This document shows positions 1-64,000 of a DNA stretch of 64,000 nt, in pieces. Position 1 is the first letter of the stretch, and each line of letters begins with the position of its first letter. Location: positions 1,984,001 through 2,048,000 of the forward strand of contig CBDBKE010000004.1 of the NCBI GenBank assembly GCA_965206645.1, read 5' to 3'. Under the pieces are notes generated by a model. The model did no database searches. It had not been told where the DNA came from and worked only from the letters and a program-made list of their open reading frames with translations. This DNA comes from Terriglobia bacterium. Lineage in GTDB: Bacteria; Acidobacteriota; Terriglobia; JAJPHL01; JAPKYU01. The translations under genes and the position numbers were made by a program.

Positions 1-58
1 CCGGTTTCTGCGGGTCACATTTCAGGGATCGCGAATCACTTCCGACGGCGGTCTGATT

Positions 59-551
59 GTGGTGCGCGAGTTGGACGAACGTTTGGGGTTCGGCGAACTT
101 ATCGAACAGCACTTGATCGACTCTCGGGGGAAGAACACCCGGTTGCCCCTCGCTGACTTGCTGCGGCAGTCCATCTACAGCCGCTTGGCAGGATACGAAG
201 ACGTCAACGACGCCGAGCGGCTTTCCCAAGATCCGACGTTCCGGCTGATCGGTTCGGAGAAGATCTGGGAACGTGGCGCAGCCCTGACTTCCCGGTTACA
301 GTCGTTCGAGACAGAACTGCTGACGCAAGACGAGAACCTTGCTGGTTTGGCAGCGATCAACCGGGATTTGATCGCCAGGGCGGAAGCTATGGATGCGCCG
401 CGCCGGGTGGTGCTGGACATGGACAGCACCGAGATCCCGGTCTACGGCGAACAGGAGCAGAGCGCCTACAACGGGCATTTCGAGTCGAGTTGCTATCACC
501 CGTTGTTGCTGTTCAGTCGCGAGGGTGACTGTCTGGCGGCCAAGCTGCGAC
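59..551 (+). pseudogene. IS1380 transposase N-terminal fragment
   Basis: ORF 59..613 has IS1380 motifs and runs into the IS3 end at 552. Confidence 0.88.
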
Positions 552-609
552 TGACCTGCCGGCTTTCTTCGGACCACCGATTACTGGAGAACAGCGCCAG
601 TCGGCATGG

Positions 610-1500
610 TTAAGTCGCTCTCGTGTTCTTCTTGGTCAGCGTGAGCCGGCATCGCGGCGAGCGCCCACCGTCATCCGAGCCAGCACGGAGCTGCGCTTTG
701 AACTCGGCTGGCGTCAGATAGCCAAGGCTTGAGTGCGGTCGCACGTCGTTGTAGTGCCGTCGCCATTGCTCGATCCCCACCTTCGCGTCCACGCGGTTCC
801 GAAACCACTGCAGGCTCAGATACTCGTCGCGGAACTTCCCGTTGAACGATTCGTCGGTCGCATTCTGCCACGGCTTGCCCGGCTCGATGAGCGCGGTTTC
901 GATCTGCGCCTGGAGCAGCCACCGGAGAATCGCACCCGCAACAAACTCGGGGCCGTTGTCGGACCGGAGGTAACGTGGGGCTCCGTGGACGCTCACGAGC
1001 TGCGTGAGCACCTCGATAACGCGCCCGGACCGAATGCCGCCGGCCACGTCGATCGCGAGTGACTCGCGGGTCCATTCGTCGACGACGGTGAGGCACTTGA
1101 GCGTCTGCCCATTCGCGCAGGTGTCGAACACGAAGTCGTACGCCCAGACGTGATTGACCGCAGTGGCGGGCACCGGGCGGGGCCGGCTCAGGGCGACCCG
1201 GCGCCGCGGCCGCCGCCGAGGCACCTGCAACCCCGCCTGGCGCCAGAGGCGATGGGTCCGGTCCGTGCTCATCGTGTGCCCTTCGCGTTTTAGGAAAATC
1301 CGAATCCGGCGATAGCCGTACCGCGGATACTGCGCCGCCAGACGACGCATCGCGGCCAGCGCCGGGGCATCCCGGTCGACCAGCCGCGACTGGTAGCCCA
1401 GCGTGGACCGTGCGACGGAGAGCAAGGCGCACGCGCGGCGACCCGACAGACCGCGTGCACGTGCATACGCGACCTGCGGCCGGCGCACGCGTGCGCCTAC
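610..1500 (-). CDS. IS3 transposase OrfB (rve integrase core)
   Basis: YPRYGYRRI, WAYDF, SDNGPEF, ESFNGKFRDE, YNDVRPHSSLGY motifs. Confidence 0.9.
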   Translation of the reverse strand, partial: VGARVRRPQVAYARARGLSGRRACALLSVARSTLGYQSRLVDRDAPALAAMRRLAAQYPRYGYRRIRIFLKREGHTMSTDRTHRLWRQAGLQVPRRRPRRRVALSRPRPVPATAVNHVWAYDFVFDTCANGQTLKCLTVVDEWTRESLAIDVAGGIRSGRVIEVLTQLVSVHGAPRYLRSDNGPEFVAGAILRWLLQAQIETALIEPGKPWQNATDESFNGKFRDEYLSLQWFRNRVDAKVGIEQWRRHYNDVRPHSSLGYLTPAEFKAQLRAGSDDGGRSPRCRLTLTKKNTRAT

Positions 1501-1760
1501 CATTTTTTTCGGGTGATCTCCTTGAGCACGTCGATCTCCAGATCTCGATCGGCCACCATCTTTTTCAGCCGGCCGTTCTCCTGCTCGAGCTGCCGCAGCC
1601 GCTTCACATCGGCGGGCTCCAACGTGCCGAAGTGTTTCCGCCAGGCGTAGAGCGTCTGGGCGCTGACGCCGTTCTTTTTGGCCACCTCCGGAACGGGCCG
1701 CTGATCGGCCTCGCGGAGGATCGTCACCATCTGCTCTTCGGTAAACCGGGTCTTCTTCAT
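1497..1760 (-). CDS. IS3 transposase OrfA
   Basis: MKKTRFTEEQMVTILRE...RLRQLEQENGRLKKMVAD. Confidence 0.9.
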   Translation of the reverse strand: MKKTRFTEEQMVTILREADQRPVPEVAKKNGVSAQTLYAWRKHFGTLEPADVKRLRQLEQENGRLKKMVADRDLEIDVLKEITRKKW

Positions 1761-1821
1761 GGCTCCCTCGTTTCTCCGAGGGCGCCATTCTCTCAGGCTT
1801 CAGCTGGTCCGGAAATCGCCA

Positions 1822-2214
1822 GTGGGGTTCATCGTCACCAATCTGGAGACCGACAGCCGGGCGGTGGTCCGGTTCTACAACAAGCGGGGCACCGCAGAGC
1901 AATGGATCAAGGAAGGCAAGCAGGCGGTAAAGATGACCCGGCTGAGTTGCCATCGGTTTCGGTCGAACGAGGTGCGCCTATGGCTGAGCCTGATCGCCTA
2001 CAACTTGGGAAACCTGTGGCGGCGGCTGGTGCTACCGAAGAGGATCAACAACTGGTCGCTGACGAGTTTGCAGCAGCGGCTGGTGAAAACGGGCGGACGG
2101 CTGGTGAAACATGCGCGATATTACTGGCTTTTGCTGGCCGAAGGGCACTTGAGCCGGAGGCTGTTCAGCAGCATGCTGCGAACGATCTCGGCACTGCCGC
2201 TGCCAGACGGCTAG
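1822..2214 (+). pseudogene. IS1380 transposase C-terminal fragment
   Basis: VGFIVTNL...YNKRGTAEQWIKEGK...AYNLGNLWRRL; closely similar to 36551..37156. Confidence 0.88.
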
Positions 2215-2476
2215 CGACCCAGGAGAGAGGGTAATTTTAGGTGCTCAGAAGTGGTCGGGCCGGACAAGTGTCAGCGGCGAGGCAGGCTGGGCAGGCGAAA
2301 CCCGCACAGCGACTCCGAAGAACAGCCAAAATGTGCCGCACTACCACCTCAAAGAGGCCCGGGCGATTTGCGATTGACACGACAGGGTAAGAGGCATAGG
2401 TTTTCGGGTGAAGGTGAAGCTCAAAATGGAAACTCCGGTTTAATTGAGGTGATTCCCGCGGCTGCGCCGCCTCGCT

Positions 2477-2690
2477 TCAGCGCCCCTCGACCATGGTGAG
2501 GAAATATTGATGGAGGCGAGGGTCGGGGGTCAATTCCGGGTGGAACGTAGCGGCCAACAGGTACTGTTGGCGCACCAGCACCGCCGAACCCCGGCATTCA
2601 GCCAGCACCTGAACTCCCGGCCCAACCCGTTCAATGATGGGCGCGCGGATAAAGACCATCTCCAATGAAGAATCGGACCAGCCGCCAACG
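2477..2690 (-). pseudogene. pdxT: PLP synthase glutaminase subunit, C-terminal fragment
   Basis: [17 protein letters not shown]...[16 protein letters not shown] is the PdxT C-terminus; N-terminal part missing and fused to unrelated sequence. Confidence 0.8.
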
Positions 2691-3056
2691 GGACTTTCTC
2701 GGCTAATACCTAAGTATTGCTCTGCGGTTCTAAAAGTAACTGCGTCTTTGCCCCTAAGGAGTGTCGAGTCGCCCTTACGCTCCTTCCTGCGTGGAGCTTT
2801 CTTTTGAGGCGTGCGCCGTTCCGTCCCTTTGCTGGTGCCGCCTGCCTCTTTGTATCCAAGTTGCAACATCTCCTCTTCCGCATTGATGCGCCAGTCCTCA
2901 CAAACCTCTTCGACAGCTTTTCCCAGGCGTAATCTGCCGGCACGGAAAGTCGCATCGGATTCCGGCAGTCCCCCACTAGATACTCTCGGCCGGGTTAATC
3001 CACTGTTCCGGTGTCCCTCGCTTGTTGTAGAACCGCATTGATCGGGCCGAGGTGTT

Positions 3057-3219
3057 TTACGACATCATCAGAGCGTCTATATCACGGCCACCATAAAGAA
3101 TTCTGAGGAACGTCACCGTATCCGCCCCGACATGGAAAGCGAGGGTCACCCTACGCTCGAAACCGACTACCCGCAGGCCAGGAAATAGATCGTCTCGTCG
3201 CATACCCCGTTCCGGGAAG
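3057..3219 (-). pseudogene. ParE/RelE-family toxin C-terminal fragment cut by MITE
   Basis: FPERGMRRDDLFPGLRVVGFERRVTLAF...LRILYGGRD. Confidence 0.75.
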
Positions 3220-3350
3220 GGTGCTGTCAAGTTAAGCAGTTTGGCAGCATTCTCGCCGCCCGCCGCCACCGCTAAGTCATTGATTATCAGTCTCTGATCC
3301 AGCAGAATCCTTCCGCAAAACGCGCAAATTCTGCTCAACTTGACAGTACC
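3220..3350 (-). mobile_element. 131-bp MITE with IS6-type IRs, copy 1
   Basis: GGTGCTGTCAAGTT...AACTTGACAGTACC; five near-identical copies in the window. Confidence 0.9.
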
Positions 3351-3980
3351 GCAACGGATCGGCGCCGTGATGAAGTGGGCGGTCGCGATGGGCTACCGGC
3401 CGTACAACCTGGCGGGCGATGCCCTCGGGTAGGCGGTCGGGCGGCAGCGGGCCGTCGTCCAACACATACGGGCGCCACTCCACGGTGCGGTGGCGGACGT
3501 CCTCGCGACCGTGCGAACCTCCCGGGCGTTGGTCACCACCAAGGATGCGTTTGAGCTCTTGGTGTTGACGGCGGCGCGGTCCGGCGAGGTGCGTCTGGCG
3601 ACGTGGGATGAGATGGACCTGGACGCGGTCGTGTGGACCATCCCCGCCGCGCGCATGAAGGCGAAGCGGGATCACCGCGTGCCGCTCTCCGAGCGGGCGA
3701 TCGAGATCCGGCACGACGCACGGAGGCGCAGTGACGACACGGGCCTGGTGTTCCCCAACCCGCGTGGGAAGCCGCTCTCCGACATGACGCTGTCGCAACT
3801 GATCAAAGAACTCGGCATCGCCGCCGTGACGCATGGGTTCCGGTCGAGCTTCCGGGACTGGGCCGGGGAGCGGTCAAACACACCCCGTGAAGTGATCGAA
3901 GCGGTGCTCGCCCATACAGTGCGCAACCCGACAGAGGCGGCCCATGCGCGCAGTGATCTCTTGGAGTGCCGTCGCCGTCT
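3351..3980 (+). pseudogene. Tyrosine recombinase (P4-like integrase) fragment
   Basis: LTAARSGEVR, RMKAKRDHRVPLS, HGFRSSFRDW, LAH; truncated by MITE and IS3. Confidence 0.85.
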
Positions 3981-4594
3981 TGACCTGACCGGCACTTTTT
4001 GTACCAAGTGGAAAGAGAGAGAATCCACTTGAGGAGGGAGTGAGGTCATGCCGACAAGGAGTTACAAGCCGGAGCAGATTGTAGCGGTGCTACGGCAGAT
4101 AGAAGTGCAGATGGGGAACGGGAAGACTGCGCCCCAAGCCTGCAAAGAAGCTGGAATCCACACCCAAACCTACTACCGGTGGCGGAAGGAATACGGCGGG
4201 CTGAAGGTGGTGCAGGCAAAACGGCTAAAGGAGTTGGAGAAGGAAAACACGCGGCTGAAGCGGTTGGTAGCGGAGCTTTCTCTGGAGAAGCAGGTGCTGC
4301 GGGATGTGGCACAGGGAAACTTCTGAGCCCTGAGCGGCGGCGTTGTGCGGTGGAGCGTGCGTGGGAGCAACACGGGTTGTCGGAACGGCATGCCTGCCGG
4401 CTGCTGGGGCAATGGCGAGGGACACAACGATACGAGCCGATTCATCGGGTGGACGAGGATGCTCTGACCCGAGCGATCATTGCCCTGGGAGCGAAGTACG
4501 GGCGATATGGCTACCGGAGGATCACAGCGTTGCTGCGGAGTGCGGGCTGGGAAGTGGGCAAGGACCGGGTGCAGCGGATTTGGCGGCGGGAAGG
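3981..4594 (+). mobile_element. IS3-family element type A, 3'-truncated by IS5
   Basis: IRL TGACCTGACCGGCACTTTTTGTACCA; orfA 4048..4326; orfB broken at 4594. Confidence 0.92.
4048..4326 (+). CDS. IS3 transposase OrfA
   Basis: MPTRSYKPEQIV...KRLKELEKENTRLKRLVA; ends at the GGGAAAC frameshift window. Confidence 0.9.
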   Translation: MPTRSYKPEQIVAVLRQIEVQMGNGKTAPQACKEAGIHTQTYYRWRKEYGGLKVVQAKRLKELEKENTRLKRLVAELSLEKQVLRDVAQGNF

Positions 4595-5656
4595 GGCGTT
4601 GTTGCAGAAATCTGACTCCATCCCCAACGCTCTCCCCCCTGATAGGCTAGGGGATGGGCAAAAGCGACTACACCTTCCGATATAAGGTTCGCAACTGGCC
4701 GGAGTACAACCGGGCTCTGGTGAAACGTGGGCAGCTGACACTGTGGTTCGACACGGAGGCAGTCGCTGCCTGGCGTCATCCAGGACCCTTCGAAGGGCGA
4801 GGCCGGCCCAAGGTCTACGCAGATGCGGCGATCCAATGTGCGCTGGTCCTGAATTCGGTGTTTCACCTCAACCTACGGACCACTCAAGGGTTCCTTCAAT
4901 CCATCGTGGCGCTCATGGCTCTCGACCTCCCAGTGCCCAACTACAGCACGGTGAGCCGAAGGCAAAGCGCCGTCGACGTCCGACTGAGTGTAGGGCCCAC
5001 GGATCGACCACGACATGTCGTCATCGATTCGACGGGCCTGAAGATCTACGGAGCCGGTGAGTGGCACATCAGAAAACATCGAACCCTCCGCCGTAGGACA
5101 TGGCGAAAGCTCCACCTAGGCGTCGATGAGACGACGAAAGAGATCGTTGCGATGGACCTGACTGCGAGCAACGTCCACGACGCCCGAAGGCTCTCTTCGT
5201 TGCTGTCTAAGACTCCTGGTTCGATCGGGCAAGTCTCCGCAGACCGGGCCTACGACACGGGTTCCTGCTACGAGGCCGTGCTCCAGCACGACGCTATCGT
5301 GACGATCTTGCCGCGACGCAATGCACGATGCAGCCGAGACTCTCATCCGCCTCCGTGGCGTGCGATGCGTGATACCCATCTCCGGCGTATTAGGACGCAG
5401 GGCCGTTATGAGTGGCGGAAGTCGAGTGGCTGCACTCGCCAGAGCGTGGCGGAGAATGCGGTCTCACGGTACAAGGCGATACTCGGGGTAAGCCTCTCGG
5501 CCCGCACGGTCAAGAACCAAGCAGTCGAAGCCGCGATCAAGTGCGCTGTGCTGAACCGGATGGCGGAGCTTGGAATGCCACGATCGGAGCGCGTGTACTG
5601 AGGCGGATGAACTTCTCGGCCCGGTTCGCCGCGAGCGCGAATTACGCAACAACGCC
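4595..5656 (+). mobile_element. IS5-family (IS903-group-like) element, 1062 bp
   Basis: IRs GGCGTTGTTGC / GCAACAACGCC; single 315-aa transposase. Confidence 0.93.
4654..5601 (+). CDS. IS5-family transposase
   Basis: YKVRNWPEYNRAL..RG, IDSTGLK, WRKLHLGVD, ADRAYDT. Confidence 0.93.
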   Translation: MGKSDYTFRYKVRNWPEYNRALVKRGQLTLWFDTEAVAAWRHPGPFEGRGRPKVYADAAIQCALVLNSVFHLNLRTTQGFLQSIVALMALDLPVPNYSTVSRRQSAVDVRLSVGPTDRPRHVVIDSTGLKIYGAGEWHIRKHRTLRRRTWRKLHLGVDETTKEIVAMDLTASNVHDARRLSSLLSKTPGSIGQVSADRAYDTGSCYEAVLQHDAIVTILPRRNARCSRDSHPPPWRAMRDTHLRRIRTQGRYEWRKSSGCTRQSVAENAVSRYKAILGVSLSARTVKNQAVEAAIKCAVLNRMAELGMPRSERVY

Positions 5657-5678
5657 TAGAAAACCCGCCACGCCTATC

Positions 5679-5707
5679 TTGACTACCCCAATGGGGTATA
5701 TAATACT
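5679..5707 (+). promoter_or_regulatory. Probable TA promoter with palindromic operator
   Basis: TTGACT (5679-5684), perfect inverted repeat TACCCCA-A-TGGGGTA (5684-5698), TATAATACT just before ATG 5713; likely leaderless. Confidence 0.6.
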
Positions 5708-5712
5708 GCTTG

Positions 5713-6051
5713 ATGCAGACAGTAGCCGAGACCCCGACATTCTCCCGTCAAACTGACAAGCTGTTCAGTGAGGACGAGAAGCGCGAACTGATCGACTTCC
5801 TCGCGGAGAATCCGCTGGCGGGTGATGAAATTCCGGGCACGGGCGGCGTCCGGAAGCTACGCTTTGCGGCTTTCGGACGGGGCAAGCGAGGCGGTGCGCG
5901 GGTGATCTACTACTACCTGGAAGAAGCGATGCCGGGCTACGCGCTGCTCGCCTATGCGAAGACCGCGAAAACGGACATGACACCGGATGAAAGGCGCACG
6001 GTTTCAAAGCTCGCAGCCGCACTCAAGGCCGCCCGGAAGGAGATGAAATGA
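5713..6051 (+). CDS. RelE/HigB-family toxin
   Basis: NPLAGDEIPGTGGVRKLRF...GKRGGARVIYY. Confidence 0.9.
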   Translation: MQTVAETPTFSRQTDKLFSEDEKRELIDFLAENPLAGDEIPGTGGVRKLRFAAFGRGKRGGARVIYYYLEEAMPGYALLAYAKTAKTDMTPDERRTVSKLAAALKAARKEMK

Positions 6052-6338
6052 GCACATTTGGCGACGATCTAATCCAGTCCCTCAATGAAGCCCTCGCTCA
6101 CGCAAAGGGAGATGGCCCCGCCATCCTGCACGCTCCCGTGACCCCGCGTGAGGTTCGGGAGCATGCGAACCTCACGCAGGCGCAGATGGCACCGTTGATG
6201 GGCATGAGCCTTTCCGGCTACCGGAAATGGGAGCAAGGGACGCGCCGGGTTAGCGGCCCGGCCGCAACTCTTCTGCGGGTGATCGAAAGGGAACCGGAGG
6301 CCGTCAAGCGTGCATTGCTGTCTTCGGGCCAAGTATAA
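6048..6338 (+). CDS. XRE-HTH antitoxin
   Basis: LTQAQMAPLMGMS...WEQGTRRVSGPA; ATGA overlap with the toxin. Confidence 0.9.
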   Translation: MSTFGDDLIQSLNEALAHAKGDGPAILHAPVTPREVREHANLTQAQMAPLMGMSLSGYRKWEQGTRRVSGPAATLLRVIEREPEAVKRALLSSGQV

Positions 6339-6590
6339 ACGCGCTGCTAGTGTTCCGGATCGCTGGCGGCGCAGACTGACAGCACGATAAAGGTCTCTTA
6401 TCGTGCTATGGAAACATGCCTGCACGATGCCGATGGGGATCGCGGATATCTGAGGTTCAGGGCACTAAGCCAAGACGGAAGAAGTCGCCGAGTGAATAAG
6501 GAAACGAAGAAAATCTGCGAACTAACTGAGAGGCTCATCAAGGAAGTGTTGCCATTGATTTTGAGGACTACCACTAGAAGGAAAAAGACC

Positions 6591-6928
6591 ATGCGTATGC
6601 TCAACCCACCCCGCCCCGGCACATTCATCAGAACAGCGGTGATTGAACCCCTGAACCTAAGCGTCTCTGCTGCCGCAACGGTGCTCGGCGTATCGCGTCC
6701 AACGCTCTCGACCTTTCTGAACGGCCATTCCGATCTCGCCGGTACCATGGCACTACGGATTGAAAAGGCCTTCGGCGTGAAGATGGACACCCTCATGCGC
6801 ATGCAGGCGTCCTACAATATCGCTCGTACTCGTAAGCAAGAGGCATCGATCACAATATCGCTCGTACTCGTAAGCAAGAGGCATCGATCACCGTCCGCCC
6901 CTACCATCCAATCCAGGCGAACCAGTAG
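6591..6928 (+). pseudogene. higA: HigA-family antitoxin frameshifted by a 38-bp tandem duplication
   Basis: NPPRPGTFIR...LGVSRPTLS...MALRIEKAFG; duplication at 6814-6889. Confidence 0.8.
6814..6889. repeat. 38-bp tandem duplication
   Basis: ACAATATCGCTCGTACTCGTAAGCAAGAGGCATCGATC x2. Confidence 0.95.
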
Positions 6929-6974
6929 GGCGGGGGACCACTGTGCTGGATGGACCTTGAATTGGTTCGCTGCC

Positions 6975-7158
6975 TCACGAGCGACGCGGCGTAACGGCCG
7001 AGACGGCGATCGCGCTGGGCGCGTATTTCGGCCAGACCCCCGAGTTCTGGATGAACGCGCAGACGGCCTATGAACTGTCAAAGGAACTGGTCGAGAACGG
7101 CGATGACATCCGCTCGCGTCTCCGCCGTCATGCCGAGGACCGTGCAACCACTTAGATC
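6975..7158 (+). pseudogene. higA: higA 3' fragment, near-identical to 52524-52707
   Basis: Direct sequence match with few substitutions. Confidence 0.85.
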
Positions 7159-7174
7159 CGGCCTATGTCGTGGG

Positions 7175-7690
7175 CTAAGCGGGCTGTTGGATCCGCTGCC
7201 ATCCCTCAACCTCGGCAGCAAGCACGATGCGCGCACACGCTTCCGCGTCGGACCCCGCGTCGTGGTGACGTACCGGGATGCGAAGCCGACGGCAGACGTC
7301 GGGCAACCTCGTCGGGTAGATTCCCCACAGTGAGCGGGCCAACTGGACCGTGCAGGTGAATGGCACCTGCGGTACCCGGATGCCGTACGTAATGCAACAC
7401 GTGTGGAGGACACTATTGTCGAACGGCGCGTTGTGGGCAGCGATAAACTCAGCGTTGCCGATCCAGGCGTGCAGGGTTGGCCAGAGTTCGCCGAAGGTGG
7501 GCGCGTTGCGGACGTCTTCCCAGCGGAGGCCATGGACCCCGGTGAACACGAACAGTGGTTCCGGGGGCCGGATCAGGAACGACCGCGCAACTTCGATCCG
7601 GTCGACACGAACCACGGCTAGGCCGACTGCGCACGCGCTGTCACTGTGGTGATTGGCGGTTTCGAAGTCGATCGCGACAAAGGAACTCAC
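7175..7690 (-). CDS. DEDDh 3'-5' exonuclease (DnaQ-like)
   Basis: AIDFETAN, AHNAPFD, HHDAGSDAEAC motifs. Confidence 0.9.
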   Translation of the reverse strand: MSSFVAIDFETANHHSDSACAVGLAVVRVDRIEVARSFLIRPPEPLFVFTGVHGLRWEDVRNAPTFGELWPTLHAWIGNAEFIAAHNAPFDNSVLHTCCITYGIRVPQVPFTCTVQLARSLWGIYPTRLPDVCRRLRIPVRHHDAGSDAEACARIVLAAEVEGWQRIQQPA

Positions 7691-7694
7691 GGTG

Positions 7695-7862
7695 ATGTCC
7701 AGGGATAAAGCCAGTTCCTACGGAAGCTTAGCACAGGCTTGGGCAAAGTCCCCACATAGGCAAGGAACGATTGGTTCGGGATGGCTCAGTCTTGTCGACC
7801 ACTCGATCGATGTCGCTGCCGTCTCCGAAGCGCTACTTCACCTGCCGACGGTCAAGCGGCGG
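7695..7862 (+). pseudogene. cas3: Cas3 HD-domain N-terminal stub truncated by IS3
   Basis: AWAKS...WLSLVDHSIDVAAVSEALL matches the start of type I-E Cas3; lies upstream of cas1/cas2. Confidence 0.75.
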
Positions 7863-9118
7863 TGACCAGACCGATTTTTTGTACCAACCGTAGTGAGAGT
7901 GAGAGTTTACATCGCAGCCTGGGGCTGTGAAACTGGTTTCAGTGGCAGGGGAGGGCTATAGGCCCCCGGCGCCGGGGGCCTATAGCCGAGCGCCGAGTGC
8001 GGCCGCACCGTGTTGTATTGCACCCTCCACTGTTCAATCACCACCTGTGCCTCCTTCAACGAGTAGAAGATCTCTCCATTCAGGCATTCGTCCCGCAGCT
8101 TCCCATTGAAACTCTCGCAGTACCCGTTCTCCCAGGGACTGCCCGGTTCGATGTACAGTGTCCCGGTCCCTAGATTTGCCAACCACTGGCGCAGTTGTTT
8201 GGCGATGAACTCGGGACCATTGTCGGATCGAATCTGTTCCGGTATCCCTCGCCACAACATCACGTCCGACAACGCCTCAATGATTTGTTGGCTGCCCATC
8301 CTCCGCTCCACCCGGATCGCCAGGCATTCCCGCGTGTACTCATCCAGCAAGGTCAGCAGCCGCAGCGTTCTCCCCTCGTGCGTTCTGGCACTCATGAAGT
8401 CGTAGCTCCACACGTGGTTCGGTCGCTCCGGCCTCAGTCGTACACAGGAACCGTCGTTCAGCCACAGCCGTCCTCGCGGCCTTTGTTTTTGCGGCACTTT
8501 CAGCCCTTCCCGCCGCCAAATCCGCTGCACCCGGTCCTTGCCCACTTCCCAGCCCGCACTCCGCAGCAACGCTGTGATCCTCCGGTAGCCATATCGCCCG
8601 TAGTTCGCTCCCAGGGCAATGATCGCTCGGGTCAGAGCATCCTCGTCCACCCGATGAATCGGCTCGTATCGTTGTGTCCCTCGCCATTGCCCCAGCAGCC
8701 GGCAGGCATGCCGTTCCGACAACCCGTGTTGCTCCCACGCACGCTCCACCGCACAACGCCGCCGCTCAGGGCTCAGAAGTTTCCCTGTGCCACATCCCGC
8801 AGCACCTGCTTCTCCAGAGAAAGCTCCGCTACCAACCGCTTCAGCCGCGTGTTTTCCTTCTCCAACTCCTTTAGCCGTTTTGCCTGCACCACCTTCAGCC
8901 CGCCGTATTCCTTCCGCCACCGGTAGTAGGTTTGGGTGTGGATTCCAGCTTCTTTGCAGGCTTGGGGCGCAGTCTTCCCGTTCCCCATCTGCACTTCTAT
9001 CTGCCGTAGCACCGCTACAATCTGCTCCGGCTTGTAACTCCTTGTCGGCATGACCTCACTCCCTCCTCAAGTGGATTCTCTCTCTTTCCACTTGGTACAA
9101 AAAGTGCCGGTCAGGTCA
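7863..9118 (-). mobile_element. IS3-family element type A, complete
   Basis: Both IRs; orfA 8773..9051, orfB 7907..8776; 6-bp GTGAGA duplication near the right end. Confidence 0.95.
7907..9051 (-). CDS. IS3 transposase OrfAB (programmed -1 frameshift)
   Basis: orfA plus rve-domain orfB (WSYDF, SDNGPEF, ESFNGKLRDE). Confidence 0.9.
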
Positions 9119-9507
9119 GCGTGACCTGGAAAGGCCGCCGCTACGACCGCGCCAACCCAGACGTGGCCGACTTACCGAATCAAGCCATCAACCATGCGGC
9201 TACCGCCGTAGAGGCGGCGGCCATAGTCGCCGTCACCGGGGTCGGGGCCCTGCCGCAATTGGGCTTCATCCACGAAGACTCCGGAATTGCATTCGTGCTC
9301 GACATCGCCGACCTGTATCGAAGTGAGGTCACGTTGCCGGTCGCGTTCGGCGCCGTACGGGCCCACAAACGCGATCAGTCACTGCCACTAGAACGATGCG
9401 TCCGCCGGCTTGCCAGCCAGGAATTTCGGCGGCGCAAGCTGATCCCGAAGATGATCGATCGGATCAAGGAGATGTTTGGTGCCGATGTGCGTGATCGTGA
9501 CCCGTGA
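9119..9507 (+). pseudogene. cas1: Type I-E Cas1 C-terminal half
   Basis: W.GRRYDRANP..ADLPNQAINHA...PQLGFIHEDSG.AFVLDIADLY; 5' half replaced by IS3. Confidence 0.9.
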
Positions 9508-9781
9508 CGTCCCGTCCAGGTTTCGGGGCTTCCTCGCCTCCTGCATGCTGGAGATCGCACCGGGGGTCTATACTCAGCCCGACATGTCTGCGTCTGTCCG
9601 CGAGCGCGTGTGGACCGTACTGAGCGACTGGTGGGCCTACTACGGTCAGGGATCGGTTGTTATGACGTGGGCCGCACCGAGCACGCCAGTGCGCCAGGGC
9701 GTATTGATGCTGGGAGATCCCGCCAAAGAACTGATCGAGTACGACGGGCTCTACGTTGTCAGGCGGGAGCTGACGATCTAG
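9479..9781 (+). CDS. cas2: Type I-E Cas2
   Basis: VIVTRDVPSRFRGFLASCMLEIAPGVY...VRERVW...EYDGL. Confidence 0.9.
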   Translation: MPMCVIVTRDVPSRFRGFLASCMLEIAPGVYTQPDMSASVRERVWTVLSDWWAYYGQGSVVMTWAAPSTPVRQGVLMLGDPAKELIEYDGLYVVRRELTI

Positions 9782-9815
9782 GTGTACTAACCAAGTATGT
9801 ATACCATATATAGGA

Positions 9816-9958
9816 GTTTCCCCCGCACACGCGGGGATGGACCCGTAAAACCCTGGACGCACACGCTTCAGTATGAGTTTCCCCCGCACACGCGGGGATG
9901 GACCCGCGGAAGCTGAGCCTAGTTGTCTTGCACGAGCGTTTCCCCCGCACACGCGGGG
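9816..9958 (+). CRISPR. Type I-E CRISPR array: 2 full repeats, 1 truncated repeat, 2 spacers
   Basis: 29-nt repeat GTTTCCCCCGCACACGCGGGGATGGACCC at 9816 and 9877, truncated copy at 9938; period 61; 32-nt spacers; short AT-rich leader after cas2. Confidence 0.93.
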
Positions 9959-10036
9959 GCGGTGCTGAGGGACGCTGATCCGTCACTACACTTTCACCGA
10001 ATTCGACTTGGCGTCGATCCGGCAACGACGCGGCAA

Positions 10037-10687
10037 TCACAACCGCCGCTGCCCGACACAGAGGTAAATGGCGCCGGCGTAGAACTCCCGGTACAGGACC
10101 TCGTCCATGTGTCGCCTGACTGACACCCAGGGTGTTCGCTTGGCATAGTCAGGGCTCACTCCAAAGGGCCGTAGGAACCAGGCTCCGAAACGAACCATCC
10201 ACTCCGGCAGCCGTTCCGGTCGCTTCATCTCCAAGATCGCCAGGCGGCCCCCGGGACGCAACGCCTCCGCCACCCGCCGGATAGCTCCGTCGTAGTCATC
10301 CACCATGGTCATCGCGAAGGTGGATAACACGCCTCCGATGTTGCCCGGAAGCTCGTAGTCGGCCACGTCGGACTCCACCAGGTTGACATTCGCCCATCCC
10401 GCGGTCTCCACGCGATGCCGGGCTTCGCGCAGCATGGCATCGGTAAGGTCGACGCCAACGATGTGCCCCGCGGCGGTGACGGCGCGTTCCAACCACGGAA
10501 AGTTCCTTCCCGTGCTACATCCGAGGTCCACAACGGTGTCGCCTGGTGAAACACTCAGCGCCTCCACCGCACGGCGACGGTAAGTGCTCACGCGCGCGCC
10601 GGAGAGGCGAAAAAGTCCGACGAGCCGGTCGTAGTGGGGGGCGCGTCGGCGATAGAGCGCTCGCGTCTGAGACGGACTCAGCACCAT
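10037..10687 (-). CDS. Class I SAM-dependent methyltransferase
   Basis: VVDLGCSTG, GVDLTDAML, LRPGGRL; start placed at ATG 10687. Confidence 0.88.
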   Translation of the reverse strand: MVLSPSQTRALYRRRAPHYDRLVGLFRLSGARVSTYRRRAVEALSVSPGDTVVDLGCSTGRNFPWLERAVTAAGHIVGVDLTDAMLREARHRVETAGWANVNLVESDVADYELPGNIGGVLSTFAMTMVDDYDGAIRRVAEALRPGGRLAILEMKRPERLPEWMVRFGAWFLRPFGVSPDYAKRTPWVSVRRHMDEVLYREFYAGAIYLCVGQRRL

Positions 10688-10958
10688 GAGTTCCGGGTCC
10701 CTTCCCTGACGAACAGCAGACACGTGGCGGGTTCGTTCAGTCGGCGATCTTGCCCTCGGCTTGGCGCTCGTCCATGCCCCGACGCCTGCAACCGTTTGAC
10801 CGCCGCGTGTGTGTCGAGCATTGAGGCTATTCCACAAGTCGCAGCTGCGACGGCGGGATGCGAGGCGGCGAGGGCGAGACGACGAGCGCGCCCTGGCTGG
10901 CCTTTATCGGACGGCACCAGATAGGTCCTCTCCATCAAGGGTTCGCTGCTTACTCCTC

Positions 10959-11330
10959 TCAGATCAGGTCGTCAACATCGATGCCGAGCGCCTCGGCGAG
11001 GGCGGACAAGGTCCGGGCCGAGCCGGTGCGTCGGCCCCTCTCGATCTGCGACAGGTAGAGCGCGTTGATGCCAACGGAACTGGCCAGTTGCTTCTGGGTC
11101 ATGCCACGATGCTCACGGTACACCCTGACGGCTTTCTCTCCCGCCAGAAGGCGATCCGCCACCTCGATAGGAAAAGACTCTCCACCCACGGACTTGGCGT
11201 GATCGTAAAGCTCTTCGTCGCTCAGCCCCGCCTCGGCATCCATCATCGCCAAGCGTGCGTACTCCCGCCACGGGATCACGGCGAATGCCGGTTTCCCGCC
11301 ATCGTCGAGGATGACTTGCGGTTTAGTCAT
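10959..11330 (-). CDS. XRE-HTH antitoxin
   Basis: YREHRGMTQKQLA...YLSQIERGRR. Confidence 0.88.
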   Translation of the reverse strand: MTKPQVILDDGGKPAFAVIPWREYARLAMMDAEAGLSDEELYDHAKSVGGESFPIEVADRLLAGEKAVRVYREHRGMTQKQLASSVGINALYLSQIERGRRTGSARTLSALAEALGIDVDDLI

Positions 11331-11602
11331 GGTGTCCCTCCTAACTCTTTGTAAACGTCGCCGCGTGGGCCGATGCGCAGCACGTCGATTTTTCGAGCTT
11401 CTTCGTCCCGCTCGAAAATGACCCGCCAGGGGCCAACCCGCAGCCGCAAGCCGGGGCGGCCCCGCAACGGCGTTACGTCAATGTCCCGCCGGCCGGGATT
11501 CTGGGCCAGTTTGTCCAGTTCACCGCGCACGCGGCGGGCATCCCGAGCTCGCATTCTTTGCAGGGTTTTGATGGCTTGCTTCCGGATCGTCAGCCGGTAC
11601 AT
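11327..11602 (-). CDS. RelE/ParE-family toxin
   Basis: PLRGRPGLRLRVGPWRVIF...IGPRGDVYK. Confidence 0.88.
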   Translation of the reverse strand: MYRLTIRKQAIKTLQRMRARDARRVRGELDKLAQNPGRRDIDVTPLRGRPGLRLRVGPWRVIFERDEEARKIDVLRIGPRGDVYKELGGTP

Positions 11603-11768
11603 GGCATCCACGCTCTGGACCGCATCATATATAGCTTAACGCTTTATTCGCGTCAAATCCTATCGCTTTAGGTGTATCAATGGAACGGAGTGCTGGCGGC
11701 CGCTGCCAGAACTACCAGCCAATGTCATGGTCACGGCTGCGCATTCTGCCTTGGATAAGGCTCTCAAT

Positions 11769-11899
11769 GGTACTGTCAAGTTGAGCAGAATCTGCCCGTT
11801 TTGCGGAAGGATTCTGCTGGATCAGAGACTGAGAATCAATGACTTAGCGGTGGCGGCGGGCGGCGAGAATGCCGCCAAACTGCTTAACTTGACAGTACC
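11769..11899 (+). mobile_element. 131-bp IS6-type MITE, copy 2
   Basis: GGTACTGTCAAGTT...AACTTGACAGTACC. Confidence 0.9.
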
Positions 11900-12124
11900 C
11901 CCTGAAACCCCTCGCGCGGTCCCGCGACCGGCGCGGGCAGGTGCCCCCCTACAGTGTCAAACGTGGGACGTGCCCCACCCCGCCGGGGTTACCTCGTACT
12001 CGTATAATGATTGCGTCGGGAAGTGGAATTGTCTGGTCTATGTGCCGCCTCCAACCCACCTGGCTGCTAATACTTTTTCAGACTGCAGGCATTCCCTGAA
12101 ACGGTAGGGGTTGCCTTGGGCTTG

Positions 12125-12255
12125 GGTACTGTCAAGTTGAGCAGAATCCGCCCGTTTTGCGGAAGGATTCTGCTGGATCAGAGACTGAGAATCAATGACT
12201 TAGCGGTGGCGGCGAGCGGCGAGAATGCCGCCAAACTGCTTAACTTGACAGTACC
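12125..12255 (+). mobile_element. 131-bp IS6-type MITE, copy 3
   Basis: Same IRs and body. Confidence 0.9.
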
Positions 12256-12553
12256 CTCGGCGAAACTTACCCACATCCATGGAGAAGTCGATCTCATTTT
12301 TTTCCAGCACTCGAACGTGATCGTAAAGCGCACGAAACAGACGTTCCTGCCACAGGAAGTAACCGTCCAGGCCCCAGAAAATCAGCACGGGAACCAACGC
12401 CACAGGTGCGAACTTAGGATGTCCCCCTCTTGCTAGCAGAACAAATAGTGCGGCCGCTAAGGCCACGCTCCAACCCTTCATCCGGAATGAATCAGCCGCG
12501 AGCTGGTTGACCACGCCTTGGATAAATTCGAGATGCTTGAACTTTGCCTCCAT
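12256..12553 (-). pseudogene. Small membrane protein, 3'-truncated by MITE
   Basis: KHLEFIQGVVNQLAADSFRMKGW plus two hydrophobic segments and FWGLDGYFLWQERLFR. Confidence 0.65.
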
Positions 12554-13094
12554 TGGATGACCTCGCCGATCGGTTTCAGTCCGTCTTTGCTCGGAAAGCC
12601 AGCTTGTCCCGTAGCGCGTCGGGAAGATCGTCTATCGACCGCCTATGCCCGCTCGGACCTGTTCGAGCGGCGGCGCCGGCTGATGGACGAGGGCGTCTGC
12701 CATAGAGACGATGTAACTAATTCTATATAAATAGCTTACAGCTGCATCGGTAAACGCTTCCCCTCATCGTATCCCTCGTTCGCAATCAGATGTCCGAGGG
12801 CGGTGAAGACCCTATGTGGACGGCTTGACATCGTGGACCGCAGAGACGACCACGCGCTGATCAGGCGCTGCGGGGCACCATCGCCACCCCCGCCGTTGTC
12901 ACCGAACGACGATCGAGCGGCGGCCAGCGACGCGTACGCGTGGCCGGCGGACAGAGGCACAAGAGAGCCGAACCGCCGCGCAGGACGTTCCTGTACTTCC
13001 TCTGACGTGCGGGCCTGCTCGCCGGCCGGCGCTGAGCAGGCCCGCTACCGTGGACGATGCTGGCACAGCGGAAACACTCCTCATACAGTGGCAG

Positions 13095-13120
13095 TGGTGG
13101 AGGCGCAGGGAGTCGAACCC
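13095..13120 (-). other. tmRNA/tRNA-Ala-like 3'-end fragment, probable att-site remnant
   Basis: Minus strand GGGTTCGACTCCCTGCGCCTCCACCA (T-loop plus CCA); no matching 5' half. Confidence 0.65.
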
Positions 13121-13550
13121 GTTCGCGCGTGTTTCGGTAACTGACTGACGACGCGTAGTTTGTGGTCTAACACGTTCGACGTCAAGCGTTTGTTGGCAGC
13201 CGTCGAGTCTACTGGGGTCCACGTGAGTCCCCTCGAATCGACCCGGGTCGTGGAGAAATAGTGGAAGAGGCGGGAACCTGTTCCCGATCCGCCTGGCGGC
13301 GGGTGCGGGTCCCGCCTCCTCCACAGGACACATACGGTGTTGTTGCCTGAAGACCCGCTGCGGCGAGCGCCGCACCAGCACGTCGCACTGGACCAGCTCG
13401 TTCTCCAGGCTTCCCTAGAAGAGTGATTCCGAGGCTACGGTGACGGTGCTCTGACGACACACGTCTTATAAGTTGTTGATGTTATTGACGATACTCTAAA
13501 TAGAGTTTGAATCTCTAGGTGTTGGGAATGTTGTATATATAATAAGCAGC

Positions 13551-15079
13551 GTGACACAGGCTGACCTGATACAAACGGCCCTGGCTACGCGCGGCCCGAT
13601 GCGATCGTCGCACCTCGCGGCCCATCTCACTGATACATATGGCCTCTCTCCTGATGCCGCCAAACAGCGTGTCTCACGGGCGTTGCCGCCTATCCGCAAG
13701 TTCCCTATCCGCCTCCTGCCGAAGAACGAGGCCTTTCTTTACCACCAGAACGACCGGAACTCGGAGAGGTTCTGGGATGCTCTTGTCCGCTCCCTGCGTG
13801 AATCCTCTTCGATTTACGGCTTGGCGCTTGACGGTCTGATAGCTCGGGGCGGACTAGCCCAGCGCCCGAGTTTCAATGTCGTGGCCGGCGCGCCCGAGGC
13901 GCAAAAAAGCAGGTGCCGCTGTCTGGCTTGCTGGACAATCTCGAAAACGCCGCCCTCGTCAAGCGGTTCGAGGTTGGCGAGATGGGCGAATGCGTCTGCC
14001 TTGATCCCCAGGTGTTCGACACTCCCGACCCGCACACGTTCCGCGCCCGCAAGATCGCCGAGGATGTGCTTATGGACGGCCTGCGCGAGTGGACGCGCAA
14101 GCTCGGGCTCGCCAGCTACAACGCCATTGAGATCCGAAACGCCGAACGGGCTCCGAAATTCAGCACGTTCCACTGGGATCTGTCCGGCCCCAGCTATCTG
14201 CTCCCCCTGGTGTCCGTCGGCCGCGATGGCCGCAAGCCTGGATTCTTCGTCGCCGACGTGTTCTGCAACGGCACGTTGGATGTGCAGAACATTCAGTATT
14301 TCCTGCGCAAGGTTCGCATGCTCAAAGCAATGCGTCGGGTTGTACCGTTCATGCCGGTTCTGCTTGCCGACCGTTATACGACGGAGGCCCTGCGGGCCGG
14401 CAAAGCGGCCGGCATCATAATGGCGACGACCCGCAATCTTTTCGGTGATGTGGTAGCCCAGGCCCTCAGCTCCCTGATTGATACGCTGACCCACGCTGCC
14501 GCAGTAGCCGCCAGCAACCCGGACCGTCTTATCGGTCTGCTCAAGGACCTCAGTGCGATTGAAGGCGCTGCGGGCAACTTGCGCGGCTCACTGTTCGAGA
14601 TGATCGTCGGCCATCTCGTCCGGGAAGTTGAAGGCAACACGATCGATATCGGAGAGATCGTCTATGACCCGGAGTCTGGCAAAGCCGCCGAAATCGACGT
14701 GCGGCGCATAAAGGAACGTCAGGAATGCTGGTTCTACGAATGCCGTGCCCGCCAACCCAACGCCCGGATCGGTGCGGATGAAATCTCCACCTGGATTGAG
14801 AAGGTCAACCGCGTCTGGCGATCCCACCGCGCCCAAGAGCGTTTTCAGAGTTGCCGGTTCGGCTTCGAGATTTGGACGACTGGCCACTTTGACGACAAGG
14901 CGCTGGCGCTTCTAGAGGAAGAGAAAGCAAAGCGCAAGCGTATAGAGATCGGCTGGCGCGACGGCGCCCATGTGCGGGATTATGCAAAACGGGCTTCGCG
15001 TAAGGCCATTCTCGACACGCTCGATGAGCATTATTTCAAGCATCCTCTGAGCGATGCGAAACAGGCCGCGTCTTGGTAG
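13551..15079 (+). pseudogene. About 509-aa protein with C-terminal PD-(D/E)XK nuclease-like motif, 1-nt frameshift in an A6 run
   Basis: ORFs 13551.. and 13913..15079 join if one A is added at 13903-13908; LRGSLFEMIV...EIDV...FYECR. Confidence 0.7.
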
Positions 15080-15209
15080 TGTGCGTCTGCCTGCGCCATA
15101 GTCCGCGCCAAGCGCGCGAACCTTAATCGTCAGATTGCGGCGCTTGAGCGCGCGGTCGACAGGATGGAGAGCAAGAGGGTCCGACGGGCGGGTGCCGGCC
15201 GCACAGCAG

Positions 15210-16271
15210 GGCGTTGTTGCGTAATTCGCGCTCGCGGCGAACCGGGCCGAGAAGCTCATCCGCCTCAGTACACGCGCTCCGATCGTGGCATTCCAAGCTC
15301 CGCCATCCGGTTCAGCACAGCGCACTTGATCGCGGCTTCGACTTTTTGGTTCTTGACCGTGCGGGCCGAGAGGCTTACCCCGAGTATCGCCTTGTACCGT
15401 GAGACCGCATTCTCCGCCACGCTCTGGCGAGTGCAGCCACTCGACTTCCGCCACTCATAACGGCCCTGCGTCCTAATACGCCAGAGATGGGTATCACGCA
15501 TCGCACGCCACGGAGGCGGATGAGAGTCTCGGCTGCATCGTGCATTGCGTCGCGGCAAGATCGTCACGATAGCGTCGTGCTGGAGCACGGCCTCGTAGCA
15601 GGAACCCGTGTCGTAGGCCCGGTCTGCGGAGACTTGCCCGATCGAACCAGGAGTCTTAGACAGCAACGAAGAGAGCCTTCGGGCGTCGTGGACGTTGCTC
15701 GCAGTCAGGTCCATCGCAACGATCTCTTTCGTCGTCTCATCGACGCCTAGGTGGAGCTTTCGCCATGTCCTACGGCGGAGGGTTCGGTGTTTTCTGATGT
15801 GCCACTCACCGGCTCCGTAGATCTTCAGGCCCGTCGAATCGATGACGACATGTCGTGGTCGATCCGTGGGCCGCACACTCAGTCGGACGTCGACGGCGCT
15901 TTGCCTTCGGCTCACCGTGCTGTAGTTGGGCACTGGGAGGTCGAGAGCCATGAGCGCCACGATGGATTGAAGGAACCCTTGAGTGGTCCGTAGGTTGAGG
16001 TGAAACACCGAATTCAGGACCAGCGCACATTGGATCGCCGCATCTGCGTAGACCTTGGGCCGGCCTCGCCCTTCGAAGGGTCCTGGATGACGCCAGGCAG
16101 CGACTGCCTCCGTGTCGAACCACAGTGTCAGCTGCCCGCGTTTCACCAGAGCCCGGTTGTACTCCGGCCAGTTGCGAACCTTATATCGGAAGGTGTAGTC
16201 GCTTTTGCCCATCCCCTAGCCTATCAGGAGGGAGAGCGTTGGGGATGGAGCCAGATTTCTGCAACAACGCC
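15210..16271 (-). mobile_element. IS5-family element, complete
   Basis: 1062 bp, both IRs. Confidence 0.93.
15265..16212 (-). CDS. IS5-family transposase
   Basis: Near-identical to 4654..5601. Confidence 0.93.
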   Translation of the reverse strand: MGKSDYTFRYKVRNWPEYNRALVKRGQLTLWFDTEAVAAWRHPGPFEGRGRPKVYADAAIQCALVLNSVFHLNLRTTQGFLQSIVALMALDLPVPNYSTVSRRQSAVDVRLSVRPTDRPRHVVIDSTGLKIYGAGEWHIRKHRTLRRRTWRKLHLGVDETTKEIVAMDLTASNVHDARRLSSLLSKTPGSIGQVSADRAYDTGSCYEAVLQHDAIVTILPRRNARCSRDSHPPPWRAMRDTHLWRIRTQGRYEWRKSSGCTRQSVAENAVSRYKAILGVSLSARTVKNQKVEAAIKCAVLNRMAELGMPRSERVY

Positions 16272-16403
16272 CCGCGCGTGTGCTTTCGTGGCCAAGCCGG
16301 ACGGGCGTAAACGAACACCGCTACACGAACTCGAACGGAGAGAGGTGCTTGCAGCCTGGCGGAAGACTGAAAGGGCCACCGACCAAGCAATGGGTCTAAT
16401 CAG

Positions 16404-16534
16404 GGTACTGTCAAGTTAAGCAGTTTGGCGGCATTCTCGCCGCCCGCCGCCACCGCTAAGTCATTTATTCTCAGTCCCTTATACAGCAGAATCCTTCCGC
16501 AAAACGGGCAGATTTTGCTCAACTTGACAGTGCC
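16404..16534 (-). mobile_element. 131-bp IS6-type MITE, copy 4
   Basis: Same IRs; slightly more diverged. Confidence 0.9.
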
Positions 16535-16754
16535 CGCCAGAGCGTGGCGGAGAATGCGGTCTCACGGTACAAGGCGATACTCGGGGTAAGCCTCTCGGCC
16601 CGCACGGTCAAGAACCAAAAAGTCGAAGCCGCGATCAAGTGCGCTGTGCTGAACCGGATGGCGGAGCTTGGAACGCCACGATCGGAGCGCGTGTACTGAG
16701 GCGGATGAGCTTCTCGGCCCGGTTCGCCGCGAGCGCGAATTACGCAACAACGCC
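16535..16754 (+). mobile_element. IS5 3' fragment
   Basis: Matches 5437-5656. Confidence 0.9.
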
Positions 16755-16946
16755 GCTGCGCGGCGTGTGGGCCACCACCACATGACCCTCAAGGCGGCCC
16801 AGGGTGATGAATCGTGGTGCGCCGTAGTCGAAGCGGGTATCTTCGAACGTGACGCACGGCCCGGAGAACACGGTTTCTGCATCATCAAAGCTGAGGCCGT
16901 GCTTGGATAAGTTCTCTTGGCTCTTGGTTTCATCCCATTCATACAC
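16755..16946 (-). pseudogene. brnT: BrnT-family toxin truncated by IS5
   Basis: MYEWDETKSQENLSKHGLSFDDA...DYGAPRFITLG. Confidence 0.82.
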
Positions 16947-16989
16947 GGCCGAGGTCCATAACTACAGGTGTAACAACTAAGCCCGTCCG

Positions 16990-17065
16990 TTTGAAAGCTG
17001 TGCTCGGTTGCACCCAAAGTGGGTGTATATTTTCAATCGCCGGAAGGCCGAAAAGGAAATTCCGG
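16990..17065 (+). mobile_element. IS1380 right-end remnant
   Basis: GTGTATATTTTCAATCGCCGGAAGGCCGAAAAGGAAATTCCGG matches the IS1380 end at 37327-37369. Confidence 0.75.
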
Positions 17066-17070
17066 CTCCA

Positions 17071-19053
17071 ATGCCGACCATCCTCCCCTCGGCAAGCGAC
17101 ATGACTCGTGTCCTCGGCTGCAGCATCTTGCTCGCAACAGCCGCTGCCGCGCAGGTATACACGATTGAGACCATCGCGGGAGGTGGGGATGGAGTTGGCG
17201 ACGACGGTCCGGCTATCAGAGCCAAGTTGACAGAACCAACCGGCGTGGCGGTCGACGCCGCGGGCAACATCTACATTGCAGATCGGCACAATCACCGCGT
17301 ACGCAAGGTCGACACCTCAGGAACCATCAGCACCTTTGCGGGCACGGGGGTGGGCACGAGGGACTATGGTTTCAACGGGGATGGCGGACCAGCGGACCGC
17401 GCCTTGTTGGCTTTCCCTGAAGGGGTGGTTGTGGACGCCGTGGGCAACGTCTACATCGCAGATACGGACAACCATCGTATCCGCATGGTCGATGCCTCGG
17501 GCATCATTCATACTATCGCGGGCACGGGGGTGGGAGGCGCCACAAGGGAGGGCGGTTTGGCCGTCGAGTCTGATCTATTTAGGCCTCTCGATGTGGCGGT
17601 GGACGGTGCTGGCAATATATACATCGCGGACTTCACTCGCATCTTCAAGGTCGACATCTCGGGTATAATCCGCACTTTCGGGGGGACGGGACGGGCGGAA
17701 ACTGGCGCTAACGTCTTCGCCCCTCGCGGCGTGGCGGTAGACGCCGTCGGCAACGTCTACTTTACTAACCCTTCCTTACCCGGTATCCGCAAGGTTGACG
17801 TCTCGGGCGCCATTAGTACAGTCGTCGAATTGGTGGAAGAGGATAATCTTCCCCGAGGTCTGGCGGTCGACACCTCCGGAATCGTTTACTTCACGGACAT
17901 CATAAACTTTCGGGTTTACAAGGTCGACGCCTCGGGTGCCCTGACCACCATCGCCGGCCTGGGAGTGGGGGACTATAGCGGGGACGGCGGCCCGGCCACG
18001 AAAGTCAAATTGGAATTTCCTAGAAACGTGGCGGTGGACGGCACGGGGAACGTGTATATCCAAGACTTCTCCCGCATTCGCAAGGTTGATGTTTCGGGCA
18101 TCATTGACACTATCGCGGGCGGGGGTGAGAGAGACTCTAGTGGAAATAGCGGCCTGGCAGCCGGAACCTTTCTGGATAATCCTCGTGGACTGGCAGTGGA
18201 CGATGCAGGCAACATCTTCATCGCAGAATGGGGCAGACACCGCATCCGTAAGGTCGACACGTTGGGCGTCATCCACACCATCGCGGGCACGGGAGAGAGT
18301 GGTTTCGGCGGAGACGGCGGCCCGGCCACCAGCGCTCTGTTGGCTTTCCCCCTTGGGGTAGCAGTGGACGCAGCTGGGAATGTGTACATCGCAGACGCTT
18401 TGAACCACCGCATCCGCAGGATAGACATCTTGGGTGTCATCGAAACCATTGCAGGTTCGGGTGATGGGGTTAGCGAGGAGAATTTCAGAGGAGATTATGG
18501 GGGAGACGCAGGTCCGGCCACTAGCGCCTTGCTGGCTCGCCCAGATGACGTTGCAGTGGACGACATGGGCAATGTCTACATCGCGGACACGTTCAACCAC
18601 CGCATTTGCAAGGTTGATGCTTCGGGCATCATTGACACTATCGCGGGCACGGGAGAAAGAGGCTTTGGCGGAGACGGCGGTCCGGCCACCAGTGCTTTGT
18701 TGACTTTCCCTCAAGGAGTGGCGACGGACGGCGCGGGCAACATCTACATCGCAGATGCGGAGAACCACCGCATTCGTGTGGTCGATAGCACGGGTGTCAT
18801 TCGCACTATCGCGGGTACGGGAGAGGACGGGTTCGGCGGGGACGGCGGCCCGGCGGTTCAGGCCCAGTTAAACTACCCCCCTGGCGTGGCGCTGGACGAT
18901 GCGGGCAACGTCTACATCGCCGATACGCACAACCACCGGATCCGAATCCTGACGCCTGCCGGTGGTGAGCGAGCGCCACTGTTAGAAGAAATACGCGGTC
19001 TTCTTCGACTACGATCTGCGGTCCCGACACGCACGTTAGGAGGGAAAAAGTGA
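17071..19053 (+). CDS. Secreted NHL-repeat beta-propeller protein
   Basis: Signal peptide (ILLATAAAA|Q); about 11 repeats of P.GVAVD..GNIYIAD..NHRIRKVD; start 17071 or 17101. Confidence 0.92.
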   Translation: MPTILPSASDMTRVLGCSILLATAAAAQVYTIETIAGGGDGVGDDGPAIRAKLTEPTGVAVDAAGNIYIADRHNHRVRKVDTSGTISTFAGTGVGTRDYGFNGDGGPADRALLAFPEGVVVDAVGNVYIADTDNHRIRMVDASGIIHTIAGTGVGGATREGGLAVESDLFRPLDVAVDGAGNIYIADFTRIFKVDISGIIRTFGGTGRAETGANVFAPRGVAVDAVGNVYFTNPSLPGIRKVDVSGAISTVVELVEEDNLPRGLAVDTSGIVYFTDIINFRVYKVDASGALTTIAGLGVGDYSGDGGPATKVKLEFPRNVAVDGTGNVYIQDFSRIRKVDVSGIIDTIAGGGERDSSGNSGLAAGTFLDNPRGLAVDDAGNIFIAEWGRHRIRKVDTLGVIHTIAGTGESGFGGDGGPATSALLAFPLGVAVDAAGNVYIADALNHRIRRIDILGVIETIAGSGDGVSEENFRGDYGGDAGPATSALLARPDDVAVDDMGNVYIADTFNHRICKVDASGIIDTIAGTGERGFGGDGGPATSALLTFPQGVATDGAGNIYIADAENHRIRVVDSTGVIRTIAGTGEDGFGGDGGPAVQAQLNYPPGVALDDAGNVYIADTHNHRIRILTPAGGERAPLLEEIRGLLRLRSAVPTRTLGGKK

Positions 19054-20612
19054 TGAACTCCGCAAGAGCAAAGCCCTCGGGGACGGTTGTAGTTGAACGC
19101 GGTCCGGTCAGCCTGGCCGTAGATTCAAAAAGAAGAGGAGGATGGAGAGGAATGTTCAAATTCAATCTGTTTGCGGCCATGCTATGTCTGTTAACCCTAA
19201 ACTTGATGGCGCAAACCGTGCCGCGGCCCGCAGGTCCCTACTTCGAGCCACTCCTGGATTGGCAATACAGAGCAGGAATATCGAAGCGCGACATCGTGAT
19301 CGCCCCCGGCGACAGCATCATTCCCCAGATTGCAAACAGTGGGACCCCGCAAAACGGGGGATTCTTTATGATCTTCCAGGCCAGTAATGTCTCGACGACC
19401 ATGGCGACGTTCCAAGTGGACTTCTTCGACCCGAACGGGGAATCCATGAACATGCCACTCGCAACAAGTCCCGATGACCTGACTGGCACACCTGCCCGTG
19501 GATTTCAGGGGGCCCTCTCCCCGGGCGGTTACGGTGCGCAAGTTACGATTCCAGACGGCTCTCCCACGGCCATTGGTTATGCCGTGGTGACCATGAATCC
19601 GGCCAAATCGGTTGCAGTCAACGCGACGTTCTTGCAGTTAGTTCCAGGGCGCCCGCTGTTTATGGCCGGCGTGCCACTGTCGAACGTCCTTCACAAGACG
19701 GCATTCATGCCGTACCTATCAGGGGCTGGGTTCACTCCCACCCTGGCTTTGGTGTCGCTGCAGTCTCAGGATGTGACACTGATTGCGCGCACCGGCTTTG
19801 GCGGGGCCGAACTCTGTAGAGCCACAATGAACTTCGGTGCTGGGCATCACCGACCGTTCCTGTTAAGGGACGTTCTTTCCTGTACGTCTGCGTCGGAGGG
19901 AACGCTTGAAATTCGCGGAGATCCTCTGTTGCCTGGCTCCATAGCAGGGATTGGCTTTGAAGCGCATGACGAAGGAGCGTTTGTGACCCAGCCGATCTGG
20001 ACGAGCTTGGCGCGAGTTACGGGCGAGATGTTCGCTCCGGCAGACGAAGCTGCGTTCAACGATCTCTCCGTTGGTAAACGGGTGGCGACGAACTACCCGA
20101 CAGTCTATGTGGATTTTGTCAGTCCCGGGCGTTTCAGGGAAACCGAGGGCGCGGACACCTATACGGGAAGCTATACCTATCGGAACACAGGTTCGAATAC
20201 GGGAACGTTAACGTTTAACTACGATGACGGCGATCGCTGTACGGCCAGCCTTACGTTTGATTCGACGACCTCGGGCACCGCAACCTCCACGTGCGACGAC
20301 GGATCGAGCGTAGAATACGACTGGCGGTTGATTGATATTCCCACCGGCGGAGACGATACAGCCGAAACACGGTACAACGTGGGTGACGTGATCACCACCT
20401 TGCCCACCGGAACCTGGTTTCCTGACCGGCTCAGCGGCAGCGTCGGGTTCAGGTTCGTAGACGGCAAGGCGGACATCCGCTTCGGCAACGGCGGGCTTAT
20501 CGAAGAGAATGGCTACAGATACATGTGCGAGAATGCCGGAGGTTGCCACGTCAATGACCGGGAGGTAAAAGCCAGGACGATTGTGGAAACCTCAACAGAG
20601 AACAACAACTGA
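19050..20612 (+). CDS. Secreted hypothetical protein, multi-module
   Basis: Signal-like FAAMLCLLTLNLMA|Q after ATG 19152; beta-rich modules; Thr/Gly-rich C-terminal domains. Confidence 0.75.
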   Translation: MMNSARAKPSGTVVVERGPVSLAVDSKRRGGWRGMFKFNLFAAMLCLLTLNLMAQTVPRPAGPYFEPLLDWQYRAGISKRDIVIAPGDSIIPQIANSGTPQNGGFFMIFQASNVSTTMATFQVDFFDPNGESMNMPLATSPDDLTGTPARGFQGALSPGGYGAQVTIPDGSPTAIGYAVVTMNPAKSVAVNATFLQLVPGRPLFMAGVPLSNVLHKTAFMPYLSGAGFTPTLALVSLQSQDVTLIARTGFGGAELCRATMNFGAGHHRPFLLRDVLSCTSASEGTLEIRGDPLLPGSIAGIGFEAHDEGAFVTQPIWTSLARVTGEMFAPADEAAFNDLSVGKRVATNYPTVYVDFVSPGRFRETEGADTYTGSYTYRNTGSNTGTLTFNYDDGDRCTASLTFDSTTSGTATSTCDDGSSVEYDWRLIDIPTGGDDTAETRYNVGDVITTLPTGTWFPDRLSGSVGFRFVDGKADIRFGNGGLIEENGYRYMCENAGGCHVNDREVKARTIVETSTENNN

Positions 20613-21008
20613 CAGGCTCTATGTGCTCGATTCGCAGCACAAGGTCCACACGTATTGGACCTTAGGACAGCGCGATCCGGCTTTTGACTTCGACCTGGAC
20701 GCCGAGATTGTACTTGCTGACGGGCTCAATCCTACTACTTTCTTCTCCGGGGACTAGAGTTTTAGAGTGGAGGTCCCCGAGGGGGCGGCAGCGCTCAGCG
20801 CCAATCTGGACGAACATGGCGCGAGTTCTAGAGTAGCGCATCGCCTTTTTGTGACGAAACGTGGCCTTGTCTGGCAATTCCGGCGATGTAGGGTGCCGCC
20901 CGGATTGCTGCAACAATATCTTTTCAGGACGATGAGCCTGTGACTGCGGCTAGGAAGAAAAACATGCTACTCGGAAAGCTTGACGAATCCGCCGGCAGGG
21001 TGAGTTCC

Positions 21009-23810
21009 ATGGTGTCTCTGGTGTTGCGCCGCTCAGGGATTTTCTTTCTCCTGGCATTTTCTCTGCTGGCGCAGTCAGCCTGGGGCCAACGGATCGGGCC
21101 GCTGGTTCTGGACAACCAACAGCGGTCGAAGGCGTCGCCGGCCGAGCGCGCGGCGGCGGTCCGGCCGCCCAGCCTGCGACTGAGCCTTCCGTCGCCCGCC
21201 GCGGTTGCACTACCGCCGTTGGGTCCCGACGATTTGCAGCGTTTGCAACCGCAGGGGGGCAGGCCTCCCGTCATCGGCGTCCACCGTCGGTTGCCGCCGG
21301 GGGCGGTCACGCTGAGCTTCTCCGGGAGGACTGCCAAGACGACCGCCGGGGGAGCGTGGCAATCGACCGCGGTCGGGCGCCTTTGGCGTCTGAAGACGAC
21401 CTCCCCCGGCGCTCGCGCGATGCGCATTCACTTTCGGGACTTCGCCATCGGGGCGGGCAGCCTCTGGCTCCACTCGGCGAGCGGGCAGGTCGCCGGGCCT
21501 TACAGCGGCTCGGGTCTGTATGGGGACGGAGACTTCTGGAGCGGTATTATTTTCGGCGACAGCCTGACGATCGAGTATCTGCCCGATGGGGAGTCGGCGG
21601 AAGAAACCGTGCCGTTCCGAATCGTGGCGATCAGCCATATCTGGGACGATGCTTTTGGAGGCGGCGTGGAGGGCGGAGTCCGAGGGCCGGCGGCCGCGTT
21701 GGGAGGCTCGGGCAGGTGGGGATCGGTAAAGCCGCTGCCCGACCGGATCGACGTTGCGGTGGGAACGCAGTCGAAGAAGGCGCGGCTTGCAAAGGAAATA
21801 CAGTCGGTCGAGCGGTTCGCCTCCCTGCGACATCCGCGCCCGAAAGCGGCAAGACAACTCGTGCCCGGACAGCCCGCCGACTTCAGCTTAGATCCGGTTG
21901 ACTCCTCGACGCTCTTCGCCGGAGATCACTCGTTCCGGCTGGAGGTTCCCACGGGCGCCTCCCGCCTAACCTTCACGCTGGAATCCGTCGATCCCGATGT
22001 CGACGTGGATATGTTTGTTCGTTTTGGGCAGGACAACGCCCTTCGAGATAGGAGGGTTGTCACGGACTACTCCTCCGAGGGACTCACGGGCAACGAGGAG
22101 ATTGTTATTACCTCCCAATCCGATCCGCCGCTTCGAGCCGGAACCTACTTCGTCTCGCTTGGAGTCTTCACTACGGGCGTCGTCGCCGAGGGCACGGTCA
22201 CAGCGACAGTGGAATTCGACGGAGAGGCTCCGCTGCCGATAAGCGGCGGTCCGCTCACGCCCGGACAGCCCGCCGACTTCCTTCTGGGGCCGGTTGATAC
22301 GCCGACGCTCTTCAATGGGAATGACTCGTTCCGGCTGGAGGTTCCCACGGACGCCTCGCGCGTAACCTTAACGCTGAGATCCTCTGTCGACGTGGCTCTG
22401 CTTGTCCGCTATCGAGAGGACAACGCCCTTCAGGATGGGAGTCCTGTCTTTGACTACTTCTCTGACGAGGTCTTTGCGGGCACCGAGGAGATTGTCATTA
22501 CCCCCCAATCCGACCCGCCGCTCCGAGCCGGAACCTACTTCGTCTCGGTATTAGTCTTTGCTACGGGCGTCGTCGCCAACTGCACGCTCACGGCGGAAGT
22601 GGAACTCGACGGAGAGGCTCCGCCGCCGATAAGCGGCGGCACGCTCGTGCCCGGACAGCCCGCCGACTTCCGCCTGGGGCCGGTTGACTCCCGGACGCTC
22701 TTCGCCGGGGATCACTCGTTCCGGCTGGAGGCTCCCGAGAATGCCTCCCGCGTAATCTTCACGCTGGAATCCGTCGATCCCGATGTCGATGTGGATTTGT
22801 TTGTCCGCTATGGCGAGGACAACACCTTCCAGGATGGGAGGCCTGTCTTTGACCACGCCTCCTTGGGACTCACTGGCAATGAACGGATCGGCATCACCCG
22901 CCGCTCCGACCCGCCGCTTCGAGCCGGAACCTACTTCGTCTCGGTATTAGTCTTTGATACGGGCGTCGTCGCCGAGGGCACGCTCACAGCGACCGTGGAG
23001 ACGGACGCCGCGGACTGTCACCTTGACGCGACCTGCTACCCAGAATGGTCGAGTTCCGCAACGGGCGTCGCGCGAATTCTCTATGAGACAAGCGAGGGCA
23101 GTTTCGTCTGTTCGGGCACATTGCTGAATAACCGCCAGCAGGACTTCATTCCCTACTTTCTCACCGCCGCCCACTGCGTGGATACCGAGGAGGAAGCGCG
23201 GAGCGTGACAGCGTTCTGGTTATACCAGACACGAACCTGTAACGGAGAACTGCCGGACTTTCAGAGCGTGCCGCGTACCGAGGGAGCGCGCCTGCTCTCG
23301 ACCTTGGGCGACGGCTTTCATCCCGACGGCGATATGACGCTGCTGCGGCTCGAAGGTGATTTACCGGACGGTGTGATGTTCCAAGGCTGGGACGCGGCCT
23401 CTCAACCTATTGGCGCGCAGGTCACCGGCATTCATCATCCCGAAAGCGATGATTGGGGCTTCTTCAAGCGGATTTCCTTCGGTCAGATCATTCCCGACCC
23501 GGGATTTGAAACTTCCGACGATGTCTACGCCATCGTCTCCTATCCGGTGGGACAAGGCTACACGGAGCCGGGCTCGTCCGGGTCCGCCATCTTCAGCAGC
23601 CCTGGAACCGTAGTCGGGGCACTGAGCGGCGGAGACATTGTCGGGTATGCCTGCCCGACCGGCCTCGTTCATGACGTCGTAACACACTTTTCGGTTTTCT
23701 ATCCTCATATCCGGCAGTTCATTGACAGCGGCGAGCGAGCGCCGCTGTTGGAAGAAATACGAGGCCTCCTTCCACTAGTCTCTCGTACGACAAAAGAGTT
23801 GACGTACTAA
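21009..23810 (+). CDS. Secreted trypsin-like (lysyl-endopeptidase-type) serine protease with three PPC-like repeats
   Basis: CSGTLLNN, LTAAHC, GDMTLLRL, GIHHP, TEPGSSGS; signal peptide; three repeats of about 130 aa. Confidence 0.88.
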   Translation: MVSLVLRRSGIFFLLAFSLLAQSAWGQRIGPLVLDNQQRSKASPAERAAAVRPPSLRLSLPSPAAVALPPLGPDDLQRLQPQGGRPPVIGVHRRLPPGAVTLSFSGRTAKTTAGGAWQSTAVGRLWRLKTTSPGARAMRIHFRDFAIGAGSLWLHSASGQVAGPYSGSGLYGDGDFWSGIIFGDSLTIEYLPDGESAEETVPFRIVAISHIWDDAFGGGVEGGVRGPAAALGGSGRWGSVKPLPDRIDVAVGTQSKKARLAKEIQSVERFASLRHPRPKAARQLVPGQPADFSLDPVDSSTLFAGDHSFRLEVPTGASRLTFTLESVDPDVDVDMFVRFGQDNALRDRRVVTDYSSEGLTGNEEIVITSQSDPPLRAGTYFVSLGVFTTGVVAEGTVTATVEFDGEAPLPISGGPLTPGQPADFLLGPVDTPTLFNGNDSFRLEVPTDASRVTLTLRSSVDVALLVRYREDNALQDGSPVFDYFSDEVFAGTEEIVITPQSDPPLRAGTYFVSVLVFATGVVANCTLTAEVELDGEAPPPISGGTLVPGQPADFRLGPVDSRTLFAGDHSFRLEAPENASRVIFTLESVDPDVDVDLFVRYGEDNTFQDGRPVFDHASLGLTGNERIGITRRSDPPLRAGTYFVSVLVFDTGVVAEGTLTATVETDAADCHLDATCYPEWSSSATGVARILYETSEGSFVCSGTLLNNRQQDFIPYFLTAAHCVDTEEEARSVTAFWLYQTRTCNGELPDFQSVPRTEGARLLSTLGDGFHPDGDMTLLRLEGDLPDGVMFQGWDAASQPIGAQVTGIHHPESDDWGFFKRISFGQIIPDPGFETSDDVYAIVSYPVGQGYTEPGSSGSAIFSSPGTVVGALSGGDIVGYACPTGLVHDVVTHFSVFYPHIRQFIDSGERAPLLEEIRGLLPLVSRTTKELTY
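21858..23000 (+). repeat. Three intragenic repeats of about 390 bp (PPC-like domains)
   Basis: PGQPADF...SFRLE...DPPLRAGTYFVS starting at 21858, 22254 and 22644. Confidence 0.9.
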
Positions 23811-23812
23811 AC

Positions 23813-23940
23813 CCGGATTTCCACTTTAGTTTCGGTTCCGCTAACCATCGGGTGGCCTCGGACGCCTTTATTAATGCGGGTTTGAAAGCACTCAAGGCGC
23901 TGAGGAGATCAACACCCAATGGGTGAAAAAGAAAACAAAT
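23813..23940 (+). mobile_element. IS1380 left-end remnant
   Basis: CCGGATTTCCACTTT is the inverted counterpart of the IS1380 right ends; CACCCAATGGGTGAAAA gives an MGEK transposase-like start at 23919. Confidence 0.6.
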
Positions 23941-24542
23941 CAAGAATCAATCGTGTGTTCGACCGCGGCAAGAACAAGAACGACTTCCGAGAGCAAGGCA
24001 ATGCGTAGCGCACCACCAGGTGTTCGCAGAGCAACAGCACCTGATCGAAGCCCCTATATTCGGAGCTAGCAAGTGAGATCGGAAGTGGCGAGGACTGCCC
24101 CCCGCTGATGCGCGTGTTGCCCTGGCGAGGCTTCCTGCTGAAATGAAGCTTGTGGCCCCATACCGTTCACTTTGGCAAGAATCCATTCTGGAATTTCCTT
24201 CGCACTGCGGTCCATTCGCCGGGGGATAACGGTCCGGTTCCAGGTGCCCCGTCCCGGTTGCGATTCCCCAAGCAGGCTTGCCGCCTACGACAGGAGAACG
24301 GATGTGGGGTTGCGCCATCAGCCGCTGGCCTTCGCCGGTTCCGCTTTGTTCCAACGCAAGGCTCGCGCCAGAACGGTCCCCTCGCCTGGCAGGCGTCTGT
24401 CACTCCCTCTTGCCCTTGTCGGCCCTGCCCGTCACTGGCTTCGTCGGCGCTGTTCCTCCCGTGTCAGGGTTTGGTCGTTTCCGCCATTCGCGGGTGAGCG
24501 GAAATGCTCACAAACCCTTAAACTTTCAGGAGGAAATACATC

Positions 24543-24791
24543 ATGGCTAACCCCAAACCCATCTCTGAAGTCCGCATCGGTCGCATCAAGGCTGCGATTT
24601 GGCCGAACGGAACCGAAGGCCGCACGCGATACAATGTCACCTTCTCCCGTCTCTACAAGGACAACGATCAATGGAAGAGCACGCAGAGCTTCGGTCGCAA
24701 CGACCTGTTGCTGCTTGCGAAAGTTGCCAATCAGGTCCACTCGCGCATCTTCGAGCTTCAGCACGAAGAGGAGCCGCAGGCGGAGTCCTAG
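24543..24791 (+). CDS. Small mobile-element protein, putative ssDNA-binding (PC4-like)
   Basis: Strong RBS; RIGRIKAAIW.N...YNVTFSRLYKD..QWKST.SF..DLL. Confidence 0.7.
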   Translation: MANPKPISEVRIGRIKAAIWPNGTEGRTRYNVTFSRLYKDNDQWKSTQSFGRNDLLLLAKVANQVHSRIFELQHEEEPQAES

Positions 24792-24848
24792 TGCGACGCG
24801 CATCAGAGGATACTGTCAAGTTCAGTGGGAGCGTGGCAGACTTGGCCG

Positions 24849-25499
24849 ATGAAACGCGACACGCTGAGCTACCATGGATATCGATCCCCACCCGACATTA
24901 TCAGCCACGCCGTCTGGCTGTATCACCGCTTCGGTGTGAGCTTTCGCGATGTCGAAGATCTCCTGGCCCAACGCGGCATTACGGTGTCCTACGAAGCGAT
25001 CCGGCTGTGGTGCCTCACGTTCGGTTCAGTATACGCTCGCCGGCTCAAGCGTCGACAGGGCCGGCTGGGCGACATCTGGCGCCTGGACGAGGTCTTCGTC
25101 ACCATCCAGGGACAGCGGCGCTATCTCTGGCGTGCCGTCGATCAAGATGGTGACGTCATCGATATCCTCGTCCAGTCGCGTCGCGACTGTCGGGCGGCTA
25201 CACGCTTTTTCCGCAAGCTGTTGAAGGGCCAGGAGCGTACGCCTGGGCGGTTGGTCACCGACAAGCTGAGCAGCTACAGGGCTGCGCACCGAGCGGTCAT
25301 GCCGTCCGTCGCCCATCGCACGGACCGATACGAGAACAATCGCGCCGAAGTCTCCCACCAGCCCACACGGCAACGCGAGCGACAAATGCGCCGGTTCAAA
25401 TCTCCCGGGCAGGCACAACGATTCTTGTCCGTGCATGGACTCGTCCGCAACCTCTTCCGCGTTGGCCGTCACCTGGTGCGAGCGGTGCATCATCGGTGA
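24849..25499 (+). pseudogene. IS6 transposase truncated by IS3
   Basis: ORF ends at the TGA of the IS3 IR; the true C-terminus is at 27015-27068. Confidence 0.88.
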
Positions 25500-26746
25500 C
25501 CAGACCGATTTTTTGTACCAACCGTAGTGAGAGTTTACATCGCAGCCTGGGGCTGTGAAACTGGTTTCAGTGGCAGGGGAGGGCTATAGGCCCCCGGCGC
25601 CGGGGGCCTATAGCCGAGCGCCGAGTGCGGCCGCACCGTGTTGTATTGCACCCTCCACTGTTCAATCAGCACCTGTGCCTCCTTCAACGAGTAGAAGATC
25701 TCTCCATTCAGGCATTCGTCCCGCAGCTTCCCATTGAAACTCTCGCAGTACCCGTTCTCCCAGGGACTGCCCGGTTCGATGTACAGTGTCCCGGTCCCTA
25801 GATTTGCCAACCACTGGCGCAGTTGTTTGGCGATGAACTCGGGACCATTGTCGGATCGAATCTGTTCCGGTATCCCTCGCCACAACATCACGTCCGACAA
25901 CGCCTCAATGATTTGTTGGCTGCCCATCCTCCGCTCCACCCGGATCGCCAGGCATTCCCGCGTGTACTCATCCAGCAAGGTCAGCAGCCGCAGCGTTCTC
26001 CCCTCGTGCGTTCTGGCACTCATGAAGTCGTAGCTCCACACGTGGTTCGGTCGCTCCGGCCTCAGTCGTACACAGGAACCGTCGTTCAGCCACAGCCGTC
26101 CTCGCGGCCTTTGTTTTTGCGGCACTTTCAGCCCTTCCCGCCGCCAAATCCGCTGCACCCGGTCCTTGCCCACTTCCCAGCCCGCACTCCGCAGCAACGC
26201 TGTGATCCTCCGGTAGCCATATCGCCCGTACTTCGCTCCCAGGGCAATGATCGCTCGGGTCAGAGCATCCTCGTCCACCCGATGAATCGGCTCGTATCGT
26301 TGTGTCCCTCGCCATTGCCCCAGCAGCCGGCAGGCATGCCGTTCCGACAACCCGTGTTGCTCCCACGCACGCTCCACCGCACAACGCCGCCGCTCAGGGC
26401 TCAGAAGTTTCCCTGTGCCACATCCCGCAGCACCTGCTTCTCCAGAGAAAGCTCCGCTACCAACCGCTTCAGCCGCGTGTTTTCCTTCTCCAACTCCTTC
26501 AGCCGTTTTGCCTGCACCACCTTCAGCCCGCCGTATTCCTTCCGCCACCGGTAGTAGGTTTGGGTGTGGATTCCAGCTTCTTTGCAGGCTTGGGGCGCAG
26601 TCTTCCCGTTCCCCATCTGCACTTCTATCTGCCGTAGCACCGCTACAATCTGCTCCGGCTTGTAACTCCTTGTCGGCATGACCTCACTTCCTCCTCAAGT
26701 GGATTCTCTCTCTTTCCACTTGGTACAAAAAGTGCCGGTCAGGTCA
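25497..26746 (-). mobile_element. IS3-family element type A, complete, 1250 bp
   Basis: Both IRs; orfA 26401..26679, orfB from 25535. Confidence 0.95.
25535..26679 (-). CDS. IS3 transposase OrfAB
   Basis: As other copies. Confidence 0.9.
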
Positions 26747-27130
26747 CCAGGAGCGTACGCCTGGGCGGTTGGTCACCGACAAGCTGAGCAGCTACAGGGC
26801 TGCGCACCGAGCGGTCATGCCGTCCGTCGCCCATCGCACGGACCGATACGAGAACAATCGCGCCGAAGTCTCCCACCAGCCCACACGGCAACGCGAGCGA
26901 CAAATGCGCCGGTTCAAATCTCCCGGGCAGGCACAACGATTCTTGTCCGTGCATGGACTCGTCCGCAACCTCTTCCGCGTTGGCCGTCACCTGGTGCGAG
27001 CGGTGCATCATCGGGAGCTACGAGGACGCTCTTTTCTCATTTGGGATGCAGTCACGATCGCCGCCTGACTCGAACTGAGATCACGATCCCGAGTACCGGC
27101 TCGCTCGACGAACGCTAACTTGACAGTACC

Positions 27131-27806
27131 CGACTGAGTGTAGGGCCCACGGATCGACCACGACATGTCGTCATCGATTCGACGGGCCTGAAGATCTACG
27201 GAGCCGGTGAGTGGCACATCAGAAAACACCGAACCCTCCGCCGTAGGACATGGCGAAAGCTCCACCTAGGCGTCGATGAGACGACGAAAGAGATCGTTGC
27301 GATGGACCTGACTGCGAGCAACGTCCACGACGCCCGAAGGCTCTCTTCGTTGCTGTCTAAGACTCCTGGTTCGATCGGGCAAGTCTCCGCAGACCGGGCC
27401 TACGACACGGGTTCCTGCTACGAGGCCGTGCTCCAGCACGACGCTATCGTGACGATCTTGCCGCGACGCAATGCACGATGCAGCCGAGACTCTCATCCGC
27501 CTCCGTGGCGTGCGATGCGTGATACCCATCTCCGGCGTATTAGGACGCAGGGCCGTTATGAGTGGCGGAAGTCGAGTGGCTGCACTCGCCAGAGCGTGGC
27601 GGAGAATGCGGTCTCACGGTACAAGGCGATACTCGGGGTAAGCCTCTCGGCCCGCACGGTCAAGAACCAAAAAGTCGAAGCCGCGATCAAGTGCGCTGTG
27701 CTGAACCGGATGGCGGAGCTTGGAATGCCACGATCGGAGCGCGTGTGCTGAGGCGGATGAGCTTCTCGGCCCGGTTCGCCGCGAGCGCGAATTACGCAAC
27801 AACGCC
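27131..27806 (+). mobile_element. IS5 3' fragment
   Basis: Matches 4981-5656. Confidence 0.9.
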
Positions 27807-28244
27807 CATGGCCGCTCTTTTTACTCAAGCGATTTTGCACACTGATCAGCACACTACCTTAGCCGGCAATCGAATTCTGCGAAAAGGATCGTCACCCGCA
27901 TAGGCCGCGACGTCATGCGCGGTGAGGCGGTCGGAGTCTCCTGACAACGCCTGCCAAATAGAGCCCGGCCCTCCGACGCCAAAGGCGGAAGGAGGATTCG
28001 CCAGCAACCTATCTACCGAAGGTATTCTTTGGCGAGATATCCAATCTGGGCTGGGTCCGTGTCGATTGTGGGCCGTTTTGGGCCGCTTTTCCGGTGTCCG
28101 TGGCCGCTTGATTGCCAGCCGACGGTCCCGGTCCACAGCGCGACGACCAGGGTTAAGAATCAGCCTTCTTAACTAGGGGAATCCAGAGCTTCGCAGAGAG
28201 CTCGTCCAGCTCTCTACGCGCGCGCGGATTATTGGGGTGCCCGA

Positions 28245-30194
28245 CTAATCCCTCCCGTGTGGTCGGGCGGCCCGAGGCGCCGCGAGGCGCCAGAAACCGA
28301 CGATGAGCCCGACGAGCAGCAGGAGCGCGAGCCACTCCGCTGCCGCGCCGGCCCAGGCGTCTCCCAGGCTCCAGGGCGTCCGCCCTTGAGAGACCGCATA
28401 GCCGGCCGCACCGGCGATCACCACCCCGATCAATCCTTCCCCACCCACCAAACCGGACCCAAAGAGGATCCCCCGGTCGCGCCGGGCGGCCCGCTCCCCG
28501 CTCGTCGCGGCACCGCGCTCGAGGATCATCCGGAGCAACCCGCCGAGGAAGACCGGAATCATCGTCGAAACCGGGAGATAGACGCCGACCGCGAACGGCA
28601 GCGATGGGATCCGCAGCAGCTCGACGACGACGGCGATTCCAGCGCCGACGGCGACGAGGGTCCAGGGGAGCGATTGGCTGAGCACCCCGTCGATGACGAG
28701 CCGCATCAGCATCGCCTGGGGGGCGGGGAGCTCTGCGCCGCCGAAACCATACGCCCGGGCCAAGAGCAGCAGCGTCAACGCCACGAACGCCGCGGAGGTC
28801 ATCACCCCCACGAGTTCGCCAATCTGCTGACGCCGCGGCGTCGCCCCAAGCAGGAAGCCGGTCTTCAGATCCTGCGACGTGTCGCCCGCGATCGACGCGG
28901 CGATGGCGACAACGGCACCAACCGTCAGTGCGGCCACCTTGCCGGCGTCGTCGGTCCAGCCGAGCAGCAGGAACAACGAGGACGTACCGAGCAAGGTGGC
29001 GATCGTCATCCCGCTGGTCGGGTTCGACGTCACACCGACGAGTCCCACAATCCGGGAGCTGACGGTCACGAAGAAGAAGGCGAAGACGACGACCAGTAGC
29101 GCCGCCAGGGCACGCCCGGCAGCCACCTCGATGCTGCTAAACGCCATCGGCACGACGGCGAGGATGGCAAAGATCGCCAGAGCGCCGACCCCCACCACGC
29201 CGAGCGAGAGGTCCCGCTCGGTCCGAAGAAGGGCGGTGCCCGCCCCGGCCGTAAGCTGCTCCCGAATCTGCCGCGCGCCGATCCGGAAGCTTGCGACCAT
29301 GGTGGGAACGCTCCGGATCAGCGTGATCAGGCCGCCGGTGGCAACCGCACCCGCTCCGATATAGCGAACGTAGCGGGTCCAGAGCAGCCCCGGCGTCATC
29401 TCATCGATCACCAGCGTCGTCTCGGGATAGAGCGGCACCATCCGGCCCTCGCCCCACCACGCCATCGCCGGGATGATGACCAGCCAGGACAGCAGCCCGC
29501 CGCCGACCATGATCGTGGCGATGCGCGGGCCCAGGATATAGCCGACGCCGAAGAGGGCGGCGCTCACCGCGGTGCCGAGTTGGCCTTTCCTGAGGAACGG
29601 AATGGAGATCTGAAGCTCGTCCGGCACGGCCCGCATCCAGCCGGTGACCCCCTTGAACAGCGCCCCGAGTCCCAGTCCGAGGAACACGTTGCGGGCGCGT
29701 GCGCCGCCCATCTGGCTGGCCTTGAGCACCTCGGCACAGGCGGTGCCCTCGGGATAGGACAGATTTCGGTGCTCCCGCACAATCAGAAACGGCCGGAGCG
29801 GGATCATAAAGAGGACGCCAAGAAGCCCCCCACTCATTGCCAGGATGGTGATCTGCAGGAGGTTGGTGTCGAAACCCCAGAGGAAGAGCGCCGGCAACGT
29901 GAAGATCACCCCGCTGGCGACCGAGCTGGAGGCCGATCCGACGGTCTGCGAGAGGTTGGCCTCAAGGATGCCGCTCTGGACACCGCCGGCGCGGAGCGCT
30001 CGAAAGAGCGCCACCGTCATCACCGCCACCGGGATCGACGTCGAGATCGTCAGCCCCGCCCGCAGCCCCAGATAGGCGTTGGCTGCGCCGAACAGGATCC
30101 CGAAGAGAATCCCGGCCGTCATCCCCTTCAGCGTCGCTTCGGCGGGGGACTCGGTGGGAGAGACGAACGGCAAAGGGGTCTGCTTGTCAGCCAC
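28245..30194 (-). CDS. OPT-family oligopeptide transporter
   Basis: ANAYLGLRAGLTISTSIP, YPEGTACAEV, SNPTSGMTIA, DLKTGFLLGATP, LPAPQA. Confidence 0.93.
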   Translation of the reverse strand: MADKQTPLPFVSPTESPAEATLKGMTAGILFGILFGAANAYLGLRAGLTISTSIPVAVMTVALFRALRAGGVQSGILEANLSQTVGSASSSVASGVIFTLPALFLWGFDTNLLQITILAMSGGLLGVLFMIPLRPFLIVREHRNLSYPEGTACAEVLKASQMGGARARNVFLGLGLGALFKGVTGWMRAVPDELQISIPFLRKGQLGTAVSAALFGVGYILGPRIATIMVGGGLLSWLVIIPAMAWWGEGRMVPLYPETTLVIDEMTPGLLWTRYVRYIGAGAVATGGLITLIRSVPTMVASFRIGARQIREQLTAGAGTALLRTERDLSLGVVGVGALAIFAILAVVPMAFSSIEVAAGRALAALLVVVFAFFFVTVSSRIVGLVGVTSNPTSGMTIATLLGTSSLFLLLGWTDDAGKVAALTVGAVVAIAASIAGDTSQDLKTGFLLGATPRRQQIGELVGVMTSAAFVALTLLLLARAYGFGGAELPAPQAMLMRLVIDGVLSQSLPWTLVAVGAGIAVVVELLRIPSLPFAVGVYLPVSTMIPVFLGGLLRMILERGAATSGERAARRDRGILFGSGLVGGEGLIGVVIAGAAGYAVSQGRTPWSLGDAWAGAAAEWLALLLLVGLIVGFWRLAAPRAARPHGRD

Positions 30195-30491
30195 GTGGCG
30201 TCTGATTGTACCAGGGTCGATGCTCGGCATTGTGACGCAGGGACCCCGCCGGCTCCGGCCCATCGTTCCGGCCTGGTATCCTCGGGTTGGACCCGCCATG
30301 ACCGCCAACCTGCCCGGGATGTCCCTATGGCCTTGTCGAGATAGCCGGACTTTCTGGAGTATTTTCGGCCCGTCCTAACTGGCCGCCGCGAGCCGGGCGA
30401 GTCACCCGAAGGGCCGGCGCGGCGCGGCAGCCAGCGGCGCCGTGGACGCGCCAGGCCCGTGAAGGCTACTCCGGGCTGTTTTGGGGTGGGG

Positions 30492-31859
30492 TGTCCATTG
30501 CGAATTGATATGTTGAGCGATTCTACCCGTGACCGCTGCCCCAGTGAGGCGAGTGCACACTGGCGGAGTACCCTCGGTAGCAGCGAAACAATCAGATCAG
30601 ACAACCGCTCCGCGTTGACAAACTCAAACAGCGAATGGTTTCGTAGGAAGTGCCCGCCTGCCGATGTCCGCCGGTTACACAGGGAGCACCAGTCTTTGGA
30701 GAATCAGGCAGTCATTGGGGTGTGATAGAGGCCTCTGCAGTGGCGTTGCCATCCATAGGAATGGAGCCTGGCGACTGGTCGTGGTATAGGCGTGACTGGA
30801 TCAGGCGTTCTCCCTTCCAGTCCAGTGTGCGAGCGATACGCATTGAAATATGTCCTGAAATCGAGCAGCTTGTTCTCCAGGTCCGCCGTCGTCCAGAACA
30901 ACCTGCGATCCAAATGCTCGCGTCGAATCGTGCCGATCAACCGTTCCACAAAGGGATGGGACAGGGGAACATAGGGGACGGTTTTGATTTCGATTACCTC
31001 CAGGATCCGCAGATTGGCTTGCCACTGCCCAAACCGATACAGGGGATCATGGTCGGAGCTGAGGTAGTTGAGCATACAGGGTTGCCATCGAATGGCGCGG
31101 TTGAACATGCGGCAAAGTGCCACGCCATTGACGGTTCCGGCGTGGACGCCGAACCCAATGATCCGGCGGGTGTATTGATCCATGACGACCAAGACCCAGT
31201 GGGTCCGCAACGTGGCCGATTCGCACCGGAACAGATCTATACTCCAGAGGCTGTCCTTCATGTGGCCAATGAGGGTCAGCCAGGATGGACCACCGGAGTC
31301 CTTTTTCGGCCGATAGTGGCTGGCGAGAATCCTTCGAACAACGTCTTTGTCGATGAGGATGTCGAAAGCCAAGGCAATCTGCTGAGCGATTCGCGGGCAG
31401 CCCCAGGTGGGATTGCGCTGCTTCATCTGGACAACAGCGTCGATGAGTTCTTTGTTGGGTCCGTTTGGTCCGGGCTTACGCCGGTGCTTGGATGAAAAGA
31501 GCAGGCAATATTTTCGGTTCCTCAGAGCCCGGTGGAGGCCCAAAAGAGTCGAAGGCTTCAGCACGATTGCTGAGCGGATCAGGCGGGCGGGGCGGATGAG
31601 GAGAGCACACAGGCCGGCGGCGAGGCGATCTGAAGTGCGTAGATTGGGAGATCGCTGTCGCGAACGATTGAGGATCAGGAGTTGTTGCTTGACAAGAACG
31701 GACTCGGCGATCACAGAGCGAATGCCACCCGGACCCAAGAGCCGGGCAAGAGTAGCCATGACATGGACAACAAGGATAACGAGATTGCGCATCTCAGCAT
31801 CTTAGCAAGAACCGCTAAACCCAGGAATTAGGCCGTAAACTAGCAATTCGCCAGGGACA
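30492..31859 (-). mobile_element. IS481-like (integrase-core) element, 1368 bp
   Basis: IRs TGTCCATTGCGAATTG / CAATTCGCCAGGGACA; second copy at 53831. Confidence 0.85.
30704..31792 (-). CDS. Integrase-core-domain transposase
   Basis: NPTWGCPRIA, FVERLIGTIRRE, YFNAYRSHTGL. Confidence 0.88.
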   Translation of the reverse strand: MRNLVILVVHVMATLARLLGPGGIRSVIAESVLVKQQLLILNRSRQRSPNLRTSDRLAAGLCALLIRPARLIRSAIVLKPSTLLGLHRALRNRKYCLLFSSKHRRKPGPNGPNKELIDAVVQMKQRNPTWGCPRIAQQIALAFDILIDKDVVRRILASHYRPKKDSGGPSWLTLIGHMKDSLWSIDLFRCESATLRTHWVLVVMDQYTRRIIGFGVHAGTVNGVALCRMFNRAIRWQPCMLNYLSSDHDPLYRFGQWQANLRILEVIEIKTVPYVPLSHPFVERLIGTIRREHLDRRLFWTTADLENKLLDFRTYFNAYRSHTGLEGRTPDPVTPIPRPVARLHSYGWQRHCRGLYHTPMTA

Positions 31860-32538
31860 GCAGGAATACATCGCCTTCCTTTGGAAAGCCTTCGAGTCCA
31901 ACTACGCCCATGGCAAGTACCAGCTCGCCTTTCTCGCCTACCACATGCTTACCATGAGCTTCGTCTACTTCAACATCTGGCAGATCAAGACGACAGAGCC
32001 CAAGAACTTCGAGATGAGCCTCATCGGCTTCGACAAGGACAAGGAGAAGCACCTGATTGCGGCCAAGTCACCCTTTGAATTCAGCATGGTCAACGAACGC
32101 ACCATCCTGCGCATTCTCAAGCTGATTGCCTGCGACAACGGCAAGATCGGCACCTATACCAAGCTGGTGGACGATCGCAACAAAACCGTCCACCCAAATG
32201 GAAATATTTTCTTCAGCACTCAGGCCGCCTTGGACATAAAGATCACAGAGATCATGCGCGTCGTTAACGAGATTCAGGTCCACTCGAAACCCGTGATTGA
32301 GCGCTGCTATCGCGAGTTCCTGCTCAGCAGCCACGATCACGAAGAACGCGAGTACCCGGACGCGAACGACCAAATCCGAGAAATTCTAATTCATGGAAAC
32401 CACATGTCTCAAATGGACATCAAACTTTGCCTTGCGCACGATCTTTCTGATCTTTGCGAGCGTGGTAATTTCGCCCAGATTGAAGAACTTCACAATTGCT
32501 TCCAGGCCCCCTATGGGATGGAAATTGAGCGCGGGTGA
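31860..32538 (+). pseudogene. Hypothetical protein, 5'-truncated by IS
   Basis: ORF 31945..32538 begins next to the IS end. Confidence 0.55.
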
Positions 32539-32621
32539 TATACTTTTCATAGCGGTTCAATACGGGTAAAGGACACTATAACTGTCGGAGCAGTACTCTA
32601 GCTAGCACGACGGAAACCAAT

Positions 32622-34076
32622 ATGGGAATACGCATCCAATCCCCTGAAATCGATGTGCCTAAGAACGATCCCTTCGAGAACGACCTCCTCGGGCGAAAAG
32701 AGTCGGTAGAGGTCCTCACCCAACTCATTGGTTCGATCGAAGGTCCATGCGTCCTGGCGGTCGATGCCGCGTGGGGAACCGGCAAGACGACGTTCCTCAG
32801 AATCTGGGAGCAGCACCTTCGCAACCAGGGGTTTCCTGTTGTCAAGTTCAATGCCTGGGAAACCGATTTTTCCGGGGATTCATTTGTCGCTCTCTCCACG
32901 GAACTGACGGAAGGCCTCCACGAATACGCAGACGCACCTCTGGCGAAGGAAAAGATCGACGATACGAAGAAGGTAGCGAAGGAGGTTATGCGACTAGCCT
33001 TTACGGGTGCTATCCGTCACGCAAGCGGAGGCATCCTGGATGTCGATTCACTGACGAAGAATTACGCCGAGAACGGATTGTCCCAACACCAGGAGGCCCA
33101 GAAATCAATCAAGAAATTCCGGGAAACCCTGCAAAACATGGCGAAGGAATTGTCGAAGCAGAAGGGGCCCCCTCTCATCGTGATGATTGATGAGCTGGAC
33201 CGGTGCCGCCCTTCGTATGCTGTCGAACTTCTTGAGGTCGCCAAGCACCTGTTTTCAGTGGACCACATTGTTTTCGTGCTGGCTGTCAATCGTTCTGAAC
33301 TCGCGCATTCGATCAAGGCACTCTACGGCGCGGACTTTGACGCGCAGGGCTATCTTCGCCGATTCTTTGACTTGGACTTCCGGCTTCCCTACCCGGAGCG
33401 AGAGAGGTTTGTCAAAGCGATGCTCGGAGCGATCCAGATCGACCAGTATTTCCAACGGACCATTGATGAGAACGCCCGGTTCGACAAAGAAGATGAAGTC
33501 GTTAGAGATTGGCTGCTGTGCTTCTTTCGTTCGCCGGACCTCAGCCTTCGGCGGATTGCGCAAGCCATCCACCGTCTGGGGTTGGTGTTCGCGTCGTTGC
33601 GCAGCGATCAACGATCGTTCGCCATAACGGCCGTTGTGGCGCTCATCGTTCGGACAATCGACTCAGACCTCTACCACCAGTTCGTCCGCAATGAGGCCAC
33701 GGACCTCCAGGTCGTGGACAAGGTGTTTGGCTGCGACGGGATAAAAACTCTGCAACGGGAGCATGAAGGGTGCATGTTTGAGGTAATGATCATTCTGGCC
33801 GCTTGCGAGGCGTCAGGTTCTAGTTGGCAATCAAGCGACTCGCCTCTGTTGAAGCGGTACGCGAAGCTGGTTGAGGCCAAAAATAAAACCCCTGCGCCAC
33901 CAGAGCAAGATATAAATCACGCAGAGGCCGTTATCGGGCAGTTTCAGCGTTTGCGAAATTTAGGGCATGGGTCACCTGCCAGACGCTTTGGATTCAGACA
34001 GACAGTTCAGCGGCTTGAATTGCTGTCTTCTAGTCTCATTGACGAACGATCAAGAGAAACTTCGCATGATTCTTGA
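32622..34076 (+). CDS. KAP-family P-loop NTPase
   Basis: AWGTGKT, FNAWETD, MIDELDRCRP, LEVAKHLF, YLRRFFD. Confidence 0.92.
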   Translation: MGIRIQSPEIDVPKNDPFENDLLGRKESVEVLTQLIGSIEGPCVLAVDAAWGTGKTTFLRIWEQHLRNQGFPVVKFNAWETDFSGDSFVALSTELTEGLHEYADAPLAKEKIDDTKKVAKEVMRLAFTGAIRHASGGILDVDSLTKNYAENGLSQHQEAQKSIKKFRETLQNMAKELSKQKGPPLIVMIDELDRCRPSYAVELLEVAKHLFSVDHIVFVLAVNRSELAHSIKALYGADFDAQGYLRRFFDLDFRLPYPERERFVKAMLGAIQIDQYFQRTIDENARFDKEDEVVRDWLLCFFRSPDLSLRRIAQAIHRLGLVFASLRSDQRSFAITAVVALIVRTIDSDLYHQFVRNEATDLQVVDKVFGCDGIKTLQREHEGCMFEVMIILAACEASGSSWQSSDSPLLKRYAKLVEAKNKTPAPPEQDINHAEAVIGQFQRLRNLGHGSPARRFGFRQTVQRLELLSSSLIDERSRETSHDS

Positions 34077-34136
34077 GGTCTCCAGCCGCCGAGAGGTCGG
34101 GACTGCCCGGCCTTCCGGGGCGCAGTGAAGGCCCCA

Positions 34137-34449
34137 GAAGCAGCCGGGCGTCTTCCACGAATTTCTCCCAACTCCTTCCTTTCGTCGCTCTTACACGGTA
34201 TTGGGGCGTCTGCATTCGCTCGCAACGCCTACGGCTAGCCCGCTTGATGGGCGAGTTTTCTGACGGTTTCTTGACGGTAGTTGCTGTCACGGCCATGCTC
34301 TACTGGCTGTGCAGCTTGTTGTCGAGTGCGATCCAGTCGTTGCGATACCAGCGCTTGATGGCCTCCACCTGCTCCCGCAGCTCGCTCCCCGTTCTTCCTT
34401 CGATCCACTCCATCTCGGTTGGGATCCCGAGTTGGACGAGCTGGTCCTG
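34137..34449. repeat. Dispersed repeat copy 1 (also 40782-41094 and 53651-53825); encodes small ORFs on the minus strand
   Basis: GGCGTCTTCCACG...CCTACGGCTAGCCCGCTTG...GCCATGCTCTAC shared by three diverged copies. Confidence 0.85.
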
Positions 34450-34690
34450 AAGTGCCGCATCGAGCCGGCAGGCCGCTCTGTCTTCACCGGGAGCCACTTC
34501 CCAGCCCAGTCCTGGAGCTGTTCCTGATGCTAGACAAAGTTCTTGACGGCAATGAAGATCGGCTTGCAGCGTTCACCTTGGCGGCACTACATCACCCTCT
34601 TCGATCAGGTGGTGGTTCCTATATGGCCTACTGTGGTAAGCGAATTTCCTGTGGTTCTTGCCTTGGGGGCGTGGGAGAATAGGAGGAAGC

Positions 34691-34849
34691 ATGAGCGGCG
34701 AGCTAATCAGCGTCTTGATTGCGGTGCTGGCATGGGGAGTAGTCTTGGCCGGGGTGATCCTGACCATCAGGCGCGGCCTGCACCAGGACATACGGCAAGA
34801 TATGGCGCAGCTGAAAGCGCGGCTGGATAGGAGAATCAGTTTTTACTGA
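34691..34849 (+). CDS. Small TM plus coiled-coil protein, possibly truncated
   Basis: AGGAGG RBS; MSGELISVLIAVLAWGVVLAGVIL... Confidence 0.55.
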   Translation: MSGELISVLIAVLAWGVVLAGVILTIRRGLHQDIRQDMAQLKARLDRRISFY

Positions 34850-34942
34850 ACAATCTGTTGAGAGTTCACAAACTAGCCGTCCATGCGTGGTTCGGTTTGG
34901 CTTGGAGACCGGTTTTGAAGGGGAAGTAGAGGCGATCCGAAA

Positions 34943-35236
34943 ATGGCATATCGGATCTCTCTAACGGAAAGTGCAAAGCAAGACCTCGGTCATTTCGACG
35001 TACACGACCAGCGCATCATTGTCGCGGGAATATTGACTCACCTGAGAGTGGATGCGGAGGTCAGTACGCGAAAGAAGAAGCCGCTTCAACCAAATTCGGT
35101 CTCCCCGTGGGAACTCCGGATTGATAGATTTCGTGTTTTCTACTCGGTCGGAGAAGACAACGAAGTGAAAGTTGTTGCCGTGGGCCACAAAGAACACAAT
35201 GTGCTGTTCATCCGAGGAGAGAAGGTTGAGCTATGA
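34943..35236 (+). CDS. RelE/ParE-family toxin
   Basis: KKPLQPN...WELRIDRFRVFY...VGHKEHN. Confidence 0.88.
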   Translation: MAYRISLTESAKQDLGHFDVHDQRIIVAGILTHLRVDAEVSTRKKKPLQPNSVSPWELRIDRFRVFYSVGEDNEVKVVAVGHKEHNVLFIRGEKVEL

Positions 35237-35487
35237 AAACCATAAACTTAGATAAGAAAGCCCCTTCGGTGGACGAGCTCCTCGCCATCGCTCGCCGTGA
35301 GGTTGTCTTGCTCATCTCACACGATGGCACTCGCTTCGTTTTGGAAGAGGCCGACGACTTCGAGCGCGAAGCGGCCCAACTCGGCAATAGTGAAAAGTTC
35401 ATGAAGTTTCTCGAGGAGCGTTCATGCGAAAAAAGCGTCACTTCAATTGGGCAGTTCGCTGACGAGCTCAATTCAACAGATGCATAA
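35233..35487 (+). CDS. Putative antitoxin
   Basis: ATGA overlap with the toxin; small and acidic. Confidence 0.75.
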   Translation: MKTINLDKKAPSVDELLAIARREVVLLISHDGTRFVLEEADDFEREAAQLGNSEKFMKFLEERSCEKSVTSIGQFADELNSTDA

Positions 35488-35599
35488 CACGTGGCTGCAA
35501 GCGGGCGGCAGCCACGGTATTTGAGTTCTCTAGGTAGTGGCCGCCGCAAGCGAGCCACAATCCGTCCGGCACATTCAGCCGCATCATAGACCATCAAAT

Positions 35600-36193
35600 C
35601 TTCTTGAGCTACGCGGCCCCTGACCAGGATCTGGTCGAGAACTTCGCTGACCCGACTGGATGAAACTCATGTTCGCCATTGGCTACCACGTCGGCGCCCG
35701 GGCGGGCTCGATCCTTGCTACGACGTGGAAGCAGGTCGATTGGGAGAAGAAGGTCATCCGGCCGCCGGCCAATCAGCCGAAGAACAAGAAGGTCGGCTTC
35801 TGGCCCATCTACGGCAACCTCGAGAAGCGCTTGAGAGAGGCTGAGTTCTGTCACCAAGAGTACTGGCCGCATGTCCCGTGGGTTATCCACAAAAGCGGAC
35901 GGCCGCTCAAGGGCGCTGAGGACTACCGCCACTACTGGAGCAAGGCCGTGAAACTTGCCGGGCTCAATGGACTACTGTTTCACGACCTGCGCCGGACGGC
36001 GGCCCGGAATCTGTTGACTTCCGGCATCGAACCCATAACGGTCTGCCGAATTGTCGGGTGGGAAACCTCGGCCATGCTCCATCGCTATCGCATCGTCGAT
36101 GAGATTGACGTCGTCCGCGCGGGCGATAGGGCGGAAAAATACCTTCAGTCGCTGGATGCGAGCGCCGCCGATCTAGAGGAGCCGCTGCAATGA
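35600..36193 (+). pseudogene. Tyrosine integrase C-terminal fragment
   Basis: GARAGSI, FHDLRRTAARNL, VGWET..ML.RY.IVD. Confidence 0.8.
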
Positions 36194-36222
36194 TCGACAA
36201 ACATTTGGACAAGCATTTGGAC

Positions 36223-36353
36223 GGTACTGTCAAGTTAAGCAGTTTGGCGGCATTCTCGCCGCCCGCCGCCACCGTTAAGTCATTGATTCTCGGTCTCTGA
36301 TCCAGCAGAATCCTTCCGCAAAACGGGCGGATTCTGCTCAACTTGACAGTACC
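36223..36353 (-). mobile_element. 131-bp IS6-type MITE, copy 5
   Basis: Same IRs and body. Confidence 0.9.
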
Positions 36354-37369
36354 CCACTTGCTATCACCCGCTGCTTTTGTTCAATCGAGACGGCGACTGT
36401 CTGGCGGCCCAGCTCCGTCCGGGCAACGTGCACAGTGCCGAGGGTTGGGAGAAACTCCTGTTACCCGAGATTGAGCGCCAGCAAAGAATGGGAAAAGAGA
36501 TTGCGTTTCGGGCGGACGCGGCCTTTGCCAAGCCGGAGGTGTAGGAGGCATTGGAGGAACGGGGTGTGAAGTACGCAATTCGCATCCCGGCCAACGATAT
36601 TCTGCAGCGAGACATCGAAGAGCTACTGAAACGCCCCGTAGGAAGGCCCACCAAGAAACCGCTGGTCGAGTACAAGGGGTTCTTGTACCAGGCAGCCGGT
36701 TGGAAGACGGCTCGAAGGGTGGTGGCGAAAGTAGAGCATCATTCCGGGGAGTTGTTCCCGCGAGTGGGGTTCATTGTAACGAATCTGACGCTGCCGAATC
36801 GGGCGGTGGTGCGGTTCTATAACAAGCGCGGCACCGCGGAACAGTGGATCAAGGAAGGCAAGCAGGCGGTGAAGATGACGCGGCTCAGTTGCCACAAGTT
36901 CCGATCTAACGAGGTACGGCTTTGGCTGACGATCATCGCCTACAACCTGGGCAACCTGTGGCGACGGCTAGTGCTGCCACAGAGAATCGAGAAATGGTCC
37001 TTGACGAGCCTCCAGCAGCGGCTGGTGAAAACCGGAGGACGGCTCCTAAAACACGCACGGTACTACTGGCTCCTGCTGGCCGAGGGCCATTTGACCCGAC
37101 GGCTGTTTGCCAGCATGCTGGGGCGGATCGATGGATTGGCACTCCCGTCGGGATAGCCCGGGCTACGGCACACAAGAAAACGATGCCGCTATCCCCCAGG
37201 TATGGAGAGTTGTCTGAAAAAGCTGGGTTTGGATGCTGATTGGACGGTTTCAGGGGACCCCGAAAGGGACGCTCGGAGCTGATGGTCCTCTCGGAGAAAA
37301 CATTGTGCTCGCTGGGACGCAGATGCGTGTATATTTTCAATCGCCGCAAGGCCAAAAAGGAAATTCCGG
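36354..37369 (+). mobile_element. IS1380 3' part, pseudogenised transposase
   Basis: CYHPLL...LRPGNVHSA...FRADAAF, in-frame TAG at 36542, ORF 36551..37156, end GGAAATTCCGG. Confidence 0.9.
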
Positions 37370-37850
37370 TTCAATCATCTTCAGCGAGACGTTCTGGCTC
37401 GTCCAGAAGGTGTTGTAGACCACGATTCCTATGTCTGCGGCTTCTGCTGCCGCCACTGCGTATTCGTAAAAATCTTCCTCCGTGTGCATGTGGTAATAGG
37501 GCGGCGAAATCTGCACATACTCGGCACCGAGCCGTTCGACAGGGCGGACCAGTTCAACCAGCTCCCGAGTATTTGTTGTCTGCGCACCCATCACAACGGC
37601 AATCCTGCCATCCGTTTCCTCGATAATCGCCTCGGCCACTCGCAAGCTCTCATCGAAACTCATCACGGGAAAATCGCCCGCCGCCCCGACAGCGAGTATG
37701 ACGCCGGTGCTTTCATTAATGCCTCCATCAATCAGAAACCGGACATGCTGCCGGGTGGCCTCCAGGTCCACTGCCAGATCTTCGTCGCGGAACATGGTTG
37801 GAACCGTCACGTAGCACCCGGAAAGGCGATTTCGGGTCAAAGGTCCATCC
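37370..37850 (-). pseudogene. Dihydrodipicolinate synthase-family protein, N-terminal part truncated by IS1380
   Basis: GCYVTVPTMF, GAAGDF..MS..E, QISPPYY, VVYNT. Confidence 0.82.
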
Positions 37851-38244
37851 GACGTATAAGACCATATGGAGTGACCGCTCGCTATCGTACCGTCGGAGTG
37901 CGTGAGCACTCGACAAGGTGGCCGACGCCACCGAGATCGCGAGTTAACCCCTTGCGGTGTCAGAGCCGCAGACGAGCGTCTTGTCGGCGAGCAGCTTGCC
38001 CCCTCTTACCGGGGAACACGAGTGGATTGCCGCCGGCGCCGAGCGGGCAGGCCGCCTCGAGGACCTCCAGCGCGCGCCCACACAACGGCACGCGATGGTC
38101 GCGCTGCATCACCAAAGAGATATCAAGTAGTTGATTCTAATAGGCAGGTTGTGATGTGAACTCCCTCAATTCTCCCGACATCGCCACAGTGGTTCGGAGT
38201 AGGCTGGCGACGTCCAGAGGCAGGTGCGGGGTGTCAAATCGGGC

Positions 38245-38892
38245 ATGAAGAAACCGTCCCTCAGCTCTCACGGCACCGCACGCGTCCGCGCGCTCTTAGA
38301 CCACGCTGTCTGTCCCACGGCATTCCCCGTCGTACGCACGCGCTTCCTCGGCAACATCGCGACGCCCCGGCTTGACGCATCGCCCGTCCAGACGGTCACC
38401 AACTTGTGGGGAGGTCAGCTGCCGACGTTCGACACGGCTGCGGCGGCCAACGAACTGTTCGACGCGCTCATGGGCCTCTGGAACGATCTGGCAACCCATC
38501 AATCGGAAAGCACGCCGTTTCGGTTGACGCGAATAGCCACCCAGGCGGAGCCAGAGGACTTGCGACGTCTGTGCCAGATCCGTATCGACGAGCTGGAAGG
38601 CTTCATCGACGGCCTGTTCGGTGACGAGGAGGCCATCGAGCTCCCCGAACGAGCCCACGAGGCACTGGAGCATCTGAGGGAGATCAACGCCATGCTGCAC
38701 GGCATCGTCGAGCTCCTGGGCCGCCAGCCAGCACCGCCGGCGTCGGCAGACGACGTGGCGGGGACCCTCAGGAACGTGCGGGAACTCTCACGCATTGCGG
38801 AGCAGGAGTTGCACGCGGTTGTCCTGGTCTGCACGCGAGCCCGCCAACACCGGCTGGCGACGAGCGCGGTGACCAAGCCGACGATTCATTGA
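38245..38892 (+). CDS. Hypothetical protein
   Basis: Long ORF with protein-like composition. Confidence 0.65.
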   Translation: MKKPSLSSHGTARVRALLDHAVCPTAFPVVRTRFLGNIATPRLDASPVQTVTNLWGGQLPTFDTAAAANELFDALMGLWNDLATHQSESTPFRLTRIATQAEPEDLRRLCQIRIDELEGFIDGLFGDEEAIELPERAHEALEHLREINAMLHGIVELLGRQPAPPASADDVAGTLRNVRELSRIAEQELHAVVLVCTRARQHRLATSAVTKPTIH

Positions 38893-39072
38893 GTGCTCGG
38901 CGCGGTCGTGCGGGGAACGTCCTGTCAACGGGTGTAGACCCTGGAGGGTGGGCCAGTGGGACACCAGCCCACTGCTGAATGTTCGGTTCGCGCGGATGCA
39001 TCTCGTTCAGACGACGGAGAAACCGCGCGGCGGATGTCCCGCGCTGTCACCGATTACAAAGGGATGAAAGCG

Positions 39073-39444
39073 ATGATGCGAATCATACTAATCGGCGTGT
39101 CACTCGCGGTGCTCTCGGTTGGATGCCGACAGGACCCGTTGGCTGAGTTGCGAGAGGGGGCTCAGGGAATCGTGGACGACGCGCGAACGAGGGCCAACGA
39201 CGTGCGCGAGTTGTCGGCAGCAGAGCTCCAGGCTCTCTGGGCCATCGAATACACGTCACTCGAGGTGGCCCACGCTGATCTGGGAGACGTGGACGAACGG
39301 CTCAATGCGATGGGACGGGAGCGGTGGGAGTGCTATCACGTCAGTGAGCATGAGCAGGGACGGGTCTTCTACTTCAAGAGACGCACGTCGACCGCGGTCG
39401 CCTACCTGACCAATCTGCTGCGGGTCGGCGCGGTCGCGTTCTAG
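39073..39444 (+). CDS. Putative lipoprotein (DUF4177-like C-terminus)
   Basis: Lipobox LSVGC; LNAMGRERWECYHV...YFKR. Confidence 0.65.
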   Translation: MMRIILIGVSLAVLSVGCRQDPLAELREGAQGIVDDARTRANDVRELSAAELQALWAIEYTSLEVAHADLGDVDERLNAMGRERWECYHVSEHEQGRVFYFKRRTSTAVAYLTNLLRVGAVAF

Positions 39445-39515
39445 CGTGTGCAGCGTCAACGATGCGTGCCGGTGGGCGTCGACGGCGCGGTTCAGAGGAC
39501 GAGAGCCCCGGCGGG

Positions 39516-39905
39516 ATGTATCATGTCTCCATGACCAGCTTCCGGATGTCGGTGACGATGCTCGCGGTGATGCACGCGCTCTTCGCCGGCTTCACGGCCC
39601 TGGTGGGCGCATTCGCGAACGGTGGGGACATCTGGCAGTGGCTGCTGGTAGTCCTGCTGCATCCGCTTGGCGCCGCGGGTGTGCTGGTGCTCGTGTTGCG
39701 GCCCCGCCTCGTCACGACGACGATCCTCGCCCTCGCGGCACTCCTGACAGTGAACGTGGTCGCCGACCTGGGCCTTGCGCAGCTGATGGCTGCGGGCCGC
39801 GTGCGGGGCGATTGGGAGCTAGCGCTGGCTTTCTCAGTGGTTCCGGTCATCGGAGTGGTCTACGCGCTGGCGCTGCTGCGCACGGCCCGCGGAACGACCG
39901 GGTAA
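39516..39905 (+). CDS. Membrane protein, about 4 TM
   Basis: Four hydrophobic segments. Confidence 0.6.
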   Translation: MYHVSMTSFRMSVTMLAVMHALFAGFTALVGAFANGGDIWQWLLVVLLHPLGAAGVLVLVLRPRLVTTTILALAALLTVNVVADLGLAQLMAAGRVRGDWELALAFSVVPVIGVVYALALLRTARGTTG

Positions 39906-40110
39906 GGCGCCTTCCGGAACTGGAGACGCGCTGGAGCCATGGGCACCAGCCGGGCTCGATAGGCCAGGGCGCCGGAACGCTCCTGCGCCGCGTCAGCGGG
40001 GCGGCGAATCGTCGGTTCCGTGCCGTCCGTTCAGATAGGCGGCCCACTCGTCCATCAGCTGGCGCCGGCGCGCGAACAGGTCGGAGAAGGACTCGATTCC
40101 ACAGGCGCTG

Positions 40111-40317
40111 TTGATCAAAGGTCACAACCCGCTGCGGCTGCTTCATTCCGCCCTCAGCGACGGATTGCATGACCGCGACGATGCCTACTGCCTCGAACAA
40201 GCGAGCAGTATTCGTGTTGTTCTTGCGGAACTGTCGGAGCGGCTGGCTCAAGCCCTCAAAGATGAGGCCGAATTAAATAGAGCGCTCTCGCATCTTCTAA
40301 ACCAAACAGATAGTTAA
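40111..40317 (+). pseudogene. C-terminal fragment of a hypothetical protein
   Basis: GHNPLRLLHSALSDGLH...; no intact 5' part. Confidence 0.45.
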
Positions 40318-40438
40318 CCTCGGCCTGCCATGGCGCGCGCCGGACTCCCGGCCGCGCGTGGTCCGCCTGAACGCGGCCGTCGATGCCCTCAACAGTCGCT
40401 ATTGACGCCCCCCTCATCGGCTACGGCCCGTGAAGGCG

Positions 40439-40748
40439 TGACGTGACCGGGGTTTTTTGTACCAGGTGAAATGAGAGAGAATTCACCTGAGAAGGAGCCC
40501 CGATCATGTCGACGAAGAGGTATAAGCCGGAGCAGGTTGTAAACCTCCTCTGGCAGATCGAAGTGGAGACTGCCAACGGGAAGACCACGCCGCAAGCCTG
40601 CCGGGATGCTCAGATCATGGTGCAGACGTACTATCGCTGGCGGAAGGAGTTTGGCGGGCTGAAGCTGGATCAGGCGAAACGGCTGAAGAAATTGGGGAAA
40701 GAGAACGCTCGCCTGAAGCGGTTGGTGGCGCAGTTGTCGCTGGAGATA
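40439..40748 (+). mobile_element. IS3-family left-end fragment (relative of type A)
   Basis: TGACGTGACCGGGGTTTTTTGTACCA; orfA MSTKRYKPEQ from 40506. Confidence 0.85.
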
Positions 40749-41105
40749 AAAGGTATTGTGAACGGCGGATTGGATGTTCAGGAAGCAGGCAGGCGTCTTC
40801 CACGGTTTTCTACCAACTCTTTCCTTTCGTTGCTCTTACACGGTTTTGGGGCGTCTGCTTTCGCTCGCAGCGCCTACGGCTAGCCCGCTTGATGGGCGAG
40901 TTTCCTGACGGTTTCTTTACGGTGGTTGCTGCCACCGCCATGCTCTACTGGCTGTGCAGCTAGTTGTCGAACGCGATCCAGTCGTTGCAATACCAGCGCT
41001 TGATGGCCTCCACCTGCTCCCGCAGCTCGCTCCCCGTTCCTCCTCCGATCCACTCCGTCTAGGTTGGAATCTCGAGTTGGACGAGCCGGTCCTGGGCGCA
41101 TTCGC

Positions 41106-41406
41106 TATGGAGAAGATGCTTCGGGTGGCATCCGACATCGTAGGATACGAGCCTGAAGCGGATACGCGCTACAGAACTGCTGGCCTGGCGGGAGAGTCGG
41201 AGGATATCGAGAGACTGGAATGGGTTTCCCGATGGCTGGGGCTCACGGAACCGGAAGCTGAAATCCTGTTCGATCTGAACAGGCCACCGTACACGCCTTC
41301 CGATATCACGGGGGAGCATCTGCTGGTGGTCCTGGAGGCGGTCCGCAAGGGTGAGCCAGTGGAACGGGATATCTGGGTCAGGAACGATCCGGCGCGGGAC
41401 CAGTAA
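41106..41406 (+). CDS. Hypothetical protein or fragment
   Basis: 3' part of ORF 40954..41406. Confidence 0.35.
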
Positions 41407-42397
41407 AACACATTGACCTGACCGGCACTTTTTGTACCAAGTGAAAAGAGAGAGAATCCACTTGAGGAGGGAGTGAGGTCATGCCGACAAGGAGTTACAA
41501 GCCGGAGCAGATTGTAGCGGTGCTACGGCAGATAGAAGTGCAGATGGGGAACGGGAAGACTGCGCCCCAAGCCTGCAAAGAAGCTGGAATCCACACCCAA
41601 ACCTACTACCGGTGGCGGAAGGAATACGGCGGGCTGAAGGTGGTGCAGGCAAAACGGCTGAAGGAGTTGGAGAAGGAAAACACGCGGCTGAAGCGGTTGG
41701 TAGCGGAGCTTTCTCTGGAGAAGCAGGTGCTGCGGGATGTGGCACAGGGAAACTTCTGAGCCCTGAGCGGCGGCGTTGTGCGGTGGAGCGTGCGTGGGAG
41801 CAACACGGGTTGTCGGAACGGCATGCCTGCCGGCTGCTGGGGCAATGGCGAGGGACACAACGATACGAGCCGATTCATCGGGTGGACGAGGATGCTCTGA
41901 CCCGAGCGATCATTGCCCTGGGAGCGAAGTACGGGCGATATGGCTACCGGAGGATCACAGCGTTGCTGCGGAGTGCGGGCTGGGAAGTGGGCAAGGACCG
42001 GGTGCAGCGGATTTGGCGGCGGGAAGGGCTGAAAGTGCCGCAAAAACAAAGGCCGCGAGGACGGCTGTGGCTGAACGACGGTTCCTGTGTACGACTGAGG
42101 CCGGAGCGACCGAACCACGTGTGGAGCTACGACTTCATGAGTGCCAGAACGCACGAGGGGAGAACGCTGCGGCTGCTGACCTTGCTGGATGAGTACACGC
42201 GGGAATGCCTGGCGATCCGGGTGGAGCGGAGGATGGGCAGCCAACAAATCATTGAGGCGTTGTCGGACGTGATGTTGTGGCGAGGGATACCGGAACAGAT
42301 TCGATCCGACAATGGTCCCGAGTTCATCGCCAAACAACTGCGCCAGTGGTTGGCAAATCTAGGGACCGGGACACTGTACATCGAACCGGGCAGTCCC

Positions 42398-43836
42398 GAG
42401 AGTGTCTCACCTTTAGTTGAAAGTTGAGCGGCGGTTCGCTGACCTGGTTCCGTAGAATCGGGTTGGGAAACTTTCTGGAAAGGGGAACCGCCGTGCAGAG
42501 AAGCTACCACATCCTAGGCCGGAGCGATAGCCGAAGCTCCCGCAAACTGGCTGCCTACCTGGCTCGCCACGGGCAGTTTCTGCTGCCCTGGGTGGAGTTG
42601 ATCGAACAATCGCGGTTAGCCGTCGACGAGCTGATCGACGTGGTGGGTAGGGCGGCGATTGAAGCGGTGCTGGAGTTGTCGGCCGCGCAGGTGGCCGGTC
42701 CACGCCGTCAGGGCCGGCGGCGCCGTGGGGTGGGCTGGTATGGGCGCCAGCGGGGACGGGTGCGCCTGAAGGAGAGAAAGCTGGCCGTGCACAGGCCACG
42801 GCTCCGGCGGCCAGGCCGGGGAGCGGGGAAAGAAGTTCCCCTCCCGGCCTACGAAGCCATGCAGGAGGGCGAGGGTCTGGGGGCCCGGATGTTGGATATC
42901 TTGCTGCGGGGCGTCTCGACCCGGCAGTACCAGCGGGTGTTGCCGGAGATGGCGGACACCGTGGGTGTGTCGCGCTCCACGGTCAGCCGGGAAACGATGG
43001 AGGCTGCCGCAGCCGAGTTAGAACGTCTGTTGAACCGCCGCTTCGAGGAAGTAGAGTTGCTGATCCTCTACATCGACGGGATGGTGTTTGGCGACCATCA
43101 CGTGATTGCGGCTGTGGGCGTGGATGCGGAAGGGCACAAGCACGTGCTGGGGATTCAGCAGGGGGCTACGGAGAACGCCGCGGCCGTCCAGGACTTGCTG
43201 GAAGGTTTAGTGCGGCGAGGGGTGCAGCCGGCCCAGAAACGGCTGTTTGTGATCGACGGCTCGAAGGCCTTGCGGGCGGCGATCCGCGCCGTGTTCGGGG
43301 CCGAGCAGCCGGTGCAGCGCTGCCGCGCCCACAAGTTGCGCAACGTCCTGGACCGGTTGCCGGAGCCAGAGCGGGACCAGGTGCGGGCGGCGATGCGGGC
43401 CGCCTGGCGGTTGGATCCGAAGACCGGCAGGGCCAAGCTGGAGAAGTTGGCCCAATGGTTGGAGCGAGATTGTCCGGCCGCGGCGGCCAGCTTACGGGAG
43501 GGTCTGGAGGAATGTTTCACCATCAACCGGCTGGGGCTTCCGGCTTCGCTACATCGCTGTCTGGCCACCACCAATCTCATCGAGAGTCCGCAGGCGGGAG
43601 TGAGGTTGCGAACTCGCCGGGTGTGCCGCTGGCGGGATGCGGCCATGGTCCAGCGCTGGGTCGCCTCCAGCTTCCTGGCCACGGAGAAAAACTTCCGCCG
43701 CCTGATGGGGTGCCAGGACCTGTGGATGTTGAAAGCGATCCTCGAAGGATCAAAGTCGGCCACTCGACGGGAGGTGGCGTAGTATGATGGCTCCGAACCG
43801 CCGCTACGAACTTTTAACTGAGTTCAGGACACCCTC
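42398..43836 (+). mobile_element. IS256-family element with 8-bp TSD GCAGTCCC
   Basis: IRs GAGAGTGTC / GACACCCTC; TSD at 42390-42397 and 43837-43844. Confidence 0.93.
42493..43782 (+). CDS. IS256-family transposase
   Basis: GVSTRQY, LYIDG, VIDGSKAL, QRCRAHKLRN, TTNLIES. Confidence 0.92.
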   Translation: MQRSYHILGRSDSRSSRKLAAYLARHGQFLLPWVELIEQSRLAVDELIDVVGRAAIEAVLELSAAQVAGPRRQGRRRRGVGWYGRQRGRVRLKERKLAVHRPRLRRPGRGAGKEVPLPAYEAMQEGEGLGARMLDILLRGVSTRQYQRVLPEMADTVGVSRSTVSRETMEAAAAELERLLNRRFEEVELLILYIDGMVFGDHHVIAAVGVDAEGHKHVLGIQQGATENAAAVQDLLEGLVRRGVQPAQKRLFVIDGSKALRAAIRAVFGAEQPVQRCRAHKLRNVLDRLPEPERDQVRAAMRAAWRLDPKTGRAKLEKLAQWLERDCPAAAASLREGLEECFTINRLGLPASLHRCLATTNLIESPQAGVRLRTRRVCRWRDAAMVQRWVASSFLATEKNFRRLMGCQDLWMLKAILEGSKSATRREVA

Positions 43837-44110
43837 GCAGTCCCTGGGAGAACGGGTACTGCGAGAGTTTCAATGGGAAGCTGCGGGACGAATGCCTGAA
43901 TGGAGAGATCTTCTACTCGTTGAAGGAGGCACAGGTGGTGATTGAACAGTGGAGGGTGCAATACAACACGGTGCGGCCGCACTCGGCGCTCGGCTATAGG
44001 CCCCCGGCGCCGGGGGCCTATAGCCCTCCCCTGCCACTGAAACCAGTTTCACAGCCCCAGGCTGCGATGTGAACTCTCACTACGGTTGGTACAAAAAATC
44101 GGTCTGGTCA

Positions 44111-44478
44111 CCTTCGGCTCACCGTGCTGTAGTTGGGCACTGGGAGGTCGAGAGCCATGAGCGCCACGATGGATTGAAGGAACCCTTGAGTGGTCCGTAG
44201 GTTGAGGTGAAACACCGAATTCAGGACCAGCGCACATTGGATCGCCGCATCTGCGTAGACCTTGGGCCGGCCTCGCCCTTCGAAGGGTCCTGGATGACGC
44301 CAGGCAGCGACTGCCTCCGTGTCGAACCACAGTGTCAGCTGCCCACGTTTCACCAGAGCCCGGTTGTACTCCGGCCAGTTGCGAACCTTATATCGGAAGG
44401 TGTAGTCGCTTTTGCCCATCCCCTAGCCTATCAGGAGGGAGAGCGTTGGGGATGGAGTCAGATTTCTGCAACAACGCC
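44111..44478 (-). mobile_element. IS5 5' fragment truncated by IS3
   Basis: Left IR plus first 103 codons. Confidence 0.9.
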
Positions 44479-44638
44479 ATTCATAACGGTCACAGCCCTC
44501 CCTATCCGCCCTTGGCTTTCGGGACTTCTGTGGGCCGCTCGAAAGAGGTGCTATATGCTATACTTTGCCGAGGTTGGTGGCTTGAATCAACCCCTATTGA
44601 GTGGTGGTATGGGACTCTATCCGTGAGAAGACTGCGAA

Positions 44639-45610
44639 ATGGCGATTAATAGAGAGCTTATCGAGCAGAAGAAAGTCTTTTCTGAGTATCTAAGAAAGAA
44701 AAAACTAAAAATCACCCGACAACGCCAGGTCATCCTCGACACTTTCCTGAGAACTGAAGGACACATGGTCACGGATGAGCTCTATCAGAAGGTCCGGAAG
44801 AAGGACAGGACTATTGGATATGCAACGGTTTCGCGAACCATGAAGGCCTTGACCGGCGCGGGTCTGGCACGAGAGATCGACCTGGGTGACAGTCGTAGCC
44901 ATTTTGAACCCATCTACAAGCGTCCGCACCACCATCACATCATTTGTGTGGAGTGTCAGCAGACGATTGAATTCCTCAGCCCCGAGTTGGAGCAGCTTCA
45001 AAAACAGATTGTCTCACGATACCGCTTTCGACCTCTTCGACATCACTTTCAAGTGTTTGGCGTCTGTGGCGATTGCCAGAAGCAGCGTTCGCATCAACAT
45101 GAGGTCTTCGATTCAGATCTGGTCTTTGCGCGAGATGCCTTACAGATTGCCTTGCAGACAGAGAAAAATGGCGTCAACTTTTACCAGTCCTTGGCCAGAT
45201 CGGTCAGGAGCGAGCGGGGCCACGAGGCCTTCCTCAAGATGGCTTCTAAAGAGAAACAGCACCTTCGTGAACTCGAGACTGAATGGACTGCGTTTGTGAA
45301 ACGACACAAGAGAATCCTGAAGGCGCCCGTCTTTTTGCACTTCGAATACAGCGAGTTACAAAGACTGTTTCCAACCCCCAAAGAGTTGCAAAAAAAGAAC
45401 CTGAAACGACTAAGCCTGGAAGAGGCCCTGCAGTTGGCTATGTCCATCGAGAAAGAAGCTCATCATTTTTTCCACCGCTACGCAGAAAACTTCGGTGACA
45501 CCAAGGGGAAAGCCATTTTTCTGAAGTTTGCCGAAGATGAATTGGAGCACTACGATCTGATTCAACAAGAGTACAATCGTCTCAGGGACTCCGCAAGCCT
45601 TCCCGCCTGA
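44639..45610 (+). CDS. Fur-family regulator fused to ferritin/rubrerythrin-like domain
   Basis: TRQRQVIL, ATVSRT, HHHIICVEC, CGDC; C-terminal EKNG..FY...EKQH and EKEA...ELEH. Confidence 0.85.
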   Translation: MAINRELIEQKKVFSEYLRKKKLKITRQRQVILDTFLRTEGHMVTDELYQKVRKKDRTIGYATVSRTMKALTGAGLAREIDLGDSRSHFEPIYKRPHHHHIICVECQQTIEFLSPELEQLQKQIVSRYRFRPLRHHFQVFGVCGDCQKQRSHQHEVFDSDLVFARDALQIALQTEKNGVNFYQSLARSVRSERGHEAFLKMASKEKQHLRELETEWTAFVKRHKRILKAPVFLHFEYSELQRLFPTPKELQKKNLKRLSLEEALQLAMSIEKEAHHFFHRYAENFGDTKGKAIFLKFAEDELEHYDLIQQEYNRLRDSASLPA

Positions 45611-45733
45611 AGCAAAAGATCCTGGATCTATTCGGAAAATACTGTCTGATAAACTGTACAGTAGGTGAAGGTTGTTCCCGCTGGAGTCTTCATCTCCTAG
45701 CGTTTGCGTCCCAGTCTAAAATAAATCCCGGCC

Positions 45734-46000
45734 ATGAAGAGGCGCGGGAGTCCCGACCGCGCTGAATTTTGGTGGGACCCCAAGCAGCCTGACGAGCCGG
45801 TGCTTCTTGACAGCAAGACCGAACGAGGCGAGAAGTTCTTCCAGGAGATCATCCGCCACTCCGTGCCGCTGGACATGCACATCCTCAAGGCGCTTGAAGC
45901 GATCCTCGCTAGGCCTCAATCCCTACCTCTGGCTCACCTACCGGACTTTCACGCTCAAGCGCCCTCAGCGCCTGTACCGCACTCGGGGAGGGTGAGCCAT
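45734..46000 (+). pseudogene. Plasmid replication initiator RepA-like C-terminal fragment, frameshifted
   Basis: FWWDPKQPD...GEKFFQEIIRHSVPLDMHILKAL / KRSSLGL..YLWLTYRTF in two frames. Confidence 0.7.
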
Positions 46001-46004
46001 TGCG

Positions 46005-47612
46005 TCACTGGCTGCGCCCCACGTGAATGGCTTCAATCAGATCGAAGTTGCTCCCGCCGGACGCACCGCCGATGACCAAAACGCTCTCGCCCATTGATGT
46101 GAGGCGATGGGCTACCCGGGGCGTCGAGCTACCCGCTTTCTCCCACGCTTGACCGGATTCGCTGAGGCGGAAAATCGATCCTTCGGAGACGCTCACGTAG
46201 AGTCGCTGGTCATGGACGACCACGGCCGGCGCGAACCCGGTGGTCTGGCCGACTTGAGGTAATGGGGGACCCTCGCTCCACGTGTCGCTCTGGGAATCGT
46301 AGATCGAAGCGTTGCGCACGACTTGATTCTGGTCGGTGAAGCCGCCAATGACGTACATTTTACCTTGGAAGGCTGCCGCCATGAGCGCTCTCCGGCGGAA
46401 GGGCTGCTGGACGGCGCGCCACGTCGGCTCCTCCGCTCCCAGATCCATCACGAGTATGGTCTCGGCCCATTCCTGCTCGTCGCCCTTCATGGTCCAGCCG
46501 CCCACCACGATGAGTTGCTCGTTCAACACCACCACGTCATGCGAGGAGCGCGGTTCCGGCAGCGCCGGCAACTCTTCCCACATCTTTGTACTCGTGTTGA
46601 AGCGTGCGACGTCGGCCACCGAATGATTGTCCGCGGCCTCGCCGGGAGCGTTCCTCGGTGCCATGCCGCCGACTCGATAGATGAAGCCGTCGTGAGCGGC
46701 AAGATTCATCCCTTGCAGACCACGTCCGCCGGGAAGCTCTTCCCAGTTCGTCTCGCCCTCCAGACGAATACGACTGAAGCGGCCGGATACGCCCTCGGTG
46801 GAGTAAACGTGGGTGGGCGAAATATGTCCCCCGTAGATGTAAAGCCACCCGTTCTCGGACGCGGCCCCGAAGCTCGAGGTCGCCTCCGGAAGCGTTGCAA
46901 AGTTCGACGCGGTACTCGACGTGTCCGGCGCGGCTTGAGACGATTCCGTCTCTGCGTCGAACACGAGCGTGGCGTAATGACGAACCTGCTCGTACCGGGT
47001 CCCATCCCGTTCACCTGCGGTCTCTTCCCAAAAACGCGCCCAGGCCCCGTAGCGGCCGGTCGCGGTGAACTTTTCCGTCCGGCCATGCTCGTCGGTCCTG
47101 ACGACCTTCGAGGTTCCGTCCGGCAAGATGACTGTGATTTCCGCGTTCGCGTGCGGTTTGCCGTGGGCAAGCAACTGTAGCGTCATGTCTCCCGCCCGTC
47201 CTACGGGGACGATTTCGACGACGGCCATCCCACCCACCTTCGTCTTCGAATCAAAGGCGTACCCGACGATTGCCTTCGGGTAATAGAGCAGGACGTGCGC
47301 TTTCCCGCGATTCATGACACCCAGGTCCGTCAGTCCATGGACAACGCGCGTTCCGCTGCCCGGCAGCGGCGCCGTGAACACTTCACCGGTACGGGTAAGC
47401 GAGAGAGGGGCTTCGCAGTTTTCTGCGTCGCGGACGAGCAGATCAGAGCCGCCGATGAGCCCGATGTCAATTTGAGGATCGGGATTGAGAGTCTCGCTCA
47501 TGATGATCCTGACGGTCGCCCCGGTCGCATCGGGGACGACGAATGTGAAATGTGCCTGCGCGGCGCAGGCGGCAGCTTGCCAGATCAGGACGGCGATTAG
47601 TAGATGTTTCAT
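46005..47612 (-). CDS. Secreted DUF4198-like plus Kelch-repeat protein
   Basis: Signal then AHFTFVVP; Kelch motifs LYIYGG, IYRVGG, LIVVGG, MYVIGG, VLVIGG. Confidence 0.8.
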   Translation of the reverse strand: MKHLLIAVLIWQAAACAAQAHFTFVVPDATGATVRIIMSETLNPDPQIDIGLIGGSDLLVRDAENCEAPLSLTRTGEVFTAPLPGSGTRVVHGLTDLGVMNRGKAHVLLYYPKAIVGYAFDSKTKVGGMAVVEIVPVGRAGDMTLQLLAHGKPHANAEITVILPDGTSKVVRTDEHGRTEKFTATGRYGAWARFWEETAGERDGTRYEQVRHYATLVFDAETESSQAAPDTSSTASNFATLPEATSSFGAASENGWLYIYGGHISPTHVYSTEGVSGRFSRIRLEGETNWEELPGGRGLQGMNLAAHDGFIYRVGGMAPRNAPGEAADNHSVADVARFNTSTKMWEELPALPEPRSSHDVVVLNEQLIVVGGWTMKGDEQEWAETILVMDLGAEEPTWRAVQQPFRRRALMAAAFQGKMYVIGGFTDQNQVVRNASIYDSQSDTWSEGPPLPQVGQTTGFAPAVVVHDQRLYVSVSEGSIFRLSESGQAWEKAGSSTPRVAHRLTSMGESVLVIGGASGGSNFDLIEAIHVGRSQ

Positions 47613-47641
47613 GATGTAGTTCTCCTTCTGCGCTTGGTTTG

Positions 47642-50035
47642 TTAAAGGGCGTTGCTGTTGAAGATCAGGTCGATGCCAAAGCGGAAATCTCGCCCGGGTT
47701 GATGGACCGTCTCGAACAAGCCGAAGTAGGTCCGATTGCCGACGTTCTCCATTCCCGCATGGAAGTTGATCGCTGAAATTCCCGCGGGCAGGCGCGCCGC
47801 CAGACCTCGCTCGCCTCGCACCAAGTTGTAGCCGGTGCGCCAGCCAAAAGTCGTATAGCCGCGAATCGGGGTTGCTCCGGCAGGGACACGGTCACTGCCG
47901 CTGACCAGAAAGCTACCAAACTCGCTCCAGAGCCTCGTGCGTCTCGGCGCCCAGCGCAGTCTGGCTTGACCGATGAAGGGAGCGATCAACGAGAGCGGTT
48001 CGCCGCTGCCCCGGTTGTCGCCTCGCTGCCAGGCCGCGCTGAAAGTCAAAGCCCACTGCGAACCGAGTCCGCTCACAGAATATTCGGTGGTTGATTCGAT
48101 TCCCTGAATACGCGCTTCCAGAACGTTGATGTTCTGGAATACCGTCTGGCCTGATAAGTTTGGCGCTCCGTTGAACGTGCCGGGAGCCGAGCTAATCAAG
48201 TTGTTCAGGCTATTCAGAAAATAGTTCACTGAAATCTTCACGGGGGCGCTGCGAAAGTGCACGCCCGTATCGAGCTGAAGCGAGGTCTCCGGTTGCAGAG
48301 ACGGATTCGGGACGATAAATCCGCCAACGGAGCCGCGTCCGAAGAAGTATCGTTCGAATAGGTTCGGCGCTCGGAACGCCCGGCCCACGTTCCCGCTCAC
48401 CAGCCATCCGCGCCCGACATCGATGCTGGCTCCGATATTCCCACTGATCGCGTTTTCGGTTTCGCCACCGTCGACGGCTGCCGCCACGTCTGGATCGAAA
48501 CCCAGCGTATCGAACGTCTTGAGTTCAAAATGGTCGGCACGCAAGCCGGCGGTGATGCGCGCGCGGCTCGTGGCTTGAAACTGGTCCTGGAAGAAGAAGC
48601 CCGTACCGGAAAAAGACGAATCGGGAACGCTCGGCGCGGCGTCAAGCACCCTCGGCGACGGCCCGGCGCCGATCAGGGTTTGCAATCGAAAGTCGCGATT
48701 GCGGTCGCGATAGTAGGAGATGCCATAGGTCAGCACGTGCGTCGGTGCCGGCAAACTGGTCGCCTGGACGTCTAAGCCCGAGCTTTGCACATCCGTCTCC
48801 GTCGTGCTCAGAATCTTCACGGTAGGACCGGCGAGTATTCGGTTGGAGAAGTTACGACTCTGGTTCTGGGTGTAGAATTTGGCCTGGATCGACGACAACG
48901 CCGGCGAACGGAAGCTCTTTTGATAGCCGCCACTGTACTTGACTATCTTGCTGTAGGGGAACTCCGCTAAGAAAACTGGGTTCTCTTCGAAGCTCGGAAG
49001 GCCGAAGTTGTTGCCCGCTCGATGCAAGAACTGGAAGGAGAAAGTCTGATCCGACGGCACAAAGAAGCGGAGTGCGCCCACGGCGCTGTTCTTATCGACT
49101 CCGGAAAAAAAGATTTCCGAAGCCGGTGATCGGTAATTCTCCATACTACCTGTGCTGCCCTGCACCCATGCGCTAAACCAACGGTTTCCGGCGGATAGCT
49201 CGGTGTTCGCACGCACACCGTTGCTGTTGGGAAAGCTCGTCGCGCCTAGTCGGGCGCCGAATCCGATATCGTCTCTGGGCTGCGCGTTGCGCGTTCTGAT
49301 ATTGACGACGCCGCCAAACGCATCACTTCCATACAGCACGGAGCCGGGGCCCCGTACGACCTCCACCTGCTGGATATTCGACACATCCACTAGGGACGTC
49401 TCAATGCCGCCTTGGCCCGTCGAGGTACGGTTGTTGTTCAGCCGCTCGCCGTCCACTAGCACGAGGATGCGATTGCTGTCCAGTCCCCGAATCACCGGCC
49501 GGCTTCTGAAAGGGCCGGCGCCCCGCCAGGTTACGCCTGGAACCTCGGTCAGTGCCTGGGCCAGATTGGTCGGCATGTATTCGCCGAGCCGCCGGTCTGA
49601 GACGAGCGCGGTTGGCAGGGGCAATCGCGAAGTGTCGGTTTCTTGGCGAGCGGCGGTCACTACAATGCCTTCATGCAGCCCGGCTGGCTGTAGTTCTATC
49701 TGGAGATCGGTGCCCGCGTCCTCCACCTGCACCGTGACTGTCCGGCGCTCGAAGCCCGGCGAATAGGCCTCAAGTTCGTAGGTTCCCGAGGCCACGCCGT
49801 CGAAACGAAACTGGCCTAGGCTGTCGGTAGTCGTGGTTCGTCTTACGGGCGCCGTATCGTCCCCGGTTCGGACGGCAACTCGGACGCCGACTACCGTAAG
49901 GCCTTGCGTGTCCCGAATGGAGCCGGTCAACTCTGCCGCATCCAGCGGACTTGTGGCGAACGCTGCCAACATTACCCAAGCGACAACCGCCAGGGTAAGA
50001 GGGCAGGGCAGGGCGATTCTTCGGGTAAGTATCAC
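47642..50035 (-). CDS. TonB-dependent receptor
   Basis: IVVTA, PVIRGL..NRILVLVDG, VEVVRGPGSVLYGSDAFGGVVNI, FRAPNL, NPSLQPE; GTG start with AAGGAGG RBS. Confidence 0.93.
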   Translation of the reverse strand: MILTRRIALPCPLTLAVVAWVMLAAFATSPLDAAELTGSIRDTQGLTVVGVRVAVRTGDDTAPVRRTTTTDSLGQFRFDGVASGTYELEAYSPGFERRTVTVQVEDAGTDLQIELQPAGLHEGIVVTAARQETDTSRLPLPTALVSDRRLGEYMPTNLAQALTEVPGVTWRGAGPFRSRPVIRGLDSNRILVLVDGERLNNNRTSTGQGGIETSLVDVSNIQQVEVVRGPGSVLYGSDAFGGVVNIRTRNAQPRDDIGFGARLGATSFPNSNGVRANTELSAGNRWFSAWVQGSTGSMENYRSPASEIFFSGVDKNSAVGALRFFVPSDQTFSFQFLHRAGNNFGLPSFEENPVFLAEFPYSKIVKYSGGYQKSFRSPALSSIQAKFYTQNQSRNFSNRILAGPTVKILSTTETDVQSSGLDVQATSLPAPTHVLTYGISYYRDRNRDFRLQTLIGAGPSPRVLDAAPSVPDSSFSGTGFFFQDQFQATSRARITAGLRADHFELKTFDTLGFDPDVAAAVDGGETENAISGNIGASIDVGRGWLVSGNVGRAFRAPNLFERYFFGRGSVGGFIVPNPSLQPETSLQLDTGVHFRSAPVKISVNYFLNSLNNLISSAPGTFNGAPNLSGQTVFQNINVLEARIQGIESTTEYSVSGLGSQWALTFSAAWQRGDNRGSGEPLSLIAPFIGQARLRWAPRRTRLWSEFGSFLVSGSDRVPAGATPIRGYTTFGWRTGYNLVRGERGLAARLPAGISAINFHAGMENVGNRTYFGLFETVHQPGRDFRFGIDLIFNSNAL

Positions 50036-50115
50036 GATATCCTCCTTAGAATCAGGGCCTATGAGGAAGAGGCACCAAAGGGTGCATTCCTGCAAAAGCG
50101 CTTACTGCTGGAAAT

Positions 50116-50144
50116 AGTATAATGAACATGAATATCACTTGCAA
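50116..50144 (-). promoter_or_regulatory. Sigma70 promoter with Fur-box-like operator
   Basis: Minus strand TTGCAA-17nt-TATACT; AGTGATATTCATGTTCATT overlaps the spacer. Confidence 0.7.
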
Positions 50145-50227
50145 GTTATTTAGTAGGGGTTCGGGATGCTGTGCTTCGTGGTCGTCATGCTCCTTCTCTT
50201 GGCCGCTGTCACCTACGCTCAGGTGCC

Positions 50228-50314
50228 GTGGTGACCAGCAACCTGCCGTTCAACGAATGGACGGAGGCCTTCGGATCGGAGCGGCTGACCGGAGCCCTGC
50301 TGGATTGTCTCACC
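50228..50314 (+). pseudogene. istB: IS21 helper ATPase IstB fragment
   Basis: VTSNLPFNEWTEAFGSERLTGALLDCLT. Confidence 0.75.
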
Positions 50315-51376
50315 GGCGTTGTTGCAGAAATCTGCCTCCATCCCCAACGCTCTCCCCCCTGATAGGCTAGGGGATGGGCAAAAGCGACTACACCTTCCGA
50401 TATAAGGTTCGCAACTGGCCGGAGTACAACCGGGCTCTGGTGAAACGTGGGCAGCTGACACTGTGGTTCGACACGGAGGCAGTCGCTGCCTGGCGTCATC
50501 CAGGACCCTTCGAAGGGCGAGGCCGGCCCAAGGTCTACGCAGATGCGGCGATCCAATGTGCGCTGGTCCTGAATTCGGTGTTTCACCTCAACCTACGGAC
50601 CACTCAAGGGTTCCTTCAATCCATCGTGGCGCTCATGGCTCTCGACCTCCCAGTGCCCAACTACAGCACGGTGAGCCGAAGGCAAAGCGCCGTCGACGTC
50701 CGACTGAGTGTAGGGCCCACGGATCGACCACGACATGTCGTCATCGATTCGACGGGCCTGAAGATCTACGGAGCCGGTGAGTGGCACATCAGAAAACACC
50801 GAACCCTCCGCCGTAGGACATGGCGAAAGCTCCACCTAGGCGTCGATGAGACGACGAAAGAGATCGTTGCGATGGACCTGACTGCGAGCAACGTCCACGA
50901 CGCCCGAAGGCTCTCTTCGTTGCTGTCTAAGACTCCTGGTTCGATCGGGCAAGTCTCCGCAGACCGGGCCTACGACACGGGTTCCTGCTACGAGGCCGTA
51001 CTCCAGCACGACGCTATCGTGACGATCTTGCCGCGACGCAATGCACGATGCAGCCGAGACTCTCATCCGCCTCCGTGGCGTGCGATGCGTGATACCCATC
51101 TCCGGCGTATTAGGACGCAGGGCCGTTATGAGTGGCGGAAGTCGAGTGGCTGCACTCGCCAGAGCGTGGCGGAGAATGCGGTCTCACGGTACAAGGCGAT
51201 ACTCGGGGTAAGCCTCTCGGCCCGCACGGTCAAGAACCAAAAAGTCGAAGCCGCGATCAAGTGCGCTGTGCTGAACCGGATGGCGGAGCTTGGAATGCCA
51301 CGATCGGAGCGCGTGTACTGAGGCGGATGAGCTTCTCGGCCCGGTTTGCCGCGAGCGCGAATTACGCAACAACGCC
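50315..51376 (+). mobile_element. IS5-family element, complete
   Basis: 1062 bp, both IRs. Confidence 0.93.
50374..51321 (+). CDS. IS5-family transposase
   Basis: Near-identical to other copies. Confidence 0.93.
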   Translation: MGKSDYTFRYKVRNWPEYNRALVKRGQLTLWFDTEAVAAWRHPGPFEGRGRPKVYADAAIQCALVLNSVFHLNLRTTQGFLQSIVALMALDLPVPNYSTVSRRQSAVDVRLSVGPTDRPRHVVIDSTGLKIYGAGEWHIRKHRTLRRRTWRKLHLGVDETTKEIVAMDLTASNVHDARRLSSLLSKTPGSIGQVSADRAYDTGSCYEAVLQHDAIVTILPRRNARCSRDSHPPPWRAMRDTHLRRIRTQGRYEWRKSSGCTRQSVAENAVSRYKAILGVSLSARTVKNQKVEAAIKCAVLNRMAELGMPRSERVY

Positions 51377-51445
51377 GGTCCACAACCCGAGGGGCATCCT
51401 CACCACCTACCTGTAGACCGATCAGGTCCTGGTGACGGAGGAGCG

Positions 51446-51847
51446 ATGATTGAGCATCTCCAGGGACGCGAGAATCAACTGGAGCCTCTTAGCTGGACGG
51501 GCAAACAGGCCGAATGGATCGTCTTGGCCTGTCTGCACGGCGATGGGGTCTTCACCCGGGCACAACTTTCCTTCTATCTCCAGATGAGTCGCTGGCAGGC
51601 GCTTCGATTTGTCCGTTCCCTGGTCACCAAAGGGTTCGCCGCTGAGGACATTCTGGAGGACCAGAAAGTGTTCCGGATCTTCAGTCGGCGGATCTACCAG
51701 GCATTGGGCACCGAGGACATCCGCCACCGCCGGGTGGCGTCTAGGGAGATTCTCCTCAGGCGCCTGCTCTTGCTCGACTACGTGATCGAGCACACCGGTC
51801 TGCCGTGGCTGCGACCTTCTCCGCCTCGGTCGCCAGCCACGGCATGA
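51446..51847 (+). pseudogene. Mobile-element hypothetical protein, truncated
   Basis: GGAGGA RBS; WIVLACLHGDGVFTRAQ...RRLLLLDYVIEH..LPWL. Confidence 0.5.
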
Positions 51848-52085
51848 CCTATGAAGAGGAAGACTGGGTCGACCAGGACGCCACCGCGCATCGCGGTCCG
51901 AATGAATAGCAGCGATCCGGCTGATCAAGGACGCGCTTCCGTTTCTCCAGAAGGCCCTCTTTGAGGGCGTAATTTGTAATTCGCCAGCGACAGGTTGCCG
52001 AACCCCTTTATAGAGCAAACCAAAGATGTGGTGCTAGCAGCGTCTTGCATCTCCGGAGTATTACGTCTATCGTAATAGAGATGGC

Positions 52086-52370
52086 ATGATCCGGTCCTTC
52101 GGCAACAAGCGCACCGCAAACGTCTTCAACGGCGTGAGAGATGTATCTTTCCCAACCTCGCTCGTGAAGCAGGCGCGGAGCAAGCTGGACCGGATCAACT
52201 ATGCGGCAAGTGTTAACGACCTCCGCATGCCTCCAGGCAACCGGCTTGAGCGGCTCCGGGGTGATCGCGATGGGCAATACAGTATTCGTGTCTCGCGCGG
52301 TTGGCGGATTTGCTTTGTCTGGAAAGATGGAGACGCGTTCGAGGTGGAGTTGACCAACCACTACGATTGA
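52086..52370 (+). CDS. higB: HigB-family toxin
   Basis: MIRSF...LRMPPGNRLERLRGDRDGQYSIRV...WRICF. Confidence 0.92.
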   Translation: MIRSFGNKRTANVFNGVRDVSFPTSLVKQARSKLDRINYAASVNDLRMPPGNRLERLRGDRDGQYSIRVSRGWRICFVWKDGDAFEVELTNHYD

Positions 52371-52386
52371 GGAAGGGAGCAAGAGA

Positions 52387-52704
52387 ATGGCCCATGTGCC
52401 CACGAATCGGATCACCACGCATCCCGGCGCCCTGCTGCTTGAGCAGATCAGGGAGATGGGGTTGAGCGTCAACGGTGTGGCCCGGGATATCCACATCCCC
52501 GCAACGCGTCTTCATGAGATCGTTCACGAGCGACGTGGCGTAACGGCCGAGACGGCGATCGCGCTGGGCGCGTATTTCGGCCAGACCCCCGAGTTCTGGA
52601 TGAACGCGCAGACGGCCTATGAACTGTCAAAGGAACTAGTCGAGAACGGCGATGACATCCGCTCGCGTCTCCGCCGCCATGCCGAGGACCGTGCAATCAC
52701 TTAG
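52387..52704 (+). CDS. higA: HigA-family antitoxin
   Basis: THPGALL...RRGVTAETAIALGAYFGQTPEFWMNAQ. Confidence 0.92.
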   Translation: MAHVPTNRITTHPGALLLEQIREMGLSVNGVARDIHIPATRLHEIVHERRGVTAETAIALGAYFGQTPEFWMNAQTAYELSKELVENGDDIRSRLRRHAEDRAIT

Positions 52705-52713
52705 ATCAGACCC

Positions 52714-53607
52714 ATGTCCAACCAGGGAACTGATCGCACAAAGCTGACCTTCTCACAAGCGGAGGGAATCAATCCTCTTCCGAAACCTGCAGCCTTGGGT
52801 ACATTGTCCCAGGAAGCACGGGTTTCTCTTTGGAACACCACCTACCAGAGCCTCTTGACTGCGAAGAAGTCCTCAAGCGAGATATACCCACCCATAGAGG
52901 ACTGCATAACGGATCCGTGGAAAAAGATTCTGCACCACTACCACACATCCTACCTATACAAGCCGACGGATGAGTTTACTACTGATTTTGCGGTACACAA
53001 GAACGATCTAAAACATCTCTTCATGAAGGGCGAATACAACCGGGTATTCGATTTTCTCCAAGTCGTCCTCAGACATAGACCGTCCCCGTACAAATTCCGT
53101 GACGCCGTCGCATCCGTTTTGGAACATTGCATGTGTGCATATGCAGTCGTCGAGGATGGCCCCACAATTGTTCCAATGGCGCTGCCGGAACAACGGGAAT
53201 TTGTTCAAAAAGCCTTTCAGGTGTTGAAGTCCGGGCCGTTCGAAGGAGCACGGTCTCACCTTCGCAAGGCAGTCAAATGTATCAACGACGGTGATCCGGC
53301 CGGAAGCGTCCGTGAGAGCATTCACGCTGTCGAATCGGTAGCCAAGCGCCTCGACGCAGATGCGGCAACGTCATTGAAACCAGCACTCGATGCGCTGTCG
53401 CAGAAGGTAGCCCTTCATGGTGCATTCAAGAAGGGAATCGGGAATCTCTACGGCTATACCAGCAATGAAGATGGCATACGCCACGCTCTCCTTGACGAGC
53501 AGGCGAATGTCGATACAGACGACGCCGTCTTTATGTTTGGCGCTTGCACATCCTTCGCGGCCTACTTGGTCAACAAGGCGCGCAAGGTCGGGCTGCTCGA
53601 ACCATAG
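52714..53607 (+). CDS. AbiJ-like protein (AbiJ-NTD4 plus HEPN-like C-terminus)
   Basis: TFSQAEG N-terminus; SVRESIHAVES; LYGYTSNEDGIRHAL. Confidence 0.75.
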   Translation: MSNQGTDRTKLTFSQAEGINPLPKPAALGTLSQEARVSLWNTTYQSLLTAKKSSSEIYPPIEDCITDPWKKILHHYHTSYLYKPTDEFTTDFAVHKNDLKHLFMKGEYNRVFDFLQVVLRHRPSPYKFRDAVASVLEHCMCAYAVVEDGPTIVPMALPEQREFVQKAFQVLKSGPFEGARSHLRKAVKCINDGDPAGSVRESIHAVESVAKRLDADAATSLKPALDALSQKVALHGAFKKGIGNLYGYTSNEDGIRHALLDEQANVDTDDAVFMFGACTSFAAYLVNKARKVGLLEP

Positions 53608-53830
53608 GTTTCAGACGCTTGAGAGGGCCGCACCGTTGTTATTTATGAATCAGGCAGGCGTCTTCCACGGTTTTCTCCCAACTCCTTCCGTTCGTCGCAA
53701 TTACACGGTTTTGGGGCGTCCGCTTTCGCTCGCAACGCCTACGGCCTAGCCCGCTTGCTGGGCGAGTTTTCTGACGGTTTCTTGACGGTAGTTGCTGCCA
53801 CGGCCATGCTCTACGGGCTGCGCAGTACCT

Positions 53831-55198
53831 TGTCCCTGGCGAATTGCTAGTTTACGGCCTAATTCCTGGGTTTAGCGGTTCTTGCTAAGATGCTGAGATA
53901 CGCAATCTCGTTATCCTTTTAGTCCATGTCATGGCTACTCTTACCCGGTTCTTGGGTCCGGGTGGCATTCGCTCTGTGATCGCCGAGTCCGTTCTCGCCA
54001 AGCAACAACTCCTGATCCTCAATCGTTCGCGACAGCGGTCACCCAATCTACGCACTTCAGATCGCCTCGTCGCCGGCCTGTGTGCTCTCCTCATCCGACC
54101 CGCCCGCCTGATCCGCTCAGCAATCGTGCTGAAACCTTCGACTCTCTTGAACTTCCACCAGGTTATGAGGAATCGAAAATATCGCCTGCTCTTCTCCTCC
54201 AAGTACAGAGGTAAGCCCGGACCAAAGGGGCCCAACAAAGAACTCATTGAAGCCGTCGTCCAGATGAAGCAACGCAATCCCGCCTGGGGCTGTCCGCGAA
54301 TTGCTAAACAGATTGCCTTGGCTTTCGACATCCCCATCGACAAAGACGTTGTTCGAAGGATTCTCGCCAGCCACTATCGGCCGAAAAAGGACTCCGGTGG
54401 TCCATCCTGGCTGACCTTCATTGGCCACATGAAGGACAGCCTCTGGAGTATAGATCTGTTCCGGTGCGAATCGGCCACGTTGCGGACCCGCTGGGTCTTG
54501 GTCGTCATGGATCAATACACCCGCCGGATCATTGGGTTCGGCGTCCACGCCGGAACCGTCAATGGCGTCGCACTTTGCCGCATGTTCAACCGCGCCATTC
54601 GATGGCTACCCTGTATGCCCAACTACCTCAGCTCCGACCATGATCCCCTGTATCGGTTTGGGCAGTGGCAAGCCAATCTGCGGATCCTGGAAGTGACCGA
54701 AATCAAAACCGTCCCCTATGTTCCCCTGTCCCATCCCTTTGTGGAACGGTTGATCGGCACGATTCGACGCGAGTATTTGGATCGCACGTTGTTCTGGACG
54801 ACGGCGGACCTGGAGAACAAGCTGCTCGATTTCAGGACATATTTCAATGCGTATCGCTCGCACACTGGACTGGAGGGGAGAACGCCTGATCCAGTCACGC
54901 CTATACCACGACCAGTCGCCAGGCTCCATTCCTATGGATGGCAACGCCACTGCAGAGGCCTCTATCACACCCCAATGACTGCCTGATTCTCCAAAGACTG
55001 GTGCTCCCTGTGTAACCGGCGGACATCGGTAGGCGGGCACTTCCTACGAAACCATTCGCTGTTTGAGCTTGTCAACGCGGAGCGGTTGTCTGATCTGATT
55101 GTTTCGCTGCTACCGAGGGTACTCCGCCAGTGTGCACTCGCCTCACTGGGGCAGCGGTCACGGGTAGAATCGCTCAACATATCAATTCGCAATGGACA
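53831..55198 (+). mobile_element. IS481-like element, copy 2
   Basis: 1368 bp; inverted, diverged copy of 30492-31859. Confidence 0.85.
53931..54986 (+). CDS. Integrase-core-domain transposase (original ATG appears mutated to ATA at 53898)
   Basis: Aligns with 30704..31792. Confidence 0.82.
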   Translation: MATLTRFLGPGGIRSVIAESVLAKQQLLILNRSRQRSPNLRTSDRLVAGLCALLIRPARLIRSAIVLKPSTLLNFHQVMRNRKYRLLFSSKYRGKPGPKGPNKELIEAVVQMKQRNPAWGCPRIAKQIALAFDIPIDKDVVRRILASHYRPKKDSGGPSWLTFIGHMKDSLWSIDLFRCESATLRTRWVLVVMDQYTRRIIGFGVHAGTVNGVALCRMFNRAIRWLPCMPNYLSSDHDPLYRFGQWQANLRILEVTEIKTVPYVPLSHPFVERLIGTIRREYLDRTLFWTTADLENKLLDFRTYFNAYRSHTGLEGRTPDPVTPIPRPVARLHSYGWQRHCRGLYHTPMTA

Positions 55199-55365
55199 GG
55201 CTACCTCTCCTCTTCTCCTTTCACTCTCTCCCTTCTTTTCCATAGCTTTACACCCATTCAGGGACTCTGCTTTCGCTCAGCACATAACCCTTTTGGGCTG
55301 TTTGACTTGCATTTCTGACACATTTTCGGCACAGCAGGAGTGAAAGAGCCCTCCGGTCAAAATAT

Positions 55366-56580
55366 CTACGGAGCTTTCTCCGGAAATAATCCGGGCATCC
55401 ACCGCCAGGCTAGCGTTGCGGGGAACGTGAGGCGTAGTGGCGCGCGAGGGCTTTCGGAAACCAGCACTCCCTTATCCACCAGAGCCGAGACAATGCGGCG
55501 GGCTTGCCGCTCACCTGTGCCGACAACAGTGGCGGCGTCTCCGCGGGGCAGTTCCCCGCGGTAGAGGACTGCTTCCAGAATACTGCCGGATTTTAGAGGT
55601 AGGCTTCCCAGCCTGATTTCCTCTTCCGCCCACAACAGAATTCGGGTGCGGAGGCGGTCTGGCTGAACCAAGCCCTCCATGAAGGATACTTGGTCAATGC
55701 AGACGCTTAGAAAGAACCGAGTAAACTCAGCAATGGCTTCTTCACTTAAGGTGCCTCGCCCGTCCAGATCGTTGCGGCGTGTCAGATCGCAGTTGGCAAG
55801 ATGGGTTTTGTACTGCTCGACGTTGCGGGCAAGACCTCGTGCGACTGACCAGACCGCACCGGTATCAAGCAGCTCCAGCAACATACTATGCGACATCAGC
55901 CGCGCCACTCGGCCATTGCCATCCAGGAACGGGTGAATCCATAGCAGCCGATGGTGGGCCGCCGCCGTTGAGATAACCAACTCGGTCCTGCCGATACTCC
56001 CGTAAATCTCCTCGAAGCGTTTCAGAAAGCGCGGTACGGCGCCGGGGCTGATGGCGAGATGGCCTCCTACCCGAATGTCACGCTTCCTCAACTCACCCCG
56101 TACAAGGCGGATGCGCTCGTTGGTAACCGGTTCTTCGACCCAGAGGAGATCCTCGGGCAGCAACTCGCAAAAACGACGGTGGATTTCACATATCCCTTCG
56201 GCTCTGATGGAGTGGCCCCTTCGCAGGCCACCAGCATCGATCCATTGCTGAACGGAGATATGCGCCTTGGCTTCGAACTGCAGGTTGCGTTTGCGGGCAT
56301 CCTGGCTGTACTCGTTTTTGAGCGCCCTTTCGATTTCCACCGGATGCGTGTCATGTCCCTCAATGAGGTTGGAATAGTAACAGTTCATGGCCCGCACCAA
56401 ATCGGCGAGCGAGGCCAACAAACTTGGGGGCAGACTCCGACGAAAACCAGCGGTTTTCTGTGTGAGATCGAATGCGAGGTCGGTAATCGCCCCCCGGTGC
56501 CGGGAGCCCTGGCTGATCAGCAGAGGCTCCATAAGGGAGACGATCTCGCCTCGATCTTCCAGTTCTATGTCCGCTATCAT
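55366..56580 (-). CDS. Fic-family protein
   Basis: HPFLDGNGRVAR; SNLIEG inhibitory-type motif. Confidence 0.92.
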   Translation of the reverse strand: MIADIELEDRGEIVSLMEPLLISQGSRHRGAITDLAFDLTQKTAGFRRSLPPSLLASLADLVRAMNCYYSNLIEGHDTHPVEIERALKNEYSQDARKRNLQFEAKAHISVQQWIDAGGLRRGHSIRAEGICEIHRRFCELLPEDLLWVEEPVTNERIRLVRGELRKRDIRVGGHLAISPGAVPRFLKRFEEIYGSIGRTELVISTAAAHHRLLWIHPFLDGNGRVARLMSHSMLLELLDTGAVWSVARGLARNVEQYKTHLANCDLTRRNDLDGRGTLSEEAIAEFTRFFLSVCIDQVSFMEGLVQPDRLRTRILLWAEEEIRLGSLPLKSGSILEAVLYRGELPRGDAATVVGTGERQARRIVSALVDKGVLVSESPRAPLRLTFPATLAWRWMPGLFPEKAP

Positions 56581-56867
56581 AACCGCCTCTCTTGCCGATA
56601 CAAGACATTATATAACAGATAGATAATGAGTCAATAGCGGCTATATTAGACCACTGGAATGTCCGCAACGATGTCCGCATGATATTGTGATCCACTAGCC
56701 AGCAGCAATGTCTAGGCAGTTCCTTATCACCTTAGAAATCCCCGGCCGGGTCAAGAGCATCATCTGGGAGAGTTGTGACCAGACCGATTTTTTGTACCAA
56801 CCGTAGTGAGAGTTCACATCGCAGCCTGGGGCTGTGAAACTGGTTTCAGTGGCAGGGGAGGGCTATA

Positions 56868-58261
56868 GAGTCTGTGTGAAAACCGCTCTTGCGAGTCACG
56901 TATAATGCGCCTTAAGGGGGCGCGATGAAATTCTTGACCTACAACCCGGAGCAAGCGTATCTGCTACCGCCCAGCGTGCGGGAGGTGCTGGGAGAAGATC
57001 ACATCTGTTTTTTTGTGCACCAAGTCGTGGAGCGGCTGGAACTGAGTGCGTTTGAGCAGGGCTACGTGGAAGAAGGCCGCCCGGCCTATCATCCGGCGCT
57101 GTTGCTGAAGGTGTGGCTGTATGCCTACGCGCTGGGCGTGACCTCGGCCCGCCGTCTGGAACAGCGGGTGCGGGAGGACCTGGCGTTCCGTTATCTGGCG
57201 GCCGGAGCGGGGCCGGACTTTTGGACGCTGAACCAGTTTCGGACGCGGCACGCCCGTGCCCTGAACGATCTGTTCACACAGGTGGTGGAGTTGGCGCGGT
57301 CGCTGGGGATGGGGCGGCTGGGACACGTGGCCATGGACTCGACGCGGGTGGCGGCCAACGCCTCGCAGGACCGGGTGGAGACGGTGGCCAAGTTGAGGGC
57401 AGAGCGAGCCAAAATTCGGCGGCAGATTCGTCGCTGGCAGAAACAATGTGACACGCAGTCCTGCGAGGAAGCGGCTGGCCAGCAACTGAGCGGCAAGCAG
57501 ATGGCAGCGCTGGAGAAGCGGCTGGAAGAAATCCCGCGATGCCTGGAGCGGTTGCGCAAAAGCGGGCTGAAGCGGCGTTCGGAAACCGATCCCGACAGCC
57601 GGTTTTTGCGCGACCGCAAGGGATTCACGCTGGGTTACACGGCGGAGGTGGCGGTCAGCGAAGATCATCTGATTGTCGAGCAGCACGTGGGGCAAAACGC
57701 CACCGACAACGCGACGCTGGTCCCTCTGGTGGAGGCGGTCGAGCGGCGCTGCCGGGAACGCCCGCAGAAGGTCAGCGCCGACAGCGGCTTCTTTTGCTTG
57801 GAGACCATCGTGGAACTGGCCCAGCGTGGCCTGGACGTCTATGTGCCCGACTCGAACTTGGCGCGGGAACTGAACCGAGGCCAACGCGCGCCCGGAGCAC
57901 CTGCTGTACGGCATCCGGAACATCGGCGAATGCGACGCAAGCTGCGCGACCCGGCCGGCCGGGCGGTTTATCAGCGGCGCAAGGCGATCGTGGAACCAGT
58001 GATCGGGGTTTTGAAAGAACAGCGTGGAATGCGGCAGTTCCGGCGGCGGGGCCTGGAGAAGGTCGCGGTGGAGTTCGCGCTGGCCGCAACGGCCTTCAAC
58101 CTCACCCGCCTGTGGCGCAACAAACCGAAGCTAAATCAGGAAGGCTAGTTCAGCAGACTCCCGGACCGGCGACTCGGCGAAGATCGAAACACCAGAATTC
58201 TGGAGCGAATCATGATCCCTTTTGATTTCCAGCCAGCTAAACCGAGTTTCCACACAGGCTC
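56868..58261 (+). mobile_element. IS1182-family element with TATA TSD
   Basis: IRs GAGTCTGTGTGAAAAC / GTTTCCACACAGGCTC; TATA on both sides. Confidence 0.9.
56925..58148 (+). CDS. IS1182-family transposase
   Basis: GRPAYHP.LLLKVWLYAY, PDFWTL..FR, SETDPDS, ADSGF, YQRRKAIVEPV.G. Confidence 0.92.
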   Translation: MKFLTYNPEQAYLLPPSVREVLGEDHICFFVHQVVERLELSAFEQGYVEEGRPAYHPALLLKVWLYAYALGVTSARRLEQRVREDLAFRYLAAGAGPDFWTLNQFRTRHARALNDLFTQVVELARSLGMGRLGHVAMDSTRVAANASQDRVETVAKLRAERAKIRRQIRRWQKQCDTQSCEEAAGQQLSGKQMAALEKRLEEIPRCLERLRKSGLKRRSETDPDSRFLRDRKGFTLGYTAEVAVSEDHLIVEQHVGQNATDNATLVPLVEAVERRCRERPQKVSADSGFFCLETIVELAQRGLDVYVPDSNLARELNRGQRAPGAPAVRHPEHRRMRRKLRDPAGRAVYQRRKAIVEPVIGVLKEQRGMRQFRRRGLEKVAVEFALAATAFNLTRLWRNKPKLNQEG

Positions 58262-59423
58262 TATAGGCCCCCGGCGCCGGGGGCCTATAGGCGAGCGCCG
58301 AGTGCGGCCGCACCGTGTTGTATTGCACCCTCCACTGTTCAATCACCACCTGTGCCTCCTTCAACGAGTAGAAGATCTCTCCATTCAGGCATTCGTCCCG
58401 CAGCTTCCCATTGAAACTCTCGCAGTACCCGTTCTCCCAGGGACTGCCCGGTTCGATGTACAGTGTCCCGGTCCCTAGATTTGCCAACCACTGGCGCAGT
58501 TGTTTAGCGATGAACTCGGGACCATTGTCGGATCGAATCTGTTCCGGTATCCCTCGCCACAACATCACGTCCGACAACGCCTCAATGATTTGTTGGCTGC
58601 CCATCCTCCGCTCCACCCGGATCGCCAGGCATTCCCGCGTGTACTCATCCAGCAAGGTCAGCAGCCGCAGCGTTCTCCCCTCGTGCGTTCTGGCACTCAT
58701 GAAGTCGTAGCTCCACACGTGGTTCGGTCGCTCCGGCCTCAGTCGTACACAGGAACCGTCGTTCAGCCACAGCCGTCCTCGCGGCCTTTGTTTTTGCGGC
58801 ACTTTCAGCCCTTCCCGCCGCCAAATCCGCTGCACCCGGTCCTTGCCCACTTCCCAGCCCGCACTCCGCAGCAACGCTGTGATCCTCCGGTAGCCATATC
58901 GCCCGTAGTTCGCTCCCAGGGCAATGATCGCTCGGGTCAGAGCATCCTCGTCCACCCGATGAATCGGCTCGTATCGTTGTGTCCCTCGCCATTGCCCCAG
59001 CAGCCGGCAGGCATGCCGTTCCGACAACCCGTGTTGCTCCCACGCACGCTCCACCGCACAACGCCGCCGCTCAGGGCTCAGAAGTTTCCCTGTGCCACAT
59101 CCCGCAGTACCTGCTTCTCCAGAGAAAGCTCCGCTACCAACCGCTTCAGCCGCGTGTTTTCCTTCCCCAACTCCTTCAGCCGTTTTGCCTGCACCACCTT
59201 CAGCCCGCCGTATTCCTTCCGCCACCGGTAGTAGGTTTGGGTGTGGATTCCAGCTTCTTTGCAGGCTTGGGGCGCAGTCTTCCCGTTCCCCATCTGCACT
59301 TCTATCTGCCGTAGCACCGCTACAATCTGCTCCGGCTTGTAACTCCTTGTCGGCATGACCTCACTTCCTCCTCAAGTGGATTCTCTCTCTTTCCACTTGG
59401 TACAAAAAGTGCCGGTCAGGTCA

Positions 59424-60342
59424 AGATGACTCGCTCCTCAGTCCCAGCCAGCTTGCCACCGTAAGGCGGCACGCCGACAGGTTGTTGCGCGACGCATCAG
59501 CCCATGGCCGGTTTCCGACGCCGATTGATGACCTGATGGACGCGGCGAAGCTGACCATTGTGGACGACGAGGTGCTGAACAAAAGCCTGCTGCGTCAATT
59601 TGTCAGAAAAGCGAAATTCGGCGTCGCGACGGTCAAATCTGCGTTGAGCAAGGTATTGGGGCTCTTCGAGTCTCATGACCGACTCGTCGTCATCGACAAG
59701 AACACTCCCAAGCCCCGCAAACCCTTCATTAAACTGCATGAAGCCGGCCATGGCTCACTGCCGCACCAGTCCAAGGTCTACCGTCTGATTCACGACTGTG
59801 AAAAGACGCTCGACGCCGAAATCACCGACCTGTTCGAGAGAGAGGCGAATGTCTTCGCGTCGGAGGCCTTGTTTCAGGGCGAAGTCTTCGCCAAGAAAGC
59901 CCAGGAGTTAAACTTCGGCATCAAGACTCCCATAGCGCTTGCACGCAAATTCGGTGCTTCCAACTACGCGACCTTCCGCCGCTTCGTCACCACGAATCCC
60001 TGCGCCTGTTGTGTCGTCGTTCTGGAGCCGCCAGGCTATGACTCCGAGGGCGAATTGAGCGCCGACGTACGGCGCGTCGTTATGTCCAAATCCTTCGCGA
60101 CGATATACGACGACAAGAGGCTCTGCGCCACCGTGACCGAGGACCACCCGCTCGTGCCGGTTGTCTCCGTCAACGGGCGTCGCATGACTTTTGAACAGGA
60201 GATCCTGCTAATGGACCGTAACCACGAGGAAAGGGTCTGTATCGCCGAAGCCTTCAATACCACTCACCAGACACTGGTTCTCATCCGAGACACAGGGTTC
60301 CGGAGGCGGGCCGGCATCGTTATTCCACAGGTCGCTTTTTAG
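59424..60342 (+). CDS. ImmA/IrrE-family metallopeptidase, start removed by IS3
   Basis: LHEAGH and EREANVFASE; frame is open back to the IS end. Confidence 0.82.
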
Positions 60343-60399
60343 TTGCTTGGTACAGCACGGGTTTCGTTCCTTCGTTTCCTCTTCCTTGTCTAGGATCCA

Positions 60400-60570
60400 T
60401 CCGCCTGGAGATGGGAATACCCACTCCGATCGGATCGAGTGTTCTCCGACCTCAACCAGAGTCTCCAGCGCCCAGGCCGACAATGGCACCCTGCACTCCC
60501 GCTTGTGCTCCATCCGTTCCACCGAAACTCTCCACTTTCTGGACTCCAGGTCGATGTCGGCTCGACTCCG
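60400..60570 (-). pseudogene. Tyrosine integrase fragment
   Basis: DIDLESRKW...RMEHKRECRVPLS...WVFPSP.G. Confidence 0.6.
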
Positions 60571-60612
60571 CGGCGTTAAGTTGACATTCTTATGACTGAA
60601 GGGCGAATCATC

Positions 60613-60846
60613 ATGAGCGACCAAGACGCGTTCGAGCGCATCCTGGCGTCGTTGTACGACGCCAGGATGGAGGATACCCGCTGGCCGGCCACCTCGGCCC
60701 TGATTGACGAGGCCTGCGGCCTGACGGGCAATGCCCTCCTGGTCGGCGAAGGCCCGAAGAACGATATCCGGGTCCTCTTCGTCGGGCTCTACTACCGGGG
60801 GCAGCGCCGCACCGATCTGGAGCGTGAGTACCTCAAAGTCTACCAT
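60613..60846 (+). pseudogene. Regulator N-terminal fragment (LuxR-type sensor-like) truncated by IS3
   Basis: MSDQDAFERILASLYDA...WPATSALIDEACG. Confidence 0.55.
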
Positions 60847-62096
60847 TGACCTGACCGGCACTTTTTGTACCAAGTGGAAAGAGAGAGAATCCACTTGAGG
60901 AGGAAGTGAGGTCATGCCGACAAGGAGTTACAAGCCGGAGCAGATTGTAGCGGTGCTACGGCAGATAGAAGTGCAGATGGGGAACGGGAAGACTGCGCCC
61001 CAAGCCTGCAAAGAAGCTGGAATCCACACCCAAACCTACTACCGGTGGCGGAAGGAATACGGCGGGCTGAAGGTGGTGCAGGCAAAACGGCTAAAGGAGT
61101 TGGAGAAGGAAAACACGCGGCTGAAGCGGTTGGTAGCGGAGCTTTCTCTGGAGAAGCAGGTGCTGCGGGATGTGGCACAGGGAAACTTCTGAGCCCTGAG
61201 CGGCGGCGTTGTGCGGTGGAGCGTGCGTGGGAGCAACACGGGTTGTCGGAACGGCATGCCTGCCGGCTGCTGGGGCAATGGCGAGGGACACAACGATACG
61301 AGCCGATTCATCGGGTGGACGAGGATGCTCTGACCCGAGCGATCATTGCCCTGGGAGCGAACTACGGGCGATATGGCTACCGGAGGATCACAGCGTTGCT
61401 GCGGAGTGCGGGCTGGGAAGTGGGCAAGGACCGGGTGCAGCGGATTTGGCGGCGGGAAGGGCTGAAAGTGCCGCAAAAACAAAGGCCGCGAGGACGGCTG
61501 TGGCTGAACGACGGTTCCTGTGTACGACTGAGGCCGGAGCGACCGAACCACGTGTGGAGCTACGACTTCATGAGTGCCAGAACGTACGAGGGGAGAACGC
61601 TGCGGCTGCTGACCTTGCTGGATGAGTACACGCGGGAATGCCTGGCGATCCGGGTGGAGCGGAGGATGGGCAGCCAACAAATCATTGAGGCGTTGTCGGA
61701 CGTGATGTTGTGGCGAGGGATACCGGAACAGATTCGATCCGACAATGGTCCCGAGTTCATCGCCAAACAACTGCGCCAGTGGTTGGCAAATCTAGGGACC
61801 GGGACACTGTACATCGAACCGGGCAGTCCCTGGGAGAACGGGTACTGCGAGAGTTTCAATGGGAAGCTGCGGGACGAATGCCTGAATGGAGAGATCTTCT
61901 ACTCGTTGAAGGAGGCACAGGTGGTGATTGAACAGTGGAGGGTGCAATACAACACGGTGCGGCCGCACTCGGCGCTCGGCTATAGGCCCCCGGCGCCGGG
62001 GGCCTATAGCCCTCCCCTGCCACTGAAACCAGTTTCACAGCCCCAGGCTGCGATGTAAACTCTCACTACGGTTGGTACAAAAAATCGGTCTGGTCA
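60847..62096 (+). mobile_element. IS3 type A, complete, 1250 bp
   Basis: Both IRs; orfA 60914..61192, orfB to 62058. Confidence 0.95.
60914..62058 (+). CDS. IS3 transposase OrfAB
   Basis: As other copies. Confidence 0.9.
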
Positions 62097-62147
62097 CTAT
62101 CTGCCCCTCGATTATTCCTATTGGAGAGCGAAGGAGGCGGGCAGATT

Positions 62148-63113
62148 ATGAGCGCCGCGAGTGGCCTGGAACACCTGAAACCATTTCTACCGGGCTTAGA
62201 GAGCGCTCTGGAAGATTCCGAAGTCAGCGAGATCATGATTAACGGCCCCGGCAATGTCTGGGTCGAGCGGGCCGGGCGGTTGACGGCACATGACGCGCCG
62301 GACCTGGACGAATCGGCCCTCCTACGGGCAGCCATCCACATCGCGCGTCCGTTGGGCCTGGACCCGGCGAGCTCGCCGATTGTCGATGCGCGCCTGGACG
62401 ACGGCTCGCGGGTTGCCATCTGTGTTCCGCCCGCGAGCCCCACGGTGGCGATCACCATGCGGCGCTTTGGCAAGCGGGCGTTCTCGGCGGATGATCTCGT
62501 GAAGCAAGGCGCACTCTCTGAAAACGTACGGGCGGAAGCCGAGCGGGTGTTGCGCTCCCGGCGCAACATCCTGGTTTCAGGCGGCACCGGATCGGGCAAG
62601 ACCACCCTGCTTAACGCACTTATTGAATTGCTTCCCGACGACGAGCGCATCGTCGCCATCGAGGACACCCTGGAGCTTCGCATTGAGCGCTCGAATTGCG
62701 TCCGCTTCGAGGCTCGGGGGATCGACAGCGGCTCGGTGACGATCCGCGATCTTGTGCGCCATGCGCTGCGTCACCGCCCGGATCACATCGTGGTGGGCGA
62801 GGTGCGCGGCGGGGAGGCGGCGGACCTGCTGCAAGCCTTGAACACCGGACACGGCGGCTCCCTCACCACCGTACACGCCAACAACGCCGAGTCGGCCTTG
62901 TCGCGCATCGCCAGTTGCGCCATGCAGGGCGGCGGTGAGCTTCCCTGGGAAGTCACCTGCCGGGGCGTGGTGGACGGCATCGCTATGGTGATTCACATGA
63001 CCCGCCGAGAGGGACGTCGGTTCGTGGAGGAAGCGCTGCTCGTCCAGGGCTATGACGCGCCACAGAACCACTGGATCATCAAGCCGATCTGGAGGGAACA
63101 CGATGACGGATGA
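62148..63113 (+). CDS. VirB11/TrbB/CpaF-family secretion ATPase
   Basis: SEIMING, SGGTGSGKTT, IEDTLEL, RPDHIVVGEVRG.EA, NTGHGG..TTVHAN. Confidence 0.92.
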   Translation: MSAASGLEHLKPFLPGLESALEDSEVSEIMINGPGNVWVERAGRLTAHDAPDLDESALLRAAIHIARPLGLDPASSPIVDARLDDGSRVAICVPPASPTVAITMRRFGKRAFSADDLVKQGALSENVRAEAERVLRSRRNILVSGGTGSGKTTLLNALIELLPDDERIVAIEDTLELRIERSNCVRFEARGIDSGSVTIRDLVRHALRHRPDHIVVGEVRGGEAADLLQALNTGHGGSLTTVHANNAESALSRIASCAMQGGGELPWEVTCRGVVDGIAMVIHMTRREGRRFVEEALLVQGYDAPQNHWIIKPIWREHDDG

Positions 63114-63297
63114 AGACTCTCGAGGACTTCGACCGGGAGCTCGGCCGGGGCGGTGAGGAGACGCTGGAAGTCCCGGCCTGGATCGCCGAACAATACGGCG
63201 TCTTTCCCGAAGACGCAGGCCGCCGGACTCGCCGATCCGGGACGGAAGGTGGATCTGAAGGAGCGCTCGGTCCGGCGTGGAGAGTAGGGAGGGAAAG

Positions 63298-63516
63298 ATG
63301 AGCCTTGACGGAGAAGCGCCAGATGCCCCGATCACGGTGAAGGCCGCCGCCCGTTTCCTGGGCGTCAGCCCCTCGCTGGTGTATGCTTACGTCGAGCGAA
63401 AGCAGATTCCCCATTACCGCATGATGGGCCGCTCGATCCGCTTCCGACGGTCGGAGTTAGCCGGGTGGCGCCAGCAATTTCATGTGAATGGAGGAATCGA
63501 TGAACAAGACAGGTAG
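63298..63516 (+). CDS. Excisionase-like HTH protein
   Basis: ITVKAAARFLGVSPSLVY...IPHYR...IRFRRSEL. Confidence 0.85.
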   Translation: MSLDGEAPDAPITVKAAARFLGVSPSLVYAYVERKQIPHYRMMGRSIRFRRSELAGWRQQFHVNGGIDEQDR

Positions 63517-64000
63517 ACCGAGAAATACCGCTGGTAGCCTGTACCTCCGGCGCAATTCACGCGTCTGGTGGATGAGCTATCGAGAGCAGAACGGGAGGTG
63601 GAGACAGCCCTCGACAGGGCAGAGAGAAAAAGGGGAAGCCGAGAAGGTGATGCGCAAACGGTTGGTGGCCCGCGATGAGGGGTTGCTGCCGAGCGCCGCG
63701 CCGGGCGGGGAGATCAGGTTCAACGAGTGGGCGGACTGGTTCCTTGAGAACCGATCCAAACCACCCTTCCGGAGCGAGAAGACTCACTTGCAGAACCTCG
63801 GCGCGTTGAAGTTCCTGAGGCCCCGGTTCGGCAAGAACAGACTATCGGACATCACACCGGAAGATATCGAATCGTACCTGATGACCAGATTGAATACAGG
63901 CAAGCGGGTGCATACCAAGTTGGGGCTGCAACTTCGCGGCAGGCTCAAACCTGCCACCGTGCATCAGGAGTTTCGCGTCCTGAGACGCATCCTGAACGTG
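63500..64000 (+). CDS. Tyrosine integrase, N-terminal part; runs off the window
   Basis: Manual translation from ATG 63500 (GGAGG RBS): GSLYLRRNSRVWWMSY...RLSDITPEDIESY...KPATVHQEFRVLRRILN. Confidence 0.85.
   Translation, partial: MNKTGRPRNTAGSLYLRRNSRVWWMSYREQNGRWRQPSTGQREKGEAEKVMRKRLVARDEGLLPSAAPGGEIRFNEWADWFLENRSKPPFRSEKTHLQNLGALKFLRPRFGKNRLSDITPEDIESYLMTRLNTGKRVHTKLGLQLRGRLKPATVHQEFRVLRRILNV

Follow-up and report, generated by a model that had tools for sequence, protein, structure and literature searches.

The window, by which we mean the whole stretch of 64,000 nucleotides that was analysed, carries a cassette of three genes between transposase genes (Table 1). These encode an NHL-repeat β-propeller protein, a middle protein that is referred to here as MID, and a serine protease. 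The likely start is ATG 17071 or 17101 for the NHL gene and ATG 21009 for the protease gene. All three proteins possess a hydrophobic N-terminal region that ends in a small-residue cleavage-like site, and no C-terminal membrane segment, as judged by hydropathy only. MID has no Pfam or NCBIfam match, and neither a lipobox nor a membrane segment was seen in it. Its C-terminal modules recur many times in very long ORFs that belong to other genomes of the class, with 25 to 26 matches in genomes G020 and G044.

Elsewhere in the window, two overlapping ORFs of 289 and 388 aa in different frames (13551-15079, plus strand; no Pfam match) look like one frameshifted gene, and 12200-12553 on the minus strand encodes a small protein of 117 aa that has two hydrophobic stretches and lacks a Pfam match. 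Parts of the stretch (share 0.26) are contained in two metatranscriptome runs of one study, as assembled contigs, which cannot show transcription.

Table 1. Features of the cassette and its flanks (positions in the window)
Feature	Position	Strand	Basis or remark
DDE transposase, left flank of the cassette	15265..16212	-	
Secreted NHL-repeat β-propeller protein, 681 aa as listed	17008..19053	+	ORF, Pfam NHL/TEN_NHL, hydropathy
Peptide copy 1, GERAPLLEEIRGLL, behind a short Gly/Ala linker	18964..19005	+	Sequence comparison
Variable tail of the NHL protein	19006..19053	+	Covers the ribosome-binding region and overlaps the middle ORF at its first start codon
Middle gene (MID), secreted protein, candidate docking partner	19050..20612	+	Likely start ATG 19152
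β-Sandwich domain pair of MID, the second resembling TM1070/ASRT (ASRAH-like dyad)	19317..20006	+	Predicted structure, structural superposition
Optional C-terminal modules of MID	20013..20609	+	No Pfam match; missing from 290-aa forms
Secreted serine protease: unassigned N-terminal region, PPC-like repeats, C-terminal trypsin domain	20940..23810	+	ORF, Pfam, hydropathy
Peptide copy 2	23730..23771	+	Conserved unit to about 23724-23774 (D-S linker to final Pro)
IS6-type DDE transposase and integrase-core transposase, right flank of the cassette	24825..26548		

The same 14-residue peptide, GERAPLLEEIRGLL, is encoded in both the NHL gene and the protease gene. An initial annotation of this DNA had noticed the identity, and the observation was borne out: the two 42-nucleotide copies agree at 36 of 42 bases and differ at exactly the six third positions that had been listed, giving six synonymous and no non-synonymous changes. 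As had also been stated, the two carriers have no domain in common, one having NHL/TEN_NHL repeats and the other PPC and trypsin domains (Pfam), and both have an apparent export signal, namely an N-terminal hydrophobic stretch with a small-residue cleavage-like site, in a hydropathy scan. Under neutrality, all six changes would be synonymous by chance with P = 6.7e-4 (site counting), and this outcome arose in 49 to 178 of 200,000 simulated sets of six changes, both figures being for peptide limits drawn after the match had been seen, with a 15th codon that differs non-synonymously (Pro/Arg).

A six-frame scan of the source genome located five places that match the peptide at 13 or 14 of 14 residues, the next best place having 9. 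The unusual codons CGA, ATA and GAA GAA are common to the peptide copies of all lineages. Because these codons and 36 of 42 bases are shared, the peptide DNA must have been inherited, grafted by recombination and then kept by selection. The earlier view that this is a selected peptide and not a DNA repeat therefore stands in its first part, but the DNA is also shared by descent. The peptide matches no family at any curated cut-off of NCBIfam or Pfam, as expected from the proposal that it lies outside known domains; for the tail, there was no NCBIfam match (whole proteins), no PDB profile match and no usable ESM Atlas hit. A literature search on the peptide in openly accessible papers returned no description of it, its one match being a paper on pig muscle. 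The peptide is a real feature, and it is undescribed in the searches made.

Distribution and conservation of the peptide

In the source genome, the five copies reside on two NHL and three protease paralogs, which are pieces of one NHL-MID-protease cassette broken by IS elements; among the nine NHL-like ORFs of this genome, only the two cassette paralogs bear the peptide. It was found in one of 60 other relatives, on a protease. A scan of one genome per species gave four matches, two of them by chance (L032 and L034) and two in a Bryobacterales genome, and around this genome the peptide is present in four of 121 genomes. A profile search yielded 81 clusters among 4074 candidates, of which 77 were retained after removal of P0078, P0080 and P0081, which are without the motif, and P0074, which has a frameshift within it. 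The 77 clusters comprise 27 trypsin-PPC proteases, all with a C-terminal copy, 30 NHL proteins with a C-terminal copy, and 20 NHL proteins in which the copy is relaxed and internal and lies before further domains such as FG-GAP repeats. Searching a word index with the tail of the protease brought up 31 candidates, of which 20 carried the peptide; these were all proteases. No third family was detected among 1.84 billion representatives in an index-free profile search (its eight hits are NHL proteins or small gene pieces), no match in the JGI metagenome collection, and only six weak matches, all unrelated internal or off-frame strings, in 400 genomes of the phylum; the short motif scores near the detection limit in such searches, and diverged relatives could escape them.

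Since only proteases and NHL proteins were found as carriers, as opposed to 45 matches of Soli_cterm, a common C-terminal domain, in the same genome, the peptide is a two-family element and not a general sorting signal. The suggestion that it tags diverse secreted proteins for secretion or sorting is thus not supported: the motif search did find it C-terminally on proteins with export signals, with NHL copies beside MID homologs, but not enriched across diverse domains. It is not confined to the two genes of the window, as it occurs in 77 clusters, yet it is confined to two families, and only 20 of the 77 clusters have it internally. Soli_cterm (TIGR03437), for its part, has 9 to 13 matches in three Bryobacterales genomes versus the 45 in the source genome, and it was not named in the openly accessible literature searched.

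The conserved unit consists of a (D)-S-G-G linker followed by E-R-A-P-L-L-E-E-I-R-G-L-L-P, about 17 residues in total, with the helix pattern L-L-x-x-I-x-x-L-L between prolines; the sequence beyond it varies. Five hydrophobic core positions are retained in all 77 clusters. Arg-11 is kept in 47 of the 57 C-terminal copies and is replaced by Gly in all 20 internal copies. The spacing between the motif and the C-terminus ranges from 1 to 14 residues. A tail of 12 to 15 residues after the motif, described initially, is present in the window pair but has no conserved part, and 28 of the 57 C-terminal copies stop no more than four residues past the final Pro; the DNA for the tail of the window NHL protein corresponds to the intergenic ribosome-binding region in L033 and L035. 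The expectation of an amphipathic helix without a transmembrane segment agrees with a hydrophobic moment of 0.59 and with the lack of any 19-residue hydrophobic segment in the last 60 residues, where the best 19-residue hydropathy values of two carriers are 0.30 and 0.86. A structural model of the protease domain with its tail had a mean pLDDT of 43.5 and was not usable, with a helix at 248-254 only.

Among the 27 proteases, no 15-residue window is as well conserved as the motif, which has a pairwise identity of 0.96 compared to 0.79 upstream, and in the 26 C-terminal NHL proteins long enough to compare, the values are 0.86 and 0.71. Conservation of the motif in the 20 internal copies is average (0.875 versus 0.874). 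The pN/pS ratio is 0.13 between the window NHL protein and four proteases (15 codons) and 0.13 to 0.65 over all class pairs, which are non-independent. As pS at the motif (0.24-0.44 across classes) resembles that of the flank, the adjoining NHL blade, recent gene conversion does not explain the identity. Such a pattern is more in keeping with a binding element than with a passive linker or a DNA tract that was converted recently, and selection on the peptide, as first proposed, is upheld both by the synonymous-only changes and by the motif being the most conserved window in the C-terminal classes. We consider it shown that the peptide was copied between the NHL gene and the protease gene by recombination and is under protein-level selection. 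Two NHL proteins, P0071 and P0072, carry the QFIDS junction of the protease, which shows that the two families have exchanged material. In a tree of 20 MID dyads, the window's copy nests among Bryobacterales copies, and horizontal movement of the cassette is suggested.

Other parts of the carriers vary quickly. A hypervariable stretch of the trypsin domain before its last strand (window 23560-23690 and homologs) has a pairwise identity of 0.51-0.66 versus about 0.85 elsewhere, and in the last NHL blade pN is close to pS between most classes. Diversifying selection on these two regions, as binding surfaces, is possible. In several mini-NHL remnants (L033 3779-4042, L035 about 3740-4042, P0071, P0082 and P0083), a collapse between repeats has left the peptide intact; some of these have a signal peptide, and such remnants could be secreted as free tags.

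MID and its linkage to the peptide

All 13 C-terminal NHL copies that were read in DNA lie directly upstream of a MID start (two each in the source genome, G061 and G066, six in G065 and one in G067), a set that includes three collapsed mini-NHL remnants and one copy cut by a contig end. In G062, an IS-truncated relic occupies the same place before MID. For three of four protease copies, MID is directly upstream; in the fourth, an IS element has removed the 5' end. The co-occurrence with MID homologs anticipated by the initial annotation was therefore found, but it is one-way: of 22 MID starts, eight lack an upstream peptide, two of the eight being followed by a tagged protease, and dyads related to that of MID are present in 46 of 121 genomes versus the peptide's four of 121. 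In G065, tandem NHL-MID pairs (L062/L063, G065:C1 about 850000-872400) are spaced by about 3.2 kb, with an IS21-type element within, and the NHL copies of this array differ strongly in the last blade. Given the place of the window's MID among Bryobacterales MIDs, all linked copies probably derive from one cassette; for this reason they are not independent, and the linkage could be historical. An NHL protein downstream of MID in G062 (L116 6493-7500, minus strand) ends in a different Pro-rich linker and a short tail, which may be an unrelated tag.

The N-terminal part of MID was modelled as two β-sandwiches (pLDDT 81). The second superimposes on TM1070 (1nc7; VIA) with Z 11.8, rmsd 2.6 and 102 aligned residues, the next unrelated entry having Z 6.9, and on ASRT (2ii7) with Z 8.6, rmsd 3.1 and 92 aligned residues; this match is for the second domain. 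According to the alignment summary, MID proteins have a near-invariant Asn after the second strand and lack a conserved Trp where the dyad begins. When PF07100 and PF18986 were queried, one of 37 MID members matched DUF5719 (E 0.0093). Of the Atlas clusters that have a name, DUF5719 and ASRT come closest, at a recognition value too low to be reliable, and Foldseek returned nothing at E 0.001 for the MID model. A candidate homology between MID and the C-terminal domains of P0069 was rejected as too weak (hhalign probability 5%, E 0.0078).

The ASRAH superfamily was defined in PMC2739507, the accessible part of which describes secreted forms as dyads or tetrads, lists three families, none from Acidobacteria, and predicts, but does not show, the binding of sugars or small molecules. 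ASRT is reported to interact with its rhodopsin, as far as the accessible parts of PMC3267196 and PMC8660804 go. MID resembles this superfamily (ASRT, TM1070 and DUF5719-type dyads, as described there) in the TM1070/ASRT fold of its second sandwich, its dyad form, its secretion and its near-invariant Asn. It differs in the role proposed here, peptide docking, whereas the proposals in those parts of the sources concern small molecules or sugars and no passage on peptide docking was found in them. The same dyad also occurs in fused form, behind an SBBP propeller (L010 in G001; P0161) and behind PPC domains (P0159), which is the pattern to be expected if a docking tail can replace a fused anchor.

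Possible functions of the peptide

Our leading reading, to which we give somewhat less than an even chance, is that the peptide is a docking helix that would attach passenger proteins to the MID dyad in trans. The flexible (D)-S-G-G linker and the short amphipathic helix, about 17 residues together, would make up a portable docking element, whose helix, once exported by Sec, would fold on binding the ASRAH-like β-sandwich pair of MID. In other acidobacterial secreted proteins such a domain is fused at the C-terminus; MID might in this manner provide it in trans, holding fast-varying passengers (propeller and protease) on a common adaptor. More speculatively, the dyad might bind a cell-surface glycan and so put the passengers on display at the cell. 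That the helix forms, that it binds the dyad and that the passengers are displayed at the surface are steps that we infer.

The initial annotation had suggested that the peptide binds the protein encoded between the two genes, and as a candidate partner this protein is supported by the linkage (13 of 13 copies) and weakly by a predicted complex. Modelling of the tail with the dyad gave a median ipSAE of 0.60, while the best of three controls reached 0.10, but one of the three runs failed (0.60, 0.02 and 0.73). Contact agreement was at least 6% and the pLDDT of the partner at least 34, with no interface returned. The ipSAE mark is reached by 116 of 157 solved complexes and two of 215 mismatches; at or below 0.60, there are only 18 solved complexes plus both mismatches. 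The prediction counts mainly because the linkage had made this pairing likely beforehand. Docking is weakened by the one-way character of the linkage, by the probable descent of all linked copies from one cassette, by the 20 internal copies and by pN/pS values that rise to 0.65 in some class pairs.

Cohesin-dockerin systems offer a close analogy. In these and similar systems of non-covalent display, unrelated secreted enzymes bear a portable module, which docks onto a β-sandwich adaptor encoded nearby; the dockerin is a duplicated calcium-binding loop-helix of about 70 residues. The peptide is likewise portable on unrelated secreted proteins, with a candidate β-sandwich adaptor gene nearby. 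It differs in having about 17 residues, a single helix of about nine residues and no calcium-binding repeat, in being restricted to two families, and in its ASRAH-like adaptor, and the tails have no dockerin match in Pfam. By analogy, the peptide and MID would most likely work like a very small dockerin-cohesin pair outside that family.

Among the other readings, a WH2-like actin-monomer-binding motif, mimicking eukaryotic ones on proteins that act on an animal host, with the helix in the actin cleft and the L-R-S box as LKKT, seems improbable to us. WH2 (PF02205) is the sole Pfam family matched by the tails (13.3 bits, E 0.069; four of 12 tails at about 12-13 bits), and their spacing, R-x2-LL-x2-I-x5-L-R-S, is compatible with a WH2 helix and the box behind it. 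The predicted short amphipathic helix, the hydrophobic spacing and, in some copies, a box of the L-R-S type (in 19 of the 20 internal NHL copies and in 14 of the 30 terminal ones) recall WH2 and the WH2-like helices of Tarp and RavH, and a helix-only bacterial example exists, according to the accessible parts of PMC5792643 and PMC13481308 (the helix-only case in the former). However, the score is far under the Pfam gathering score of 23.1 bits and within the decoy range, as one of 18 decoys of the pattern L-[LFM]-x-x-I reached 12.6 bits (one near-duplicate of 19 left out), and a WH2 search through five genomes gave chance matches of up to 15.9 bits, the motif sites not being listed. None of three internal copies with the full box matched WH2; the box is missing in all 27 proteases, with L-[RK]-S in 33 of 50 NHL copies, and a proline precedes the leucine pair, in contrast to WH2 as far as those sources describe it. 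A further difference is that the peptide carriers are Sec-type proteins and no injection system was found: none of five genomes had a match to T6SS VipB, FHIPEP (type III/flagellar) or VirB4-type proteins, and a sheath gene, present in three Bryobacterales genomes, is absent from the source genome and G003. The host, an animal such as a sponge, is one that we infer only from the repeat-rich secreted proteins and the accessible part of PMC8163846, and no publications joining WH2, symbiont, sponge and eukaryotic-like were found in a search of openly accessible papers. Phage-sheath genes above the cut-off are located at G061:C1:4065571, G065:C1:2561804 and G066:C1:2659459 and 1022320, and may belong to prophages or to contractile injection systems. 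Each of nine viral contigs (L053-L061) has an intact, intron-free actin-like ORF of 359-381 aa.

The helix, which bears a likeness to the MscL C-terminal helix, might instead self-associate in a small bundle, oligomerising each passenger or co-assembling propeller and protease without MID. Its amphipathic character (moment 0.59), the sole PDB match (a designed coiled coil, E 1.4) and the same sequence on both partners would suit a symmetric bundle. Yet about nine helical residues between two prolines are short for a stable bundle, the tails have no MscL match in Pfam, and the strict NHL-MID order would be left unexplained, so that this reading has a small chance of being right. We regard it as quite improbable that the segment is the relic of a junction, in which case it would have no partner and would be a linker or stability element carried along as the crossover point of a shuffling cassette. 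This reading would accommodate the shared DNA ancestry with its rare codons, the internal copies that join NHL to further domains (20 of 77 clusters), the protease junction in P0071 and P0072, the retention of the peptide in collapsed remnants, and the setting among IS elements. It is disfavoured by the synonymous-only change with normal pS, pointing to protein-level selection, and by C-terminal copies that are more conserved than the adjoining folded domains and that keep Arg-11 (47 of 57 versus none of 20 internal copies).

The distribution largely refutes a general signal for secretion or sorting that a dedicated machine would read, and such a signal must be considered very unlikely. In LPXTG, PEP-CTERM and GlyGly-CTERM signals, a transmembrane helix and basic residues come after the signature, and each genome has many unrelated substrates. 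Like these, the T9SS CTD and Soli_cterm, the peptide is placed C-terminally (in 57 of 77 clusters), and its carriers have N-terminal export signals. It differs in that its tail has no transmembrane helix, basic cluster or NCBIfam match, and unlike Soli_cterm with its 45 matches, it has five copies in two families in the source genome; the misfit to LPXTG, PEP-CTERM and GlyGly-CTERM noted initially is thereby confirmed. Also against a general signal are the low share of NHL-like ORFs of the source genome that bear the peptide (two of nine), the variable distance to the C-terminus (1-14 residues), and the lack of a transpeptidase or transporter gene in the loci read. Scarcely credible, finally, are tandem acidic dileucine signals mimicking eukaryotic endosomal sorting motifs (consensus [DE]xxxL[LI]). 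The peptide consensus holds two dileucine patterns, the second kept in 52 of 57 C-terminal and six of 20 internal copies, but the first is lost in 24 of 77, amphipathic helices yield such patterns by chance, and these signals act in cytosolic tails, while no injection system was found in the source genome.

Returning to the docking helix, its fullest form would be a minimal peptide-and-adaptor display, in which a 17-residue tail, grafted by recombination onto fast-varying secreted proteins, plugs onto a separately encoded ASRAH-like dyad and replaces the fused dyad in trans, giving an unannotated domain family its first function, that of a peptide-binding anchor. We put this forward tentatively, as rather unlikely in its entirety. 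The narrow range of the peptide (two families, few genomes) limits its importance, and it is not a new general secretion signal. If docking is real, an unannotated β-sandwich dyad that is present in 46 of the 121 genomes surrounding one Bryobacterales MAG would gain a peptide-binding role. It would also become clear how these bacteria bring variable propellers and proteases together on one adaptor, and the peptide and dyad would provide a genetically encoded tag-and-catcher pair of very small size.
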